Assembly: GCA_045532985.1 (NCBI GenBank) | Contig: JAZSGY010000047.1 | Coordinates: 1 to 58,219 of the forward strand | Reading direction: 5' to 3' | Length of the DNA: 58,219 bases | From: Eubacteriales bacterium | GTDB lineage: Bacteria; Bacillota; Clostridia; Oscillospirales; CAG-272 | Part shown: in pieces, positions 1 through 58,219 of the stretch | How the letters are laid out: each line of letters begins with the position of its first letter | Numbering within the stretch: the stretch's first letter is position 1 | Notes under the pieces: model-generated | Told to the model about the DNA's origin: nothing | The model's input: the letters and a program-made list of their open reading frames with translations, nothing else | Database searches by the model: none | Made by a program: the position numbers and the translations under genes

Positions 1-1
1 C

Positions 2-1495
2 TCCACGCGTTTCTATTCCAAGCAGAACCGTGTTGCACTCCGCAACTGCGGCGTGATCGATCCCGAGAATATCAACGAGTACATAGCTGGCGACGGTTAC
101 AAGGCACTTGGTAAGGTTCTTACCGAGATGAAGCCCCAGGAGGTCATCGACACCATCCTTGAATCCGGTCTGCGCGGCCGCGGCGGCGGCGGATTCCCCA
201 CGGGTAGAAAGTGGCAGTTTGCCGCAGCTCAGCCCGCAGGGAAGAAGTACGTTGTTTGTAATGCGGACGAGGGCGACCCGGGCGCATTCATGGGCCGTTC
301 TATCCTCGAGGGTGACCCCCACGCAGTTTTTGAAGCAATGGCGATCGCAGGCTATGCCATCGGCGCTGACGAGGGTTACATCTACGTTCGTGCAGAGTAC
401 CCGATCGCCGTTCACCGTCTGCAGATTGCTTTGAAGCAGGCACGCGAAAGCGGCATGCTCGGCAAAGACATCTTCGGCACCGGCTTCAACTTTGATATCC
501 AGCTCCGCCTGGGTGCAGGCGCGTTCGTCTGCGGCGAGGAGACCGCTCTGCTTACCTCGATCGAGGGTAACCGCGGTGAACCGAGACCCCGTCCTCCGTT
601 CCCGGCTGTAAAGGGTTTGTTTGGCAAGCCTACGATCATTAACAACGTAGAGACCTACGCAAATATCCCGCAGATCATCCTGCAGGGTGCTAAGTGGTTC
701 ACCTCGATGGGCACCGAAAAATCCAAGGGTACGAAGGTATTCGCCCTCGGCGGTAAGATCGAGAACACAGGTCTCGTTGAGATCCCGATGGGTACGACTC
801 TTCGTGAAGTCGTTGAGGAGATCGGCGGCGGTATCCCGAACGGCAAAAAGTTCAAGGCAGCACAGACCGGTGGTCCTTCCGGCGGCTGTATCCCTGCCGA
901 CCTGATCGATACGCCCATCGATTACGACAACCTGATCTCTATCGGCTCTATGATGGGCTCCGGCGGTCTGATCGTTATGGACGAAGATAACTGCATGGTC
1001 GACATCGCGAAGTTCTTCCTCGAATTTACGGTTGATGAGTCCTGCGGTAAATGTACCCCCTGCCGCGTTGGCGTTCCGAAGCTACTTGAGATCCTTGAAA
1101 AGATCACCAGCGGCAACGGCGAGCTTGAAGACCTTGACCGTCTTGAAGAGCTTGCGAACTATATCAAGAGCGCATCTCTTTGCGGACTTGGACAAACCGC
1201 ACCGAACCCGATCCTGTCCACGCTCCGTTATTTCAAGGACGAATACATCGCTCACATCGTCGATAAGAAGTGCCCCGCAGGCGTCTGCAAGAACCTGATG
1301 CAGTACACCATCGCTCCCGAAAACTGCTTCGGTTGCGGTATGTGCGTCAGAGCTTGTCCTGTTGGCGCGATCACGCAGACCGACCTTGCTCCCACGAAGG
1401 GCAAGAAGTCGCCGTATGCGATCGATGCCTCCAAGTGCATCAAATGCGGTGCTTGTATCTCCACTTGTAAATTCAATGCCATTTATAAGGCATAA
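2..1495 (+). CDS. hydB: NADH-binding diaphorase subunit (NuoF/HydB-like) of an electron-bifurcating [FeFe]-hydrogenase; 5'-truncated by the window edge
   Basis: Frame is open from position 2 ([20 protein letters not shown]...). Motifs [51 protein letters not shown] and a C-terminal 2x[4Fe-4S] ferredoxin domain. Lies directly upstream of hydA. Confidence 0.93.
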
Positions 1496-1513
1496 TGAAA
1501 GGAGCCGTTGAAA

Positions 1514-3253
1514 ATGGAAACTGTAAACGTAAAAATTAATGGTAAAGAGTATGCGGTTCCGAAAAACGCAACTGTACTCGAAGCTGCCAAACATGCAGGG
1601 ATCGACATTCCCACGCTTTGCTATCTGAAAGACCTCAATGAGATCGGCGCTTGCCGTCTCTGCCTGGTTGAGGCAACGGGTGCACGCGGTCTTGTAGCCG
1701 CTTGCGTATATCCCGTAGCTGAGGGAATGGAGATCAAAACCAATACCCCCGCGATCCGTGCCGCAAGAAAGACGAACCTCGAGCTGGTTCTTTCCAACCA
1801 CGAGAAGAAGTGCCTCTCCTGCGTTCGTTCCACCAACTGCGAGCTGCAGAAGCTCTGCCGCGACTACGGCGTTGATGAGGATCACTTCGGAAAGCCCGCT
1901 GACGGCAGATTTGCGATCCAGAACATCGGTCCCTCGATCGTTCGTGACAACAACAAATGTATCCTTTGCCGCCGTTGCGTGGCTGCTTGTGAAAAGCTGC
2001 AGGGCATCGGTGCGATCGGTGCAATGAATCGCGGTTTCGATACCGAGATCGGTTCTGCATTCGAAAGAGATCTGACCGAAACGACCTGTATCAACTGCGG
2101 TCAGTGTATCGTAGCTTGCCCTGTTGGCGCACTTTACGAGAAGGACGATACCCAGAAGGTATTGGATGCGATCGCAGATCCCGATATGCACGTTGCCATC
2201 TGCATGGCTCCCTCCGTTCGTGCTCAGATCGCTGAGTCCTTTGGCAATCCGATCGGTACGGATGGAGAAGGCAAGCTCGTTGCTGCTGCAAAGATGCTTG
2301 GCTTTGACGGCGTATACGATATGAACCTCACCGCAGACCTCACCATTATGGAGGAGGCAACCGAGTTCATCGGCAGACTTAACAATGGCGGAAAGCTTCC
2401 GATGATCACCTCTTGCTCCCCCGGCTGGGTCAAGTATTGCGAGCATTACTTCCCGGATATGGTAGAGAATCTCTCCACCTGCAAGTCTCCTCAGCAGATG
2501 TTCGGTGCAATGTATAAGACCTACTACGCTGAGAAGATGGGGCTTGATCCGAAGAAGATCTTCTTCGTTTCCTGCATTCCTTGTACCGCAAAGAAGTTTG
2601 AGGTCACCCGTGACGATCAGAACGCCGCAGGCTTTCCCGACGTCGACGTTGCGATCACGACGCGTGAGCTTGCCAATATGATCGAGAAGGCAGGCATCAA
2701 CTTCAACTCGCTTGAGGACGTTGCATTTGACGATCCGTTCGACGTTTCCTCGGGTGCTGGCGTTATCTTCGGTGCGACCGGTGGTGTTATGGAGGCTGCT
2801 CTCCGTACCGCTGCTGAGGTTGTAACCGGCACGACGCTTGAGAAGGTTGATTTCACCGACGTACGCGGCACCGAAGGCATCAAATTCGCCTCCTATATGC
2901 TTGGCGACCTGAAGCTGAACGTTGCGGTTACCAGTGGCACCGCAAACGCCAAGAAGCTTCTGAACATGGTCAAGAATGGGGAAGTGGACGTTCACTTTAT
3001 TGAGGTCATGGCTTGCCCCGGCGGTTGTGTAAACGGCGGCGGTCAGCCGATCCAGCCTGCTGTTGTTCGTAACAACGTCGACATCCGCGCAAAGCGTGCA
3101 GCCGTTCTTTATACGGCAGACGTTGCAAAGGATGTTCGCAAGTCTCATGAAAACTCTGCCGTCAAGAAGCTTTACGAAGAGTATTTTGGTGAGCCGAACA
3201 GCCACAAGGCACACGAGATCCTTCATACCTCCTACGTTAAGAGAGGTATCTAA
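1514..3253 (+). CDS. hydA: [FeFe]-hydrogenase catalytic subunit, group A
   Basis: H-cluster motifs TSCSPGW, IPCTAKKFE and EVMACPGGCVNGGG; N-terminal [2Fe-2S], His-ligated [4Fe-4S] (HEKKCLSC..C) and 2x[4Fe-4S]. AGGAG RBS 9 nt before the ATG at 1514. Confidence 0.96.
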   Translation: METVNVKINGKEYAVPKNATVLEAAKHAGIDIPTLCYLKDLNEIGACRLCLVEATGARGLVAACVYPVAEGMEIKTNTPAIRAARKTNLELVLSNHEKKCLSCVRSTNCELQKLCRDYGVDEDHFGKPADGRFAIQNIGPSIVRDNNKCILCRRCVAACEKLQGIGAIGAMNRGFDTEIGSAFERDLTETTCINCGQCIVACPVGALYEKDDTQKVLDAIADPDMHVAICMAPSVRAQIAESFGNPIGTDGEGKLVAAAKMLGFDGVYDMNLTADLTIMEEATEFIGRLNNGGKLPMITSCSPGWVKYCEHYFPDMVENLSTCKSPQQMFGAMYKTYYAEKMGLDPKKIFFVSCIPCTAKKFEVTRDDQNAAGFPDVDVAITTRELANMIEKAGINFNSLEDVAFDDPFDVSSGAGVIFGATGGVMEAALRTAAEVVTGTTLEKVDFTDVRGTEGIKFASYMLGDLKLNVAVTSGTANAKKLLNMVKNGEVDVHFIEVMACPGGCVNGGGQPIQPAVVRNNVDIRAKRAAVLYTADVAKDVRKSHENSAVKKLYEEYFGEPNSHKAHEILHTSYVKRGI

Positions 3254-3263
3254 AACAAAAAAC

Positions 3264-3295
3264 CGCCACCTTAAAAAGTGGCGTCTTCTTTTTTT
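3264..3295 (+). terminator. Intrinsic terminator after hydA
   Basis: CGCCAC/GTGGCG stem followed by a T-rich tract. Confidence 0.6.
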
Positions 3296-3314
3296 GAAAA
3301 ACCCTAAAAAACTC

Positions 3315-3343
3315 TTGACAGAACGCAAAAAAACGCATATAAT
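3315..3343 (+). promoter_or_regulatory. sigma-A promoter of the aspartokinase gene
   Basis: Perfect TTGACA-17 bp-TATAAT. Confidence 0.88.
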
Positions 3344-3378
3344 GTAGTATGTTATTGGGTTTATAAAGGAGAAGTATT

Positions 3379-4695
3379 GTGGAAGTTAAAGTATTGAAAT
3401 TTGGCGGTAGCTCGCTTGCCGATGCATTGCATTTCGGCCGCGTTGCCGATATTGTAAGGGCGGAGGAGTCGAGAAGATACGTCGTACCGTCCGCCCCCGG
3501 AAAACGTTTTAAGGAAGACGATAAGGTCACCGATCTTCTGTATCAGTGCTACGACCTTTCAAAGCGCGGTGAGAGCATTGACGCCGTCTTTTCGCGTATC
3601 AAGGATCGCTATAACGACATTATCCGCGACCTCGGTCTTGATTTTTCGCTTGAGGATGAGTTCGCGAAGATCTATTCGGCGATCCAGCATCTTCCGGGCC
3701 GCGATTACGTTGCAAGCCGCGGGGAATACCTGAGCGGTCTTGTCTTGGCGAATTATCTCGGATTTGACTTCATCGATGCCGCAAACGTTATTTTCTTTAA
3801 GGAAAATGGCACCTTTGATTCCGAGCGTACGAACGTCGTACTGAATGCGATCTTGAAGCAGCATTCTCACGCCGTCGTTCCCGGCTTCTACGGCTCTATG
3901 CCGAACGGAACGATCAAGACCTTCTCGCGTGGCGGGTCCGATATCACGGGCTCTATCGTTGCACGTGCGGCAGGGGCAGATCTTTATGAAAACTGGACCG
4001 ACGTTTCGGGCTTTTTGAAGGCAGACCCCCGTTGCGTCGACAATCCGAAGCCGATCAAAGAAATTACGTATAAAGAACTGCGCGAGCTTTCCTATATGGG
4101 CGCCACCGTACTTCATGAGGATGCTATTTTCCCCGTACGCTTTGCGGGGATCCCGATCAACATCCGCAATACCAACGCCCCCGAGGATCCTGGGACGATG
4201 ATCGTATCCTCTGCAACCTATCACGACGGTGACGACGTAATCACCGGCGTCGCAGGTAAGGTCGGTTTTTCTATCCTCAATATTGAAAAGGATATGATGA
4301 ACTCCGAGATCGGATTTGGCAGACGCGTTCTTGAGGCGCTTGAGAATAACGGTATCTCCTTTGAGCACTTGCCGAGCGGCATTGATACGATGTCGGTCGT
4401 TATCTCTACGAAGGATCTGGAAGGGAAGCGCGACAAGATCATCAACGACGTATGTCGTCTTGTTGAGCCTGAATTCATCAGCATTGAGGACGGTCTGGCA
4501 CTTGTTGCAGTCGTCGGACGCGGAATGGTCAGCAACAAGGGAACTGCTTCGCGCGTTTTCTCAGCCTGTGCCGCGGCGTCCGTCAATATCAAAATGATCG
4601 ACCAGGGTTCAAGCGAGCTGAATATCATCATTGGTGTCAGTGAGGATGATTATATTCCCGCACTCAGAGCAATTTACAATGAATTTGTAAAATAA
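3379..4695 (+). CDS. lysC: Aspartate kinase
   Basis: KFGGSS, FSRGGSD, WTDVSG, ELSYMGATVLH and two C-terminal ACT domains; AAGGAG RBS with GTG start. Confidence 0.93.
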   Translation: MEVKVLKFGGSSLADALHFGRVADIVRAEESRRYVVPSAPGKRFKEDDKVTDLLYQCYDLSKRGESIDAVFSRIKDRYNDIIRDLGLDFSLEDEFAKIYSAIQHLPGRDYVASRGEYLSGLVLANYLGFDFIDAANVIFFKENGTFDSERTNVVLNAILKQHSHAVVPGFYGSMPNGTIKTFSRGGSDITGSIVARAAGADLYENWTDVSGFLKADPRCVDNPKPIKEITYKELRELSYMGATVLHEDAIFPVRFAGIPINIRNTNAPEDPGTMIVSSATYHDGDDVITGVAGKVGFSILNIEKDMMNSEIGFGRRVLEALENNGISFEHLPSGIDTMSVVISTKDLEGKRDKIINDVCRLVEPEFISIEDGLALVAVVGRGMVSNKGTASRVFSACAAASVNIKMIDQGSSELNIIIGVSEDDYIPALRAIYNEFVK

Positions 4696-5084
4696 AAAAT
4701 CACCCGCTTTAGCGTGATACTCTTAACGGAGTATTCACGCTAACTAAGTTTGCCCTTACGGGCAAGTGAAGTTATCTTCGATAGTGAAGTTCACTTTGTG
4801 AGTGAAGTTTCGCCTGATGGCGAAGTGATGGGCAAACTTAACTTCACTTGTGCGTAGCACAAACTTCACTGCGTAGCAACTTCACTTTTGCGATAGCAAA
4901 AACTTCACTAACAGAAAAAGAGATAACATTTCGGCTACGAACCGATTTGTTATCTCTTTCTGTAGTTATAAGGGTTTGGGCTTAGCCCATATTGCATTTG
5001 ACTAGTCAAATGCGATGCTCGCACTTAATAGCGCTTTTCAAATTCTCCGCTAAGAACATCACCCATTTGCGGGTGATTTTTTAT
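4692..5084. mobile_element. Putative non-autonomous ~360-bp insertion inside a palindromic bidirectional terminator
   Basis: Perfect 16-bp outer inverted repeat 4692-4707/5069-5084. Junction sites ATCAC-CCGC-TT-TAGC-GTGAT (4699-4718) and ATCAC-CCAT-TT-GCGG-GTGAT (5058-5077). Subterminal inverted repeat 4714-4735 vs 5041-5062 (18/22 identical). No credible ORF. Mobility is inferred. Confidence 0.6.
4745..4909. repeat. Mirror-symmetric array of 9-nt repeats separated by variable hairpins
   Basis: AGTGAAGTT at 4765, 4783 and 4801 (partial AGTGA at 4824); reverse complement AACTTCACT at 4840, 4862, 4878 and 4901. Each spacer between same-orientation copies is a self-complementary stem-loop. Confidence 0.9.
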
Positions 5085-5500
5085 GCAAGCTTCTTCAGGA
5101 CGCCCTGGAACCATTCTTCAACTTTAGCAGATTCTTCGGCACTGACCTTCTTCATAAACTTGAAGGGAAGTCCTCCGTTAATGTAAAGAACGTCATCTAT
5201 AACGTTCGTGCCTGCTTCCTTGATCATATTGATCACAGGCTCAGCCTTTGCCGCATCGCCGTCAACGATAAAAGCAACGTTCTGTGCGCGGGACTTATCG
5301 AGTGATTTTGCGAACAGATCAAAGGTCGTCGTCGTTTTGCCCTTCGCAGTGAAAACGATGATTACCAAGCGCTCGCGCTCGCAGGGATAAGCAGGGGGAA
5401 TGATATCGGCCTTATAGTCCGAATTCGAAGCAAGAGTGCTGGCAATCGAGAGAAGCTTGCCCTTGCTCGTGTCTGTCAAAACACGCAGTTTCATCTTCAT
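5081..5500 (-). CDS. Flavodoxin-fold hypothetical protein
   Basis: 139 aa with GGAGG RBS before the ATG at 5500. The beta-alpha pattern (LRVLTDTSKG...LVIIVF...NVAFI...GTNV...EEWF) resembles short flavodoxins. Confidence 0.6.
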   Translation of the reverse strand: MKMKLRVLTDTSKGKLLSIASTLASNSDYKADIIPPAYPCERERLVIIVFTAKGKTTTTFDLFAKSLDKSRAQNVAFIVDGDAAKAEPVINMIKEAGTNVIDDVLYINGGLPFKFMKKVSAEESAKVEEWFQGVLKKLA

Positions 5501-5558
5501 ATGAAAATCCTCCAAAATACTGGTAAAATAATTTTGATACAACCAGCCTATCGATACT

Positions 5559-5587
5559 ATTATATCATATCCTTCTATAAAAAGCAA
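5559..5587 (-). promoter_or_regulatory. sigma-A promoter of the flavodoxin-like gene
   Basis: TTGCTT-17 bp-TATAAT with TG extended -10 on the minus strand. Confidence 0.7.
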
Positions 5588-6087
5588 TAGCAAAATCGCA
5601 TTTTACGTGCACACCCGGTGATGAGAAAGAACGGGAATTCTAAAAAAACAAAATCACAGCAGGGCGATGTAAAATAACACCCCTCGTGCACACCGCCGTA
5701 ATTATACAAAATGCAAATTTTGTATCAAATAGAGAGGTGAAATAAGCGTATCAAGGGCAAAAGAGTTAAATATAAGGCGTTTTACGGTGTTTGACCGATT
5801 AATAGACGTTGCCGAGTTTCTGACAGATATTCAGTAAATAATATGGCTTGATCAACGGCAAAACAAAAAACAAGCCGATCGTGGTAAAATAAAAACAATC
5901 TGCGAACGAAAAAACTTCAAGCTATCGTTATTCATCTAGAACACAGTTAATGCATTTAAAAGTTCCTCAGATTTTCTTCGTCCTTTTTTCTTTCCGTAAT
6001 TTAATTTTTCTTATTATCATATTATTATCTAAAAGAAATCTTTTGTATAATAATGTTACAAAGAAACAACAAATTTATTAAAAGTGA

Positions 6088-6116
6088 TTGCTATTTGATT
6101 CGAAATTTGGTATGAT
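6088..6116 (+). promoter_or_regulatory. Orphan sigma-A-like promoter facing the spoIIID 3' end
   Basis: TTGCTA-17 bp-TATGAT with TG extension and an AT-rich upstream region. Confidence 0.55.
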
Positions 6117-6151
6117 AGTATCAGAAGCTTTGAAGATGCGATACGCACAAC

Positions 6152-6188
6152 AAAAAAACTTCGCGTAGGCCATAGCCACGCGAAGTTT
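6152..6188 (-). terminator. Intrinsic terminator downstream of spoIIID (possibly bidirectional)
   Basis: AAACTTCGCGT-A-GGC-CATA-GCC-ACGCGAAGTTT stem; the A7 run on + gives a U-tract on -. Confidence 0.75.
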
Positions 6189-6222
6189 AATTCAGAGCGG
6201 TTTTACGGAACTTTTCCCATCC

Positions 6223-6483
6223 TCACTTCTCTCTTTTTTTACGCAGATACTTTTGCCTCGTCGCTTCTCCGCCACGAATGTGCCGTTCGGATTTGTTGAC
6301 TCTTAAAACGTTAGTCACAGATTCGTATAGAAACGGATTCACGTCATGCAATCGAAACGTTACGTCTTTATGTACCGTGCTTTTACTGATCCCATAATGT
6401 TGCGCTGCGGCACGTACCGTCGTCTGGTTTTCTATGATATATTCTGCAAGCACCTCGCAACGCTCCTTTTCATATCCAAACAT
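6223..6483 (-). CDS. spoIIID: Stage III sporulation transcription factor SpoIIID
   Basis: YIIENQTTVRAAA..YGISKSTVHKDVT.RL and NKSERHIRGGEATRQKY signature; GGGAGG RBS. Confidence 0.96.
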   Translation of the reverse strand: MFGYEKERCEVLAEYIIENQTTVRAAAQHYGISKSTVHKDVTFRLHDVNPFLYESVTNVLRVNKSERHIRGGEATRQKYLRKKREK

Positions 6484-6534
6484 ATGATCGCCTCCCTATA
6501 CTTGTTATAAATATATGAAAGGCAAGTCCATACA

Positions 6535-7311
6535 ATGCAAAAAGAATTTGAAAAATTTAAGGATTCTACGATTTTTGAAGGGATGACCTCAATTCGCGCG
6601 CTTTTAACGGCGCGTGAAAACGGATCGAACGACCGAAAGATTTTAGAGATCCTTTACGATACGTCACGTTCTTTTAAAATAGCCAAGGAATTGCGTTATT
6701 TAACGCGCATCGGCGAAAGAGATTCCTTTTCCGTCACCGGACTTTCGCCCGATGAGCTTGCCGAATTAACGCTTGGCAACACGCACGGCGGTATTATCGC
6801 ACGATGCTCTAATCGCACGATTGCGGACCTTTCGGTCGAATCGCATTCGATTGAGAAAAACGGTTTTTACGTATTGATGGAAGGAATTGAGGATCCATAC
6901 AACTTCGGTTATGCGTTGCGCTCTCTTTACGCTTGCGGTGCTACGGGTATTATCCTGCCCGAACGCAATTGGATGAGCGCTGCGGGCGTCGTCGCAAGAT
7001 CCTCTGCAGGTGCCTCTGAGCTTTTCCCGATCTATCAATCCAACACTGAAACTGCGCTGTCCGTATTCAAAGCACAGGGCTATAAGATCGTGTGTGCTGA
7101 TATTGGCACCGAAAATCTTTTGCCCGACACAGATCTTTCCCTTCCGCTATTACTCATTGTAGGCGGCGAAAAACGAGGAATTTCCAGAAGTGTACTCGAT
7201 CAGGCTGACACCGTTGTAAAGATCCCGTATGGCAGAGATTTTCGCGGAGCGCTCTCTGCGGCCTCGGCTACAACCATCTTAGCATATGAAATTTTACGAC
7301 AAAACCGATAA
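6535..7311 (+). CDS. TrmH/SpoU family RNA 2'-O-methyltransferase
   Basis: EGIEDPYNFG, SSAGA, IVGGEKRGIS, KIPY and LSAASA SPOUT motifs. Confidence 0.88.
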   Translation: MQKEFEKFKDSTIFEGMTSIRALLTARENGSNDRKILEILYDTSRSFKIAKELRYLTRIGERDSFSVTGLSPDELAELTLGNTHGGIIARCSNRTIADLSVESHSIEKNGFYVLMEGIEDPYNFGYALRSLYACGATGIILPERNWMSAAGVVARSSAGASELFPIYQSNTETALSVFKAQGYKIVCADIGTENLLPDTDLSLPLLLIVGGEKRGISRSVLDQADTVVKIPYGRDFRGALSAASATTILAYEILRQNR

Positions 7312-7314
7312 AAT

Positions 7315-7344
7315 AAATGGGCAGAACTTTGTTCTGCCCATTTT
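7315..7344. terminator. Bidirectional terminator between the methyltransferase and galE
   Basis: Perfect 13-bp stem AAATGGGCAGAAC-TTT-GTTCTGCCCATTT between convergent stop codons. Confidence 0.85.
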
Positions 7345-7345
7345 C

Positions 7346-8365
7346 TTATTCATCCGGGTAGCCGTCCGGATTTTGCTTCTGCCAACGTGCCGAATCAAGA
7401 CACATTGCGGCAAGATCACGCTCAGCCTTCCAACCAAGGACCTCATAAGCCTTTGTGGGATCAGCATAACACTCTGCAATATCTCCCGCACGGCGATCTG
7501 CGATCTTGTACGGAACGGGAGCGCCGTAAGCTTTTTCAAATGCTTTTACGATCTCGAGGACCGAATAGCCGTTGCCGGTTCCAATATTGAAATATTCGAT
7601 CCCCGTCACGTCCTTTGTGCGCGCAAGCGCTTTCAGGTGTGCAAGCGCAAGGTCAACGACGTGAATGTAATCGCGAACGCCCGTACCGTCCTTGGTGGGA
7701 TAATCGTTACCGAAAACATTCAGGCAAGGCAGCTTTCCTGCCGCAACCTTTGCAACGTAAGGAAGCAGATTGTTGGGGATCCCGCGGGGATCCTCGCCAA
7801 TCAAGCCGCTTTCGTGTGCGCCGATCGGATTGAAATACCGCAAGATCGATACGCTGAAATCGGGATTCGGAACACAGGTGTCCTTCAGGATGCGCTCGAT
7901 CATCAGCTTTGTCTCGCCGTAGGGATTCGTAGTCGAAAGGGCGAAATCCTCACGGATCGGAACCGTTTTCGGCGTTCCGTATACCGTTGCCGATGAGCTG
8001 AAAACGATTCTGTTCACGTTATGTGCAAGCATACAATCAATGAGATTGAAGGTGCCCGTCAGATTGTTGTGGTAATACTTGATCGGAAGCTGTACTGATT
8101 CTCCAACTGCCTTCAGACCCGCGAAATGAATCACAGAATCGATCTCGGGATGGCGATCAAAAACAGCAGATAAAGCATCCTTATCGAGAAGATCTACCTT
8201 ATAAAAGGTCGGTCGCTTCCCCGTTATTTGTTCAATGCGATCCAGAACGCAGAGCTTACTGTTGTATAGATTATCAACAATGATCGGATCTTCGCCCGCT
8301 TTCAAAAGTTCAACGACAGTGTGGGAACCAATATAGCCGCTACCGCCTGTTACAAGAATAGACAT
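7346..8365 (-). CDS. galE: UDP-glucose 4-epimerase
   Basis: TGGSGYIGSH, FSSSATVYG, YGETK, LRYFNP and GVRDYIHV; start moved to ATG 8365 (GAGGAG RBS). Confidence 0.97.
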   Translation of the reverse strand: MSILVTGGSGYIGSHTVVELLKAGEDPIIVDNLYNSKLCVLDRIEQITGKRPTFYKVDLLDKDALSAVFDRHPEIDSVIHFAGLKAVGESVQLPIKYYHNNLTGTFNLIDCMLAHNVNRIVFSSSATVYGTPKTVPIREDFALSTTNPYGETKLMIERILKDTCVPNPDFSVSILRYFNPIGAHESGLIGEDPRGIPNNLLPYVAKVAAGKLPCLNVFGNDYPTKDGTGVRDYIHVVDLALAHLKALARTKDVTGIEYFNIGTGNGYSVLEIVKAFEKAYGAPVPYKIADRRAGDIAECYADPTKAYEVLGWKAERDLAAMCLDSARWQKQNPDGYPDE

Positions 8366-8378
8366 TAATTTTCTCCTC

Positions 8379-9290
8379 TCAACCCCACAAATTTTGCGGA
8401 TAAATTCCGGCAGCAATCATTTTTTGAATGCTGTCAATAACGTACTGTTTATCTTCCTTATAAGTAACACCGTACCAGAGGTCGGAAGAGCTCAATACCT
8501 TCAGATCTGCCTTGCCGGCAGCCAAGACCTCACTGACAGCACTGGGTAAATAATACTCGCCCTTCATCTTATCGGTGCTCTCGGCACGCAGGAAGCGCTC
8601 AAATCCCTCCTCTACGTAAGGGAAGAAGGAATCGGTAAATCCAAAGAAATTCATAGAAGCGATCGAATCAGCAGAAATAGGGATCCACTTCCCTTCGGAT
8701 TCATATGCCGCCCCCATAGCATCCCCCGTGCGCATGATCTTCGTGCGCTCTGTAATGCTCACAAGCATACTTTCGGGATCCGCCTCACAAATTCCGCGTG
8801 AAACGGTGCCGTGCTCGGTCAAGGTATTGCCAAGACGGTAACCGACCATACAGTAGTGATGCTTGCCATTTTGCGACTGATCAACGTTGCCGAGATATTC
8901 AGACGCTAACTGATATGCACTGCGTCCGTAGAAATCGTCGGCATTGATCACCGAAAAGCTTCCCTTTACGCAATCACGACAGCTAAGAAGCGCGTGAGCG
9001 GTTCCAAAGGGCTTGACGCGATCCTTCGGAATGCCTGCATCAAAGAGCAGATCCATTCCCTGAAAAGCATATTCAACGTCGATCACGTTTTCGATCCTTT
9101 TTCCGATGGTCGAGCGGAACAGATCGTAGTTTTCTTTTTTGATAATGAAAACAACCTTATCGTAGCCACTGCGGATCGCATCGTAAACCGAGAAATCAAT
9201 GATAAACTCACCGTTTTCCGTGATTGGATCGATCTGCTTTAAGCCACCGTAGCGAGACCCCATACCCGCTGCCAAAACAACCAATGTCAT
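8379..9290 (-). CDS. Sugar-phosphate nucleotidyltransferase family protein
   Basis: LAAGMGSRYGGLKQ, GTAHA and VINADDFYG; co-oriented with galE. Confidence 0.85.
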   Translation of the reverse strand: MTLVVLAAGMGSRYGGLKQIDPITENGEFIIDFSVYDAIRSGYDKVVFIIKKENYDLFRSTIGKRIENVIDVEYAFQGMDLLFDAGIPKDRVKPFGTAHALLSCRDCVKGSFSVINADDFYGRSAYQLASEYLGNVDQSQNGKHHYCMVGYRLGNTLTEHGTVSRGICEADPESMLVSITERTKIMRTGDAMGAAYESEGKWIPISADSIASMNFFGFTDSFFPYVEEGFERFLRAESTDKMKGEYYLPSAVSEVLAAGKADLKVLSSSDLWYGVTYKEDKQYVIDSIQKMIAAGIYPQNLWG

Positions 9291-9348
9291 ATGTTCACCT
9301 CAAATTTGGCAAAAAAAGAGCAGTCAAAACTACTCTTTTTTATGTTTT

Positions 9349-9627
9349 TTACTCAGCGTAAACGCTAACCTGCTTCTTGTTGTCTGCGATGTGCTCGAAC
9401 TTGACCTTGCCGTCAACCAGTGCAAACAAGGTATCATCCGTACCGCGACCAACATTGTTGCCGGGACGGATCTTGGTGCCGCGCTGTCTGACAATAATAT
9501 TGCCCGCAACGACCTTTGCACCGTCTGCCTTCTTCACGCCGAGACGCTTGGATTCGCTATCGCGACCGTTCTTGGTAGAACCAACACCCTTTTTATGGGC
9601 AAAAAACTGCAAACTCAGTTTCAACAT
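9349..9627 (-). CDS. rpmA: 50S ribosomal protein L27 with Prp-cleaved N-terminal extension
   Basis: [30 protein letters not shown]. Confidence 0.98.
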
Positions 9628-9671
9628 TGTTTCATTCCTCCGTAATTTAATGAATCCGTTTGACCGGACGC

Positions 9672-10022
9672 TTATTCTTCAACGACCTCTACCGAGAGAT
9701 AATCGTAATACTCTTCGGTTAAATCCATCAATTGATAGTAATAAGCCTGAATCAGACCGGATATTGCAAAGCGCTTTGATTCATCCGGCTCGTGATCCGG
9801 AAGCGCGCCCTTGGCCGTCACCTTGATATCCGTCGTTTCCTCATCGATCACGTATTCGACGTCGGATGCGTAGGACATCTCGATGGCGTTGATAATCAGC
9901 ATCGTCATTGCAGAAAGTGCCGCACACAGAATATCGTCTCCGGATTCTCCGTAACCCGTGTGACCGTGTTCCTCAAACCCGTAAAAAATTCCGTCAGACT
10001 TTCGAAAGACAATCTTCGTCAT
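9672..10022 (-). CDS. prp: Ribosomal-processing cysteine protease Prp
   Basis: GH...G.DILCAALS His/Cys dyad; located between rplU and rpmA. Confidence 0.92.
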
Positions 10023-10023
10023 A

Positions 10024-10332
10024 TCAACCTACGATTTTTTCAATCTGAATCTTTGTGTAGTCCTGTCTGTGACCAATCTTCTTCTTCTCGTTCTTCTTAG
10101 CCTTGTACTTCAGAACGTAGATCTTCTTGGCCTTGCCATTCTTTACGACATTGGCAACAACGGAAGCACCGTCAACATAAGGAGCGCCAACAACGAACTG
10201 CTCGCCGGAAACTGCAAGAACCTTATCAAAGGTTACCTTTTCACCTTCCGCTACGTTGAGCTTCTCAACGAAAACGATATCGCCTTCGCTGACCTTGTAC
10301 TGCTTTCCACCCGTTTCAATAACTGCAAACAC
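10024..10332 (-). CDS. rplU: 50S ribosomal protein L21
   Basis: [13 protein letters not shown]...GHRQDYT; GTG start at 10332 with GAGGTG RBS. Confidence 0.97.
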
Positions 10333-10349
10333 GAAAAGCACCTCTCTTT

Positions 10350-10406
10350 CATTTAATATCGCTACGGCAGGCGGCAAAAGCCTTAAAAGAGCCTACACAT
10401 AAGCGT
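10350..10406 (-). promoter_or_regulatory. Probable L21 leader RNA
   Basis: Structured 5' UTR (GTAGGC...GCCTGC pairing) between the promoter and rplU; position matches the Firmicute L21 leader. Confidence 0.45.
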
Positions 10407-10412
10407 CATATT

Positions 10413-10441
10413 ATTTTATCATTATTATCTAAGAAAGTCAA
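10413..10441 (-). promoter_or_regulatory. sigma-A promoter of rplU-prp-rpmA
   Basis: TTGACT-17 bp-TAAAAT with TG extension. Confidence 0.75.
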
Positions 10442-10469
10442 TACCTTTTTGAAATATTTTTAATCTTTC

Positions 10470-12872
10470 TTAACGTACGACGATATTGACGATCCTTCCG
10501 GGAACAACGATCTCCTTCACAACCGTTTTTCCTTCAAGACCTGCGGCCATTGCCTCATGCTGCTTTGCGGCGGCAAGCAGAGCGTCCTTGTCGGCGTTCT
10601 TCGGAACGGTAATAACGCCCTTCAGCTTTCCGTTGATCTGTACCGCGATCTCGACCGTCTGATCGACCGTCTTTTCTTCGTCGTAGGCGGGCCACTGAGC
10701 GAGCGAGACCAGCCCCTTGTTCCCCATAGCCTCATAAACCTCCTCGGCAATGTGGGGGGCAAACGGAGACAGAATCGTTGCAAACGTAGAAAGCTCCTCT
10801 ACTGTGATGCTTCCTACCTCATAGACCTCATTCATAAACGCCATCATAGCGGCAATTGCGGTATTGAACTTCATCTCATCGATGTCAGAAGTCACCTTTT
10901 TGATGGTCTTATGCAAGGACGCATCAAGCGCCGCAGTCGTACCGTGTCCCTTAACCAACTCGGTAAGACCGGCAAAACGGTCAAGGAAGCGCTTGCACCC
11001 CTTGATGCTCTGCGGATTCCATGGAGCCGCCTTCTCAAAATCACCAATAAACATTTCATAAAGACGCATCGTATCCGCACCGTAATCACGAACGATATCG
11101 TCGGGATTGACGACGTTTCCGCGCGACTTCGACATCTTCTCGCCGTTCTCGCCGAGGATCATACCGTGAGAGGTGCGCTTCGCATAGGGCTCCTTGCAGG
11201 ATACTACGCCGATATCGTACAAAAACTTCGCCCAGAAGCGAGAATAAAGCAGGTGCAGGGTCGTATGCTCCATACCGCCGTTGTACCAATCAACCGGCAT
11301 CCAGTAGTCGAGCGCTTCCTTAGCCGCAAGTGCCATATCGTTTTTGGGATCGCAATAGCGCAAGAAGTACCAGGACGAGCCTGCCCACTGCGGCATCGTA
11401 TCTGTTTCGCGCTTTGCAGCGCCGCCGCACTTCGGGCAGGAGCAGTTGACCCACTCATCCATTGCGGAAAGCGGCGACTCACCCGTAGCAGTCGGCTCGT
11501 AGGAGGCAACGTCAGGCAAACGCAGCGGAAGCTCTGATTCGGGAATTGCAACCCAGCCGCACTTTTCGCAGTTTACAAGCGGGATCGGCTCACCCCAATA
11601 ACGCTGACGGGAAAATACCCAGTCACGGAGCTTATAATTGATCTTCTTGACACCAATTCCCTTCTCGGTCAGGAAAGCGATGATCGCGTCCTTCGCCTCG
11701 GCAACCTCAAGACCGTTCAAAAAATCCGAATTGACCATTTTTCCGGTCTCAACGTCGGTAAACGCCTCGCTTTGGACGTCGCCGCCCGCAACGACTTCAA
11801 TGATCGGCAGGTCAAATTTCTTTGCAAAATCCCAGTCACGCGTATCGTGCGCAGGCACTGCCATGATCGCACCGGTACCGTATCCCGCCAAAACGTAGTC
11901 GGATACGAAGATCGGGATCTCCTTACCGTTGACGGGGTTGATCGCCATCACGCCGTCAAGCTTCACGCCGGTCTTTTCTTTGACGAGCTCAGTACGCTCA
12001 AAATCGGATTTCTTCGACGCATCCGCTCTGTATGCCGCGATCGCATCGTAATTCTTCAGTTGATCCTTCCAGCGCTCAACGAATTCGTGCTCGGGCGCGA
12101 TAACCATATAGGTCGCACCGAAAAGCGTATCGGGGCGTGTGGTATAAACACGCAGTTTTTCACCAACGGTCGTATCAAAATCGACCTCCGCACCGGTCGA
12201 ACGACCGATCCAGTTGATCTGCTGGGTCTTTACCCTTTCGATAAAGTCAAGGGGTGCCAGGTCATCGATCAGTCGATCTGCATATGCCGTGATCTTCAGC
12301 ATCCACTGATCCTTTACCTTATGAATGACCTCACTGCCGCAACGCTCGCAAACGCCGCCAACGACCTCCTCGTTCGCCAAAACGACCTTACAGGAGGTGC
12401 AGAAGTTGACGTTCATCTGCTTCTTATATGCGAGCCCCTTCTCGAACAGCTTCAAAAAGATCCACTGCGTCCACTTGTAGTAATTGGGATCAGTGGTATT
12501 CACCTCACGCGACCAATCGAAGGAAAGCCCCAGAGCCTTCAGCTGAGACTTAAAACGGGCTACGTTATTTTCGGTTACGATCGCGGGATGGATCTTATTC
12601 TTGATGGCGTAATTTTCGGTCGGCAGGCCGAATGCGTCCCACCCCATCGGGAACAGTACGTTATATCCCTGCATTCTCTTTTTGCGCGAAACGATATCAA
12701 GCGCGGTATAAGGACGCGGATGTCCTACGTGAAGACCCTGTCCCGAAGGATACGGGAACTCAACCAGCGCGTAGTATTTGGGCAAGCTGTAGTCGTCTTT
12801 TGCCACAAATGCGTTTTCGTCATCCCCTTTCTTTTGCCATTTTGCTTCAATTGATTTGTAGTCGTACTTCAT
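10470..12872 (-). CDS. leuS: Leucine--tRNA ligase
   Basis: [45 protein letters not shown] and KMSKS. Confidence 0.98.
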
Positions 12873-12901
12873 TTCTTTTTCCCCTGTATGTTTAGTTAAA
12901 A

Positions 12902-13318
12902 TTAATCAGCATTCATTTCCGCATCCACAGCGGCGATCACATCGGTAATATCGACCTTTTGCGACTCCTCGATTAGGCGCTCAAGCTTGTAAAACTCACG
13001 TGCATCCTTTGAAAAAATATGTACAATGACCACCCCAAGGTCCAAAAGGACCCATTCTCCGTTCTCAAACCCCTCGGTATGATGGGTTTCAACACCCGCA
13101 AGGCCCATTTTATAGACGATCTCATCCGCAAGTGCCTTGACGTGCGTGGAGGAACGGCCGGTGCAGATCACGTAATAATCCGTAATAATTGAGGTATCCG
13201 TCACGTGATATTCCGCGATGGAAATCCCTTGCTTCAGCGACAAAATACGAACAGCCTCAGTCGCTATTTCCTCAGGCTCTGCATTCAGCAGTTTGTTGTT
13301 CTTTTCCAAGTTTTCCAT
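12902..13318 (-). CDS. rsfS: Ribosome silencing factor RsfS
   Basis: [32 protein letters not shown] and REFYKLE. Confidence 0.93.
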
Positions 13319-14372
13319 ATGATCCCTTTCTATGCACCCTTGGGATCTTCAGATTCTTCAGATCTTCTTTCAGATAAACACGATATCCGATCCCTGTCGT
13401 GCAGTAAATATTTTGAAAATGTTGTTTTCGCAAATCGGTGGTAAGCTGATCTTTATCGAACGCGCCACCGTTAAAATATTGAGCGAGCAAGGCATTCGAT
13501 GCCTCTTTATAAGGAATATAATACCACGCACCGCTTTTGTTGGCATATCGCGTCGCCTCGCCCGGCAAGGTCATAAAACGGATATCGTCAAACGGACGGT
13601 TCGCAGCAAAGTACCGAACGAAATCAGTAAGCTCCGCAAGCGAAAGATCGGTTTTCGTCTTTCCCTTAATGTCCTTCAGCAGCTTGCTTGCGAATTTCAG
13701 ATCACTTTTGGAAAGCAATGCGTCAAAAAGTGCTGAAAGAAAAACCTTCTGCGCATCCAGCCGCCCAAGATCTCCTGTAATATATTCAGACCGAAAGCGA
13801 ACGAATGCTTGTGCCCTCTTACCGTTCAAAACGGTTTTCCCGGCAGGAAAATCGATTTTCAACTCCTGCGACGGATCATCATAATACATCGGTGCGGGAA
13901 TATCGATCGGAACACCGCCGATATCATCCACAAGTGTCCCGAACGCATCAAGGTCCATAAAAAGATAATGATCGATCGAAACGCCGAGCAGCTTTGCAAT
14001 GATCTGTGTCGTTCTTTGCTCCGGCGAATTGTTCGCACAATGTCTGCTCTCGCGGCTCAGAATTTGATTGACCCGTAACGGTTGACCGTATCCCCGATAA
14101 AACGTGTCGCGCGGCAACTGTAAAACGCTGATTCTTTTTTGATCGGGAACCAGAGAGATCAGCATCATCGCGTCCGTATGATTTGCCGCCTTATCGATCC
14201 CCGCAAAGAGTATATTGATGCTTCTGCCCGATTTTTCAAGACTGTTTGCTTGAATTTCAAGCGACTGCACCCTAAGCCTGTTTTCCGCCGCAGGCGCCTT
14301 GTTGCAACCCCAAAGCAAGGCTAAAAGGGATAAAGCACCACACAGTAAAAAAGCTCTCACAACACCACGCAT
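13272..14372 (-). CDS. LytR/CpsA/Psr (LCP) family protein
   Basis: TDAMML, LPRDT, VDDIGGV and FVRFR...GDLGR..Q; N-terminal hydrophobic stretch with a lipobox-like LWGC. Confidence 0.9.
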   Translation of the reverse strand: MRGVVRAFLLCGALSLLALLWGCNKAPAAENRLRVQSLEIQANSLEKSGRSINILFAGIDKAANHTDAMMLISLVPDQKRISVLQLPRDTFYRGYGQPLRVNQILSRESRHCANNSPEQRTTQIIAKLLGVSIDHYLFMDLDAFGTLVDDIGGVPIDIPAPMYYDDPSQELKIDFPAGKTVLNGKRAQAFVRFRSEYITGDLGRLDAQKVFLSALFDALLSKSDLKFASKLLKDIKGKTKTDLSLAELTDFVRYFAANRPFDDIRFMTLPGEATRYANKSGAWYYIPYKEASNALLAQYFNGGAFDKDQLTTDLRKQHFQNIYCTTGIGYRVYLKEDLKNLKIPRVHRKGSYGKLGKEQQTAECRA

Positions 14373-14433
14373 AAAACACACTCCGAAAAATTTTTAATAG
14401 TTTTCCTCGCGTTTTATACAAAGATACGGCATA

Positions 14434-15069
14434 TTAAATTGAAGTTTTCGCCAACAGCCGATTACGGCAACGAAAGGTCTGTTCTGCAATGTAGGTTTTT
14501 TCACGCACCAAGATCAAAATCGTTGCATCCAAAACCTTCAAAACGGTCTGATCGAGATAAGCCTGCAATTCATTCTCGTTTTTCGGCAAATGCCCGAAGA
14601 AATCCTCGCGTACAGACCTGCAGATCTCGTAGGTGCGCCCCTCCTCCATAAAATCAGCCAGAAAGATGATTTTTTCAAACATAGAAAAGGAAGCGTCTCC
14701 GGTCGTATGCTTTGCGACCGCAGAAATAATATCTGGATCCGCAAATTGCGGATACTTTTTCGGAATCACAAGTGCCGCGGTACGCGCATGAAAAATCTTC
14801 GGACACATACGCTCATCCTCAGAAAAAGGCGCGCCATATTCTTCGGCAATACGAATCTGCTCCTCGGACGGCAGCTCCTTCGTGATATCGTGTAAAAGTG
14901 CTGCCGCTTGCAACTTGATAATTTTCCGAGGCAAAAAGATCTTCCCAAGCTCAATCGCACATTTTTCAACGTTCAGAATGTGCTGCCTTCTTTTATCCGA
15001 GAAAATTTCAAAATCCAGAGATCGCCGCAGATCGGAAATTTGCACTTCGTTTATCTGTAAAGATTCCAT
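14434..15069 (-). CDS. yqeK: HD-domain Ap4A hydrolase YqeK
   Basis: R..H...V, LLHDITK, HTTG and IFLADFMEEGR; follows nadD. Confidence 0.9.
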   Translation of the reverse strand: MESLQINEVQISDLRRSLDFEIFSDKRRQHILNVEKCAIELGKIFLPRKIIKLQAAALLHDITKELPSEEQIRIAEEYGAPFSEDERMCPKIFHARTAALVIPKKYPQFADPDIISAVAKHTTGDASFSMFEKIIFLADFMEEGRTYEICRSVREDFFGHLPKNENELQAYLDQTVLKVLDATILILVREKTYIAEQTFRCRNRLLAKTSI

Positions 15070-15659
15070 TGATCAATGTACTCCCGCACATTTTTCGACA
15101 AAAGCCCGTCGGTATTTTCACCCCTCTTGATCCGCTCCCTGATCTCCGTAGAGGACACAACGACAGGGTCGGCAGAAAGGAAGCGGACTGTGGCAGAAAA
15201 CTCTTTTTCATACTGTTCGCGTTTTTTCTGAAGTAAGGGAAATATTTCCGCGTCCGCTTCTCTGCGCATACAGACGATCTCAGCACGCGCAAAGATCTCC
15301 GACGGCAAATACCACTCGTCAAGCGTGAGGAACATATCGGTGCCGCACAAAAGAAGCAAGACCCGCCCCTCTTTTGAAAGCTCGCACAGCGTAAGATAAG
15401 TGTAGCTCTTACCCTCACGCCGAAGCTCAAGATCCGAAATTTCGGTATTTGGTAGCGCAGAAAAGCACAAATGGCACATTTGTGCGCGCTTTTCAGCATC
15501 TACACCATCCTCAAGCGTTTTGTGTGGCGGAATGGAGGCGGGAATAATCAAAAGCCGATCGGGCTTCTCTGCCTCCAGAAATGCTTGTGCCGCTTGAAAA
15601 TGCCCCATATGAGGCGGCGAAAAGCTACCGCCGTAAATTCCGATTCGCTCGGGCTTCAT
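15051..15659 (-). CDS. nadD: Nicotinate-nucleotide adenylyltransferase
   Basis: GGSFSPPHMGH, PPHK, SYTYLT, GTDMF...W and SSTEIR. Confidence 0.95.
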   Translation of the reverse strand: MKPERIGIYGGSFSPPHMGHFQAAQAFLEAEKPDRLLIIPASIPPHKTLEDGVDAEKRAQMCHLCFSALPNTEISDLELRREGKSYTYLTLCELSKEGRVLLLLCGTDMFLTLDEWYLPSEIFARAEIVCMRREADAEIFPLLQKKREQYEKEFSATVRFLSADPVVVSSTEIRERIKRGENTDGLLSKNVREYIDQWNLYR

Positions 15660-15946
15660 GGCAATTCAATCCTTCTTTTGCGAGTAGATGGACGATAAAG
15701 CACGAATTTCGAGCCCAAAACGGCGACAACGTCAGCAGAAATGTAGTTTGCGATCTGTTCTGCCGCCTCTCTTGCGGTATATCCGCTGTTTTCGAGCACC
15801 TTTCCCTTCATCAACTCGTTTGCCTCAAGCGTGTTTGCAATTTGATTGCAAATTTCCTCGGTCACGCCGCCCTTACCAATCTGGAACGTCGGGCTCATCG
15901 AATTGGAAAGCGCACGTAAATAGGAACGCTGCTTACTTGTAAGCAT
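15656..15946 (-). CDS. yhbY: Ribosome assembly RNA-binding protein YhbY
   Basis: MLTSKQRSYLR, QIGKGG and VLYRPS CRM domain. Confidence 0.93.
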   Translation of the reverse strand: MLTSKQRSYLRALSNSMSPTFQIGKGGVTEEICNQIANTLEANELMKGKVLENSGYTAREAAEQIANYISADVVAVLGSKFVLYRPSTRKRRIELP

Positions 15947-15947
15947 A

Positions 15948-16562
15948 TTATATCTCCAAATATTTCTTCAATTCATTCGCAAAAAGGCGCATCGCCTTTC
16001 CGCGGTGGCTAACACTGTTTTTCTCCTCGGGCGAAAGCTCCGCAAAGGTCTTTTTAAACTCGGGGAAATAGAAGATCGGATCATATCCGAAACCGCCGTT
16101 CCCGCGATAATCGTCAATAATGACTCCCTCAGCCGTGCCGCGCACGGTAAACTCACGTCCATCCGGAAAAACACAAGCGATCGCGGCGACGTAGCGCGCG
16201 GTGCGCTGATTTTGCGGAACGTCCTTTAAATTTTCAAGCAGAAACTCGTTATTCCTCTCGTCGGAAGCGTGACCGCCCGCCTCGCCCGCATAGCGTGCGG
16301 AATAAATGCCGGGAGCGCCGCCGAGCGCATCGACCTCAAGTCCCGAATCATCAGCAAGACCGATGCATCCGTTGATCGCGCCAACACGTGCCTTGATCAG
16401 GGCGTTTTCCTCAAACGTCGTCCCATCCTCCTCGATGTCTCCGTGAATACCGACGTCATCAAGAGAAAGAACCGAAATCTTGGAAAGCTCCGAAAACTCC
16501 GATAGGATCCGCTTGACCTCTTCTATTTTTTTCGCATTACGGGATGCAAGCACGATTTTCAT
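15948..16562 (-). CDS. rdgB: XTP/dITP diphosphatase
   Basis: ASRNAKK, EDGTTFEENALIK, ADDSGL, PGIYSARY, GFGYDPIF and SHRGKA. Confidence 0.95.
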   Translation of the reverse strand: MKIVLASRNAKKIEEVKRILSEFSELSKISVLSLDDVGIHGDIEEDGTTFEENALIKARVGAINGCIGLADDSGLEVDALGGAPGIYSARYAGEAGGHASDERNNEFLLENLKDVPQNQRTARYVAAIACVFPDGREFTVRGTAEGVIIDDYRGNGGFGYDPIFYFPEFKKTFAELSPEEKNSVSHRGKAMRLFANELKKYLEI

Positions 16563-16567
16563 CAGAA

Positions 16568-17476
16568 TCACCTTTCAAACAACGCATCTACAAATTCATT
16601 CGGATCAAAGGGGCGCATATCCTCGATCTTCTCGCCAACACCGATGAATTTAACGGGAAGCGCCAGGTCGCGACGGATCGAGAACACGATACCGCCCTTC
16701 GCGCTACCGTCAAGCTTCGTCAGGATCAACCCCGTAATGTCGGCCGCATTTTTGAATTCACGCGCCTGCATGACTGCATTTTGACCCGTTGTTGCATCCA
16801 AAACGAGCAGGGTCTCCCGCGCCGCATCGGGTAATTCGCGCGATATTACGCGGTTGATCTTCGCGAGCTCGTCCATCAGATTTTTCTTGTTGTGAAGCCT
16901 TCCCGCAGTATCAACGATCAGCACGTCCGCTTTTCTGCTTTTTGCCGCGTTGATCGCATCAAAAACGACCGATGCGGGATCCGCTCCCGCGCCCTGACGG
17001 ATCAGATCGACCCCTGCACGCTCGCACCAAACGGCGAGCTGCTCTGCGGCAGCCGCACGGAAGGTGTCAGCAGCGGCAACGAGAACCTTTTTGCCGTCTT
17101 GTTTCAAATTGGCGGCAATTTTTCCGATCGACGTTGTTTTGCCAACGCCGTTTACACCAATGACGAGGATCACCGAGGGCGACGTATCCAAATGCAAAAC
17201 GTCCGACTCTCCAATCAATCCCCTCAGAATTCCATGCAATGCATCACGAACGTCATCGGGCTTCTTGATTCGCTCCTCGCGAACCTGTTCACGCAACTCG
17301 TCAAGAATATATTCGGTTGCCTCAACACCAACGTCGGAGGTGATCAAAAGCTCCTCAAGCTCGTCAAACAGATCCTCATCGATCCTCACAAAGCTCTTCA
17401 GAAGATCGTCAACACGCCCCAAAAAAGCCTGCTTGGTCTTTGCAAGACCTGCCTTCAATCTGTCAAAGAATCCCAT
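16568..17476 (-). CDS. ftsY: SRP receptor FtsY
   Basis: MGFFDRLK start, GVNGVGKTT, DTFRAAA, DTAGR and TKLDGSAKGG. Confidence 0.97.
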   Translation of the reverse strand: MGFFDRLKAGLAKTKQAFLGRVDDLLKSFVRIDEDLFDELEELLITSDVGVEATEYILDELREQVREERIKKPDDVRDALHGILRGLIGESDVLHLDTSPSVILVIGVNGVGKTTSIGKIAANLKQDGKKVLVAAADTFRAAAAEQLAVWCERAGVDLIRQGAGADPASVVFDAINAAKSRKADVLIVDTAGRLHNKKNLMDELAKINRVISRELPDAARETLLVLDATTGQNAVMQAREFKNAADITGLILTKLDGSAKGGIVFSIRRDLALPVKFIGVGEKIEDMRPFDPNEFVDALFER

Positions 17477-20400
17477 CCAGGTCCAACTCCTTTTTCTTGC
17501 TTTCAATTTCATCAACGGCAAGGCCGATGACCTTCGAGATACCGCGGTCAGGCATCGTTACACCGTACAAACGGTTCGCAACCTCCATCGTACCGCGTCT
17601 GTGCGTGATCAGCACGAACTGCGTCTCCTCGCACAATCTTTGGATGTACTCGCCAAAGCGATAAACGTTGACCTCGTCGAGCGCCGCCTCGACCTCGTCC
17701 AGAATACAGAACGGCGTCGGATTGACCTTCAGGATTGCAAAGATCAAAGCGATCGCAACGAAGGAGCGCTCACCGCCCGAAAGCAAGGACAGGTTCTTAA
17801 TGATCTTGCCGGGAGGCGCCGCCTTGATCTCGATACCGCTGGTCAGGACCTCCTCGGGATCGGTCAGCGAAAGCTCGGCAGTACCGCCGCCAAACAGCTC
17901 GGAGAAAACAACACCAAAGTTCTTGTTGATCTCCACGAATGTTGCGATAAAGCTTTCGCGCATCTCGACCTCAAGCTCTCCGATGACGCGCAACAGCTCA
18001 TCGCGTGACTTCGTCATATCGGAATACTGTGTGTTGAGCGTCTGGTAGCGCTCGTTCACCTCTTTGAATTCCTCGATCGCTGCAACGCGGACGTTCGGTC
18101 CGAGTGCGCTGATCTTACGCTTGCAGGAAAGCTGGATCGCCGCCACCTCAGCACGGTTATCTGCAGTTACAGCAGGATAATTCAGCTTTACAGCATCCTC
18201 ATAATAGATATCGTACTCCTCCGTCAGCTTTGCGTCCATACGGTCGCGGTCTGCTTCCATCCTCTGGAGCTTTGACTCGGAGGTCGTATACGCCTTGAAG
18301 GAGTTTTCCTTATGCGACTCCTTCTCACTGATGCTCTGACGCACGCTCGCGATCCTGCGGGAAAGCTCGTCGTTTCCGTTCTCAATATCGCCGCGCTCCT
18401 TCGTAAGTCTATCAAAATCCTCACGGAACGTGCGCAGATTTTCACGGTTCGCCTCCAGGATCGAATCAAGGCTCTTGATTTTTTCCTCATGCTCCTCTAT
18501 ACGATGGACCTGATTATCCTTGTCCTCACGAAGAGCACCTATGCGCGTCTGCACACCAACGATCAGCTGCTCTGTTGCCTCAATATCCTTGCGGACCTCG
18601 GTAACGCGCAAGAGCTTTTCGTTATTCTGATCCTTCAGCGCCTCGACCTCATCCAGAATACCGTTACGCTTGATCTCATCCGCTTCACGGGCATGATTGA
18701 TATCGGAAAGCTTGCTCTCAAGATCCGAAAGCTCTGCCGTAAGGACCAGAAGCTCCTCGCCGCTACGCATTTTTTCATCCTCAAGCGCCTCAAGATCCAA
18801 GCGGAGCTTTTGCGTCAGCTCTCGGTTTGCCTCGAGCTTTGCATTCGCGCTATCGATCGCCGAAAACTGTGCGCGCGACATTGTCAAAAGCAGCTCCTTC
18901 TGCTGCTCGGCATCCTTGATGCCTTCCTGTGCATGCAGAATATCGCTCTTGATTTTCTCAACTTTTTCCTCGGCAGAAGAAATTTGCTTGGATTTTTCCT
19001 TTGCCGTCGCCTCAATCTTATCGATCTCAGCGCTCCTTGTCAAAATACCGCTGTCACGCTTGGTCGAACCACCCGTATACGAGCCGCCCGCATTGATGAT
19101 CTGACCGTCAAGCGTCACGATGCGCACCTTGTATCGCAATGCCTTTGCCGCTTCGGACGCGTGATCAAGATTGTCGAATACGACCGTGCGGATCAAAAGC
19201 CATTCGATGATCTCACGGTATTTCTCATCCACACCGACAAGCGTATCACCGCGACCGACGTAGCCTGAAAAAGCCGTCGCACGACGAATCTCATCGGTCT
19301 CACCGCCCGAACGGATCGCGCTGATCGGGTAAAAGGTCGCGCGTCCCGCCCTCGCTTCCTTCAAAGCGGCAATTGCCGCCTTTGCAGTCGCCTCATCGTC
19401 CACAACGATGTTCTGTATGCTCACGCCAAGCGCAGTTTCGATCGCCGTGATATGTTCGGGCTTCACCGTAATCAGCTGAGAGATCGGACCGTGGATAACA
19501 CCGCCGCGGATCCGCCCTGCGGTGTACTCCCGCATCACGTAACGCGTACTTTCATTATAGCCTTCAAAATGCTCCTCCATACGGCGGAGCGTATCGGCAC
19601 GCTGTATCAGGGTGTTATGCTCAACCTTTAAAGCACCAAGTGAATCGGTTGCTGCCTGCAGATCAAGTTCTGCCTTCTCTTTTTCCTGGGTTTTTGTAAG
19701 AATGACGGCTTCCGCATCGGAGATCTTAGCCTTGAAGGCAGAGGCGCTTCCTTCGCATCTTGCGGCCTCCTTTGCAAGCTCCTCGCCCTCCTTCTCGTAC
19801 TTCTCGATCTCGGAAAGCAGATCCGTGCCGCGTCCGCTCTCGGAGGACTGCGAGTTTTTGATCACGTCGATCCTGACACGCAGATCGATCGCGCGGCGAT
19901 TCAGCTCGTTGTACTGCTCCAGCGTTTTGTCAAGCGTGCGCAGGATCTGCGCCGCTTCCTCCATCTTTTGCTGCTGAGCTGCCAGAACGGCAAGACGCTC
20001 GTCGTCAAGATGCTCAAGCTCCTTTTTCAATTCAAGGATCTTTGCGTTATGCGCGCTGATCTCCTCATGCATTTTTTCGATTGAAAGATCGATCTCCTTG
20101 GTTCTCGCGACGCACTGCTCGATCAGATCCTTTCGGTGGGAGGATTCGGTGCGGGAAACGGTATATTCGTTTTCGAGCTGATGGATCTTATCGTTGCACT
20201 CGTTGATACGGCTGAGAAGCGTTTCCGATTCCAGCTTGTTCTTATAATTCAGCTCGTAAAGATGCTCCTCCTGCTTTTTCAGCGATTCTACGGCCTCGGC
20301 AACGATATCGTACTCATTTTTGGCAAGACGATAATCCTCTCCCGCCTTTTGAAGATCTTCGCGCAGCTTTTGCGTGTCAAACAGCCAAAGAGAGATATCT

Positions 20401-21080
20401 GCCTGCTTTTTTTCCTCATAAAATTCAAGATATTTGCGTGCCTTCTCGGCCTCAGCTTCCAGGGGACCGACGCGCGATTCCAGCTCACTGACTTGAACGT
20501 AGAGGATCTTCATATTATTTTCAGCCTCTGCGAGCTTACGCTCCGCTTCGGTCTTCTTGTGACGGTATTTCGCAATTCCCGCCGCGTCCTCAAAGATGTT
20601 ACGGCGATCCTCGCTCTTTTGAGAAAGAATCTCGGCTATACGCCCCTGACCGATGATGGAATATCCCTCGCGCCCGACACCCGTGTTCATGAACAGCTCG
20701 TTGATGTCGCGCAAGCGGCAGGGCTTTTTATTGATAGAGTATTCGCTTTCACCGGAACGGTAATAACGTCTGGTGACTGTGATCTCGTCGTAAGGCGAAT
20801 CAATACGGCGCAGCTTGTCCGAGTTGTCAAAGGTAACCGAAACCTCCGCAAATCCCATCGGCTTACGGTCGTCTGTTCCGCCAAAAATGACGTCCTCCAT
20901 CTTGGTTCCGCGGATATTGCGGCTCGAAAGCTCGCCAAGCACCCAGCGCATCGCAACGGAAATATTCGATTATCCGCTTCCGTTCGGTCCGACGATAACG
21001 GTGGCACCGCGCTCGAAATTAAGTACCGTTCGGTTCGGGAAGGATTTAAATCCGTGCAGTTCCAGACTCTTTAAATACAT
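17463..21080 (-). pseudogene. smc: Chromosome segregation protein Smc with an in-frame TAA at codon 37 (true nonsense allele or consensus error)
   Basis: Reading from ATG 21080 gives [14 protein letters not shown]...[22 protein letters not shown]. Hinge (GRATFYP), LSGGE and LDEVEAALD are intact. The frame is the same before and after the stop at 20970-20972. Gene identity is secure; pseudogene status is not. Confidence 0.8.
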
Positions 21081-21085
21081 ACTTT

Positions 21086-22135
21086 TTATCCTTTGCTGAT
21101 ATTTTGAAGCGTTACAAGCTGTACCTCAACGGTATACGGCGGAATCCTTTCGTCCTCGCACACCGTGATCCTTTTCAATCCATAGATCTGTAACAGCTGA
21201 TTTTTATAGCACGCCCGTTGACCGATCACAACCGAGGTACAACCGGGCGGCACCGAAAGAGCAAGCGTCCGCCCCTTCGTTTCGGCGGCAAGAAGCTTGA
21301 TTTTCCGAATGATCTCGTAATGATAATAAGCACCGATCACCAATTCTCCCAGCGCGGGATGATTGGGACCTGCACGGTAGGAATCGGGATCAACAAGCGC
21401 GTCATTCGCGCACAGTCCGATTCGGATAACGGGAGTCCCCGCACGAACGAACAGAGCAAAGACCTCCGAGGCGCGAAGCACCGCATCCCGAAGCGTAAGA
21501 GGAGTATATTCTCCGCGTTCCGTCATCTCCTCAAGTGCGGTATTCCGAAATACGACGGTAGGATAGATCCGCACCGCCGAAACGCGCGAGCTGATCAAAA
21601 GGCGTGCAGTCGCCAGCTCGTCCTCAATCGTCGAGGATGGCAAGCCGATCATCATTTGACCGACGCAATGAATACCGTACTCACGCAAAAGCGAGATCGC
21701 ACGTTCCGTATCGCTCCGTGTATGTCCGCGCTTGGATGCGGTCAAAACACAATCCGAGGCACTCTGAACCCCAAGCTCTACGGCTGAGATCGGAAAGCCT
21801 GCCAGAATATCAAGCACGTCCCTGTCTATATAATCGGGGCGTGTAGAAACCCTGATCCCCCGCACGAGTCCGCGCTTACAATAGGAATCCGCAATTTCCA
21901 ATAAGCGTCGCATCAGATCGCGATCAATTCCCGTGAAAGAACCGCCAAAATAGGCAATTTCCACGTCCGTAACGGATAGATCGACCGTCGATAAGACCGC
22001 ATCAACGGTATCGCTGACCGATCTTAGGTCAAACGCTTCTCTTCCCGAAATCATCCGTTGGTTACAGAACACGCAGGTGTTCGGACAACCGAGATGCGGG
22101 ATAAAGATCGGAATATTGACGTGCTTGCCGCGCAT
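21086..22135 (-). CDS. Radical SAM protein (Elp3/YhcC-like core)
   Basis: [27 protein letters not shown] and RIYPT. Confidence 0.88.
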
Positions 22136-22845
22136 CAGTCCTCAACGCCAAAGAGCTTCAGCGCTTCTTTGGCGGCGTTTTGCTCGGCTTCACGCTTGGA
22201 GCGCCCTTTTCCGTGCCCCACAACGTTGCTGTTGATCTTAGCGATCACCTTGAAGGTTTTATCGTGATCGGGACCGCTTTCTCCGACCACCTCGTACGCT
22301 AATTCCTCAACGCCGTCCTTCTGTACCAGCTCCTGCAAGCGGGTCTTATAATCTCCGCCGCGGCTGAGCGTGCAGTTGCGGATCTCCTTTTCCATCAGCT
22401 TCAAGAGAAATTTCCTGGGAAATTCAGTTGACTCTGCGGCATCGTCAAGATAGATCGCAGCAAGAAGCGCCTCAAAGGCATCGGCAAGAACCGCAGGGCG
22501 CATACGTCCTGACTCCTCGCCGTTTCCAAGACAAAGATAATCTCCAAGCGAGATCGAGCGCGCGACCCGCGCAAGCGTCGCCTCGCACACCAGATGCTGG
22601 CGGAAGCGCGTCAGCTCCCCCTCCTTGCAATCGGGATAGGTAGAAAACAAAAACTCGCTGATATAGATCTGCAAAACGGCATCACCTAAAAACTCCAGAC
22701 GTTCATTCGACGGAGTATTGATCTTACGCGCTTTGTTTTCGTTTGTTAACGAGGAATGTGTCAGTGCGGTCTGCAAAAGCATGGGATTCTTGAATTGATA
22801 ACCGATCGATCCTTGCAGTCCCGCTATATCTTTTCCCTGTGCCAT
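22135..22845 (-). CDS. rnc: Ribonuclease III
   Basis: ALTHSS, NERLEFLGDA, ADAFEA and dsRBD DYKTRLQE...GPDH. Confidence 0.97.
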   Translation of the reverse strand: MAQGKDIAGLQGSIGYQFKNPMLLQTALTHSSLTNENKARKINTPSNERLEFLGDAVLQIYISEFLFSTYPDCKEGELTRFRQHLVCEATLARVARSISLGDYLCLGNGEESGRMRPAVLADAFEALLAAIYLDDAAESTEFPRKFLLKLMEKEIRNCTLSRGGDYKTRLQELVQKDGVEELAYEVVGESGPDHDKTFKVIAKINSNVVGHGKGRSKREAEQNAAKEALKLFGVED

Positions 22846-23892
22846 TTAATTCTCCTGTGGTTGCATTTCTTGCGCTGCGGCTTTTTCTGCCTTGCTTTTT
22901 GCCTCGAAATCCAAAGAAAATTTGGCAATTTCCTGATTGATTCCCGTGTTTACAAATGAAATCGCCTGTTGAACGGCGCTCTTGATCGCCTTTGCATCCG
23001 AGCTACCGTGTGCCTTGATAACGGGCTTCGCAATACCTAGCAGCGGCGCACCGCCATGCTCGGAAGCATCAAACTGTTTCTTCAGCTCCTTGATCTTGTT
23101 CATCATTGCAAGACCGGAAACCTTTGTGACGATATTGCTCGTAAAGAGTGATTTGAGGGTCGAGGACATGAATTTTGCCATTCCCTCGGTCAGCTTCAGG
23201 GTAATGTTTCCCGTGAAACCGTCCGTGATCAGAACGTCGCACGCACCGAACGGGATCTCACGCGACTCAACGTTTCCAATGAAATTCAGATCCTCACGTC
23301 CCGTAAGACGTTCATATGTATCGACCTGAAGCGGAAGCCCCTTGTTGTACTCAGTACCGTTGTTCAGCTGTCCGACGCGAGGTGCTTCGATCTCGTAGAT
23401 CTTCGACATATAAATAGAGCCCATATACGCAAACTGCTCCATATTCTCCGGTGTAACCACCAGATTCGCACCGGAATCCATCAACAGGATCGGCGACGGG
23501 AACGGGAGCACCGTAGCGATCGCTGCACGCTGAACGCCCTTGATGCGGCGCACGATGAGGGTCGCACCCGCAAGCAGAGCGCCCGTATTGCCTGCACTGA
23601 CGAAGGCATCGCCCTCGCCGTCCGCAAGCATTCGAAGTCCGACGCTCATAGAAGAATCCTTCTTGTCACGCACGACGCAAAGCGGCTTATCTTCCATCAA
23701 AATGACGGAGTCCGCGTGAACGACCGTCAGCTTTTCCAAGGAGATCTCTTCCTTTTCGGCGATCTCACGAATGACCTCCTGATCGCCGACGATCGTAATA
23801 TCAACCGACAACTCTTCCGCCGCATTTGCCGCGCCACGGATCAACTCAAGAGGAGCGTTGTCGCCGCTCATTACGTCAATAATAACTCTCAT
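22846..23892 (-). CDS. plsX: Phosphate acyltransferase PlsX
   Basis: DVMSGDNAP, SAGNTGA, DSGAN, DGFTGN and KAHGSS. Confidence 0.96.
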   Translation of the reverse strand: MRVIIDVMSGDNAPLELIRGAANAAEELSVDITIVGDQEVIREIAEKEEISLEKLTVVHADSVILMEDKPLCVVRDKKDSSMSVGLRMLADGEGDAFVSAGNTGALLAGATLIVRRIKGVQRAAIATVLPFPSPILLMDSGANLVVTPENMEQFAYMGSIYMSKIYEIEAPRVGQLNNGTEYNKGLPLQVDTYERLTGREDLNFIGNVESREIPFGACDVLITDGFTGNITLKLTEGMAKFMSSTLKSLFTSNIVTKVSGLAMMNKIKELKKQFDASEHGGAPLLGIAKPVIKAHGSSDAKAIKSAVQQAISFVNTGINQEIAKFSLDFEAKSKAEKAAAQEMQPQEN

Positions 23893-25244
23893 CCTTGTAC
23901 TCCCTTCTTTAATTCGTTTAAAAACCCTGACAACACGCTCTCACTGCGAACGGCAAACGCCTCGTTGCGTGCTTTTTTTCCGCCCTTTACTTTTGTATCA
24001 AGCTGTGGCAGGATACCGAAATTCGCATTCATAGGTTGAAAAGAACCGTGCGTCGGCCCCTCGCTTACGTAATGTGCCATCGCACCGATCACCGTCTCAC
24101 GCGGGAACAAAAGCGTATCCAAACCAAGCGCACGGCGTGCTGCGGAAATACCGGCAACAAAGCCCGATGCCGCAGATTCAACGTATCCTTCAACTCCCGT
24201 CATCTGTCCTGCAAAATATAGATTCGGACGTTCCTTCAAAGAATAATCGGGTGAAAGCAATCCCGGTGAATTGATATAGGTATTGCGATGCATAACACCG
24301 TAGCGAAAGAATTCCGCGTTTTCAAGTCCGGGGATCATACGAAAAACACGACGTTGCTCAGGAAAGGTCAGATGCGTTTGAAAGCCGACGATATTATACA
24401 TCGTTCCATCGCGGTTCTCGCGGCGAAGCTGGACTGTGGCATAGGCGTCCTCACCGGTCTTTGGCAATGGAAGTCCAACGGGCTTCATCGGTCCAAAGCG
24501 GAGCGTATCTCTCCCCCGTCTCGCCATTACCTCAATCGGCATACATCCTTCAAAAACCGTCAGCTCCTTCTGCGACGCCGAATCAAACGCCTTGAGCGGC
24601 GCCTCCTCAGCCAATATCAATGCCTCGTAAAAGGCATCGTATTGCTCGCGTGTCATCGGACAGTTCAGATAATCGTCGCCGTTACCCTTGCCGTAGCGCG
24701 AGGCAAAAAAAGCAACATCGGTATTGACCGTAGCAAAATCAACGATCGGAGCGGCTGCATCGAAAAAGTGCAGCTCTCGACCGCCAAGCATTAACGATAT
24801 TTCACTTGCCAATCCGTCAGCCGTCAAAGGTCCCGTTGCAATTACGTTGATACCGTCGCTCGGGATCGACACGACCTCCTCCTCAATCACCGTGATCAGC
24901 GGATGAGAGCGGATCTTATCGGTAATATATCCTGAAAACCGCTCACGGTCGACCGCGAGCGCACAACCGGCAGGTACCTCGGTTTGATAGGCAGCCTCCA
25001 TAAAAAGGGAGTTGAGCATACTCAGCTCCTTTTTCAAAACTCCGACCGCATTGGAAAGCTGAGCGGATCGGAAGGAGTTCGAACACACAAGCTCCGCAAA
25101 TCCGGGGGTATGGTGTGCAGGGGTATACTTTTTCGGCTTCATCTCGTAAAGCTCGACCGACACCCCCATATTAGCCGCTTGGATCGCGGCTTCGGCGCCG
25201 GCAAGACCGGCACCGATCACTCGGATCTTAGGATTCAATTTCAT
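23889..25244 (-). CDS. trmFO: Folate/FAD-dependent tRNA m5U54 methyltransferase
   Basis: IGAGLAGAEAA, ELVCSNSF, FEGCMPIE, RYGVMHRN and GVEGY. Confidence 0.97.
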   Translation of the reverse strand: MKLNPKIRVIGAGLAGAEAAIQAANMGVSVELYEMKPKKYTPAHHTPGFAELVCSNSFRSAQLSNAVGVLKKELSMLNSLFMEAAYQTEVPAGCALAVDRERFSGYITDKIRSHPLITVIEEEVVSIPSDGINVIATGPLTADGLASEISLMLGGRELHFFDAAAPIVDFATVNTDVAFFASRYGKGNGDDYLNCPMTREQYDAFYEALILAEEAPLKAFDSASQKELTVFEGCMPIEVMARRGRDTLRFGPMKPVGLPLPKTGEDAYATVQLRRENRDGTMYNIVGFQTHLTFPEQRRVFRMIPGLENAEFFRYGVMHRNTYINSPGLLSPDYSLKERPNLYFAGQMTGVEGYVESAASGFVAGISAARRALGLDTLLFPRETVIGAMAHYVSEGPTHGSFQPMNANFGILPQLDTKVKGGKKARNEAFAVRSESVLSGFLNELKKGVQG

Positions 25245-27525
25245 TCTCTCCGCTATTTTCTAAAACGACGTTTTCCTTCTTGTATCCGCATTGCTTATCC
25301 TTACAGATCAAGGCTTTCCCGCTCTTTCTGTAAAAGAGCATCTTTCCGCAATCAGGGCACTTCTCGTTGGTCGGAAGGTCCCAAGAGGAGAATTTGCATT
25401 CGGGATATTTTTCACAGCTGTAAAAGGTGATCCGTTTTCGCCCGTGCTTCGGTATGATCCGCGCACCGCAATCAGGACAAGACACCCCGATCTCGGAAAC
25501 CTTCTGACGGGTAAAGCGACAGGTCGGATAATTCGAGCATGCATAAAACGCACCGTAGCGTCCGTTTCTGATCAGAACGTCACCGCCGCAGATCTCGCAT
25601 TTAAAATCGGCGACCTCGGGCTTCTTTTCCTCACGGACGATCACCTTACCGTCCTTATCGATCGCCTTCGTATTCTTGCATTCGGGATAATTCGGGCACG
25701 CAAGGAAGCGTCCGAAACGGCTGTTTTTATAGACCATACGGCTACCGCATTTTTCGCACTCAATGTCACTGACCTCGTCGGGAATGACAACGTCCTGACG
25801 CGAAACGGAAAGGTTCGCCTTTTCAAGCTCCTTTGCAAAATCGGTATAAAATTCACCAAGCACGCCCTCGATCGTAGCATCGCCCTGCTCGATCGAGTCG
25901 AGCTTATTCTCAAGCGTTGCCGTGAATTCATAGTCAACGATTTCAGGGAAATTCTCAGACATCAGCTTCGTGGTGACCTCACCGAGCTGCGTGGAAACCA
26001 AGGTCTTGCCTTCGCGCTTCACGTATCCGCGTGAAATGATCGTTGAAATGATCGTATTGTACGTGCTGGGACGTCCGATCCCATTTTCCTCGAGAAACTT
26101 GATCAAGGATGCATCGGAATAGCGTGCCGGCGGCTCCGTATAATGCTGAAGCGGAGAAATATGATCGGCATGACAGGACATACCTTCCGTCATCGGCGGA
26201 AGCGACGCCGTCAATTCCTCGCCCTCGTCGCCCTTGTTATCCGTATCGGCACTTTCGTAGACCGCCATATAACCGCGGCTCTTCACGGTATATCCCGTCG
26301 TCTTGAAGATATATCCGTTATTTTCAAAATCAATGGAGACGGTATTGAATTCCGCAACCGCCATCTGGCTGGCAACGAAGCGCTCCCAGATCAGCTTATA
26401 AAGCCTGTACTGATCACTCGTCAGACTCTTGCGGATGTTTTTCGGAAGGATATCAACACTCGACGGACGAATTGCCTCGTGTGCATCCTGCGCGTTCGCC
26501 TTCGACTTGAAGACGCGCGGCTTTGCGGGCAGATAATCCTCTCCGTACTGTGTGCGGATCAGATCAAGCGCCGCATTTTGCGCCAACGTGGACACACGGA
26601 GTGAGTCTGTACGCATATAAGTGATCAGACCTTGCGCGCCTCCGTATTCACTTCCGAGATTGATACCCTCGTAAAGCTCCTGCGCTACCTTCATCGTGCG
26701 CTGTGCCTGGAAACCGAGCTTACGGAAGGCCTCTTGCTGAAGGGTCGACGTGGTAAAGGGTGGACTGGGCTGTCTTTGACGGACAGCGCGCCGTATACCC
26801 GTGACCGCGAAGGGTCTTCCCGAAACGGCATCAACGATTTTTTTGGCAGCCGCCTCGTTCGTCACCTTCATCTTAGCCTTGGCAGTACCGTAGAACTTAG
26901 CGGTCACGATCGTGCCGTCTACAGAAAGATCGACGTCAAGCGTCCAGTATTCCTGCGGGACGAACGCGCGAATTTCAGCCTCTCGTTCAACGATAATGCG
27001 TGTTGCAACCGATTGAACGCGTCCTGCGGAAAGACCGCTTTTGACCGTCTTCCAAAGGAACGGACTCAGCTTGTAGCCAACGATACGGTCAAGAATTCTG
27101 CGCGCCTGCTGAGAATTTACGAGATTCTCGTCAATACCGCGCGGAGACTTGATCGCTTCCTTGATCGCAGGCTTCGTGATCTCGTTGAAGGAAACGCGGC
27201 AGGATCTATCAAGAGGGATTCCAAGCTGCTCAGCAAGGTGCCAGGCGATCGCCTCTCCCTCACGGTCAGGGTCCGTCGCAAGGAAGACCTTATCCGCCTC
27301 CTTTGCAACCTTTTTCAGCGCCTTGATCGTGTCTCCCTTTCCACGAATATTAATGTAATGCGGTGCAAAGCCGTTTTCAATATCAACGCCAAGCGTGCTC
27401 TTGGGAAGATCTCTTACGTGACCGGCAGAAGCCATAACCGTATAATTGGATCCAAGACTCGAGCGGATCGTTTCGATCTTACCGGGAGACTCTATAATAA
27501 CCAGATTTTTGGACTTTTTAGCCAT
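25228..27525 (-). CDS. topA: DNA topoisomerase I
   Basis: IIESP, ATDPDREGE, SAGRVQS, LITYMRTDS and GIGRPSTY; multiple C-terminal zinc ribbons. Confidence 0.98.
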   Translation of the reverse strand: MAKKSKNLVIIESPGKIETIRSSLGSNYTVMASAGHVRDLPKSTLGVDIENGFAPHYINIRGKGDTIKALKKVAKEADKVFLATDPDREGEAIAWHLAEQLGIPLDRSCRVSFNEITKPAIKEAIKSPRGIDENLVNSQQARRILDRIVGYKLSPFLWKTVKSGLSAGRVQSVATRIIVEREAEIRAFVPQEYWTLDVDLSVDGTIVTAKFYGTAKAKMKVTNEAAAKKIVDAVSGRPFAVTGIRRAVRQRQPSPPFTTSTLQQEAFRKLGFQAQRTMKVAQELYEGINLGSEYGGAQGLITYMRTDSLRVSTLAQNAALDLIRTQYGEDYLPAKPRVFKSKANAQDAHEAIRPSSVDILPKNIRKSLTSDQYRLYKLIWERFVASQMAVAEFNTVSIDFENNGYIFKTTGYTVKSRGYMAVYESADTDNKGDEGEELTASLPPMTEGMSCHADHISPLQHYTEPPARYSDASLIKFLEENGIGRPSTYNTIISTIISRGYVKREGKTLVSTQLGEVTTKLMSENFPEIVDYEFTATLENKLDSIEQGDATIEGVLGEFYTDFAKELEKANLSVSRQDVVIPDEVSDIECEKCGSRMVYKNSRFGRFLACPNYPECKNTKAIDKDGKVIVREEKKPEVADFKCEICGGDVLIRNGRYGAFYACSNYPTCRFTRQKVSEIGVSCPDCGARIIPKHGRKRITFYSCEKYPECKFSSWDLPTNEKCPDCGKMLFYRKSGKALICKDKQCGYKKENVVLENSGENEIES

Positions 27526-27559
27526 TGTTGTTCGAAGGTCCTTTCTGTAAATTTACGTT

Positions 27560-28771
27560 TTAATAATTGCGGCGGAATTTTCCACCGGGCAGAGGTGTCA
27601 CCAGATTTCCAAGCATCAGCATAGTAAGACCGGAATTGAGTCGATCGGGATCGATCCCCTTGATATCCTCGGGAGAAAAATCCCCCTCGGGAAGACTGCA
27701 GACCAGATCCTCATATCCCGGAATCACGCGGCGGGTCGGTTCATCGCTTTCCAGCTTTGGAATCCTCTTTTCCTTGCGTTTCGGGAACAGCTCTGCGTAA
27801 CTGATCCTGTACTTGGAAATGCCGAGCTGACGCAAATTTGCGTTCATCTTTTTCATATCAACGCGTTCGCTTTCGAAAAAGTGAAACTCCTTTTCGCCCG
27901 ATACACGCATAAGATGAAAAACATCCGTAGCAGATCCAACCGCCGTAGCACCCGCATGAAAAAGCAGAAGCGACGCGCCGCTGTTCGTGCAATCAACACG
28001 CCCGGGAACAGCAAAGAGCGGCTTGTTTTGCTCAAGGGCATATTCCGCCGTGATCAGCGCACCGCTTCGCTCGGACCCCTCTACCACAAGAACGGCATCC
28101 GACAACGCACTGATAATTCGGTTTCTTCGCGGAAAATTCTTGCCCTCGGGAGGTGTGCCGGGAGGATATTCTGAAATGATCCACCCCGTCTTTTTGATCT
28201 GATCGTAAAGTCGCGCGTGCTCATGCGGATAGATCACGTCGATCCCCGAGCCCAAAACGGCAACAGTTGGCATCCGTGCGGTGATCCCCGCCGCCAAGGC
28301 AACGCTATCAACGCCAAGTGCCATACCGCTGACGATCGCAACACCGCCAAGCGCAAGATCACCGGCAATACGGTAGGCTGCCTCCTTGCCGTAATCCGTC
28401 ATTTTGCGCGTCCCGACCACAGAAAGCATCGGAAGCTTTTCAAAATTCGGTACAGTACCGTACCAATACAGCACGGCGGGCGGCGTCTTGATTTCCCGCA
28501 GCTTTTGGGGATAGGCGTTGTCGTCATAACAAAGGATCCCGATCTCGTGCTTTTCACAATATGCGACCACCCGCTCTGCGTATGTCAGATCTTTATCGCA
28601 AAGTGCCTCGATCTCCTTGCATTTTTCGGTAAGAATCGCTTGATATTCCTCACGTGTGGCGGAATAAATGCGCTTGGGATCAGAATGTACCTGCAAAAGC
28701 TTAGAAAGGGTGCAATCTCCGGGAATCAAGCGCAGGTTAAGCCATACCCAGTAGATCAGCTTATCGTTCAT
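27560..28771 (-). CDS. dprA: DNA-processing protein DprA
   Basis: VVGTRK, VSGMALGVD, VLGSGID.IYP, FPRRNRIIS and SGALITA; start moved to ATG 28771. Confidence 0.94.
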   Translation of the reverse strand: MNDKLIYWVWLNLRLIPGDCTLSKLLQVHSDPKRIYSATREEYQAILTEKCKEIEALCDKDLTYAERVVAYCEKHEIGILCYDDNAYPQKLREIKTPPAVLYWYGTVPNFEKLPMLSVVGTRKMTDYGKEAAYRIAGDLALGGVAIVSGMALGVDSVALAAGITARMPTVAVLGSGIDVIYPHEHARLYDQIKKTGWIISEYPPGTPPEGKNFPRRNRIISALSDAVLVVEGSERSGALITAEYALEQNKPLFAVPGRVDCTNSGASLLLFHAGATAVGSATDVFHLMRVSGEKEFHFFESERVDMKKMNANLRQLGISKYRISYAELFPKRKEKRIPKLESDEPTRRVIPGYEDLVCSLPEGDFSPEDIKGIDPDRLNSGLTMLMLGNLVTPLPGGKFRRNY

Positions 28772-29603
28772 TTGGATCAAGTCTTTGCTCCCACATAAAA
28801 ATTGCGGCCGCGACCGCTGCATTCAAAGACTCTGCCTTTTCGGAAATCGGCAGATAAACGCTGGCGTCGCACGCACTTGAAATTTTCTCATCAATACCGT
28901 GGCCCTCGTTGCCGATGACCGCAACGTCAAACGGCGAGATGCCTGCCGCTGAAAGCGGGATTGCCCCATCTCTGAGCTCCGCAGCAAAAACGCGTCGACC
29001 CGCATGCTGTAAGGCACGGATCAAAGAAAGCGTGTCGCCAACGCGCAAGGTGCGGATATGAAAAAGACTCCCCATAGCGGAACGGATCGTTTTGGAATTG
29101 TAAAGGTCAACCGTATCCTCGGTCAGAAGAATCGTCTCAACCCCAAGCGCGACAGCGCTTCGAATGACCGCCCCAAGATTCCCCGGGTCTCGTATTCCCG
29201 CAAGCAAAAGCATCCGATCCTTGGAATTCTGAAAAAACTCTACATCTATTATATAACAACTTTTGAAAAAATCAAGATGTTTTATCAAGGAGATGACGCC
29301 TTGCGGCGATTTTTCTGTAGAAATTTTTTCAAAAACACCGTCTTTCAAGCAAATCACCCTTGTATTGGCAAATGTTGGATGATCAGCGTAGGAAGCTAAC
29401 AATTCTTCTGCCCTGTTTTTTCTGCTCTCGGATATCAGGATGTACTCGATAGGCAGATGTGCTTTTAGGGCCTCTTGGGTCAGTTTTTCGCCTTCCGCCA
29501 TAAAAAGTCGGGCCTTGTCTCTGTGCTTTTTCTCGGCAAGAGATGCAGCAAAAACAACAAAAGGATTCTGTCTGCTCGTGATAATATCAGCTTGAAAAAC
29601 CAA
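28761..29603 (-). CDS. TrmH family RNA methyltransferase
   Basis: IRDPGNLGAVIRS, IGNEGHG and ESLNAAVA; TTG start with AGGAGG RBS. Confidence 0.92.
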   Translation of the reverse strand: MVFQADIITSRQNPFVVFAASLAEKKHRDKARLFMAEGEKLTQEALKAHLPIEYILISESRKNRAEELLASYADHPTFANTRVICLKDGVFEKISTEKSPQGVISLIKHLDFFKSCYIIDVEFFQNSKDRMLLLAGIRDPGNLGAVIRSAVALGVETILLTEDTVDLYNSKTIRSAMGSLFHIRTLRVGDTLSLIRALQHAGRRVFAAELRDGAIPLSAAGISPFDVAVIGNEGHGIDEKISSACDASVYLPISEKAESLNAAVAAAIFMWEQRLDPNER

Positions 29604-29639
29604 GAAATAAGTCCTCCTAAAATTGTGAAATTATAAAGA

Positions 29640-29662
29640 AAAACCCGGTAGAACCGGGTTTT
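29640..29662 (-). terminator. Terminator after rplT
   Basis: AAAACCCGGT-AGA-ACCGGGTTTT. Confidence 0.75.
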
Positions 29663-29666
29663 GATC

Positions 29667-30020
29667 TTAAAGGGCAGCCTTTGCCTTTTCAACAATCGCT
29701 GCGAATGCTTCCTTGTCGTAAACTGCGATCTCAGCCAGCATCTTGCGGTTCAGGTCAATGCCTGCCTTCTTGAGGCCATGCATAAGCGTGGAGTAGTTGA
29801 TACCACATACCTTAGCCTGTGCCGAGATACGGGTGATCCAAAGAGAACGGAAATCTCTCTTCTTCATCTTACGTCCTGCGAATGCATAGTTGCCGCTCTT
29901 CATAACGGCTTCTTTCGCCATCTTAAAGTGCTTGCTCTTAGAACCCCAGTAGCCCTTTGCAGCCTTCAGAACACTCTTTCTTCTTTTGCGCGTCATGATC
30001 GCGCCTTTAACTCTTGCCAT
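29667..30020 (-). CDS. rplT: 50S ribosomal protein L20
   Basis: MARVKG...AKGYWG...[13 protein letters not shown]...LNRKMLAE. Confidence 0.98.
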
Positions 30021-30054
30021 TGTGATTTTCCTCCTGTATTCTTATTTGCCGCAA

Positions 30055-30249
30055 TTACTTCTGAATCAGATATTTTACGGTAGGTGTCATGCTTGCGCTG
30101 AGAATGCCGCCCTTGCGAAGCTGTCTTTTACGCTTTGCGGTCTTAATACCCAGCTTATGACGGCGGTCGGTATGGTTCATCTTAACCTTACCGGAAGCGG
30201 TTACTGAAAATCTCTTTGCAGAGGCTTTATGCGTTTTGATCTTTGCCAT
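30055..30249 (-). CDS. rpmI: 50S ribosomal protein L35
   Basis: [19 protein letters not shown]; between infC and rplT. Confidence 0.97.
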
Positions 30250-30313
30250 TTTCTTTGCTCCTTCTTATACTCATTGATTTATCTTACAAATTCAAGCGAA
30301 TCTATAAACAAAA

Positions 30314-30835
30314 TTACTTTTTGCCAAGAGGACTGATCGTGACAGACATAAATCTGCCCTCGAGAACAGGCTTCTTTTCGGAAGCGCCAACATCTTTGCA
30401 AGCCTCCTCAAAGCGCTCGAGAACCTCACGTCCAAGATCAGTGTGCGCCATCTCGCGTCCCTTGAAGCGAAGCACGGCACGTACCTTATCGCCGCCCTGC
30501 AAAAACTTGCAAGCCTGATTGACACGCGTGTCAAAATCATGCTTATCAATGCGGCAGGAAAGCTGGATCTCCTTCACACGGATGACCTGCTGCTTTTTCT
30601 TGGCTTCCTTTTCTCTTTTGTCGCGCTCGAAACGGTACTTACCGTAATCCATCGCGCGGCAGACCGGGGGCTCAGCGTTAGGTGCCAAAAGTACAAGATC
30701 AAGCTCACGAGAATAAGCATATTCCTTCGCGCTGTTCAAGTCCATAATACCGAGTTGCTCACCCTCACTGCCAACCAATCGAACCTCTTTTGCCTTGATC
30801 TCGTCATTGATCTGCAATTCTTTTGCCGTGCTAAT
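30314..30835 (-). CDS. infC: Translation initiation factor IF-3, ATT start codon
   Basis: INDEIKAKEVRL, PPVCRAMDYGK and FKGREM; GGAGG 9 nt upstream of the in-frame ATT at 30835. Confidence 0.95.
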   Translation of the reverse strand: MSTAKELQINDEIKAKEVRLVGSEGEQLGIMDLNSAKEYAYSRELDLVLLAPNAEPPVCRAMDYGKYRFERDKREKEAKKKQQVIRVKEIQLSCRIDKHDFDTRVNQACKFLQGGDKVRAVLRFKGREMAHTDLGREVLERFEEACKDVGASEKKPVLEGRFMSVTISPLGKK

Positions 30836-30854
30836 AACCGTGCACCTCCAAAAA

Positions 30855-30978
30855 CAAAAAATACGTACAGAATCATCCGTACGTATACTACCTCCACCAT
30901 CCAAAGCGACGCGGAGAGATCGTATTGACCGTATGCACCTTGTGATACGGTGAGAACGGATGTTCTGCTTCTTTTTCA
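30855..30978 (-). promoter_or_regulatory. L20 leader RNA of infC-rpmI-rplT
   Basis: Minus strand AGAAGCAGAACATCCGTTCTCACC ... CGGATGATTCTG...TTTTT with complementary CAGAA-CATCCG/CGGATG-ATTCTG; position matches the Firmicute L20 leader. Confidence 0.7.
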
Positions 30979-31003
30979 GGTGGTTCTTAAAACCCACGCA
31001 GTT

Positions 31004-31032
31004 ATAATACCACACCCGCGATCACTTGTCAA
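31004..31032 (-). promoter_or_regulatory. sigma-A promoter of the infC operon
   Basis: TTGACA-17 bp-TATTAT with TG extension. Confidence 0.82.
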
Positions 31033-31125
31033 TAGTTTTTTGATTTTTTTTTATTTTTTTTGCCTTTTTGGAAAAATTCTATTTTTTGTACAATAAAAAG
31101 GAGAAAAAATTGTTCAAAATTACAC

Positions 31126-31154
31126 TTTACAAATTGAAAAAGATGCGGTATAAT
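31126..31154 (+). promoter_or_regulatory. sigma-A promoter of the candidate sRNA
   Basis: TTTACA-17 bp-TATAAT with an AT-rich upstream region. Confidence 0.7.
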
Positions 31155-31158
31155 AATG

Positions 31159-31270
31159 CTCAAGACACACTGTGGAAGTCCACCGAAATATCAATCTTAT
31201 GATATCCTTACGGAGAAGGTACTTTTGCAGGCCATTTGAGGGAGGCATTTCACCATGCCTCTTTTTCTTT
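31159..31270 (+). ncRNA. Candidate ~110-nt small RNA, family not recognised
   Basis: Bounded by its own promoter and a GAGGCAT-TTCACC-ATGCCTC-TTTTT terminator; no convincing ORF; lon has a separate promoter downstream. Confidence 0.5.
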
Positions 31271-31337
31271 TTTTCCGTCCCCTTCTCGCCTACTTACAGA
31301 AATTCTCTTAAAAATATAAAAAAATATTGAAATTATA

Positions 31338-31366
31338 TAGAAATTTATCTTTAAATATGTTATAAT
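31338..31366 (+). promoter_or_regulatory. Promoter of lon
   Basis: TAGAAA-17 bp-TATAAT with TG extended -10. Confidence 0.55.
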
Positions 31367-31440
31367 GTAATGTATGATGCTACAGATATGCCCTATCCAT
31401 CTAAAAATCCGCACACTTATTATATGATTTGAGGTTTAAA

Positions 31441-33861
31441 ATGTCATCCAATCATTCAGAAACGAACGATAAAATGCTTCTCCCTTTGATCCCGATCAGA
31501 GGAAACGTCGTATTCCCCGCCATCCAAACGACGCTTGAAATCTCCCGTCCCTTCTCCCTGAAGGCTTTCAGCGTCGCCGCGGCATCCGATGGGATCTTGT
31601 TTTTAACGGCACAAAAAGACCCCTCCGTAGAATCCCCCGAGGAGCGTGATCTTTATAAGATGGGAACCGTCGCCGTCATTAAGCAGGTCTCCCGCACTCC
31701 CGACGGCACCCTTTCCATCACCTTTGAAGGGAAATGCCGTGCACGCCTTTGCGGCGTCATCCCCGATGAAGATTACCTGCACGCCTCCGTCCTTTTGCGT
31801 CCGTCACAGCCCGAGGAATTTGATTCGCCCGACCAAAACCATCTCGCATCTGTTAAAAGAGAAATCTTCAAGCGACTTGATTCCTTGAGACAGAATCACC
31901 CCGCCCTTACCGACGAGTTTTATAATTCGGCAAAGGCACTCAATTCGAACGGCTTTTTGTGCGATTTCATTGCCTCAAGCATCCTCATCGTTCAGAAAAA
32001 CAAGCAAAAGATCCTCGAATGTCAGAACCCATACCTACGTCTTGAGCGTCTGCTCTCCATTTTGGACGAGGAAGAAAAGCTCATCCGCTTCGAGCACGAC
32101 GTTCACCGTCGCGTCAAGGAGAATCTCGAGGAACATCAAAAAGAATACTACCTGCGGGAACAGGTAAAAATCCTTCAGCAGGAGCTTGGTGAAGACGAAG
32201 ACGAGATTGAAGAATACGCAGGAAAGATCGAACGCTGCGGCGCCGACGCTTCTGTCAAGGAAAAGCTCACGAAAGAGCTGAACAAGCTTGCAAAAACCCC
32301 ATTCGGAGCTGCTGAATCCGCAGTTCTTCGCAATTATCTTGACACTTGTCTTGAGCTTCCCTGGAATCAGTTTTCCCACGAAAAAGCCGACGTGAAGAGC
32401 GCAGAAAAGATCTTGAACGACGATCACTTCGGCCTTGAAAAGGTAAAGGAAAGAATCCTTGAATTTATCGCCGTAAAGCAGCTCTCCCCCGAGGTTAAAA
32501 ACCAGATCCTCTGCCTCATCGGTCCTCCTGGCGTCGGAAAAACCTCCATCGCCGCTTCTATCGCACGGGCGCTCGGCAGAAAATACGTCCGCGTCTCCCT
32601 CGGCGGCATCCGTGATGAGGCCGATATCCGCGGTCACCGCAAAACCTACGTCGGCGCAATGCCGGGCAGGATCGTTGAAGCGATCCGCTCCGCAGGCACA
32701 ATGAACCCACTCATCGTTTTGGACGAGGTCGACAAGCTGACCCGTGACTCTCACGGCGATCCCTCCTCCGCGCTTCTCGAGGTCCTTGATCCCGAGCAAA
32801 ACCGCTATTTCCGTGATCATTTCCTCGAAATGCCGCTGGATCTTTCCGACGCTATCTTCATCGCGACCGCCAACAACTTTGAAGCGATCCCCGAGCCCCT
32901 GATCGACCGTATGGAGATCATCAGACTCAACGCTTATTCCCGCACCGAAAAGCTCGAAATTGCCGAGCGCCACCTCGTCCGCAAGCAAATGAAGCGTCAC
33001 GGTATCAACGGCAATCAGATCCGCATCCAAAGAGACGCACTCCTGCTTGTGATCGATTCCTACACGGCAGAAGCAGGTGTCCGCAATCTTGAACGTGAAA
33101 TTGCGTCCCTCTGCAGGAAGGCGGCAAAGGATCTCGTAGACGGCAAAACGCGTCGCATCACGATAACGCCGGCACAGGTCACAGCCTACCTCGGCAAGCC
33201 AAAATTCCATCCCGAAAAAATTGAGGAAAACGATGCTGTCGGTCTCGTCAACGGCCTCGCTTACACGCAAGCAGGCGGCGATCTTTTGAAGGTCGAAACC
33301 GTTATCGTCCCCGGCAAAGGCAACGTTGAGCTGACAGGCTCACTTGGCGACGTCATGAAGGAATCCGCGCGCATAGCAATCAGCTATATCCGTTCGGTCG
33401 CAGACCGTTACGGAATTCCCGCCGATTTTGCAACCACGAAGGATATACATATCCATTTCCCCGAGGGCGCGATCCCGAAGGACGGTCCCTCTGCCGGCGT
33501 CACGATGACGACCTCGATCCTCAGCGCGTTAACCGGACGCCCCGTATATCGCGACGTTGCAATGACCGGTGAGATCACGCTTCGCGGTCGCGTTCTGCCC
33601 ATCGGCGGACTGCGCGAAAAAACGATGGCAGCGTACAAGGGTAACGTAAAAACCGTCCTTTTCCCGCGTGAGAATACCCGCGATCTTGACGAGCTCGACC
33701 GGGAAGCTGCCGCAAATCTCCGTATGATTCCCTGTGACACGATCGAGGACGTCCTTGCAGTCGCCCTCTGCCCCATTGATCCGCCCTGCGAGGAAAAAAT
33801 CGATTTCTGCCAAGGAATTCCCCTGAAAAACGATCCTCATCCAGCACGTCAAGTTCTCTGA
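31441..33861 (+). CDS. lon: ATP-dependent protease La
   Basis: N-domain, GPPGVGKTS, LDEVDK, PKDGPSAG and IGGLREK; GAGGT RBS before ATG 31441. Confidence 0.97.
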   Translation: MSSNHSETNDKMLLPLIPIRGNVVFPAIQTTLEISRPFSLKAFSVAAASDGILFLTAQKDPSVESPEERDLYKMGTVAVIKQVSRTPDGTLSITFEGKCRARLCGVIPDEDYLHASVLLRPSQPEEFDSPDQNHLASVKREIFKRLDSLRQNHPALTDEFYNSAKALNSNGFLCDFIASSILIVQKNKQKILECQNPYLRLERLLSILDEEEKLIRFEHDVHRRVKENLEEHQKEYYLREQVKILQQELGEDEDEIEEYAGKIERCGADASVKEKLTKELNKLAKTPFGAAESAVLRNYLDTCLELPWNQFSHEKADVKSAEKILNDDHFGLEKVKERILEFIAVKQLSPEVKNQILCLIGPPGVGKTSIAASIARALGRKYVRVSLGGIRDEADIRGHRKTYVGAMPGRIVEAIRSAGTMNPLIVLDEVDKLTRDSHGDPSSALLEVLDPEQNRYFRDHFLEMPLDLSDAIFIATANNFEAIPEPLIDRMEIIRLNAYSRTEKLEIAERHLVRKQMKRHGINGNQIRIQRDALLLVIDSYTAEAGVRNLEREIASLCRKAAKDLVDGKTRRITITPAQVTAYLGKPKFHPEKIEENDAVGLVNGLAYTQAGGDLLKVETVIVPGKGNVELTGSLGDVMKESARIAISYIRSVADRYGIPADFATTKDIHIHFPEGAIPKDGPSAGVTMTTSILSALTGRPVYRDVAMTGEITLRGRVLPIGGLREKTMAAYKGNVKTVLFPRENTRDLDELDREAAANLRMIPCDTIEDVLAVALCPIDPPCEEKIDFCQGIPLKNDPHPARQVL

Positions 33862-33872
33862 AGGAGTAAAAA

Positions 33873-34472
33873 ATGAAATTAAATCTGAATCGTGCCGATC
33901 TGAAAATGAGCGCTGGAAATCTTCGTCAATTCCCGTCCGACGTACGTCCGCAGATCGCCTTCAGCGGTCGCTCAAACGTCGGAAAAAGCTCGTTGCTCAA
34001 TACTCTGCTCGGACGCAAATCACTGGCACGCGTCAGCTCCTCCCCCGGAAAAACGCTGACCGTCAACTTCTACGACGTTGACGGAAAGATCTATTTCGTC
34101 GACCTTCCGGGCTACGGCTTCGCAAAACGCTCCGCAGATACGAAATCAAGCTTTTCAGAGGTCACCGATGCCTACTTCACCAAAAACCCGATGCGGGATC
34201 AGATCTCCCTCATTCTGCAGCTGGTAGACGTCAGGATCGGCCCGACCGACGACGACAAAATGATGATCTCATATCTTGAAAGCACGGGTCTCCCCTTTCT
34301 CGTCGTCGCCACGAAGGCAGACAAGCTAAGCAAAACCGCGATTGAGCACGCAATTGAAGCGATCAGGGCCGCACTCCCCGAGCTTCCCGACCTGACGGTC
34401 ATCCCCTTCTCCTCCATCTCACGTATTGGAAAAGATGAGGTCTGGCGAGAAATTTACAAGGTATTACCTTAA
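33873..34472 (+). CDS. engB: Ribosome biogenesis GTPase YsxC/EngB
   Basis: GRSNVGKSS, PGKT, DLPGYG and TKADK. Confidence 0.96.
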   Translation: MKLNLNRADLKMSAGNLRQFPSDVRPQIAFSGRSNVGKSSLLNTLLGRKSLARVSSSPGKTLTVNFYDVDGKIYFVDLPGYGFAKRSADTKSSFSEVTDAYFTKNPMRDQISLILQLVDVRIGPTDDDKMMISYLESTGLPFLVVATKADKLSKTAIEHAIEAIRAALPELPDLTVIPFSSISRIGKDEVWREIYKVLP

Positions 34473-34482
34473 GGAACCGATT

Positions 34483-35139
34483 ATGATTGATCAACTGATT
34501 GTGTATATTTTAACGATCCCCGCCGTCTTGATCGCACTCGTCGTGCACGAGTGCGCGCACGGATTCGCCGCCTACAAGCTCGGCGATCCGACCGCCCGTA
34601 ACCTCGGCAGGCTCACCTTAAATCCCTTGCGCCACCTCGACCCCATCGGAACGGTCTGTATGATCGTCTTCCACTTCGGTTGGGCGCGACCCGTACCGAT
34701 CAACGCGCGCTATTTCAAAAAACCGCGCAGAGATATTGCCCTCACTGCAATCGCGGGTCCCGCCTCAAATCTTCTGCTTTCTTTTATCGGCTGTTTTTTC
34801 TATCTTTTGATTCTGAATATCCGTTTTTCTTCCTTCGGTCTTCTCTATGATTTCTGCTATTATTTAGCGCTTTTCCTGTATTTGTTCCACATCATCAACC
34901 TGAACCTCGCGCTCTTTAACCTCATTCCCCTGCCGCCGCTTGACGGTTCTCGCATCCTTTCCTATTTTTTGTCTCCCCGCGCCAATTATGCGCTTTACAA
35001 ATACAGCAATTACTATCCCATTATCCTGATCGCCGTCTTCTGGCTTTTAAGCCGACTCGGCATCAGCCCGCTCGCTTTCCTTTCTAATTTTTTATCGGAG
35101 CTGATGATCCGACTTTTCTACTTACTTCCCATTTTTTAA
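34483..35139 (+). CDS. Site-2 (M50) membrane metalloprotease
   Basis: HECAH, AGPASN and FNLIPLPPLDG; hydrophobic. Confidence 0.93.
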   Translation: MIDQLIVYILTIPAVLIALVVHECAHGFAAYKLGDPTARNLGRLTLNPLRHLDPIGTVCMIVFHFGWARPVPINARYFKKPRRDIALTAIAGPASNLLLSFIGCFFYLLILNIRFSSFGLLYDFCYYLALFLYLFHIINLNLALFNLIPLPPLDGSRILSYFLSPRANYALYKYSNYYPIILIAVFWLLSRLGISPLAFLSNFLSELMIRLFYLLPIF

Positions 35140-35163
35140 TATGAACACCGTAAGGATCTAAAA

Positions 35164-36015
35164 ATGACGAACACACAGATCAATTACCATTTGGACGCAT
35201 ACGACGGCCCGCTCGACCTTCTCTTGACCCTGGTGCAGCGCAACAAGGTCAATATAGCGGAAATTCCGATTCTTGAGATCTGCGACCAATATCTCCAATT
35301 CATCTCCGAGGTTCAGGAGATGAATATGGAGGTCACAAGCGAATTTTTAGTTATGGCAAGCGAGCTTTTGCTGATCAAGAGCCGCATTCTCCTCCCCAAG
35401 ACGGGAGAAGATGAGGACGGCGAAAAGCCGGGCGCGCAGATCATCGACGCCCTTTTATTGCTTCAGAAGGCAAAGCAGGCAGCCGAAGAAATGCGCCCCC
35501 TTTACGTTGAGTATTCGGGAAGACTTGCGAAGGATATCGATGAGATCCCACCCGAAAAGGGCTTCCCCCTCGGCCTTGACCCCACTCTTTTAACACGCGC
35601 CCTCAACACGATGCTGGTCCGCCTGCGCAATCAGCAGGAGCGCAGACCCACCACGCTGATCAACCCCTTGATCAAAACGAAGGTTTATTCGGTTGAAGAA
35701 AAGATCGGAACCGTTATCGATCTGTTGACCGAAAACGAACGCGCCTCTCTCTTCTTTTTACTGAAGGATGCCGAGGAAAAAAGCGAGCTGATCGCTACGT
35801 TCATGGGCATTCTTGAGCTCATTAAGATCGGGCGCATCCTGATTTGTGAGGAAGAAGACGGCATTGAATCGGATCAGTACGAGCTACTCGTAAAATTCCG
35901 ACTGAATCCCGACTACGTCCCGCCCGAATCCCCGACGGAAAGTGAATTTGAAAACGATGGAGAACTTCAAGATGGAAACAACGGAAACGATGACGGCACA
36001 AGCGCAGATGTCTGA
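35164..36015 (+). CDS. scpA: Segregation/condensation protein A (kleisin)
   Basis: YDGPLDLLLTL, FLVMASELLLIKSRILLP and TFMGILEL. Confidence 0.94.
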   Translation: MTNTQINYHLDAYDGPLDLLLTLVQRNKVNIAEIPILEICDQYLQFISEVQEMNMEVTSEFLVMASELLLIKSRILLPKTGEDEDGEKPGAQIIDALLLLQKAKQAAEEMRPLYVEYSGRLAKDIDEIPPEKGFPLGLDPTLLTRALNTMLVRLRNQQERRPTTLINPLIKTKVYSVEEKIGTVIDLLTENERASLFFLLKDAEEKSELIATFMGILELIKIGRILICEEEDGIESDQYELLVKFRLNPDYVPPESPTESEFENDGELQDGNNGNDDGTSADV

Positions 36016-36739
36016 GCAAAACGCCGGAGTAGAGGCGCTTGAAAAAATCGACGAGATCATCGAGGCGATCCTTTTCGCCGCAGGACATCCCGTCACCTAT
36101 ACCCAGCTGGCGAAGGTATTTGACATCTCGCCAAGCCTCGCACGACAGCACGTCGAGGATTATGCGGATCGCTACAATGCCTCGCCGCTTCCGCGCGGCG
36201 TCATCCTCGTCACCTTTGAGGATTCCTGTCAGCTTTGCACTAAGCAGCAATATCTGACCTATATTCGGGAGGCACTCGGAATCCGCAGAAACGGAACGCT
36301 TTCCAATTCTTCGATCGAAACGCTTGCAGTCATTGCCTACAATCAGCCCGTTACCCGTGCATACGTTGATACGGTCCGCGGTGTCGATTCAAGCTATGCG
36401 CTCTCCTCCCTGCTTGAACGCAAGCTCATCGAGGCGAAGGGGCGCGTTGATGCCCCGGGGCGGCCGATGCTTTACGGCACGACGGAGGATTTTCTCCGTT
36501 GCTTCGGAATCCGCTCTCTGAGCGAGCTGCCGGGAATCGACTCGGGAGATGCAGTTGAGATCCTGACCCGTCTCGAACGGCAAACGAACGAAGCGCTACA
36601 CGGCGTTGACAAGGATCAGCTCACCATGGACGATTCCCTTCTGGCGCTTGACCGAGAAAAGGAAGGTCTTCCTGACAGCACAGAGGTCGCTGAATCGGAG
36701 GAAAGCTTTGAAAGCACCGCAGAGGGATCTCAGGAATAA
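35972..36739 (+). CDS. scpB: Segregation/condensation protein B
   Basis: IEAILFAAG, LSNSSIETLAVIAYNQPVTR, RGVDS and GRPMLYGTTEDFL; start at ATG 35972 chosen from the GGAG RBS. Confidence 0.94.
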   Translation: METTETMTAQAQMSEQNAGVEALEKIDEIIEAILFAAGHPVTYTQLAKVFDISPSLARQHVEDYADRYNASPLPRGVILVTFEDSCQLCTKQQYLTYIREALGIRRNGTLSNSSIETLAVIAYNQPVTRAYVDTVRGVDSSYALSSLLERKLIEAKGRVDAPGRPMLYGTTEDFLRCFGIRSLSELPGIDSGDAVEILTRLERQTNEALHGVDKDQLTMDDSLLALDREKEGLPDSTEVAESEESFESTAEGSQE

Positions 36740-36763
36740 AAAAACCGAAAAAGGAGAGATCGG

Positions 36764-37411
36764 ATGTTAGCGCTGTCTATCGTATTGGCAACTCTACTAC
36801 TTCTCTTTCTGCTCCTTCTGTTACCGATTCGTTTTCATATCACATATAGGACCGATGATGAATTGCCCCGCGTCCGTTTGCAGATCCTTTTCTTTCGCCA
36901 CACGCTTTTCCCGCAAAAGGAAAAGAAGCTGAAGCTCCGAGGCTTCCGCCACAAAAAACGACGCAAACGGAACAAAAAAACAGAGGGACGAAGCGCGAAG
37001 ACCGCAACGAAAAAGAAAAAGCCGACCCAAAAACGCAGTATCCTTTCGACGCTTCGGCTGATTCAAAGGTTATTGAAGGGCATCTACTCGCGGTTTATCG
37101 GCAGACTTCATATTCGCATTGACAGATTAAAGGTCACCGTTGCCACCGACGATGCCGCAAAAACGGCAATTCTTTACGGCGGCGTTTCCCAAGCAGTGGC
37201 TTATATCCTTGCATTTTGCGAGGAGCAAAGCAACCTGCATCCAATCAAGGAAAAGGATGTTTCGGTCTCTGCAGATTTTTTGAGCGACAAAACGACGGCT
37301 GACATCCGCATCTGTCTTTGGCTACGGCTCGCCACGGCACTCCATTTACTGCTACGGCTCGCCTTAAACCTTGTAACCAACAAACAAAAATCTAAAAACA
37401 CACGATCATAA
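36764..37411 (+). CDS. ytfI: YtfI-like DUF2953 protein
   Basis: N-terminal TM, basic linker and DAAKTAILYG motif; upstream of ytfJ. Confidence 0.8.
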   Translation: MLALSIVLATLLLLFLLLLLPIRFHITYRTDDELPRVRLQILFFRHTLFPQKEKKLKLRGFRHKKRRKRNKKTEGRSAKTATKKKKPTQKRSILSTLRLIQRLLKGIYSRFIGRLHIRIDRLKVTVATDDAAKTAILYGGVSQAVAYILAFCEEQSNLHPIKEKDVSVSADFLSDKTTADIRICLWLRLATALHLLLRLALNLVTNKQKSKNTRS

Positions 37412-37428
37412 GATTGGGAGGTACTAAA

Positions 37429-37875
37429 ATGGCTGAAAACAAAATCAGTGAAATTTTGGGTGAATCGATCGAAAGCTTGAAGCAATACGCCGATGCGGAA
37501 ACCGTCATCGGTCAACCGATCACGACCCCTGACGGCACAACCGTGATCCCCGTATCAAAGATATCAATGGGCTTTGCATCCGGCGGACTCGATTACGCAG
37601 GTAAAAAAGCGGCGACAGCCGTCGGCGTATCACATTTCGGCGGTGGAGGCGGAACGGGTGTCACCATTTCCCCCGTCGCGTTTCTCATCATTTCACCCAC
37701 GGGTGGATTTGATCTTCTGCCGATCACCTCAGGCAATGACTCCTCCTCAACGGTTGACAAGGTTGCCGCCCTGATCGAGCGGTCTCCCGATATTTTACAG
37801 CGTCTGAAGGACGTTCTGTCCAAGGACAAAAAGAAGGACGAGACATCGGAGGAAAAGGACGAAGCCGCAAAATAA
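37429..37875 (+). CDS. ytfJ: GerW/YtfJ sporulation protein
   Basis: TVIGQPITTPDGTTVIPVSKISMGFASGG and FGGGGGTGV.ISPVAFL. Confidence 0.93.
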   Translation: MAENKISEILGESIESLKQYADAETVIGQPITTPDGTTVIPVSKISMGFASGGLDYAGKKAATAVGVSHFGGGGGTGVTISPVAFLIISPTGGFDLLPITSGNDSSSTVDKVAALIERSPDILQRLKDVLSKDKKKDETSEEKDEAAK

Positions 37876-37953
37876 CAGCTTTGCTATTTTTTGCACGCTA
37901 TATTTTTCTTCTTTTTTCACATAGTAACCCTGAAGTCTATTCTGGAGGTTGCG

Positions 37954-39075
37954 GTGAAAAAAAGCATTTTATCCCTTCTTCTTATCGCCGTTTGTCTTCC
38001 ACTCGCGCTTTTTACCGTTACGCTTCGCGCCCAAGGCTTGGAGGATGGGGATCTTTCTGCCAAAAGCGCAGTTTTGTATGAGCCGAGTGAACAGATCATA
38101 CTCTACGGCAAAAATATCGACGCACGCCTTCCTATGGCAAGCACGACAAAGATCATGACGGCACTTCTGGCCCTTGAGCGCTCCTCCCCCGACGCCATCG
38201 TCACGGTTCCGAAGGAGGCGGTCGGAATCGAGGGTTCCTCCCTATATTTGGAGGAAGGTGATAAGTACCGCTTGATCGACCTCGTTTATGCGCTGATGCT
38301 GCAAAGTGCCAATGACGTTGCAACAGCGCTTGCCATTTCGATCGGCGGCACTACGGAGGGCTTTGCGGAGCTGATGAACCAGCGCGCCGCCACGCTTCGT
38401 ATGAAGGATACGCACTATAAAAATCCACACGGTCTTCACGACGAGGAGCATTATACGTCCGCTCGCGATCTCGCTATTCTATGCGGTGCGGCACTTGAAA
38501 ATCCCCTCTTTGCGCAGATCGTATCAACCTATCGAAAGGTCATCTCACCCGTTAACCGTTCGGTCGTGAAGGTGCTTGTCAATCATAATAAGCTGCTGCG
38601 TGTTTGCGACGGCGCGATCGGCATCAAAACGGGTTATACGAAGACCAGCGGTCGCTGTCTTGCGGGCGCGGCGATCCGTGACGACCTTACGCTGATCGCC
38701 GTAACGCTTGACGCGCCAAACGATTGGCAGGACCATGCGCGGCTTTTTGAATACGGATTTGAAAATTTTGAAAACCGGCTTTTAGCATCCACGTATGAAA
38801 TCGCGTTTGAGGTCCCCGTTATCAACGGGCGTGCGGCATCAGTCCTCTGCTCCAACGACGAGGACGTTTACGCAGTCCTTCCGCTTTCCGATCAGGAGGT
38901 GGAGGCAGAGGTCTTTCTGAACCGATTTGCCACTGCACCGATCCGCACAGGTCAGGTGCTCGGGCACGTTGTTTTCAAGATCGGCGACCGTGAGCTTGCA
39001 TCGGTCGATCTGACCGCAAAGCAAGCGATCCCCGAAAAGAAATATAAAAAAGGAATATTTGATTTTTTCAAATAA
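37954..39075 (+). CDS. D-alanyl-D-alanine carboxypeptidase (DacB/DacF-like)
   Basis: Signal peptide, ASTTK (SxxK), SAND and KTG; GTG start after GGAGG. Confidence 0.93.
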   Translation: MKKSILSLLLIAVCLPLALFTVTLRAQGLEDGDLSAKSAVLYEPSEQIILYGKNIDARLPMASTTKIMTALLALERSSPDAIVTVPKEAVGIEGSSLYLEEGDKYRLIDLVYALMLQSANDVATALAISIGGTTEGFAELMNQRAATLRMKDTHYKNPHGLHDEEHYTSARDLAILCGAALENPLFAQIVSTYRKVISPVNRSVVKVLVNHNKLLRVCDGAIGIKTGYTKTSGRCLAGAAIRDDLTLIAVTLDAPNDWQDHARLFEYGFENFENRLLASTYEIAFEVPVINGRAASVLCSNDEDVYAVLPLSDQEVEAEVFLNRFATAPIRTGQVLGHVVFKIGDRELASVDLTAKQAIPEKKYKKGIFDFFK

Positions 39076-39082
39076 ATCGACT

Positions 39083-39811
39083 ATGGAACCGATCAGACTC
39101 CAAAAGTATTTTACAGACTGCGGCGTATTATCAAGACGCGCCGCGGAGCATGAGATCGAAGAGGGGAACGTGACCGTCAACGGGAAACGTGCGCAGCTCG
39201 GCGACAAGATCACACCTCACCGCGATGCCGTGGTCTGGAACGGACAAAAGGTTCTTCCGCCCGCACGCAATCAAGAACACGTCTATCTGATGTTGAATAA
39301 GCCGCGTGGCTACGTTACGACGACAAGTGACCCCGAAGGACGCAAATGCGTCATCGATCTTCTTGAAGGGATCGATGCACGCGTCTACCCCATCGGCCGC
39401 CTTGACAAGGTTTCCGAGGGGCTCCTGCTTCTGACAAACGACGGCACGCTCGCCAATCTCTTGACCCATCCCAAACACAGTATTCCAAAGCTCTACCGCG
39501 TCAAGGTCGCGGGAGAAGTAACCGACGCACAAATGAAAACGCTGACCTCCCCGCTCGTAATCGACGGATACAAGATCAAGCCCGTGGAGATGACGAAGGT
39601 CAGCAGTGACGAGAGCGGCACGGTTTTGAAAATGAAGCTTTATGAGGGGCGTAATCGCCAGATCCGCAAGATGTGCGAGCAAGCGGGGCTCACCGTTCGC
39701 CGTCTCAATCGGGTCGCGATCGGAAATTTGAAGCTGAACGCCTTACCCGTCGGAAAATGGCGCTATCTTGACCAAAAAGAAGTCGAATATCTCTACAAGA
39801 ATGCAAAGTGA
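39083..39811 (+). CDS. rluB: 23S rRNA pseudouridine synthase (RluB family)
   Basis: S4 domain RLQKY..SRR, NKPRG, GRLD and EGRNRQIR. Confidence 0.9.
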   Translation: MEPIRLQKYFTDCGVLSRRAAEHEIEEGNVTVNGKRAQLGDKITPHRDAVVWNGQKVLPPARNQEHVYLMLNKPRGYVTTTSDPEGRKCVIDLLEGIDARVYPIGRLDKVSEGLLLLTNDGTLANLLTHPKHSIPKLYRVKVAGEVTDAQMKTLTSPLVIDGYKIKPVEMTKVSSDESGTVLKMKLYEGRNRQIRKMCEQAGLTVRRLNRVAIGNLKLNALPVGKWRYLDQKEVEYLYKNAK

Positions 39812-39818
39812 GGATACT

Positions 39819-40214
39819 ATGTTAATTATCAAACCCGTTCAGAGCAAGGAACTGCAAAAGGAGTATTGCGCCGCTTGCGGTGTACAGTACCGCCCCGACG
39901 CCCTCTGCTACGCCGCCCACGTCGACGACGTATTTACAGGTATCTCACAATTTACGATGAACGACGATTACGGATACGTATACGATCTCGTCCTCGTTCC
40001 GGGAATTGAAGATTTTGAAGCGATCTTTATTATGGGACGGGCAACCCTGAACTTTATCGATCTGCGCGGCGTGCATATGGCTCGCTGTCGCAAGGACGCA
40101 GGTGACCCTCGCATCCTGAAGGCTGTTGGCTTTCGCACGGAGATCGGCGAGGATCTGGAAGCGGACCTTCACGGAATGTTCGACGGCAGTCACTGCGAAT
40201 CAAAGCATCAATAA
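39819..40214 (+). CDS. Hypothetical protein (possibly GNAT-like fold)
   Basis: 131 aa with GAGG RBS and host-like codon usage; C-terminal ..LKAVGF.. pattern. Confidence 0.7.
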   Translation: MLIIKPVQSKELQKEYCAACGVQYRPDALCYAAHVDDVFTGISQFTMNDDYGYVYDLVLVPGIEDFEAIFIMGRATLNFIDLRGVHMARCRKDAGDPRILKAVGFRTEIGEDLEADLHGMFDGSHCESKHQ

Positions 40215-40226
40215 CCCTACTTAAAT

Positions 40227-40268
40227 AGAAAAGCTCCGACAGATCCTTCGGTCTGTCGGAGCTTTTCT
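40227..40268. terminator. Bidirectional terminator
   Basis: Perfect 17-bp stem AGAAAAGCTCCGACAGA/TCTGTCGGAGCTTTTCT between convergent genes. Confidence 0.9.
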
Positions 40269-40286
40269 TGTTCAGTTTAATATAAG

Positions 40287-41378
40287 TCAGAACTGCTCTG
40301 CCGCTTTTTTCTCTGCCAGATCAAGCTTCTCAATGGCGTCGTTGATCGACGTACCAAGCACGATCGCACAGTCATTTTCGATGATGATGACAGGCTTTTC
40401 AAGCGAGATCTCCTTGGAAAACAGCTTCGGCTGCATCACCGAGGCACCAAAAGGAAAGCGTTCGATCCCCTCAAGCGTGCTTGCGGTACAAGCCGATACC
40501 ATCATGGCCTCGGGGAGTGCGATCATAATCGATTTTACGTTCGGTTGCTCCTTGTAGATGGCTTGATGCAAAAGAGCGGAGCGTGAGGGCTCTTTTCCGC
40601 TTTCACATTGCTCGCCCGTCACCAGAACCAATTCGTGCGGTTTTACACTCGCGCGGTCAAAATCGCGCGGCGTAATCAGGAAGGAGTCCTCAGACAACCG
40701 AACCGAAAGCGTTCCCTGCGCAATCGAAAAAAGCCCTTTCTCACAGCAGCGACGGACACACTCCGCAAGATATTCGCGCATTTCAGATTCAACCGAATCC
40801 TGCGGACGGCGCTGAAACTTTACAAGCGGCGGCGTGACCTTCAGATTATGAACCGTAATATGCTTTTCGGAAAGAAAGCGAACGGCAAGCCCCGCACGCT
40901 CAGCACGTGAACCGGCACGTACGCATCGCATAAGATTCTGATAACGGATATGCGCGTCCTTTGGACTCTTTCCGATCACGAAAATCCCGTATTCCTTTGA
41001 AATGAAAACGCTTCGGTCGGAAAGAAGAAACGATGCAAACGTGTCACGCACGAGCTTTCCGCATTGGATAGCGGTCTCCGGCAAAAGGTTTGGGTTCGGC
41101 AGCCTACCGCTTTTTTCATAGCCGCCAAGCTGCGAGCGATCAAAATGAAAAACCGTGAAAACGTCTCTTCTGGATTCGTAGATTTCAAGATGGAGACCGA
41201 TCTCCGGATCAGAGGTTCCATCTTCTTCTATCACGCATACGGTATCACGCGCATCGGTTCGTATAGCCATTACCGTGCCGTCATCCTCGAAGACGGTCGC
41301 GCCGATCAAGCCGCGAAGTTCTGCGGTGTACCTCACCAATTCCTGTGCTGTCTTACTGTTTTTCAGTTCCATAGTCAT
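40287..41378 (-). CDS. Tandem class II aldolase/adducin-fold protein with degenerate active sites
   Basis: Second half GTLSVRL..SFLITP...EPSRS.LLH.AIY..QP; first half EIGLHLEIYESRRDV. Confidence 0.75.
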   Translation of the reverse strand: MTMELKNSKTAQELVRYTAELRGLIGATVFEDDGTVMAIRTDARDTVCVIEEDGTSDPEIGLHLEIYESRRDVFTVFHFDRSQLGGYEKSGRLPNPNLLPETAIQCGKLVRDTFASFLLSDRSVFISKEYGIFVIGKSPKDAHIRYQNLMRCVRAGSRAERAGLAVRFLSEKHITVHNLKVTPPLVKFQRRPQDSVESEMREYLAECVRRCCEKGLFSIAQGTLSVRLSEDSFLITPRDFDRASVKPHELVLVTGEQCESGKEPSRSALLHQAIYKEQPNVKSIMIALPEAMMVSACTASTLEGIERFPFGASVMQPKLFSKEISLEKPVIIIENDCAIVLGTSINDAIEKLDLAEKKAAEQF

Positions 41379-43765
41379 TTCAGCTCCACAACGGTCACGC
41401 CGAGATCACCCTCACCGTATACACCGTTACGATAGCTCTCGATTCTCCTATCCTTTTTCAAATTCTGTTGAATGGCCGTGCGCAACGCACCCGTTCCTTT
41501 ACCGTGAATAATGCGGACCGATTTCACGCCGGCAACCATCGCGTCGTCTAAATACTTATCGATCATAAACCAAGCGTCATCGCCGATATTTCCACGCACG
41601 TCGATCTCGGGCTTAAAATTCACGATCACCGTCTTGCGGACGTCGCCGTGCTTGCGTTTTTCTTCTTTTTTGTGCTTGATCGGAGCATCCAGAAGGCGTA
41701 GCTTATCAAGCGGCACCTTCGCACGCAGAATGCCCGATTTGACGGCAACCATATTTTTCGCGTCGGGAAGTGCCGTTACCTCCCCCTCCTGACCGAAGCT
41801 TACGAGGAAAACGAGATCGCCGATCTTCAAAGGACGCGGCAACGTGTAGGGTGCGGAAAGGTCGATCTCATTCACGTCGAGCGCGGCGTATTGCCCTTCA
41901 CCGTTTTTGAGCTGTACCCGTATTTCGCGACGTGCATTTTCAAGCTCTGCGGCACTGCGCTCCTTTTCCTGTTTTTTACGGATATCCTCAAGCTGCTTAA
42001 ATACAAATTCGCTTGTAGCTCTCGCGCTGTCAAGAAGCTGCCTTGCTTTTTCCTTAGTTTTCTCGATTTCTGCCTCTGATTTTCCGATGCGTTCCTTTAA
42101 CTCTTTCTCGGCATTGGCGCGGTAGCTCTCGTATTCGCGGCGCTCCTTCTCAGCGAGTTCACGGTCACGCTCCATCTCGATACGTGCCGCCTCCAGTTTT
42201 TCGATCACCGTCTCAAACTGGCGGTTTTCATCCGAAATCAGGTCACGGGCAAAGGATACGATTTGTTGCGGCAATCCTATTTTCTCGGAAATAGCGAAGG
42301 CGTTCGACTTTCCGGGCGTTCCGATAATCAGACGGTAGGTCGGGCGCAGGGTCTCTATGTCGAATTCGCAGGAGGCGTTTTGTACGCCGTCGGTATCCAG
42401 CGCATACGCCTTCAGCTCAGCATAGTGCGTAGTCGCCGCGGATAACGCTCCCATTTTTCGGCACGCACTCAAAATAGCAATGGCGAGCGCCGCTCCCTCA
42501 ACGGGGTCCGTGCCGGCGCCAAGCTCGTCAAAAATCACAAGAGAGCGCGAAGAGACCTCCTTGAGAATATTGACGATATTGACCATATGTGCGGAAAAGG
42601 TCGACAAGGATTGCTCAATGCTCTGCTCGTCACCAATATCGACCAGGATCTCTTCAAATACGCAAAGCTCCGAGGACTCATCCGCGGGGATCTGAAGTCC
42701 CGACTGAGCCATCAGGGCGAGAAGACCAAGCGTCTTCAGCGTTACTGTTTTACCACCCGTATTCGGACCCGTTACGATCAACGTATCAAAATCAACGCCG
42801 AGAGAAACCGAGATCGGAACGACCGTTTCACGCGGCAGTAACGGATGTCTTGCATTGATCAGCGAAATATGCTTCCCCTCCGTAAGGACGGGAGCGGTCG
42901 CCCGCATTTCCTCGGCAAGCGTCGCCGCCGCGAAATAGAAAGCAATATCCGTAATGTTCATATAATTCAAACGGATCGAATTTGCAATTCCGGAGACCTC
43001 AAGCGAAAGCTCGGAAAGAATGCGGTCGATCTCGTACTGCTCCTTGATCTGGAGCGCGCGCAGCTCGTTGTTTGCTTCTACCACCCCCATCGGCTCAATG
43101 AAAACCGTCGAGCCGGAGGATGAGGTATCGTGCAAAAGTCCCTTGATCTCATTTCGATACTCGGATTTTACGGGAATCACGTAGCGACCGTTGCGGAGCG
43201 TTACGATATTTTCCTGCAAATACTTCGTTTTTCCGCCGTTTATAAAGCTCTGTAACGTATCCTTGATCTTGTTGTTTGCGCTTCTTATCTTTCGGCGCAC
43301 GTCAGCGAGCATCGGACTCGCCTCGTCGGCAATGGTATCCTCCGCAATAATTGCACGGGAAATTTTGTCCTCGAGCGTGCGGCAGGAAAGCAATCGTGCA
43401 AAGACCTCGTCAAGTGAAGTCTCAAACAGCCGATCGGTATGGATATAATCCAAAAGCAGACGCGTACTGCGCAAAAGTGCCAGCACCTCCAGAAGATCCC
43501 GTGTAGAAAGCACGGCGCCCTTCTCTGCGCGCTCTGCGGCATCTAACGCCGCCGCAGTTCCGCCAAAGGCGGGATAACCCTTAGCGCACAAAAGACGGCG
43601 CGCATCGGCGGTTTTAGCTTGGCGGCGTCGGACCGTATCAATATCGTCCGACGGCAAAAGATTTCTCGCCTTGTTTTTCGCGCCGTCGGTCTGGGCGCAG
43701 GCAACAAGCATTTCCGTAATCTTGTGGAATTCAAGCGTTTCCAAAGATTTTTGCGTAAATAACAT
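41375..43765 (-). CDS. mutS2: Endonuclease MutS2
   Basis: TGPNTGGKT, QSLSTFSAH, DELGAGTDP, TTHY and C-terminal Smr IIHGKGTG. Confidence 0.97.
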   Translation of the reverse strand: MLFTQKSLETLEFHKITEMLVACAQTDGAKNKARNLLPSDDIDTVRRRQAKTADARRLLCAKGYPAFGGTAAALDAAERAEKGAVLSTRDLLEVLALLRSTRLLLDYIHTDRLFETSLDEVFARLLSCRTLEDKISRAIIAEDTIADEASPMLADVRRKIRSANNKIKDTLQSFINGGKTKYLQENIVTLRNGRYVIPVKSEYRNEIKGLLHDTSSSGSTVFIEPMGVVEANNELRALQIKEQYEIDRILSELSLEVSGIANSIRLNYMNITDIAFYFAAATLAEEMRATAPVLTEGKHISLINARHPLLPRETVVPISVSLGVDFDTLIVTGPNTGGKTVTLKTLGLLALMAQSGLQIPADESSELCVFEEILVDIGDEQSIEQSLSTFSAHMVNIVNILKEVSSRSLVIFDELGAGTDPVEGAALAIAILSACRKMGALSAATTHYAELKAYALDTDGVQNASCEFDIETLRPTYRLIIGTPGKSNAFAISEKIGLPQQIVSFARDLISDENRQFETVIEKLEAARIEMERDRELAEKERREYESYRANAEKELKERIGKSEAEIEKTKEKARQLLDSARATSEFVFKQLEDIRKKQEKERSAAELENARREIRVQLKNGEGQYAALDVNEIDLSAPYTLPRPLKIGDLVFLVSFGQEGEVTALPDAKNMVAVKSGILRAKVPLDKLRLLDAPIKHKKEEKRKHGDVRKTVIVNFKPEIDVRGNIGDDAWFMIDKYLDDAMVAGVKSVRIIHGKGTGALRTAIQQNLKKDRRIESYRNGVYGEGDLGVTVVELK

Positions 43766-43767
43766 TC

Positions 43768-44568
43768 TTATCTGTTAACCTCTTTGTAAAAATCAAGCGT
43801 TTTGAATCCACGCTCCAGGTGATTGAGCAGATACTTTTCTCCCGCAATCGCGAAGAAACGCTCGTTTTCGGCGGATAGCGGAAAGGATAGCAAACGCTTA
43901 AGATCTGCGGTAACGGCGTACTCAACGGCGAATCGTACTTCCTCGGGCAGTACGCAGATGATCCTTGCGTGTGTCGCTTCGTATTCATCTAAGGGACCGT
44001 TGGAATGCAGAGCCTCATCCTCCTCGTGACAATGCTCACAAAGGATCGTGCCGTTCATAACGTCAAGAAAATAGGTCGTGCTGCTTTTTGCGCAACGGCT
44101 ACAGCACGCAACGCTCGGCATAAAGCCGAGGATCGAGGCGGCGCGTATTTCAAACGCCCCCTTGATCTTTACAAAGGGGACGGTTCCCTTTGCGATCGCA
44201 TAAAGCGAGTTGAGGGTCAAGCGTAAAAGCTCAACGTCCGCCTGCTCCTCCATCACGACGTCGGATATGACCTCGCAAATATAGGATGCAAGCGCCATCT
44301 TCTGAAGGTTTTCCCGCAAAGGATAAAAGGATTCGATCGGCTCTGCCTCTTTGATCCAATAACGGTCACCCTTTTTATATAACGAGAAGTTGCTGAAGCA
44401 GAACTGCTGAGAGGACGCCATATGCTTACTCTTCAGAATACGGCTGCCCCGCGCATAGACCGTCACCTTGCCGTACCGCTCGGTAAACAGGTCAAGCAGT
44501 CTGTCATTGTCCTGCAGATCGACCGTACGGATCACAAGACCGTTGACGTCATTCAAATACTCACTCAT
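43768..44568 (-). CDS. recO: DNA repair protein RecO
   Basis: N-terminal OB fold (D.NDRLL.LFT..YGKV...ARG) and CxxC...CxxC zinc motif; follows era. Confidence 0.93.
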   Translation of the reverse strand: MSEYLNDVNGLVIRTVDLQDNDRLLDLFTERYGKVTVYARGSRILKSKHMASSQQFCFSNFSLYKKGDRYWIKEAEPIESFYPLRENLQKMALASYICEVISDVVMEEQADVELLRLTLNSLYAIAKGTVPFVKIKGAFEIRAASILGFMPSVACCSRCAKSSTTYFLDVMNGTILCEHCHEEDEALHSNGPLDEYEATHARIICVLPEEVRFAVEYAVTADLKRLLSFPLSAENERFFAIAGEKYLLNHLERGFKTLDFYKEVNR

Positions 44569-45451
44569 CGCGATCGTTGTACCCGAAATTGTTCAAAATA
44601 AAATCACTGTCTCGCCAATTTTCCTTGACCTTGACCCACAGATCAAGAAACACACGGATACCAAAAAACTTTTCCATATCCTCACGCGCTCGTGTGCCGA
44701 TCAACTTGAGGGTCGCACCGTGCTTTCCGATAATGATCCCCTTGTGGGAATCCTTTTCACAAAAGATCTCTGCACGGATCTTTAGAGTCTTCGGGGATTC
44801 CGCAAACTCCTCGATCGCAACAGCCGTACCGTGCGGGATCTCCTCCTCCAGCGTGCGCAATATTTTCTCGCGAATCATCTCTGCCGCGATCTGGCGCTCA
44901 GATTGATCCGTAACGATATCGTCGGGGAAAAACCAAACGCTTTCACCAAGATAACGCTCACATTCCGAGACGACGGTGTCGACGCCCTTTCCGCTCTTGG
45001 CAGAGATCGGAACGACCGCGTCGAAATTGTGGTACTCGGAATAAGCAGAGATCGTCTTTGCAACGTTTACGGCATTCACGGCGTCGATCTTATTGATGAC
45101 AAGTATAGAATCAAGCCCCGAGGACTTGATCTTCGATAGGATCTCCTTTTCAATGTCTCCAACCTCCTCGCGCGGCTCCACCACGAGAATGGCGGCGTCA
45201 GCATTGCCAAGCGTATCGCCGACGGTCTTGACCATAAAATCGCCGAGCTTGGTGCGCGGACGGTGTACTCCGGGGGTATCCAAAAATACGAATTGATTCT
45301 CCCCTGTGGTATGAATACCCGTAATACGGTTTCTCGTCGTCTGCGGACGCTTGGAAACGATCGCGATCTTTTCTCCGAGGATCGCGTTCAAAAGGGTGCT
45401 TTTTCCAACGTTCGGTCTGCCCACAATTGCAATAAAAGCTGTCTTTTTCAT
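44561..45451 (-). CDS. era: GTPase Era
   Basis: GRPNVGKST, QTTR, DTPG, NKID and KH domain IIIGK.G. Confidence 0.97.
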   Translation of the reverse strand: MKKTAFIAIVGRPNVGKSTLLNAILGEKIAIVSKRPQTTRNRITGIHTTGENQFVFLDTPGVHRPRTKLGDFMVKTVGDTLGNADAAILVVEPREEVGDIEKEILSKIKSSGLDSILVINKIDAVNAVNVAKTISAYSEYHNFDAVVPISAKSGKGVDTVVSECERYLGESVWFFPDDIVTDQSERQIAAEMIREKILRTLEEEIPHGTAVAIEEFAESPKTLKIRAEIFCEKDSHKGIIIGKHGATLKLIGTRAREDMEKFFGIRVFLDLWVKVKENWRDSDFILNNFGYNDRDE

Positions 45452-45460
45452 AGCCTGTCC

Positions 45461-45955
45461 TTATTCAATGTCCAAATATTCAATGATCTTCTTCTGCTTG
45501 CGGCACATCAGCTCGTCCTCCTCATCGGAAAGCTCGTGGTCATATCCGAGAAGATGAAGCGTCGAATGCACGCAAAGAAATGCCGCCTCACGCAAAAAGG
45601 AATGCGACAGCTCCTCCGCCTGCTCCCTTGCGCGCTCAAGCGATAAAACGATATCTCCAAGCGGGATCGGCTCTACGTCAAGCTCCGAGATCTCCTCGTC
45701 CTCGCCATAGATTGGAAAGGAAAGCACGTCGGTTGCCCGATCGATCTCTCTGTGCTTACGGTTCAATTCCTTAATATATGCATTGTCGCAAAAGGTAACG
45801 GATACCTCGGCGTCCTTTTCAAAGCACTCAAAATCAAGCGTCGCCTCGATCGCGCGCCGCACCGTAATTTTCAGCTCGTAATCAATTCCCGTAGGGTCTC
45901 CCTCTGCCGCAAAATATATTTTCAGTTTTCGTCCTATCTGTGGATAATGCTTCAT
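45461..45955 (-). CDS. ybeY: rRNA maturation RNase YbeY
   Basis: TDVLSFP, LGDIV and HSTLHLLGYDH. Confidence 0.96.
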   Translation of the reverse strand: MKHYPQIGRKLKIYFAAEGDPTGIDYELKITVRRAIEATLDFECFEKDAEVSVTFCDNAYIKELNRKHREIDRATDVLSFPIYGEDEEISELDVEPIPLGDIVLSLERAREQAEELSHSFLREAAFLCVHSTLHLLGYDHELSDEEDELMCRKQKKIIEYLDIE

Positions 45956-46989
45956 TTCTTTCCCTCCGTGCGCGGCGCCGTGCGGTAAATTCCGCGGCCT
46001 TGCCTTGCGCCTTCATTTGCTCTCTCATATTGATCGTATGCCATAATGATCTTTTGTACCAATCGGTGGCGGACCACATCGCGCTCCGTAAAGCGGTGCG
46101 TTGCGATGCCGTCGATATTTTTGAGGATCTGCGTTGCAACCGACAGTCCGCTTTTCTTTCCAAACGGCAGATCGGTCTGACTCAGGTCTCCGTTGACCAC
46201 CGCCTTTGAATTCTGTCCGATACGCGTCAAGAGCATTTTCATCTGCTCAGGCGTCGTATTCTGCGCCTCGTCGAGGATGATAAAGGAATCGTCAAGCGTA
46301 CGTCCGCGCATATATGCAAGGGGGGCGATCTCAATCACGTTCTTTTCAAGCTGACGTGCAAAATTCTCAGCCCCGAGCATTTCGTACAAAGCATCGTACA
46401 GCGGTCGCAAATAGGGGTCGATCTTACTCTGCAGATCTCCCGGCAAAAAGCCGAGCTTCTCTCCCGCCTCCACCGCAGGACGCGTCAGGATAATGCGGCT
46501 GACCGTCTTATTACGGAGTGCTTCGACCGCCATCGCAACCGCCAGAAAGGTTTTACCCGTTCCCGCAGGGCCAACGCCGAAAATAACGGTATTCTTACGG
46601 ATCAATTCTACGTATTTCTTTTGACCGACTGTTTTGGGTTTGATCGGCTTTCCTCGGGTCGTCAAGCAGATCACGTCATGCTCCAGCGTCCCGACAAGCT
46701 CGCTTTGTCCGTCGGATGCCATCGCGATGACGTAGTCAACGCTCTGTTCGCTTAGAACCTCCGTATCGCTTGCCATCTGCTTCAGGCATTCAAGCGTGGC
46801 AACAGCCTTCTCTACGGCATCCTCCGCGCCAACGACCGTGATCACGTCACCGTCTGCGCCCTCCTTGCTCCCACCGTTTGAGAGCTTGACGCCAAGCTGC
46901 TCCTCAATTCTACGTGCGTGTGCATCGCAGGTACCGAACAGTACGGAGGTCACCGTACTGGAAGCGGTATATACCTTTTTTTCTGCCAT
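45952..46989 (-). CDS. phoH: PhoH family ATPase
   Basis: GPAGTGKT, RPAVEAGE.LGFLPG, YMRGRT and DEAQN. Confidence 0.95.
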   Translation of the reverse strand: MAEKKVYTASSTVTSVLFGTCDAHARRIEEQLGVKLSNGGSKEGADGDVITVVGAEDAVEKAVATLECLKQMASDTEVLSEQSVDYVIAMASDGQSELVGTLEHDVICLTTRGKPIKPKTVGQKKYVELIRKNTVIFGVGPAGTGKTFLAVAMAVEALRNKTVSRIILTRPAVEAGEKLGFLPGDLQSKIDPYLRPLYDALYEMLGAENFARQLEKNVIEIAPLAYMRGRTLDDSFIILDEAQNTTPEQMKMLLTRIGQNSKAVVNGDLSQTDLPFGKKSGLSVATQILKNIDGIATHRFTERDVVRHRLVQKIIMAYDQYERANEGARQGRGIYRTAPRTEGKK

Positions 46990-47003
46990 TCAAAAATCCT
47001 TCG

Positions 47004-48188
47004 TTATTCTGTAACCTTAAATTTCTGTTCTACTGCAATATTCTGAATACAAACCAGCTCTGCCGTCAATCGATAGCCGTTTGGTGTGAACTCACCGATA
47101 AGCTTCCGCTCCAAAAGGTGTCCGTCTGCCAAGACCTCGCGAAGCCTCTGATTCAAGGCAGCGTTGGCGGCAAGGATCATTTCGGCATCGGTCAATCTTC
47201 TTACCGTATTCTTATATTGCACGGCGACCGTTTGCTCGAAAAAGATCGGAAGCGGAACACCCCCCAGCAAGCTCAATCGGTCCCTCTTATATATTGTATC
47301 ATAACTTGTATCTAAATTTCCAGTATCTTTGTAAATATTTATAAAAATTCCGTAAAAATCAATGCTGAATTCACGCAAATCTTCCTCAAATCTTTCCTTT
47401 TTCAAACACTCATATGGGATCTCAACCGTTATTTCGCGGCGAACGATCCCCATCACTCGTCCCTTCGCCTGCAAATACGAGGTTTTCGTCGGTCCCTCGA
47501 CCACCCCGCTGACCAAAAGATCCCCCTTTTTAACGCTCTGCCCTTTCATTCGCACGACCTTCCCGCGCACCACCTCGATCCCCTCCACGACCGCATCCTC
47601 CCCCGCCACGAGGTTCGCTCCGTAGATGGGATCATTCTTTTCTGCACTACTTTGGTCTTTTTCGAGCACTTCGACGTATGCAACATTTCCCTTGATGTTG
47701 ATGCTTGCCCACGACAGCTCCTTCTTGTTCTGTAAAAGCTTGATTGCGATCGCATCTGTATCTATTTTTGAATGAAACGTACCGATCGAAAGACCGACGT
47801 CCGAAAGCGCACTCACGATCTCGTTTTCGCTTATATCTGTATTTCCTTTGACGCGCACGTCCCAGATGGTTCTGCCCGAAAATATCACCAGAAAAGTAAA
47901 TATTATTACCCCTAAAAGAAGACCAACTCGCATTCTGTAGCGTTGAAGAACGGGGACGAGCCCTCGTTTTTTTACATAGATCGCTTGAATATGCTTCTCA
48001 TCTAAAGAAGCTTTGAGAATCGGCAATGCGCTCAAAAAGACGCGCACGGAAAAGCATTCCCCATCCGTTCGGTAGCCAAAGGTACCGATCTGATTGCGAA
48101 GCAAGAGATTATAGATCTCTACGCGATCCTCGCAGCAAAAAGAAAGCTCGGCATACCCGTGCATTAGAGAAAGCAAGGAATGCCTCAT
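47004..48188 (-). CDS. yqfD: Sporulation protein YqfD
   Basis: Single TM, IWDVRVKGN, WASINIKG and VKKGDLLVSG; upstream of phoH. Confidence 0.88.
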   Translation of the reverse strand: MRHSLLSLMHGYAELSFCCEDRVEIYNLLLRNQIGTFGYRTDGECFSVRVFLSALPILKASLDEKHIQAIYVKKRGLVPVLQRYRMRVGLLLGVIIFTFLVIFSGRTIWDVRVKGNTDISENEIVSALSDVGLSIGTFHSKIDTDAIAIKLLQNKKELSWASINIKGNVAYVEVLEKDQSSAEKNDPIYGANLVAGEDAVVEGIEVVRGKVVRMKGQSVKKGDLLVSGVVEGPTKTSYLQAKGRVMGIVRREITVEIPYECLKKERFEEDLREFSIDFYGIFINIYKDTGNLDTSYDTIYKRDRLSLLGGVPLPIFFEQTVAVQYKNTVRRLTDAEMILAANAALNQRLREVLADGHLLERKLIGEFTPNGYRLTAELVCIQNIAVEQKFKVTE

Positions 48189-48466
48189 AAATTTTCCTCC
48201 CGCTGGTGGAAGTCAACCGAATCGACCCGACCGAAGATTCGTACAGCACCGCTGTAATAGGTATTGCAATTGAGCGATTTGCCAAGGACAGAAATATATT
48301 CTCGACTTTTCATTTGAAGCACGATCCGATCGTCCGTATACGCAACGATCCGTCCCACACCGCACAGTAAAAGTGCAATCTGTCCGTCCGATCTGCACTC
48401 CGCTTCAACGCGTGCCGAGAATGGCGTAGGTATATGCCGTCTTTTTTCGTTTTTTTTCCTCTCCAC
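48185..48466 (-). CDS. yqfC: YabP/YqfC family sporulation protein (divergent)
   Basis: RIVAYTDDRIVL...ISVLGKSL...VRIFGRVDSVDF pattern and yqfC-yqfD synteny; start uncertain (48466 or 48484). Confidence 0.7.
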   Translation of the reverse strand: MERKKNEKRRHIPTPFSARVEAECRSDGQIALLLCGVGRIVAYTDDRIVLQMKSREYISVLGKSLNCNTYYSGAVRIFGRVDSVDFHQREENL

Positions 48467-48539
48467 GAGCCAGCCCCCTGTCATAATATCACTTTCAAAG
48501 CCGTAAGATATAACAGTTTATGAAAGGAAAAAAGTCAAG

Positions 48540-49472
48540 ATGATAAGAAACGCCAAAAAAAGTGCCGTTTATGATCTTTTGCTTATAGCGCTTTCTCTGT
48601 TTCTCTTTTTCTATATGCTTTTTTTCGCCAAGGAAACGGTAGCGGCAATGCTCGAAGGGTTATCAATCGGAACGCTTTCCGTCGTCCCCGCTCTCTTCCC
48701 ATTTATGGTGATCGCGGAGCTGTTGGCGAATTCCCCGACGCTTTCTGCCTTTTTAAAAAAGCGCGGCAGCTTGTTCTGCGCGCTCTTTTCTTTGCCCCCG
48801 GTTGGTATGATCCCTTTTTTCTTCGGTTGCCTTTGCGGCTTTCCGGTCGGGGCACGGGCGACGGCGCAGTTATTGGAGAACAAAAGCATCACGAAAAAAC
48901 AGGCAGCAAAATTACTCTGTTTTTGTAATAATACGGGGCCTGCCTTCGTAATAGCCGGAATTGGGCTCGGCTTTCTTCATTCCATTCAACACGGCGTTCT
49001 CCTCTATGCTTCGCAGATCATTGCCGCACTGATCCTTGGGATCGTTATACGCAGTAAAGACGACCGAGTAGCGCCAAGCGAAATCGCAGTACCGAAAAGC
49101 CGATCCGTGGCAGATGCGATCGCAAGCAGTGCGCTTGCTGCCGTTAAGATCATCGGCTTTATCGCATTTTTCTCCGTTATTTCTACACTTCTTGGAAAAT
49201 GCGTTAAAAACGGAGTTCTGCTTTGTATTATGTCCTCTTTTTTGGAAATTGGGGGCGCAGTAAGCCGAATTGCAGATTCCGCGTTTCCGATGCTTATAAA
49301 GCTGCTTCTATGCGCATTCGCCATCTCTTTTTCGGGGATTTCCGTGCATCTTCAAACCCATTCGGTTTTCTCGGTTTTCCCAATCGGTCGATTGAAATAC
49401 TTTGGTTTTAAGCTGCTGCACGGCATTCTCTCCGTGGCTATCACCTCCTTGCTCCTGCCGCTCTTTCTATAA
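48540..49472 (+). CDS. ylbJ: Sporulation integral membrane protein YlbJ-like
   Basis: VVPALFPFMV, CGFPVGA, FCNNTGPAF and FSGISVHLQ. Confidence 0.85.
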   Translation: MIRNAKKSAVYDLLLIALSLFLFFYMLFFAKETVAAMLEGLSIGTLSVVPALFPFMVIAELLANSPTLSAFLKKRGSLFCALFSLPPVGMIPFFFGCLCGFPVGARATAQLLENKSITKKQAAKLLCFCNNTGPAFVIAGIGLGFLHSIQHGVLLYASQIIAALILGIVIRSKDDRVAPSEIAVPKSRSVADAIASSALAAVKIIGFIAFFSVISTLLGKCVKNGVLLCIMSSFLEIGGAVSRIADSAFPMLIKLLLCAFAISFSGISVHLQTHSVFSVFPIGRLKYFGFKLLHGILSVAITSLLLPLFL

Positions 49473-49500
49473 AAAAAGAATCGGAAAAATTCCGATTCCT
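49471..49500. terminator. Terminator between ylbJ and recR
   Basis: GAATCGGAA-AAA-TTCCGATTC with an A-run on the left side. Confidence 0.65.
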
Positions 49501-50103
49501 TTAATTCATACGGCGGCGCCCCTCGACCGCGCGATGAAGCGTGATCTCGTCCGCATATTCAAGATCCCCTCCAACGGGAATACCGTACGCAAGACGCGTA
49601 ACGCTCAGATCAAAGGGCTGTAAGAGCTTGGCAATATACATAGCCGTCGCTTCCCCCTCGACCGTAGGGTTCGTGGCAACGATCACTTCACTGACGCTCC
49701 CGTTTTGTATCCGCTCCAAAAGATCTTTTATATTCAACTCGTTCGGACCGATGCCGTTGATGGGAGACAGGGTTCCGCCAAGCACGTGAAACACACCGTT
49801 AAACTCGCGAACACGCTCCATGGATAACACGTCCCTGGCATCCTCGACAACGCAGATCACTCCTTGGTCACGGCGGTCGTCGGTACAGATCGGGCAGTAT
49901 TCTCCGGTAGAAAGATTGTGGCAGATACGGCAGGTATGTATATTTTCCTTCACGCCGATGATCGCATCCGCAAATGCGCGCGCTTCCTCATCGGAAAAGC
50001 CAACGACGGAAAATGCCAGGCGTGCCGCCGTTTTTCCGCCAATACCGGGCAGCTTACGAAACTGTTCGATCAGCTGTTGGAGTGGCGCAATATACTCCGT
50101 CAT
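49501..50103 (-). CDS. recR: Recombination mediator RecR
   Basis: LPGIG.KTA.RLA, C4 zinc finger, ATNPTVEGEAT and LEYADE. Confidence 0.97.
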   Translation of the reverse strand: MTEYIAPLQQLIEQFRKLPGIGGKTAARLAFSVVGFSDEEARAFADAIIGVKENIHTCRICHNLSTGEYCPICTDDRRDQGVICVVEDARDVLSMERVREFNGVFHVLGGTLSPINGIGPNELNIKDLLERIQNGSVSEVIVATNPTVEGEATAMYIAKLLQPFDLSVTRLAYGIPVGGDLEYADEITLHRAVEGRRRMN

Positions 50104-50104
50104 C

Positions 50105-50446
50105 TCAGAACAGTCCTCCGGGCATACCGGGAATGTTCATCTGACCTGTGAGCTTCGCCATCTCCTCGTTTGAGACCTCATCAACCTTCTTGATCGCCTG
50201 ATTGACTGCCGCAACGATGATGTCCGTCATCGTTTTAATATCGTCGGGATCTACGATCTCCGGCTTAACGTCAATAGAGACCAACTCGCGGCGACCGTTC
50301 ATTTTGACCGTAACGACACCGCCGCCCGCAGAAACGTCATACTCTCTTGCCTCAAGCTCTGCCTGAAGATTTTCCATATCCTCCTGCATTTTTTTCAGCA
50401 TTTGCATGCCACCCATACCACTATTGTTAGGAACTCTGACTTTCAT
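50105..50446 (-). CDS. ybaB: YbaB/EbfC nucleoid-associated protein
   Basis: AGGGVV.V..NG...VDPDD...AAVN; dnaX-ybaB-recR synteny. Confidence 0.94.
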   Translation of the reverse strand: MKVRVPNNSGMGGMQMLKKMQEDMENLQAELEAREYDVSAGGGVVTVKMNGRRELVSIDVKPEIVDPDDIKTMTDIIVAAVNQAIKKVDEVSNEEMAKLTGQMNIPGMPGGLF

Positions 50447-50464
50447 ATATATCCTCCATAAAAC

Positions 50465-52033
50465 TTATTCAACCGAATTTAAAAGCTCGCCGAGAAGATC
50501 ATCTTCCTTCTTCTGAGAGCATTGAATTTCAAGCGCCGTGACGGTGATTTCGCCGTCGGATTCATCTTTGATATTGCGCAAAATTGCGTTGCGTACATCC
50601 TCGCGCTCCAAAAGCTCCTTGTAGAAAGCGTTTTCAACGCAGATCAAAACACGTCCGTTCTGATCGACAAGCGCGGTTGCCGAGGAAAGCGCACCGACAA
50701 GGCTTGGCTTTGCGGCAATCATTTTTTCTGCGACCTCACTGAAGCAAGAGAGCTTGCGAAACTGCGGCTTCTCCGTCGATGACACGGGAGCGGCAGCATT
50801 CACCTCTTTTTGGGGGGCGGCGACAGGGGCAGAAGCGACCGGTATTTCCTGCTGTTGCGGCATTGCCCCCGTTCCTTCGACGCGAAGTCTTGAAACCTCA
50901 TTTTCGAGCTTTACGATCCGCGAAAGCAACGCCTCGGCAGAAACGGAAAGACGCTCCTCACACATACGCGTCAAAGAAAGCTCTGCGACGGTCCGACGGG
51001 AAACACCCGGGCGCAGCATCGCAGCCTGTGCTTCTTCAAGCACGCGCGTGTGGTAAATGAGTCTTTCAAACGGGATCTTCGACGAAAGGTCAATCAACGC
51101 ACTCGCTTCGACCTCGGTCAGATCCAGATATTCACCGGCATTCGGCACGGTCGCTGCAATCAGCAGATCACGATAGAAATCCGTCAGCTCCTGCCAGAAA
51201 ACCGAAATGTCGCGCGAGGACATCGTAATATCGGCGATCTCCCTATATAGCGTAGGGTAATCCTTGTGAATGATTGAGTTTACTACACAAAAAAGAGAGT
51301 CTCTGTTACCAAGACCAAGCGTCTCTGCCGCGAGATCGGCATCGATTTTCTGTTTACGTCCTGCACAAAGCTCAAGAAGGCTCACAGCGTCACGCATACC
51401 GCCCTGTGCGGTTCGCGCAATGACGCGCGCGCCCGATTCATCAAGATCGATCGACTCAGATCCCGCAATCGTGAACAGCCGTTTCATGATCACGTCGGTG
51501 GTGAGACGGCGAAATTCGTAGCGCTGACACCTTGATATGATCGTGCTTGGCAATTTATGAAGCTCTGTCGTCGCCAGAATAAAAAGAACGTGCGACGGCG
51601 GCTCCTCCAGTGTTTTCAAAAGTGCATTGAAGGCACTGCCCGACATCATATGCACCTCGTCAATGATATAGACGCGGTAACGAAGCTCGGCGGGTGTAAA
51701 AACGATCTCCTCCTTGATATCGCGGACGTTGTCAACACCCGTATTGCTTGCGGCGTCCATTTCAATGACGTCGGTCGCCGTACCGTTATCGATGCTTCTG
51801 CATGCAGCGCAGGTATTGCAGGGATTTCCGTTTTGAGGATCAAGGCAGTTGACTGCCTTCGCTAAGATCTTCGCACAGCTGGTCTTCCCCGTTCCGCGTG
51901 AGCCGCAGAACAGATAGGCGTGGGAGGTCTTTTTTTCGGCAACCTGATATTTCAGAATATCCGTAACCTGCTCTTGTCCGCACACGTCGTCAAAATCGAG
52001 CGGGCGCCATTTTCGATACAAAGCGCGATACAT
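50465..52033 (-). CDS. dnaX: DNA polymerase III subunit gamma/tau
   Basis: MYRALYRKWRP, GSRGTGKT, IIDEVHM, LKTLEEPP and SRC; GGAGG RBS before ATG 52033. Confidence 0.97.
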   Translation of the reverse strand: MYRALYRKWRPLDFDDVCGQEQVTDILKYQVAEKKTSHAYLFCGSRGTGKTSCAKILAKAVNCLDPQNGNPCNTCAACRSIDNGTATDVIEMDAASNTGVDNVRDIKEEIVFTPAELRYRVYIIDEVHMMSGSAFNALLKTLEEPPSHVLFILATTELHKLPSTIISRCQRYEFRRLTTDVIMKRLFTIAGSESIDLDESGARVIARTAQGGMRDAVSLLELCAGRKQKIDADLAAETLGLGNRDSLFCVVNSIIHKDYPTLYREIADITMSSRDISVFWQELTDFYRDLLIAATVPNAGEYLDLTEVEASALIDLSSKIPFERLIYHTRVLEEAQAAMLRPGVSRRTVAELSLTRMCEERLSVSAEALLSRIVKLENEVSRLRVEGTGAMPQQQEIPVASAPVAAPQKEVNAAAPVSSTEKPQFRKLSCFSEVAEKMIAAKPSLVGALSSATALVDQNGRVLICVENAFYKELLEREDVRNAILRNIKDESDGEITVTALEIQCSQKKEDDLLGELLNSVE

Positions 52034-52057
52034 AAAAACCTCCGTTTGTCGTTGTAT

Positions 52058-52098
52058 AAAAAAGGAAGGCACGTAACCGAACGGATTGCGTACCTTCC
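52058..52098 (-). terminator. Terminator of the SRP RNA gene
   Basis: Minus strand GGAAGGTACGCAATCCG-TT-CGGTTACGTGCCTTCC followed by T6. Confidence 0.75.
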
Positions 52099-52119
52099 GT
52101 ATTCCGAACCCCGGAAAGA

Positions 52120-52389
52120 GCCATACACCTCAAATTCGAGCAAACCCTTATATGCGTTAACCGCCACACCTGCTCCAAACAGGCAGCCCCGCGGCACATC
52201 CGATCAGTTGCTTAATGCTGCTTGGTTCCCCACCTGACATGGTTCACAACCTCGAATTGCGCAGGACCCATTCTTCATCACAGATGAAAACGGCGCAGAC
52301 CACACAAGGATAGCCCTCAATTAAGGGATTCCCCCCTGCTATAGCGGATTTCAGGTACAGGGCGCCGCTACCTCCCCGGCTAGTATGAC
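52120..52389 (-). ncRNA. ffs: Signal recognition particle RNA, large (Bacillus/Clostridium) type
   Basis: Alu domain CTAGCCGGGGAGGTAGCGGCGCCCTGTACCTGAAATCCGCTATAGCAGGG and helix 8 GTCAGGT-GG-GGAA-CC-AAGCAGC; upstream of dnaX. Confidence 0.95.
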
Positions 52390-52420
52390 TCCGTCCGGAG
52401 TCCGGAATACGAACATATAT

Positions 52421-52449
52421 ATTGTAACACAAAAAAAGAATATATGCAA
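52421..52449 (-). promoter_or_regulatory. sigma-A promoter of the SRP RNA gene
   Basis: TTGCAT-17 bp-TACAAT with TG extension. Confidence 0.78.
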
Positions 52450-52462
52450 TAGAATTTTGAAA

Positions 52463-53182
52463 TTAAATTAAAAAACCGCCGTTCGGACTGATGATTTGTC
52501 CCGTGATGAACTCGCCGCCGTCGCCAATCAAGAAGGCAACCGTTGCCGCGATCTCCGCCGGTGTACCAAAACGGCACAGGGGCGTCTGCGCGATCAGCTC
52601 CGCACGCGTATCTTCATCAAGCATTGCATTCATCTCTGTATCGATCACACCCGGGGCGACGCAATTCACCGTAATTCCCGAGGGACCGAGCTCCTTTGCC
52701 AGCGCACGTGTAAGTCCGATCAATCCCGCCTTGGTCGTTGAGTAATGCACCTCACACGATGCGCCCGTAATTCCCCAGACAGAGGAAATATTCACGATGC
52801 GTCCGAAGTGGCGACCGATCATTCCGCGTGCGCATTCGCGCGCATAAAGGAAGGGGGCGGTCAGATTGACCGAAAGGAAACGGTTCCAATCCGCGGTGCT
52901 GATATCTGTGAAAAGCTGAAAATCGGAAATTGCCGCATTGTTAACGAGAACATCTATCTGCCCTAAAATTTCTTTTGCTTTTTCGGTGGATTTCAGGACT
53001 TCCGATTCATCCTCGGCATTTGCACAGATCGGTGTGGCGCCCGTTTCAGCTGCCAGCTTCTCTGCCTTTTCCCGCTCCTTGCAATAGGTAAACACAACAC
53101 GGTGTCCATCGTCGGTCAGCCGCTTGACCATCGCCGCGCCGATTCCGCGAGACCCACCCGTTATCAAAACTCCAAGTGCCAT
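52463..53182 (-). CDS. SDR family oxidoreductase (FabG/YmfI-like)
   Basis: TGGSRGIG, NNA and SSVWG.TGASCEV.YSTTK; start at ATG 53182 (AAGGAG RBS). Confidence 0.9.
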   Translation of the reverse strand: MALGVLITGGSRGIGAAMVKRLTDDGHRVVFTYCKEREKAEKLAAETGATPICANAEDESEVLKSTEKAKEILGQIDVLVNNAAISDFQLFTDISTADWNRFLSVNLTAPFLYARECARGMIGRHFGRIVNISSVWGITGASCEVHYSTTKAGLIGLTRALAKELGPSGITVNCVAPGVIDTEMNAMLDEDTRAELIAQTPLCRFGTPAEIAATVAFLIGDGGEFITGQIISPNGGFLI

Positions 53183-53206
53183 ATTACGCTCCTTTTTTAC
53201 TATTCT

Positions 53207-53236
53207 ATTATACCGAAAAGAGCCTATGTTTGTCAA
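53207..53236 (-). promoter_or_regulatory. sigma-A promoter of the SDR gene
   Basis: TTGACA-18 bp-TATAAT. Confidence 0.8.
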
Positions 53237-53340
53237 GTTTTTTGAATCTAAAACCGAAAATAACATTGCCTAAGACAAAAAACGGCATCATTTTTTGATT
53301 TTTTGCATAAAATACCCGTATAACAAATAAGGAGAAGCGT

Positions 53341-54054
53341 ATGTTGAATTCCATCTCAAGCTATACCGCCAACTTCGTCTTTTTGCTACTCGGCATTGGT
53401 AGCGCACAAAGCTTTCCTCCACCGCTCGGTGCCGAGAAGGAACGTCAGCTCTTTAAAAAAACAAAGGAGGGAGACTCCGCGGCGCGCGCGAGGCTGATCG
53501 AGCACAATCTGCGTCTTGTTGCCCACATCGTTCGAAAATACTATACCTCCTATCAGAATCCCGATGAATTAATCTCGATCGGCAGTCTTGGTCTGATCAA
53601 GGCAATCGATTCCTTTGACTCTAAAAACGGCGCGCGTTTTGCCACCTATGCCTCAAAATGCATTCAAAATGAGATCCTGATGTTTTTCCGAACGCAAAAA
53701 AAGCTGTCTTGCGAGGTATCGATCCACGAAACGATCGACATTGATCGCGACGGCAATCCGCTCACCTATATCGACATTATCAGCACGGCGGATACGAGTG
53801 CTGAGGATCTGGATATGAAAATACATACGGAGCGCGCCTACGAATTAATCAACCGTGTCCTTAGCGAGCGCGAGCGACAGATCATTATTCTCCGTTACGG
53901 TCTCGGTGATAAACCCCCAAAGACGCAAAGAGAGGTTGCAACAATGCTGAGGATCTCTCGTTCTTACGTGAGCAGAATCGAAAAAAAGGCACTTGAAAAA
54001 TTAAAATCAAATTTTGGGCGGTTAAAGCCAAATTTTGAAGATACGGAAGAATGA
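53341..54054 (+). CDS. sigK: Sporulation sigma factor pro-SigK
   Basis: Hydrophobic pro-sequence then SFPPPL, LIEHNLRLVAHIVRKY, DRDGN and TQREVA..L.ISRSYVSRIEK. Confidence 0.93.
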   Translation: MLNSISSYTANFVFLLLGIGSAQSFPPPLGAEKERQLFKKTKEGDSAARARLIEHNLRLVAHIVRKYYTSYQNPDELISIGSLGLIKAIDSFDSKNGARFATYASKCIQNEILMFFRTQKKLSCEVSIHETIDIDRDGNPLTYIDIISTADTSAEDLDMKIHTERAYELINRVLSERERQIIILRYGLGDKPPKTQREVATMLRISRSYVSRIEKKALEKLKSNFGRLKPNFEDTEE

Positions 54055-54061
54055 TTTCTTG

Positions 54062-54090
54062 GTATGAACTCCTCTTTTTCGTACAAACTA
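54062..54090 (+). promoter_or_regulatory. Possible forespore (SigF/SigG-type) promoter of the DUF378 gene
   Basis: GTATG...GTACAAACTA resembling the GnATA / CAnAcTA consensus. Confidence 0.4.
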
Positions 54091-54136
54091 TATGCAGCGG
54101 AAGAACTTCCGCAAGGAAAAGAAAGGAAGTTTTATC

Positions 54137-54358
54137 ATGATCGTTGATAAAATTGCTTTGATTCTCACCATCATCGGCGCCCTGAACTGGGGAAGCATCG
54201 GGCTGTTCTCCTTCGACATCGTGGCGTGGATCTTCGGTGGTCAGGGAGCGCTTGTCAGCCGTATTATTTACACGCTGGTGGCGTTGGCCGGCATCTGGTG
54301 CATCTCTCTGCTCTTTCGCTCCGACAGCGAAACGAACAGCATATCCGAACGTGACTAA
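54137..54358 (+). CDS. DUF378 (YuzA-like) small membrane protein
   Basis: DKIALILTIIGALNWG.IG...FDIV...RIIY.LV. Confidence 0.9.
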   Translation: MIVDKIALILTIIGALNWGSIGLFSFDIVAWIFGGQGALVSRIIYTLVALAGIWCISLLFRSDSETNSISERD

Positions 54359-54361
54359 GCG

Positions 54362-54398
54362 AACGCGCGGAATGTCTTCTGGCATTCTGCGCGTTTTT
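54362..54398 (+). terminator. Terminator after the DUF378 gene
   Basis: AACGCGCGGAATG/CATTCTGCGCGTT stem plus T-tract. Confidence 0.7.
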
Positions 54399-54439
54399 GT
54401 CAAAAGGGGTATTTTTTTCATTATTTTTTCAAAAAAGAC

Positions 54440-54468
54440 TTGCTTTTTCAAAAAAGATATGATATACT
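54440..54468 (+). promoter_or_regulatory. sigma-A promoter of tRNA-Ser
   Basis: TTGCTT-17 bp-TATACT with TG extension. Confidence 0.75.
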
Positions 54469-54481
54469 CTAAGAGTCGCTT

Positions 54482-54573
54482 GGAGAGATGGCTGAGCTGG
54501 TCTAAGGCGCACGACTGGAAATCGTGTAACGGCTAATACCCGTTCGAGGGTTCGAATCCCTCTCTCTCCGCCA
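54482..54573 (+). tRNA. tRNA-Ser (anticodon GGA)
   Basis: GGAGAGA/TCTCTCC acceptor stem, CACGA-CTGGAAA-TCGTG anticodon arm, long variable arm, TTCGAAT loop and encoded CCA. Confidence 0.98.
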
Positions 54574-54602
54574 AAAACCTTGTTCTTCGGAACAAGGTTT
54601 TT
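54573..54602 (+). terminator. Terminator after tRNA-Ser
   Basis: AAAAACCTTGTTC-TTCG-GAACAAGGTTTTT. Confidence 0.88.
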
Positions 54603-54652
54603 GTATTTTATTAATTTTATTATAAGAACCGAGCAAAAAGAGGAATGGACAC

Positions 54653-55522
54653 ATGAAAATCAAAAGAATCGGAAAAATCGGTTACGGACAGGACGGCGCG
54701 ATCTACGCTCAATATCTGTTTCGCTTCGATCCTACGGGCGTAGGAAGCGTTTACGATCTTCGGGGGATTGATGAGGAAAGCAGTCCGATCGGCATCTTCT
54801 CTCTTGACCCGTCGGGCAAGCTCATTCCCTGCGCGAGCTCGGTTGCGTTCGGTACGGAGTATGCGGAATCTGACGACGAGTTCCCCGCACTTTACGTGAA
54901 TGTGTATAACAACTACGCAAAAAACGATGAGCCCTTGAAGGGAGCAACCTGCGTTTACCGCATTTTGAGGGATGACGACGGTCTTTTTTCCGCTTCACTC
55001 ATCCAACTCATTGAGATTGACTTTACAGACGACGCTACGCTTTGGGAAACGTGCGAGACCATTGACGGACCGCGCCCCTCCTTCGGCAACTTCGCGATCG
55101 ACGGAGAGTACAGCAGATACTACGCCTCCGTTACGCACAACGAAATGCTTGGAACGCGGTATTTTGCCTTCGATCTGCCTGCGCTTGCCGACGGCGAATA
55201 CGATGAGAACATAGATGCCTTGCACCTTCATCTCAGTGCGAATGATATTCTGCATTACTTTGACTGTCCTTATCAGCGTTTTCTTCGAGGTACCGCACTC
55301 AAAAACGGGAAAATTTATTCACTCGAGGGTCTTGCTCTCGATCCCGCAACGCCGTCCGCTATCCGTATTATTGATCTCGCGCAGCAGCGTGAGGAGTGCT
55401 ACGTTTCCCTTGCAGATCACGGGGTTACAGGTGAGCCTAAAATGATCGGTTTTTCAGGCGATATCTGCTATTTCGGCGACAACACAGACGCACTTTACAC
55501 AATCGATCTGAACCTACCGTAA
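54653..55522 (+). CDS. Hypothetical protein, acidic and beta-rich
   Basis: 289 aa with GAGGA RBS and a downstream terminator; no family recognised. Confidence 0.75.
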   Translation: MKIKRIGKIGYGQDGAIYAQYLFRFDPTGVGSVYDLRGIDEESSPIGIFSLDPSGKLIPCASSVAFGTEYAESDDEFPALYVNVYNNYAKNDEPLKGATCVYRILRDDDGLFSASLIQLIEIDFTDDATLWETCETIDGPRPSFGNFAIDGEYSRYYASVTHNEMLGTRYFAFDLPALADGEYDENIDALHLHLSANDILHYFDCPYQRFLRGTALKNGKIYSLEGLALDPATPSAIRIIDLAQQREECYVSLADHGVTGEPKMIGFSGDICYFGDNTDALYTIDLNLP

Positions 55523-55530
55523 AGATTAAA

Positions 55531-55559
55531 AAAAGGAGCAAGGTTTTCTTGCTCCTTTT
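55531..55559. terminator. Bidirectional terminator
   Basis: AAAAGGAGCAAG-GTTTT-CTTGCTCCTTTT between convergent genes. Confidence 0.85.
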
Positions 55560-55563
55560 CTAT

Positions 55564-56118
55564 TCAGCCTTCAAGCTGTCTGCCAAGAAAGACCGCTGCC
55601 GTTTGGATCAGCTTTGCTTCCAGCTCGTCGGAGATCTTCTGCTCACTCTCTTCTTCCATATGAAGGACCGAGCATACGCATCCAACGATGTCTCCCTCGG
55701 TTATGATCGGCATAGCGCAACTAACGTAATGGCTTCCGCCGTCGTCGATCACGGTGATCCTTTGTGCGCCGCTTTTCAGCGTGTAAAGGCTTCGCCCCTC
55801 CATAACGCTTTCAAGCTCCTCTGAGAGCTTTTTTTCGTTATATTCCTTACGCGAGACGCCCGACGTTGCGATGACGGTATCTCTGTCGCAGATCACAACA
55901 GCCATCGAGCAGATCTTGTGCAAGGTTTCCGCATACTGCGAAGCAAAGGAGGCAAGCTCGCCGATCGGCGAATATTTTTTGAAGATCACTTCCCCCTCAC
56001 GGTCGGTATAGATCTCGAGAGGATCCCCCTCACGGATGCGCATGGTTCTTCTGATTTCTTTTGGTATCACTACACGACCGAGGTCGTCTATTCTTCTTAC
56101 AATTCCGGTTGCTTTCAT
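55564..56118 (-). CDS. spoVT: Stage V sporulation protein T
   Basis: MKATGIVRRIDDLGRVVIPKEIRRTMRIREGDPLEI plus GAF domain; AAGGAG RBS before ATG 56118. Confidence 0.97.
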   Translation of the reverse strand: MKATGIVRRIDDLGRVVIPKEIRRTMRIREGDPLEIYTDREGEVIFKKYSPIGELASFASQYAETLHKICSMAVVICDRDTVIATSGVSRKEYNEKKLSEELESVMEGRSLYTLKSGAQRITVIDDGGSHYVSCAMPIITEGDIVGCVCSVLHMEEESEQKISDELEAKLIQTAAVFLGRQLEG

Positions 56119-56150
56119 ATTTTTCTCCTTTTGATAGCAAATCGTGAGGT

Positions 56151-56179
56151 TAGTATCTGTCAAAAATGGAGATTTATAC
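56151..56179 (-). promoter_or_regulatory. SigG/SigF-type promoter of spoVT
   Basis: Minus strand GTATA...ACAGATACTA; spoVT is SigG-controlled in Bacillus subtilis. Confidence 0.55.
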
Positions 56180-56187
56180 TGAGTGGC

Positions 56188-56216
56188 TTTACATTTGGGC
56201 TCGCTTATGCTATAAT
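56188..56216 (+). promoter_or_regulatory. sigma-A promoter of the membrane protein gene
   Basis: TTTACA-17 bp-TATAAT with TG extension. Confidence 0.75.
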
Positions 56217-56235
56217 ACATTCGAGGTGATATTGA

Positions 56236-57198
56236 ATGAAGGGTGAATTTCTTCGAAAAAATTTCAAGAGCTGGCTCATTTTGTTATTTGTATGCGGATT
56301 GTTTTTCGTAGGGCTGTTCTTTTTTGTTTTATTTGCGGATTCGCAGGCCGGCAATGAAGTTTTTGTGTTCTTGGTCGCCGGAATTTTCTTCATTGCCATA
56401 GTCGTGCCCGCATGGCTCTTAAACTTCAACGCATTTCTTCTCATAGGCGATGGAAGGATCCTTGCAAGATACAATTGGTTTGGGAAAATCGACTGCCCTC
56501 TTTCGGACGTTGATTTTGTTTCCGCGCAATTGAACACCCTGATTCTGGAGCTGAAAGACGGAAGGCGCCATACGCTTATGGGACTGAAGAACGCTTTTGA
56601 AATCTGTTTTGAAATTCGGAAGCAATTGGATTTTGAGGCAACCGACGACCCCAAAGAGTTGTCCGAAATGCTAAGGCATCGAAAGCGTGCGGGAAAGAAA
56701 AGTATCATCGCGTTTTCGTTGTGTCTGATCCTTCTTGTTATTGATATCGCGGTTCCGATCTTTTTGATTGGAAACAAGGAATTTCACGAATTCAACACAT
56801 GGGATTGGAGCATCTTTGGGGCTATGTGTGCAGCACTCCTACCTTCCTTCATTATATTTTTCATTTTCGCCATAAAAGCCAGAAAATATCTCCTCCCCAC
56901 AGCCAAGCTACTCTATACGCTGAACAGAACGATGATCGAAACGACCCCGCTTCTTCCGGGGCGAGTGATGAAGATCTATGCAGACGACAGCTTCAACGGA
57001 CGCATCGTGATTTTCAATGCAGAGACTGAGGATTACGTTTATTATTCGGTTGAAAGAATGAATTCCGAATACGTACTGGAGCATCTTTATACGTCGGACT
57101 TTATCAAGCGCGAAGAATTTTCCGAGGATCATTTTTCAGGATTGATCGATATCACGGACAGGATGCTCAAAACAAATGGCTCGACCCCTCCGCAATAG
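56236..57198 (+). CDS. Hypothetical membrane protein (4 predicted TM segments)
   Basis: GAGGTG RBS; two hydrophobic hairpins separated by a soluble domain; own promoter and terminator. Confidence 0.8.
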   Translation: MKGEFLRKNFKSWLILLFVCGLFFVGLFFFVLFADSQAGNEVFVFLVAGIFFIAIVVPAWLLNFNAFLLIGDGRILARYNWFGKIDCPLSDVDFVSAQLNTLILELKDGRRHTLMGLKNAFEICFEIRKQLDFEATDDPKELSEMLRHRKRAGKKSIIAFSLCLILLVIDIAVPIFLIGNKEFHEFNTWDWSIFGAMCAALLPSFIIFFIFAIKARKYLLPTAKLLYTLNRTMIETTPLLPGRVMKIYADDSFNGRIVIFNAETEDYVYYSVERMNSEYVLEHLYTSDFIKREEFSEDHFSGLIDITDRMLKTNGSTPPQ

Positions 57199-57221
57199 GA
57201 CCTAAATAGCTTGAATTGAAC

Positions 57222-57258
57222 AAGAACAGCAAAGCTTTTAACTTTGCTGTTCTTTTTT
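57222..57258 (+). terminator. Terminator after the membrane protein gene
   Basis: AAGAACAGCAAAG/CTTTGCTGTTCTT plus T-tract. Confidence 0.85.
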
Positions 57259-57455
57259 GTATGAAAAAGCTTTAATTTGACAAAGTCTTTTCAAATCGTT
57301 TTTCTTCATTTCTCAAATGCTCTCCCGCTTTAATTACACGGACTGACTTCAGAAAGCACCGTTTATTACACAGAACGACTAATTTTTCCCTATATTTGGA
57401 AATAATGCACAAACTTATCGGAAAAAGATTGTTTATTTTTTTGTTAAAAAATGGC

Positions 57456-57484
57456 TTGCATTTTATGGAAAATAATGCTAAAAT
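57456..57484 (+). promoter_or_regulatory. sigma-A promoter of spo0A
   Basis: TTGCAT-17 bp-TAAAAT with TG extension. Confidence 0.65.
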
Positions 57485-57532
57485 ATATTTGCTCTGGTAA
57501 AAAATAGTAGCTAAAAGAGAAAGGAATAAAAA

Positions 57533-58219
57533 ATGGACTACAAAACAAAAATTCTAATTGCCGACGAAAATGCAGAGCAGCGACAGAAGCTGTACGAAAA
57601 CCTGAAGGATGCCGGCTATCGCTTGATTGAAGAAGCGACCAACGGCGAGGATGCGCTGAAAAAGATCACTGCGTGGCATCCCGATCTTCTAATCATTGAC
57701 ATCTGGCTTTCAAAGCTCGACGGGATCGGCGTGATCAGGAGCCTATCGGGAATCTCGTTCGGTATGGACAAGCGTCCTGCCGTTCTTCTCGCTTCCATGG
57801 TTGCAAATCAGAACCTCTTTGTCGAAGCTACGAATGCAGGTGCTGATTTTTGCATTATGAAGCCGTACGACTATGATAGCGTGCGCACGCACATTGCTTC
57901 TCTGCTACGCTCACGAAACGTCTATCAGGAGTCATCCCGCGACCAAGATACCGAAATTGAATCGCAGGTTACTCGCATTATACATCAGATCGGTGTGCCT
58001 GCTCATATCAAGGGGTATCAGTATCTGCGCACTGCGATTCTAATGACGATTCAGGATAACGAGATCATCAACTCGGTCACGAAGATTCTTTATCCCTCGG
58101 TTGCGAAAAAATACTCCACTACAACCTCACGCGTTGAGCGTGCAATCCGCCATGCGATCGAGGTTGCATGGGATCGCGGTGATATTGATACCTTAAACTC
58201 CTATTTCGGATATACCATA
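57533..58219 (+). CDS. spo0A: Sporulation master regulator Spo0A; 3'-truncated by the window edge and absent from the ORF track
   Basis: Manual translation: [13 protein letters not shown]...[11 protein letters not shown]...MKPYD...[20 protein letters not shown]...[32 protein letters not shown]. Confidence 0.96.

Follow-up and report, generated by a model that had tools for sequence, protein, structure and literature searches.

The intergenic region between lysC and a convergent 170-aa ORF raises the question of how a bidirectional terminator shared by two genes came to be split by several hundred nucleotides encoding no gene, and what could have moved them there. We analyzed this region within a 58,219-nt stretch of DNA (hereafter the window, referring to the whole stretch). 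The original prediction, made from these letters, placed a 359-bp gene-less element in the center of the terminator. The gene-less insert was recovered by our analysis, but its extent was not: comparison with other copies set the bounds at 4711-5065, giving 355 bp of non-coding DNA between two TT dinucleotides (4709-4710 and 5066-5067). The two registers are indistinguishable from the window copy alone because TTT is present on both sides. On balance, we consider it probable, with limited confidence, that 4711-5065 is a MITE of a terminal-inverted-repeat transposon family hitting terminator loops and that a RAYT-like Y1 transposase is its most likely enzyme.

A modular non-coding element splits a bidirectional terminator

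The segments ATAAAAAATCACCCGC (4692-4707) and GCGGGTGATTTTTTAT (5069-5084) were confirmed to form a perfect 16-bp inverted repeat, which takes in the lysC stop codon (TAA, 4693-4695) and the stop codon of the minus-strand ORF (5081-5083). The extended 44-nt arms (4692-4735 and 5041-5084) are 80% complementary, and a direct repeat (4696-4718 and 5055-5077) matches at 74%. An inner inverted repeat of 18 out of 22 positions, also predicted, turned out to be the element's actual terminal inverted repeat. The ATCAC...GTGAT junction sites of equal length that were proposed at the same time are peculiar to the window copy: a 7-nt match between left flank and right end was found in 1 of 39 copies, and the mean similarity was 3.41 compared with 3.38 for mismatched pairs.

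The element folds far more strongly than shuffled sequences on both strands (z of -13.4 and -13.2, with 0 out of 100 shuffles folding as well), and the ORFs inside or overlapping it are just 35-64 aa long. The parts of the element are listed in Table 1. Variants of the left-end (LE) stem among copies, GATACTC/GAGTATC, GATGTCC/GGACAATC, and GTTATCC/GGAGAAC, show compensatory changes, and the AA at 4742-4743 is able to pair with the flanking TT. In the first arm of the array, GTGAAGTT words at 4766, 4784, and 4802 are separated by mini-hairpins, while the second arm has AACTTCAC words at 4840, 4862, 4878, and 4901. The slot of the central hairpin is the position of the promoter and gene in longer relatives, and in some copies this hairpin, with a T-run, is the end point. 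A T-run follows the local terminator-like hairpin (5058-5077) that the right terminator arm forms with the right end (RE). The suggestion that junction hairpins preserve termination holds at the right junction of the window copy but is not a family rule. Homologues of the 170-aa ORF are convergent to lysC in four relatives and directly adjacent to it in two; the earlier label of flavodoxin was not confirmed for this ORF.

Table 1 Features of the element and its insertion site (window coordinates).
Feature	Position	Strand	Basis
lysC (aspartate kinase), gene of the terminator hit	3379-4695	+	ORF; Pfam AA_kinase 110 bits, ACT_9 91 bits
Left arm of split bidirectional terminator (A-run, ATCACCCGC, T)	4692-4708		Perfect complement of 5068-5084
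TT, left flanking dinucleotide	4709-4710		Identical dinucleotide at both sides in 32/35 unique copies
LE hairpin, with the left terminal inverted repeat as outer arm	4711-4741	+	Compensatory changes among copies
Two-armed word/mini-hairpin array	4744-4910	+	Words; Rfam Gut-1 match
Central hairpin (ACAGAAAAAGAG...CTCTTTCTGT)	4911-4963	+	Stem covaries among copies
Conserved 3' core: GGGC-TTA-GCCC hairpin and GCATTTGAC...GTCAAATGC hairpin	4972-5025	+	Copy comparison
RE terminal inverted repeat (AATTCTCCGCTAAGAACATCACCC and A)	5041-5065	+	16/21 positions match inverted LE outer arm
TT, right flanking dinucleotide	5066-5067		Dinucleotide survey of copies
Right arm of split terminator	5068-5084		Complement of left arm
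Convergent 170-aa ORF	5081-5593	-	ORF; no Pfam family at E<=0.001

Copies of the element occupy the loops of different terminators

The original prediction had proposed searching with the ends for other copies and for longer versions carrying genes, and both were found. At least 10 loci of the element were identified in its own genome (1.8 Mb). Matches were found in 24 of 41 related genomes (its own included) and also in many metagenome-assembled genomes of ruminant-gut Clostridia, with at least 120 matching stretches in genome_contigs. Copies from other species share 86-95% identity with the window copy, whereas lysC DNA is just 65-72% identical. No blastn match to the element was found in plasmid and phage collections, and the LE and RE patterns had 0 matches in IMG/VR. 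An apparent 1.7-kb long copy (G013:C4) was rejected, as it is a normal copy broken by an IS3-family element.

The insertion rule was derived from 35 unique full copies, across which LE and RE are conserved. The same dinucleotide was present at both sides in 32 of these copies (TT in 27, AT in 3, and TA in 2), and a matching AA variant was seen too. Each copy is flanked by the two arms of a terminator palindrome, and this palindrome differs from site to site. A complementary run of at least 6 bases was found in 33 of 35 flank pairs (median 10, compared with 5 for mismatched pairs). The targets share structure and not sequence. Copies flanked by AT retain an internal CGCTAA suited to TT, and therefore the dinucleotide derives from the target. 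The copies showed no preferred orientation with respect to the flanking genes: of 46 copies, those in one-directional contexts were split 10 to 7.

Uninterrupted terminators were found in related contexts. The orthologous lysC genes of two related species (G018 and G023) end in plain terminators, and a paralogous uninterrupted terminator is located beside another copy in the element's own genome (C21). An exact 10-mer search for paralogous empty sites gave just two paralogous terminators, both in one locus (L212) and with a different loop. Judging only from the paralogous uninterrupted terminators, the two flanking bases would be a true target duplication. Generic features of a MITE are present: terminal inverted repeats, an apparent target-site duplication, and a small, non-coding, multicopy sequence. 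The copies establish family membership, the insertion rule, and, with the gene-bearing relatives described below, the modular anatomy. They also bear out the expectation of a non-autonomous, multicopy element targeting terminator palindromes, since its ends occur at many other sites.

These observations suggest that the family, in uncultured gut Clostridia, inserts into the loop of intrinsic-terminator palindromes and leaves an identical dinucleotide, mostly TT, at both sides. The target would be recognized by the shape of the hairpin and its A-run/T-run setting, not by its sequence.

Longer relatives carry a RAYT-like transposase or a PF05635 gene

Longer elements with related ends were found in the same type of site, carrying the gene of either a RAYT-like Y1 (HUH) transposase or a PF05635 four-helix-bundle protein. 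The RAYT-bearing elements comprise four complete examples and one degraded. In L233, exactly the LE arm of the window copy abuts a frameshifted RAYT gene (NF047646, E 1.8e-8), which is followed by the 3' core. L302, L356, L341, and L332 are complete elements of 1.15-1.65 kb with an intact RAYT-like gene and inverted repeats that are related but not identical; their flanks are terminator arms (11/11, 13/14, 10/11, and 14/15 complementary, respectively). The full 3' core is present in three of them and only a remnant in L332, and blocks homologous between L332 and the MITE are in collinear order. More generally, the 3' core of the window copy is found directly after RAYT-like or PF05635 genes in relatives, with a collinear blastn match to L332. 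Four elements, which come from different genera or families, share a conserved stretch of ~95 nt between the left repeat and the RAYT start codon. L356, L341, and L332 have the element's kind of ends but no array, and L177 and L240 have the array, a PF05635 gene, and the 3' core between the element's ends but no RAYT.

The L302 protein scores 24.5 bits against Pfam Y1_Tnp, for which the cut-off is 23. Among proteins of solved structure, E. coli TnpA-REP (4ER8) is its best match by sequence (E 3.5e-4), with an alignment spanning the HUH motif (HIH) and the Y region (YxYxNP).

The window copy appears to be a derivative that retained both ends, the 3' core, and the Gut-1-type word/hairpin array while the gene is absent. 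It is therefore dependent on an enzyme made elsewhere, and mobilization in trans, as originally predicted, agrees with the existence of longer versions with genes. The likeliest enzyme would be the RAYT-like Y1 transposase of the longer relatives with related ends. RAYT-type Y1 enzymes act on single-stranded DNA hairpins, and we infer that a RAYT mobilizes the family and that the terminator hairpin is read as single-stranded DNA.

Several results count against this assignment. The element's own assembly contains no RAYT homologue, also by tblastn (E>0.5). RAYT-like genes are not commoner where the element is present, occurring in 9 of 19 genus genomes with it and 2 of 5 without it. The full 3' core directly follows the stop codon in only 5 of 60 RAYT-like loci examined, most of which lack these ends. 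GTAG-type REP hairpins are found beside and inside these RAYT genes, separate from the element ends, and could be the real substrates of these RAYTs; the GTAG tag is absent from LE and RE. Terminal inverted repeats and a 2-bp duplication are also unlike the products of known Y1 transposition (IS200/IS605). IS200/IS605 elements have no terminal inverted repeats, make no duplication, and integrate beside a tetra- or pentanucleotide of fixed sequence. The family studied here resembles them in enzyme superfamily and in an end hairpin with compensatory changes, but differs in its inverted repeats, its matching dinucleotide on both sides, and its structural target, and the traits of IS200/IS605 PATEs, which combine an absence of inverted repeats and duplication with a fixed flanking tetranucleotide, were not found. 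To our knowledge, shape-targeted loop insertion with a 2-bp duplication has not been described for HUH enzymes.

A close parallel for such an enzyme is the REPIN/RAYT system. As outlined in PMC3337134, REPINs are likewise short non-coding repeats whose ends pair into a long hairpin, spread in intergenic regions with frequent A-run/T-run flanks, and each repeat type is paired specifically with a type of ~170-aa Y1/HUH protein (TnpA-REP, PDB 4ER8). A Y1 protein with the HUH and Y motifs was found here in relatives only and not in the element's own genome. The present family differs in that the RAYT-like gene lies inside a unit bounded by inverted repeats, itself in a terminator loop; in that its ends lack the GTAG tag, which is found on the distinct GTAG-REPs of these RAYTs; and in its 350-400 bp with an array module, its gut Clostridia hosts, and the 2-bp repeat flanking each copy.

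The array resembles the Gut-1 RNA motif

The array of the window copy matched the Rfam Gut-1 model (RF01706) at 4741-4813 on the plus strand with 49.0 bits, just under the gathering score of 50. An array upstream of a PF05635 gene in the same genome (C98:11182-11478, L053) scored 66.4 bits, above that threshold. Weinberg et al. (2010, PMC2864571) introduced Gut-1, an orphan RNA of gut metagenomes, with hairpins separated by a conserved GUGAAAU-like linker. The left arm of the array corresponds to this motif. The difference is that here the motif is half of a two-armed array inside a mobile element, and that words and adjacent PF05635 proteins vary together.

A more specific reading can be formulated, which we regard as tentative and rather doubtful as a whole. 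Y1/HUH (RAYT-like) transposons would find their targets by shape, namely the exposed loop of a terminator hairpin, with two bases duplicated, and their gene-less derivatives would spread orphan Gut-1 arrays that serve ring-forming PF05635 (Avd/23S-IVS) proteins as binding platforms or decoys.

Empty-site, circle, and expression searches

A pattern scan of metagenome_contigs gave 0 matches to the predicted empty site CACCCGCT-TT-TGCGGGTG. The closest lysC relatives in that collection have at most 68% protein identity, and the species of the window is therefore not represented there. We also compared 4250-5550 with the contigs from four runs, three of DNA and one of RNA. Contigs of the species stop at the element edges, and the summed depth over the element is 50-300x that of the flanks, as expected because the element is a repeat. 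The sole joint across the element, from 4695 to 5154 in one contig with a 27-nt side, does not correspond to the empty site that had been predicted. The circle junction that had been predicted was sought and not found: no back-joined form was present among the contigs of these four runs, an absence of little weight as these are assembled contigs. RNA-run contigs (X16) are identical to the element over 4735-4796 and 4767-4858, which is not proof of transcription, and a consensus scan detected no convincing promoter inside the element.

Candidate enzymes and alternative explanations

In agreement with the original prediction, none of the 12 recombinase/transposase families searched was found on the contig of the window, and 10 of them had no match anywhere in the assembly. 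The element's own genome had no match to IS30, IS110, Y1, rve, resolvase (PF00239), DDE_Tnp_1, DDE_3, or TnpB. This genome does encode four tyrosine recombinases and a 304-aa reverse transcriptase elsewhere, with no link to the element. Among 61 genus genomes, IS30-family transposases were found in 21, IS110 in 6, and PDDEXK_3 in none.

IS30-family elements make 2-3 bp duplications and use palindromic hot spots. Like the present family, they combine a 2-bp flanking repeat and inverted repeats of 20-30 bp with a preference for symmetric targets. The element could be a conventional MITE moved by a DDE transposase of IS30-like behavior that makes 2-bp staggered cuts and prefers symmetric targets, with the RAYT and PF05635 genes as passengers. 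The 22-nt terminal inverted repeats, a 2-bp repeat varying with the target (AT, TA, and AA each matching on both sides), the varied genes of the long elements, and the presence of IS30 transposases in the genus would fit. We nevertheless judge this unlikely, given the absence of all these transposases from the element's own genome. Six genomes (G003, G011, G012, G019, G022, and G024) have many copies but no IS30, so that the presence of IS30 does not track that of the element; element-like ends were found at 0 of 10 IS30 loci, and among the elements bounded by these ends none was seen to contain a DDE gene. The mechanism that the original prediction proposed, in which a serine recombinase or an IS110/IS1111 enzyme would carry out conservative site-specific recombination at a 2-bp core, is much less probable still. 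The same dinucleotide at both ends, an LE hairpin resembling the palindromic targets, and a gene-less element with an RNA-like module are all features described for MITEPpu9, which is moved by ISPpu9 (IS110 family) in Pseudomonas putida; MITEPpu9 also resides in extragenic palindromes, and its left-end inverted repeat resembles the target (PMC12288879). According to the same account, however, ISPpu9 requires a DEDD transposase and a REP target of conserved sequence. In the present family, the targets are mutually unrelated and differ at each site, with no conserved attB, and no resolvase or IS110 gene is present in the own genome; the rare IS110 genes of the genus are unlinked, with 0 of 6 loci having the element's ends. 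A guide-read target, as with bridge or seek RNA, was not apparent, as the interior matched its own flanks (mean 6.0) about as well as those of other copies (5.87), and the AT copies with internal CGCTAA have a dinucleotide from the target.

Mobility or maintenance could alternatively depend on a PF05635 four-helix-bundle (Avd/23S-IVS-type) protein that reads the array words, making the family an IVS-like insert in hairpin tips and the window copy an orphan array. Arrays of the same word classes were found upstream of PF05635 genes, whose proteins are 92% identical when they share a word (median of 22 pairs) compared with 51% between words (231 pairs), and PF05635 was present in 4 of 4 other-family genomes with element matches compared with 2 of 12 without. 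The 23S rRNA IVS described in PMC4990558 is likewise a hairpin-tip insert closed by complementary ends, may contain this ORF, and has, according to that source, long been suspected to originate from a mobile element; L177 and L240 show the same arrangement. The site here is, however, a terminator instead of an rRNA helix, and the window copy has no ORF. The association is partly circular, as the query contains the array; 0 of 32 PF05635 loci in the genus sample had LE or RE ends, and some elements with these ends have no array. The protein is a helical bundle of 115-130 aa with no known DNA-cutting activity, and overall we find this explanation improbable. That the copies are not mobile DNA at all, but small-RNA genes or terminator extensions spread via ordinary duplication or recombination, seems hardly credible. 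Their extreme predicted structure, the match of the Gut-1 model to the LE-to-RE strand, and the excess of G.T over A.C on that strand (47 compared with 22 single mismatches in 39 copies) would suit such a family, but it does not account for precise ends, a target-derived dinucleotide, unrelated host sites, an identity across species far above that of lysC, and longer versions that share the ends and carry genes. A role as RNA would be consistent with mobility but no substitute for it.

Implications

If our preferred reading of a MITE family mobilized by a RAYT-like enzyme is true, terminator hairpins would be a safe-harbor target, found by structure, for a whole transposon family. This would explain why, in many uncultured gut Clostridia, the repeats are located precisely at the ends of genes, and why metagenome assemblies break at these points. 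The RAYT-like Y1 transposase is a testable candidate enzyme for the family, and REPIN/RAYT biology is not known to have been described in this phylum. With such an insert the 3' UTR becomes longer and a terminator can be rebuilt or weakened, which is relevant to the annotation and interpretation of gene ends. The Gut-1 motif, an orphan since 2010, gains a genomic context as half of an array whose word follows the adjacent PF05635 protein. If the tentative reading of shape targeting and array decoys were also true, the Gut-1 RNA motif would be linked to the IVS protein family and to REPIN-like repeats, all three of them long-standing orphans.

The element in the lysC terminator

The original prediction described a perfect inverted repeat formed by ATAAAAAATCACCCGC (4692-4707) and GCGGGTGATTTTTTAT (5069-5084), and the sequence matches this description. 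The repeat contains the stop codons of lysC (4693-4695), whose identity was confirmed by its AA_kinase and ACT domains, and of a convergent 170-aa ORF (5081-5083). The proposed label of flavodoxin for this ORF could not be confirmed, with no Pfam family matched at E<=0.001. Homologues of the ORF (5081-5593, minus strand) were observed convergent to lysC in four relatives and as its direct neighbours in two (G018 and G023). Using a repeat finder, pairing was found to reach 44-nt arms with 80% complementarity (4692-4735 / 5041-5084), and on both strands the whole stretch folded much more stably than shuffles did (z -13.4 and -13.2). The spacer between lysC and the 170-aa ORF contained only a plain terminator hairpin in two related species, in which these neighbours are also convergent. 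An unoccupied version of this locus itself was sought in the sequence collections and not found. The likeliest ancestral terminator at this site is ATCACCCGC-TTTT-GCGGGTGAT.

In this copy, the right end of the element (RE, ATCACCC) pairs with the right arm of the target, forming a local terminator-like hairpin with a T-run. The underlying 7-nt resemblance between target and element end (4699-4705 vs 5058-5064) was found in only 1 of 39 copies. A second likeness, of about 9 nt, was observed between the right flank and the left end of L332, a longer relative. Such rare likeness may be due to chance or to a mild preference for targets mimicking the joined ends.

Insertion into terminator loops

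The element is a non-autonomous unit with inverted repeats at its ends; it inserts into the loops of terminators and has the same dinucleotide on both sides. Left and right ends were paired via profile searches, yielding 51 pairs, of which 36 passed the end filter and 35 were unique. The elements start with AGCGTG (variants GGCGTG and TGCGTG) and end with ATCACCC plus one variable base. The dinucleotides outside the element were identical on both sides in 32 of the 35 copies (TT in 27, AT in 3, and TA in 2), whereas marginal frequencies predict 22. An additional copy, L240, was flanked by AA on both sides. The 20-nt flanks constitute the two arms of one palindrome, which is different at every site. 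The longest complementary run between flanks had a median of 10 nt compared to 5 in mismatched pairs, and was at least 6 nt in 33 of 35 copies. A is enriched in the left outer flank (0.69) and T in the right one (0.66), a composition characteristic of bidirectional intrinsic terminators. The copies flanked by AT retained an internal CGCTAA suited to pairing with TT, and the dinucleotide therefore derives from the target. For the copy on contig C21 of the same genome, the target also exists as an uninterrupted paralogue, GGACG-AT-CGTCC; the corresponding filled junction is ...CCCT-AT-CGTCC.

Anatomy of the element

The left end (LE) forms a 31-nt hairpin; compensatory changes among copies maintain its stem, and its outer arm is the inverted repeat of RE. 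LE is followed by an array, which in the window comprises three GTGAAGTT words with mini-hairpins between them and then four AACTTCAC words with mini-hairpins. Of 39 full copies, 33 contain a 7-mer word two or more times and, after it, two or more exact reverse complements of that word. The word classes number at least seven across copies that have the same shell (GTGAAGT, GTGATAT, GTTATGA, TCGATAT, TGAATTG, TGAAATC, and GTGATGT). The left arm of the array scored 49.0 bits against the Rfam family Gut-1, one bit below the gathering score. After the array come a central hairpin, a conserved 3' core of two hairpins, and RE. Single mismatches in helices, read on the LE-to-RE strand of 39 copies, were G.T in 47 cases and A.C in 22. 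This excess hints, with moderate strength, at a role for this strand as RNA or single-stranded DNA; since the copies are related, the count is not a clean test.

Family size and spread

The original prediction suggested searching for other copies and for longer versions carrying genes, and both were found: other copies in the same genome and in relatives, and long elements with the same or related ends. Element-related sequence was present at many places in the element's own assembly (1.8 Mb, 107 contigs).

Location and composition of the element, its copies in the same genome and its gene-bearing relatives
Feature	Location	Extent	Composition or flanks
Element in the lysC terminator	window	4711-5065	TT at 4709-4710 and 5066-5067
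Full copies, same genome	C93, C98, C6
Copy split across two contig ends, same genome	C48 + C74
Truncated copies, same genome	C85, C21, C25, C56
Array without ends, same genome	C88
Solitary LE hairpin within a terminator, same genome	C38	~5590
Long relatives	L177, L240	about 1.24, 1.43 kb	LE hairpin, array (GTGATAT), sigma-70 promoter, PF05635 gene (98.8 bits), 3' core, one passenger gene, RE
Long relative	L233		LE arm exactly as in the window, then at once hairpin-promoter and frameshifted gene, then 3' core
Complete elements	L302 (G006), L356 (G299), L341 (G296), L332 (G270)	1.15-1.65 kb

Matches to the element were found in 24 of 41 related genomes, its own included; within the genus 19 of 24 had them, and among other families of the order 4 of 16. 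In species-representative genomes, at least 120 stretches matched the 20-nt left-end pattern. Among the matches listed with titles, all 80 loci were from uncultured Clostridia MAGs, and many of the MAGs among the matches listed were labelled as goat, sheep, roe-deer, or water-deer hindgut. No matches to the element were found in plasmids or phages, including IMG/VR for the LE and RE patterns. Copies from other species were 86-95% identical to the window copy over up to 360 nt, while lysC DNA within the genus was only 65-72% identical; the element therefore either moves between lineages or is strongly constrained.

Several variants were observed. Lone LE hairpins of about 30 nt were centred in terminator palindromes on C38 and in L192, L208, L209, and L225, flanked by TT..AA, AT..AT, or TA..TA so that the whole forms one longer perfect hairpin. 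These could be footprints, minimal elements, or deletion products. At L212, a stretch of 7 kb contains three occurrences of one terminator sequence: two are uninterrupted (loop ATTTC), and an element splits the third. C21 (2600-3180) contains only the 3' half of the element. The right arm of the terminator there, together with about 60 nt of downstream sequence, is present in duplicate, once intact following a tRNA gene and once following the element. A sub-family (C6:5600-5945, L234, and L241) carries its 3' core of about 55 nt in the opposite orientation to the other parts of the element, and the loop of the LE hairpin was flipped in three copies (L029, L194, and L227). In L049 (G013:C4:1400-4200), an IS3-family insertion sequence (orfA and rve orfB) was nested in the loop region of the central hairpin.

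Arrays and PF05635 genes

The genome harbors three PF05635 genes (23S-rRNA-IVS / Avd-like four-helix-bundle). Upstream of two of them stand two-armed arrays that use different words (ATGAATTG and GTGAAAT), and the third is cut by a contig end. The array on C98 is a bona fide Gut-1 match (66.4 bits). PF05635 genes were found in 54 of 61 genus genomes, with up to seven in each, compared to 1 of 14 control genomes. Among 23 PF05635 loci with an assignable word, median protein identity was 92% for loci with the same word (22 pairs) vs 51% for loci with different words (231 pairs), and similar words accompany similar proteins. The window's word, GTGAAGT, stands upstream of a PF05635 gene in the genome G061 and is used by none of the three genes in its own genome, where the window array is therefore an orphan. 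Of 32 PF05635 loci sampled in the genus, not one had LE or RE ends. The array with its gene and the shell are separable modules.

A second architecture was observed at three loci of genus relatives (L055, L057, and L058), with tandem 7-8-nt words directly upstream of the PF05635 gene and their complements directly downstream. This places the gene in the loop of a long hairpin, like an rRNA intervening sequence. In addition, a 304-aa reverse transcriptase (RVT_1, 67.8 bits) was identified near a contig end of the window's own genome (C23:18563-19135; L050:3327-4241, minus strand), downstream of a 114-aa ORF without known family and with no PF05635 gene adjacent.

Gene-bearing relatives and candidate mobilizing enzymes

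The long relatives L177 and L240 were flanked by TT or AA and complementary terminator arms. In L233, the second half of the frameshifted gene matched the NCBIfam model of REP-associated tyrosine transposases (RAYT; E 1.8e-8). The four complete elements each carry an intact RAYT-like gene of ~170 aa with passenger ORFs downstream. Their inverted repeats are related to those of the window (inner CTTAGCGGAGAA / TAACGGAGAA; L332 right end ...TCTCCGATAAGATCATCACGC), and their terminator-arm flanks are complementary at 11/11 (L302), 13/14 (L356), 10/11 (L341), and 14/15 (L332) positions. The 3' core directly follows the RAYT stop codon in L302, L356, and L341, with only a remnant in L332. The ~95 nt from the left repeat to the start codon are conserved among L233, L332, L356, and L341, and L332 has collinear blocks in common with the gene-less element (MITE). 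The L302 protein passes Pfam Y1_Tnp (24.5 bits, cut-off 23). Among solved structures, its closest match by sequence is E. coli TnpA-REP, the alignment covering both the HUH motif and the tyrosine region. The RAYT genes of L302, L356, and L332 have GTAG-tagged REP-like hairpins of their own (e.g., GTAGGGGAGGGG...CCCCTCCC), both beside and inside the gene, those inside apparently being translated through as protein.

The MITE could be a deletion derivative of such a RAYT-bearing element, moved in trans by a RAYT-type Y1/HUH enzyme that would recognize both the end hairpin and the target loop in single-stranded form; from these relatives, we consider the chances of this origin and mobilization about evenly balanced. 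Recognition as single-stranded DNA agrees with the structural nature of the target, with covariation in the end hairpin, and with the stability of the mini-hairpins, but on its own accounts for neither the inverted repeats nor the 2-bp repeat. The main rival is a DDE transposase with IS30-like behaviour. IS30 itself was present in 21 of 61 genus genomes, but its distribution does not follow the element and its ends are unlike those of the element. RAYT-like genes are widespread in the order: a search with the L302 protein found them in 59 of 301 genomes. Most of them lack the element's ends, and their presence does not track the element in 24 genus genomes (9 of 19 with the element vs 2 of 5 without). 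The RAYT family model matched 20 of 61 genus genomes, with all scores below its cut-off, and the full 3' core followed the RAYT stop codon in only 5 of the 60 loci taken from both searches (L302, L328, L329, L341, and L356).

The own assembly, which is 95% complete and in which repeats would often be unassembled, contained no RAYT gene and no matches to IS30, IS110, Y1, rve, resolvase, DDE_Tnp_1, DDE_3, or TnpB. The original prediction had read the junctions as att-like sites of a 359-bp cassette and likened them to those of large serine recombinases or IS110/IS1111. This site-specific recombinase model is unlikely, given that neither resolvase nor IS110 was matched in this assembly and that IS110 (6 of 61 genus genomes) does not follow the element's distribution and has unlike ends. 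PDDEXK_3 was found in none of the 61 genus genomes. In none of the copies did the interior match its own target better than the targets of other copies.

Relation to known systems and effect on the host locus

The window element works like a MITE, and its probable parent is reminiscent of a REPtron that has become a real transposon. Formal features are shared with MITEPpu9/ISPpu9 and with 23S-rRNA intervening sequences, but the defining tests of both systems exclude the element. In the open-access literature searched, no account was found of a family of this kind targeting terminator loops, or of Gut-1 arrays accompanying PF05635 genes. New here are the junction statistics, the comparison of words and proteins within one genus, and the RAYT-bearing relatives. 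At the host locus, lysC transcripts would extend by ~390 nt, to the rebuilt hairpin and T-run at 5058-5083, and termination of the opposite gene looks weaker in the filled site.

Follow-up and report, generated by a model that had tools for sequence, protein, structure and literature searches.

The aspartate kinase gene (ask), which carries PF00696 and ACT domains, ends with its stop codon at position 4695 of the window, the whole 58,219-base stretch of DNA that was analysed, and is followed by an A-run and by the left arm of the host terminator (4700-4708), which is delimited by comparison with an empty site. Between ask and a convergent ORF, and inserted in the loop of the ask terminator, is what sequence comparison identifies as an element of about 357 bp (about 4710-5067). 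Its left terminal inverted repeat (4710-4744, + strand) is itself a 14-bp hairpin with one bulge and is followed by an array of short words and small hairpins. To the right of the array stands a long internal terminator-like hairpin (4912-4962) that contains an inner hairpin (4931-4945) and on either strand is preceded by an A-run and followed by T-rich sequence; its loop is too long for the simple terminator scan. The right module carries two small hairpins (4978-4988 and 4994-5013) and leads to the right terminal inverted repeat (5041-5067, - strand), near which homology among copies of the element stops. An inverted repeat of 44 nt (4692-4735 and 5041-5084, 80%) joins the two borders. The last 7 bases of the element, the right arm of the host terminator (5069-5077) and a T-run together make up a rebuilt terminator (5058-5084, + strand), whose stem of 7 pairs (5058-5077) with its T tail is the first canonical + strand terminator after ask. 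The promoter/terminator scan found no promoter-like site within the element, nor does it hold an ORF of 60 aa or more, the only ORF inside being 45 aa long.

The word of the array, AGTGAAGTT, has seven exact matches in the whole window, all of them within 4765-4909, three on the + strand (4765, 4783, 4801) and four on the - strand (4840, 4862, 4878, 4901), whereas dinucleotide-shuffled versions, 100 in all, had 0.45 on average and never more than 3. The left arm (4745-4828, + strand) opens with a partial word and alternates the hairpins HP1 (4750-4765, stem of 6 bp), HP2 (4773-4783, 4 bp), HP3 (4791-4801, 4 bp) and HP4 (4809-4824, 6 bp) with three full words (4765-4773, 4783-4791, 4801-4809) before it closes with another partial word (4824-4828). 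The right arm (4840-4909, - strand) alternates the four - strand words with HP5 (4848-4862, 6 bp), HP6 (4870-4878, 3 bp) and HP7 (4886-4901, 6 bp). All seven spacers are perfect hairpins with stems of 3-6 bp, a script check having returned zero non-pairs, and the right-arm loops as read on the + strand, GTA, GTA and GATA, mirror the T-first loops of the left arm. The centre (4830-4840) is a second copy of the 3' arm of HP1 joined to the complement of the partial word, and is the exact complement of 4745-4755 (11 nt, 100%).

An earlier note, made from the sequence alone, had described a mirror-symmetric array whose seven spacers are all perfect stems, with an alternative pairing of 4745-4755 with 4830-4840; the words lie where it placed them, the stems are as it described, and the alternative pairing, exact over its 11 nt, recurs in other arrays, where it changes with the word. 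The layout that it gave also stands as regards a left arm of three full words plus the partial AGTGA, while its extent of 4745-4909 was too short: the array belongs to an element spanning about 4710-5067.

Copies of the element and their landing sites

The empty site comes from one comparison, with the closest relative (G133, locus L047), in which flanks 91% identical to those of the window place positions 4200-4709 directly against 5051-5600. What stands there is an intact bidirectional terminator with a 9-bp stem and a 4-nt loop, set between an A-run and a T-run. A DNA contig joining 4695 to 5154 was considered as a second empty site and set aside as too weak, with a depth of 3.4 and only 27 nt on its shorter side.

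A BLAST search of window positions 4200-5600 against 120 genomes of the genus returned many genomes that match only about 4709-5067, at unrelated loci and often several times per genome. Twenty-eight such loci from other genomes were fetched, with identities of 76-96% and 16 of them nearly full length, and 19 of the 28 were aligned with the window, homology extending from the left hairpin (about 4710) to about 5064-5067. For the flank test one locus (L050), whose left end is not that of the element, was dropped, leaving 19 analysed copies, the window included. The copies have an A-run on the left flank and a T-run on the right flank, and in 18 of the 19 the flanks are mutually complementary over at least 7 bp of perfect pairing; the mean complementarity is 11.4 bp as opposed to 6.2 bp in 342 mismatched flank pairs, a control that is itself inflated by pairing of A-runs with T-runs. 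Since the flanks pair with each other, each copy sits in the loop of a terminator hairpin. Most of the 19 copies are flanked by TT, TTT or TAT on either side, as read by eye. A target duplication of 2-3 bp would fit, although such stretches are too short and T-rich to prove it.

The core pattern of the terminal inverted repeat, GTGATRYTCTTARCGGAG, is common to all copies and forms +/- pairs 290-510 bp apart in the window's own genome and in five others with high copy numbers, the latter contributing 82 matches. The own genome (G000), a 1.8-Mb draft of 107 contigs with 54.6% G+C and 95% completeness, holds about nine copies or fragments of the element and a solo 30-nt end-hairpin at two loci; the left end-hairpin is also found at C48:10755, and the right module recurs at C93:16283-16385, C74:1-154 and C21:2949-3101. 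An autonomous relative with the same ends and a transposase was found neither in this genome nor among the 82 matches in the five draft genomes, and in these six genomes no copy exceeds about 510 bp. A pair of terminal repeats 2.36 kb apart in G131, which surrounds a 593-aa ORF, was tried as an autonomous candidate and rejected, the ORF reading as a probable host gene between two separate copies. The Y1 (HUH) transposase family PF01797 has no match in the 95% complete own genome, and control genomes were matched. A blastn search of 4706-5072 against phage and plasmid collections gave no match. Outside the genus, the backbone occurs in 5 of 200 genomes of the order and in none of 10 genomes from other genera of the same family; copies that are 90% identical are found in two other families, and this degree of identity suggests that the element spread horizontally. 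Terminal inverted repeats, small size, a lack of coding capacity, dispersal in many copies over unrelated loci and the empty site of a relative are features that the element shares with MITEs.

Structure, Gut-1 and the array grammar

Folded with RNA and DNA parameters, the region 4740-4912 outperforms its shuffles throughout (z from -5.7 to -6.75). As RNA it reaches -62.6 kcal/mol on the + strand (z -5.8) and -60.3 kcal/mol on the - strand (z -5.7), and as single-stranded DNA -39.4 kcal/mol (z -6.75); in none of the three cases did any of 200 shuffles fold as well. The ladder that the earlier note had envisaged, in which the words of the two arms pair and the seven hairpins project sideways, is energetically plausible, with -56.4 kcal/mol as RNA and -35.3 as DNA, compared with -32.2 and -23.4 for the hairpins alone without the paired words.

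Conservation was examined by scoring a structure of 14 local helices on the alignment of 19 copies. Paired cells amount to 92.6%. Both partners have changed in 17 of 80 pairs, as opposed to 10.5 ± 1.6 in shuffles, none of 500 reaching 17; when partners are slid by 1-3 columns just 3-8 pairs show such changes. Nine of the 17 lie in the array hairpins, which hold 35 stem pairs, and six in the long internal hairpin (4917-4959). The latter (helices 11-12) has 99-100% of its cells paired, with 6 of the 16 pairs of helix 12 changed on both sides, and the small hairpins of the right module (helices 13-14) are 97.4% paired. The left terminal hairpin exists in two stem variants among the aligned copies and pairing is retained in both. 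Individual copies depart from the window in larger steps: one array unit is duplicated in L048, a hairpin is nested within a loop in L053 and L074, hairpins are replaced in L065, L066 and L068, and in L073 and L074 the word is switched on both arms, from GTGAAGTT/AACTTCAC to GTGATGTT/AACATCAC. The selection on structure that the note had surmised is thereby borne out, and the data support the conclusion that the array hairpins are kept through selection on pairing rather than on sequence.

The left arm matches a family that is already in Rfam. By cmscan, 4741-4813 (+ strand) aligns with the entire Gut-1 model (RF01706, positions 1-77 of 77) at 49.0 bits and an E-value of 2.2e-8, 1 bit below the curated gathering score of 50 bits, with HP1-HP3 falling on the three model stems and GTGAAGT on linker positions. 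No Gut-1 match was reported for the right arm on the - strand at E<=10, and other Rfam families gave only chance-level matches over 4300-5400 at that threshold. The own genome has 16 Gut-1 matches at E<=10, four of them above the cut-off (50.6-66.4 bits), including convergent +/- pairs about 100 nt apart at C98:10925/11054 and C35:71/165. Matches occur in 70 of 101 related genomes, the own genome counted, namely in 51 of 60 genomes of the genus and 18 of 40 from other families of the order, with a maximum of 37 in one genome; none of 14 control genomes has one above the cut-off. The earlier note had found no named family for the array and had singled out a match to a described Rfam or MITE family as the finding that would overturn this. 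Essentially both were found, the left arm giving a full-length Gut-1 alignment at 49.0 bits for a cut-off of 50 and the region as a whole being a MITE-like element that is present in many copies and missing from the corresponding site of a relative.

In the tables and supplements of the original publication, Gut-1 is a three-hairpin candidate small RNA from human gut metagenomes only, rated 'Y' as an RNA, with GUGAAAU, GUGGAAU and GUGAUAU as linkers of the seed alignment (Weinberg et al. 2010, Genome Biol 11:R31, PMC2864571). Those supplements, as tables, an alignment archive and a figure file, contain no prose description of it, and full-text searches for its name or accession found, beyond the 2010 original, only a 2026 benchmarking paper. 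The window array shares with Gut-1 three small hairpins and a GUGAAAU-like linker, and its left arm fits the whole model. It differs in that the published Gut-1, as far as those sources describe it, is a single arm and a proposed trans-acting small RNA from no cultivated organism, whereas the arm in the window is half of a mirrored two-armed array; arrays of this kind are multi-copy, use many alternative words beyond the reach of the model and are linked to a protein gene, and that of the window is embedded in a mobile element. By its sequence, the window array is a near-threshold member of the Gut-1 kind, in a mirrored, multi-copy and modular form.

A k-mer scan and reading of its matches revealed at least 22 arrays of the same build with differing words in the own genome. 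They use at least eight words: GTGAAGT (in the window only), GTGAAAT, GTGATAT, ACATCAT/GTGATGT, TGAATTG, ATATCGA, GATGAAGTC and GTTATGA. A typical array starts with a terminator or a strong hairpin, from which a short CAAC-like junction leads to the word's 3' part and HP1, and continues with three units of word and hairpin, a partial word, a centre in which the 3' arm of HP1 is repeated together with the complement of the partial word, and four units of complementary word and hairpin. The centre was recognised by eye in arrays with other words as well. The piece before HP1, both arms and the centre always carry one and the same word within an array and differ together between arrays, even on a shared backbone, as in the window compared with C6, C93, C98:25805 and C85. 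Most stand-alone arrays lie directly after the T-run of a terminator, on the strand for which the first arm is in 'sense', and several copies end at contig ends. An array detector that demanded a hairpin of every spacer found 8 arrays, and a relaxed version 11, one of them doubtful, with 0 in a shuffled genome; these counts are lower bounds, as the detector misses about half of the arrays seen by eye.

Stems and loops were surveyed in 123 non-identical arms with Gut-1-type words from the own genome and all fetched loci. These arms contain 340 spacers, and 251 of them form hairpins with stems of 4 bp or more; 176 different sequences are represented among the 251, so that there is no constant genome-wide palindrome. 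The approximately 1379 stem pairs include 0 G.T, 3 A.C and 7 other mismatches, in a scoring that penalises mismatches and cannot count terminal G.T and on arms that are related copies rather than independent ones. Read in the orientation of the word, 161 of the 251 loops are of the form T..C and only 1 is G..A, and the closing pair is C.G in 227 of the 251 hairpins, which gives C-GNA-G or C-GNNA-G on the complementary strand; in the window, 7 of 7 hairpins have the closing C.G and 5 of 7 the T..C sense loop. GNA triloops closed by C.G are classic hyperstable DNA mini-hairpins. As the arms are mirrored, each strand bears one arm of each loop type. Purely Watson-Crick stems and strand-coded loops favour a DNA-level element over a single transcript, and the compensatory changes and the loop bias fit an RNA equally.

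Public sequence libraries bear on transcription. Contigs from two metatranscriptome libraries, which give neither ends nor strand, cover the array (4735-4990). The depth of the element relative to its flanks, taken from contigs of two runs each, is about 6-13 in the RNA libraries and about 40-60 in DNA runs, so that RNA coverage of the element is not enriched above the effect of DNA copy number. Loose contig ends cluster at 4742, 4908-4910, 4968 and 5067, which are module borders, and therefore fit a mosaic element. Given that the first canonical + strand terminator stands behind the element and that no promoter-like site lies inside it, the ask transcript likely reads through into the array. 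In the internal hairpin and the right module, G.T outnumbers A.C on the + strand by 30 to 2, an excess that is found mainly at two polymorphic columns of related copies and hints at use of the + strand as RNA.

The PF05635 gene link

The own genome contains three genes of the PF05635/TIGR02436 family, each of them immediately preceded by a two-armed array; one of these arrays runs across a contig break. A sample of 30 PF05635 loci from relatives (87.6 kb in total) gave 18 arrays with the array detector in the version that found 0 in a shuffled genome, 16 of them within 202 nt upstream of the start of a PF05635 gene; an array thus stands upstream in at least 16 of the 30 loci, in a zone that makes up 8.6% of the sequence. 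Reading of further loci added 6 clear arrays and 2 that are cut at a contig end, and the remaining loci comprise 5 with hairpin-less tandem heptamers before the ribosome-binding site and 1 that is ambiguous. The unit of hairpin, array, promoter and gene recurs in four other genomes with 82-88% identity, homology ending at the stop codon. At one locus (L119) the window's own word occurs in an array before a PF05635 gene, with 85% identity over 66 nt.

Among 24 genomes, one per family, 9 have both Gut-1 and PF05635, 3 only Gut-1, 2 only PF05635 and 10 neither (Fisher p 0.012, Spearman 0.78, for related genomes that are not independent). There is no PF05635 gene beside the window element, a short-word BLAST found no match to the left hairpin and the right module near the 30 PF05635 loci, and 4 or 5 of the 8 words have no gene-linked array in the own genome, depending on whether GTGATGT is joined with ACATCAT. 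The family is named '23S rRNA-intervening sequence protein' in Pfam and forms a four-helix bundle; the only relative with a solved structure, 2RLD, is an 'uncharacterized protein' with five chains in the entry.

Selfish DNA, structured RNA and known systems

The reading that we consider probable is that array and element are selfish mobile DNA of uncultured gut Clostridia, selected as DNA hairpins, and it is ranked above that of a dedicated structured RNA. The array would be the central module of the non-coding element of about 357 bp rather than a stand-alone RNA gene, and the element would insert in the loop of a bidirectional terminator, bringing its own internal terminator-like hairpin with it. 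We infer the mechanism of mobility, the action at the DNA level, the protein partner and the read-through: propagation may proceed through DNA hairpins, either single-stranded or extruded, the small PF05635 protein that stands beside 'complete' arrays elsewhere in the genome is the likely trans-acting partner, and the copy in the window is probably a passenger that read-through from ask places at the 3' end of the transcript.

That the array is instead a functional structured RNA, be it the small RNA proposed as Gut-1 in 2010 or a module of the ask 3'-UTR, is unlikely. In its 3'-UTR version, pairing of the arms would give a rod made up of four-way junctions, which would stop exonucleases that attack from the 3' end or would serve as a scaffold or sponge. 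The gain of the ladder over the hairpins alone (-56.4 vs -32.2 kcal/mol), the z-score of -5.8 for the minimum free energy, the constant co-variation of the words on the two arms, as in L073 and L074, and the changes on both sides of 9 of the 35 array stem pairs all speak for such an RNA, and the array does lie upstream of the first canonical + strand terminator, is covered by RNA-library contigs over 4735-4990 and belongs to a family rated RNA 'Y' in the 2010 tables (PMC2864571). However, the lack of any G.T in about 1379 stem pairs would be unusual for RNA helices, and the loop bias follows the orientation of the word and is mirrored, so that a single transcript would contain two opposite loop grammars. 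Most stand-alone arrays are placed directly after the T-run of a terminator on the 'sense' strand of their first arm, the element has no promoter-like site, and its depth relative to the flanks is no higher in RNA libraries than in DNA runs. Up to 37 copies per genome, their gain and loss and their landing in terminator loops all fit selfish DNA.

A binding array on double-stranded DNA, such as an operator or iterons resembling those of a centromere or a transposon end, would treat the hairpins as mere spacers. The three to four direct words in each inverted arm do resemble multi-site transposon ends or partition sites and arrays immediately precede the promoters of PF05635 genes, but 251 palindromic spacers out of 340, their C.G closing pairs and their asymmetric loops would be left unexplained, a word of 7 nt is short for specific recognition of a duplex, and at least eight words face just three candidate protein genes in the genome, all of which makes this quite improbable. 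The appearance of repeats and spacers is all that would recommend chance similarity, an assembly artefact or a CRISPR-like array, and the probability of these is negligible: seven matches stand against 0.45 expected, dozens of genomes and the contigs of four independent public runs contain the element, and CRISPR units would be far longer than the 16-23 nt seen here.

Within the selfish-DNA reading, arrays and PF05635 protein might together form a two-part system of a kind not yet described, a proposal that we put forward tentatively and consider rather doubtful. A ring-shaped oligomer of the protein would bind four to five copies of the word on single-stranded DNA, where the words would be displayed between nuclease-resistant C-GNA-G mini-hairpins, and binding would promote copying of the array or its insertion beside or into other hairpins. 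Solo arrays such as that of the window would then be non-autonomous offspring, and the 23S rRNA intervening sequences that bear PF05635 might be the same trick played on rRNA helices.

Since 2010 the Rfam entry for Gut-1 has remained an orphan, a 'small RNA' from gut bacteria that are not cultivated. At the present locus Gut-1 makes up one arm of an array with mirror symmetry, its stems appear to behave as DNA palindromes with a strand-specific loop code, and it seems to travel as a module, here in a terminator-loop element with a spare terminator-like hairpin. Its tie to PF05635, an orphan protein family, turns two old unknowns into one testable pair. For annotators, Gut-1 matches are best regarded as dispersed repeats that break assemblies, several copies being found at contig ends; taken by itself, the window has the modest practical meaning of a passenger element in the 3' region of ask.

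Among known systems the REP, BIME and REPIN sequences with their RAYT transposases, as described in parts of PMC2817692, PMC3333891 and PMC3337134, are similar in that they, too, are intergenic palindromes of high copy number at the ends of genes, grouped with linkers into clusters of alternating or inverted order, and in that they act as selfish DNA with a tie to a single small gene family. As they are characterised there, REP sequences have a constant palindrome and a variable linker, whereas the word is constant within each array described here and the palindromes are private. Unlike in the REP/RAYT system, the own genome has no Y1/RAYT gene, and the linked gene encodes a four-helix bundle and not a nuclease. 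Bacterial MITEs resemble the element in being small and non-coding, with terminal inverted repeats, many copies and an empty site in a relative. Palindromes also serve as targets of insertion sequences: in the portions of the literature that concern them, IS1397, ISKpn1 and IS621 insert in REP sequences (PMC1525189), and IS1272 undergoes 'inverted-repeat-replacing' transposition, without target duplication and with replacement of the repeat (PMC5678879). What the element shares with these four, so described, is that it goes to a DNA palindrome and not to a particular sequence word. Unlike them, the window element would have the loop of an intrinsic terminator as its target and bears a replacement terminator-like hairpin and an array, and no cognate transposase was found for it in the genomes searched.

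PF05635 ORFs are also found in intervening sequences of 23S rRNA genes, insertions that lie in rRNA helices and are removed from the RNA. These insertions too tie the PF05635 family to an insertion at a hairpin tip that is bounded by inverted repeats; unlike them, the arrays precede the gene and are not placed around it, and the window element is without the gene. The Foldback (FB) transposons of Drosophila consist of two long inverted arms of tandem short subrepeats with little between them. The arrays are likewise built of two inverted arms of short repeats with little or nothing between, whereas FB elements belong to a eukaryote, are of far greater size and do not have subrepeats composed of a word and a private hairpin.

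Arrays and repeats in front of PF05635 genes

All three genes of the PF05635 four-helix-bundle family in the source genome, G000, are directly preceded by a two-armed array in which a constant word alternates with private mini-hairpins. These gene-linked arrays lie, together with their genes, at C98:10917-11514 (positions 618-1215 of the fetched locus L076), at C38:21385-21921 and at C9:2195-2392, the last running on into C93:22686-22219. Their words, GTGAAAT, TGAATTG and ACATCAT, all differ from one another.

At five further loci (L090, L091, L093, L095 and L101), the 330 nt in front of the PF05635 gene contain short tandem heptamer repeats that lack hairpins, in place of a hairpin array. The repeats end directly at the ribosome-binding site, and it looks as if the word without its hairpins is able to occupy the site before the gene. 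An array in another genome (L045, G022 C68, locus positions ~1350-1800) contains 18 ATATCAC words and runs in one direction only. Three of its hairpins recur in a fixed order, giving a higher-order period of ~65 nt, and tandem duplication can therefore enlarge arrays.

Element ends and the host terminator

The element splits the terminator of a convergent neighbour, a 170-aa ORF on the minus strand (window 5081-5593). The 5' arm of this host terminator consists of the same bases as the last seven of the element, so that the right end regains a complete terminator (window 5058-5084). This match could be a coincidence or could reflect a preference for targets resembling the element's own end. 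At two other sites in G000, C38:5580-5625 and C56:1-35, the end-hairpin of ~30 nt stands alone within a terminator loop; such a solo copy may be the footprint left by excision, or else the element reduced to a minimal form. Neither the 170-aa ORF nor a 236-aa ORF on the plus strand (window 7286-7996) has a match in Pfam or NCBIfam.

Right module: strand and spread

In the alignment of 19 element copies, the non-Watson-Crick cells of helices 11-14, which make up the terminator-like hairpin inside the element and its right module (window 4912-5013), comprise 30 G.T versus 2 A.C on the plus strand, an excess that rests mainly on two columns and hints at use as plus-strand RNA. Copies of the right module 90% identical to that of the window occur in genomes of two other families (G072 C4:17252-17406 and G173 C2:8503-8648), while within the window's own family 10 genomes belonging to other genera carry none, which suggests that the module has moved by horizontal transfer.

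Direct repeats on a plasmid-like contig

At G000 C71:17657-17773, a 40-nt direct repeat whose core is CGTGAAA occurs three times, just upstream of a gene for a ParA-like protein (N-terminus MAKIISFANQKGGVGKT). The three copies have the appearance of a common type of partition region, or of iterons, on a plasmid-like contig, with no relation to the hairpin arrays.
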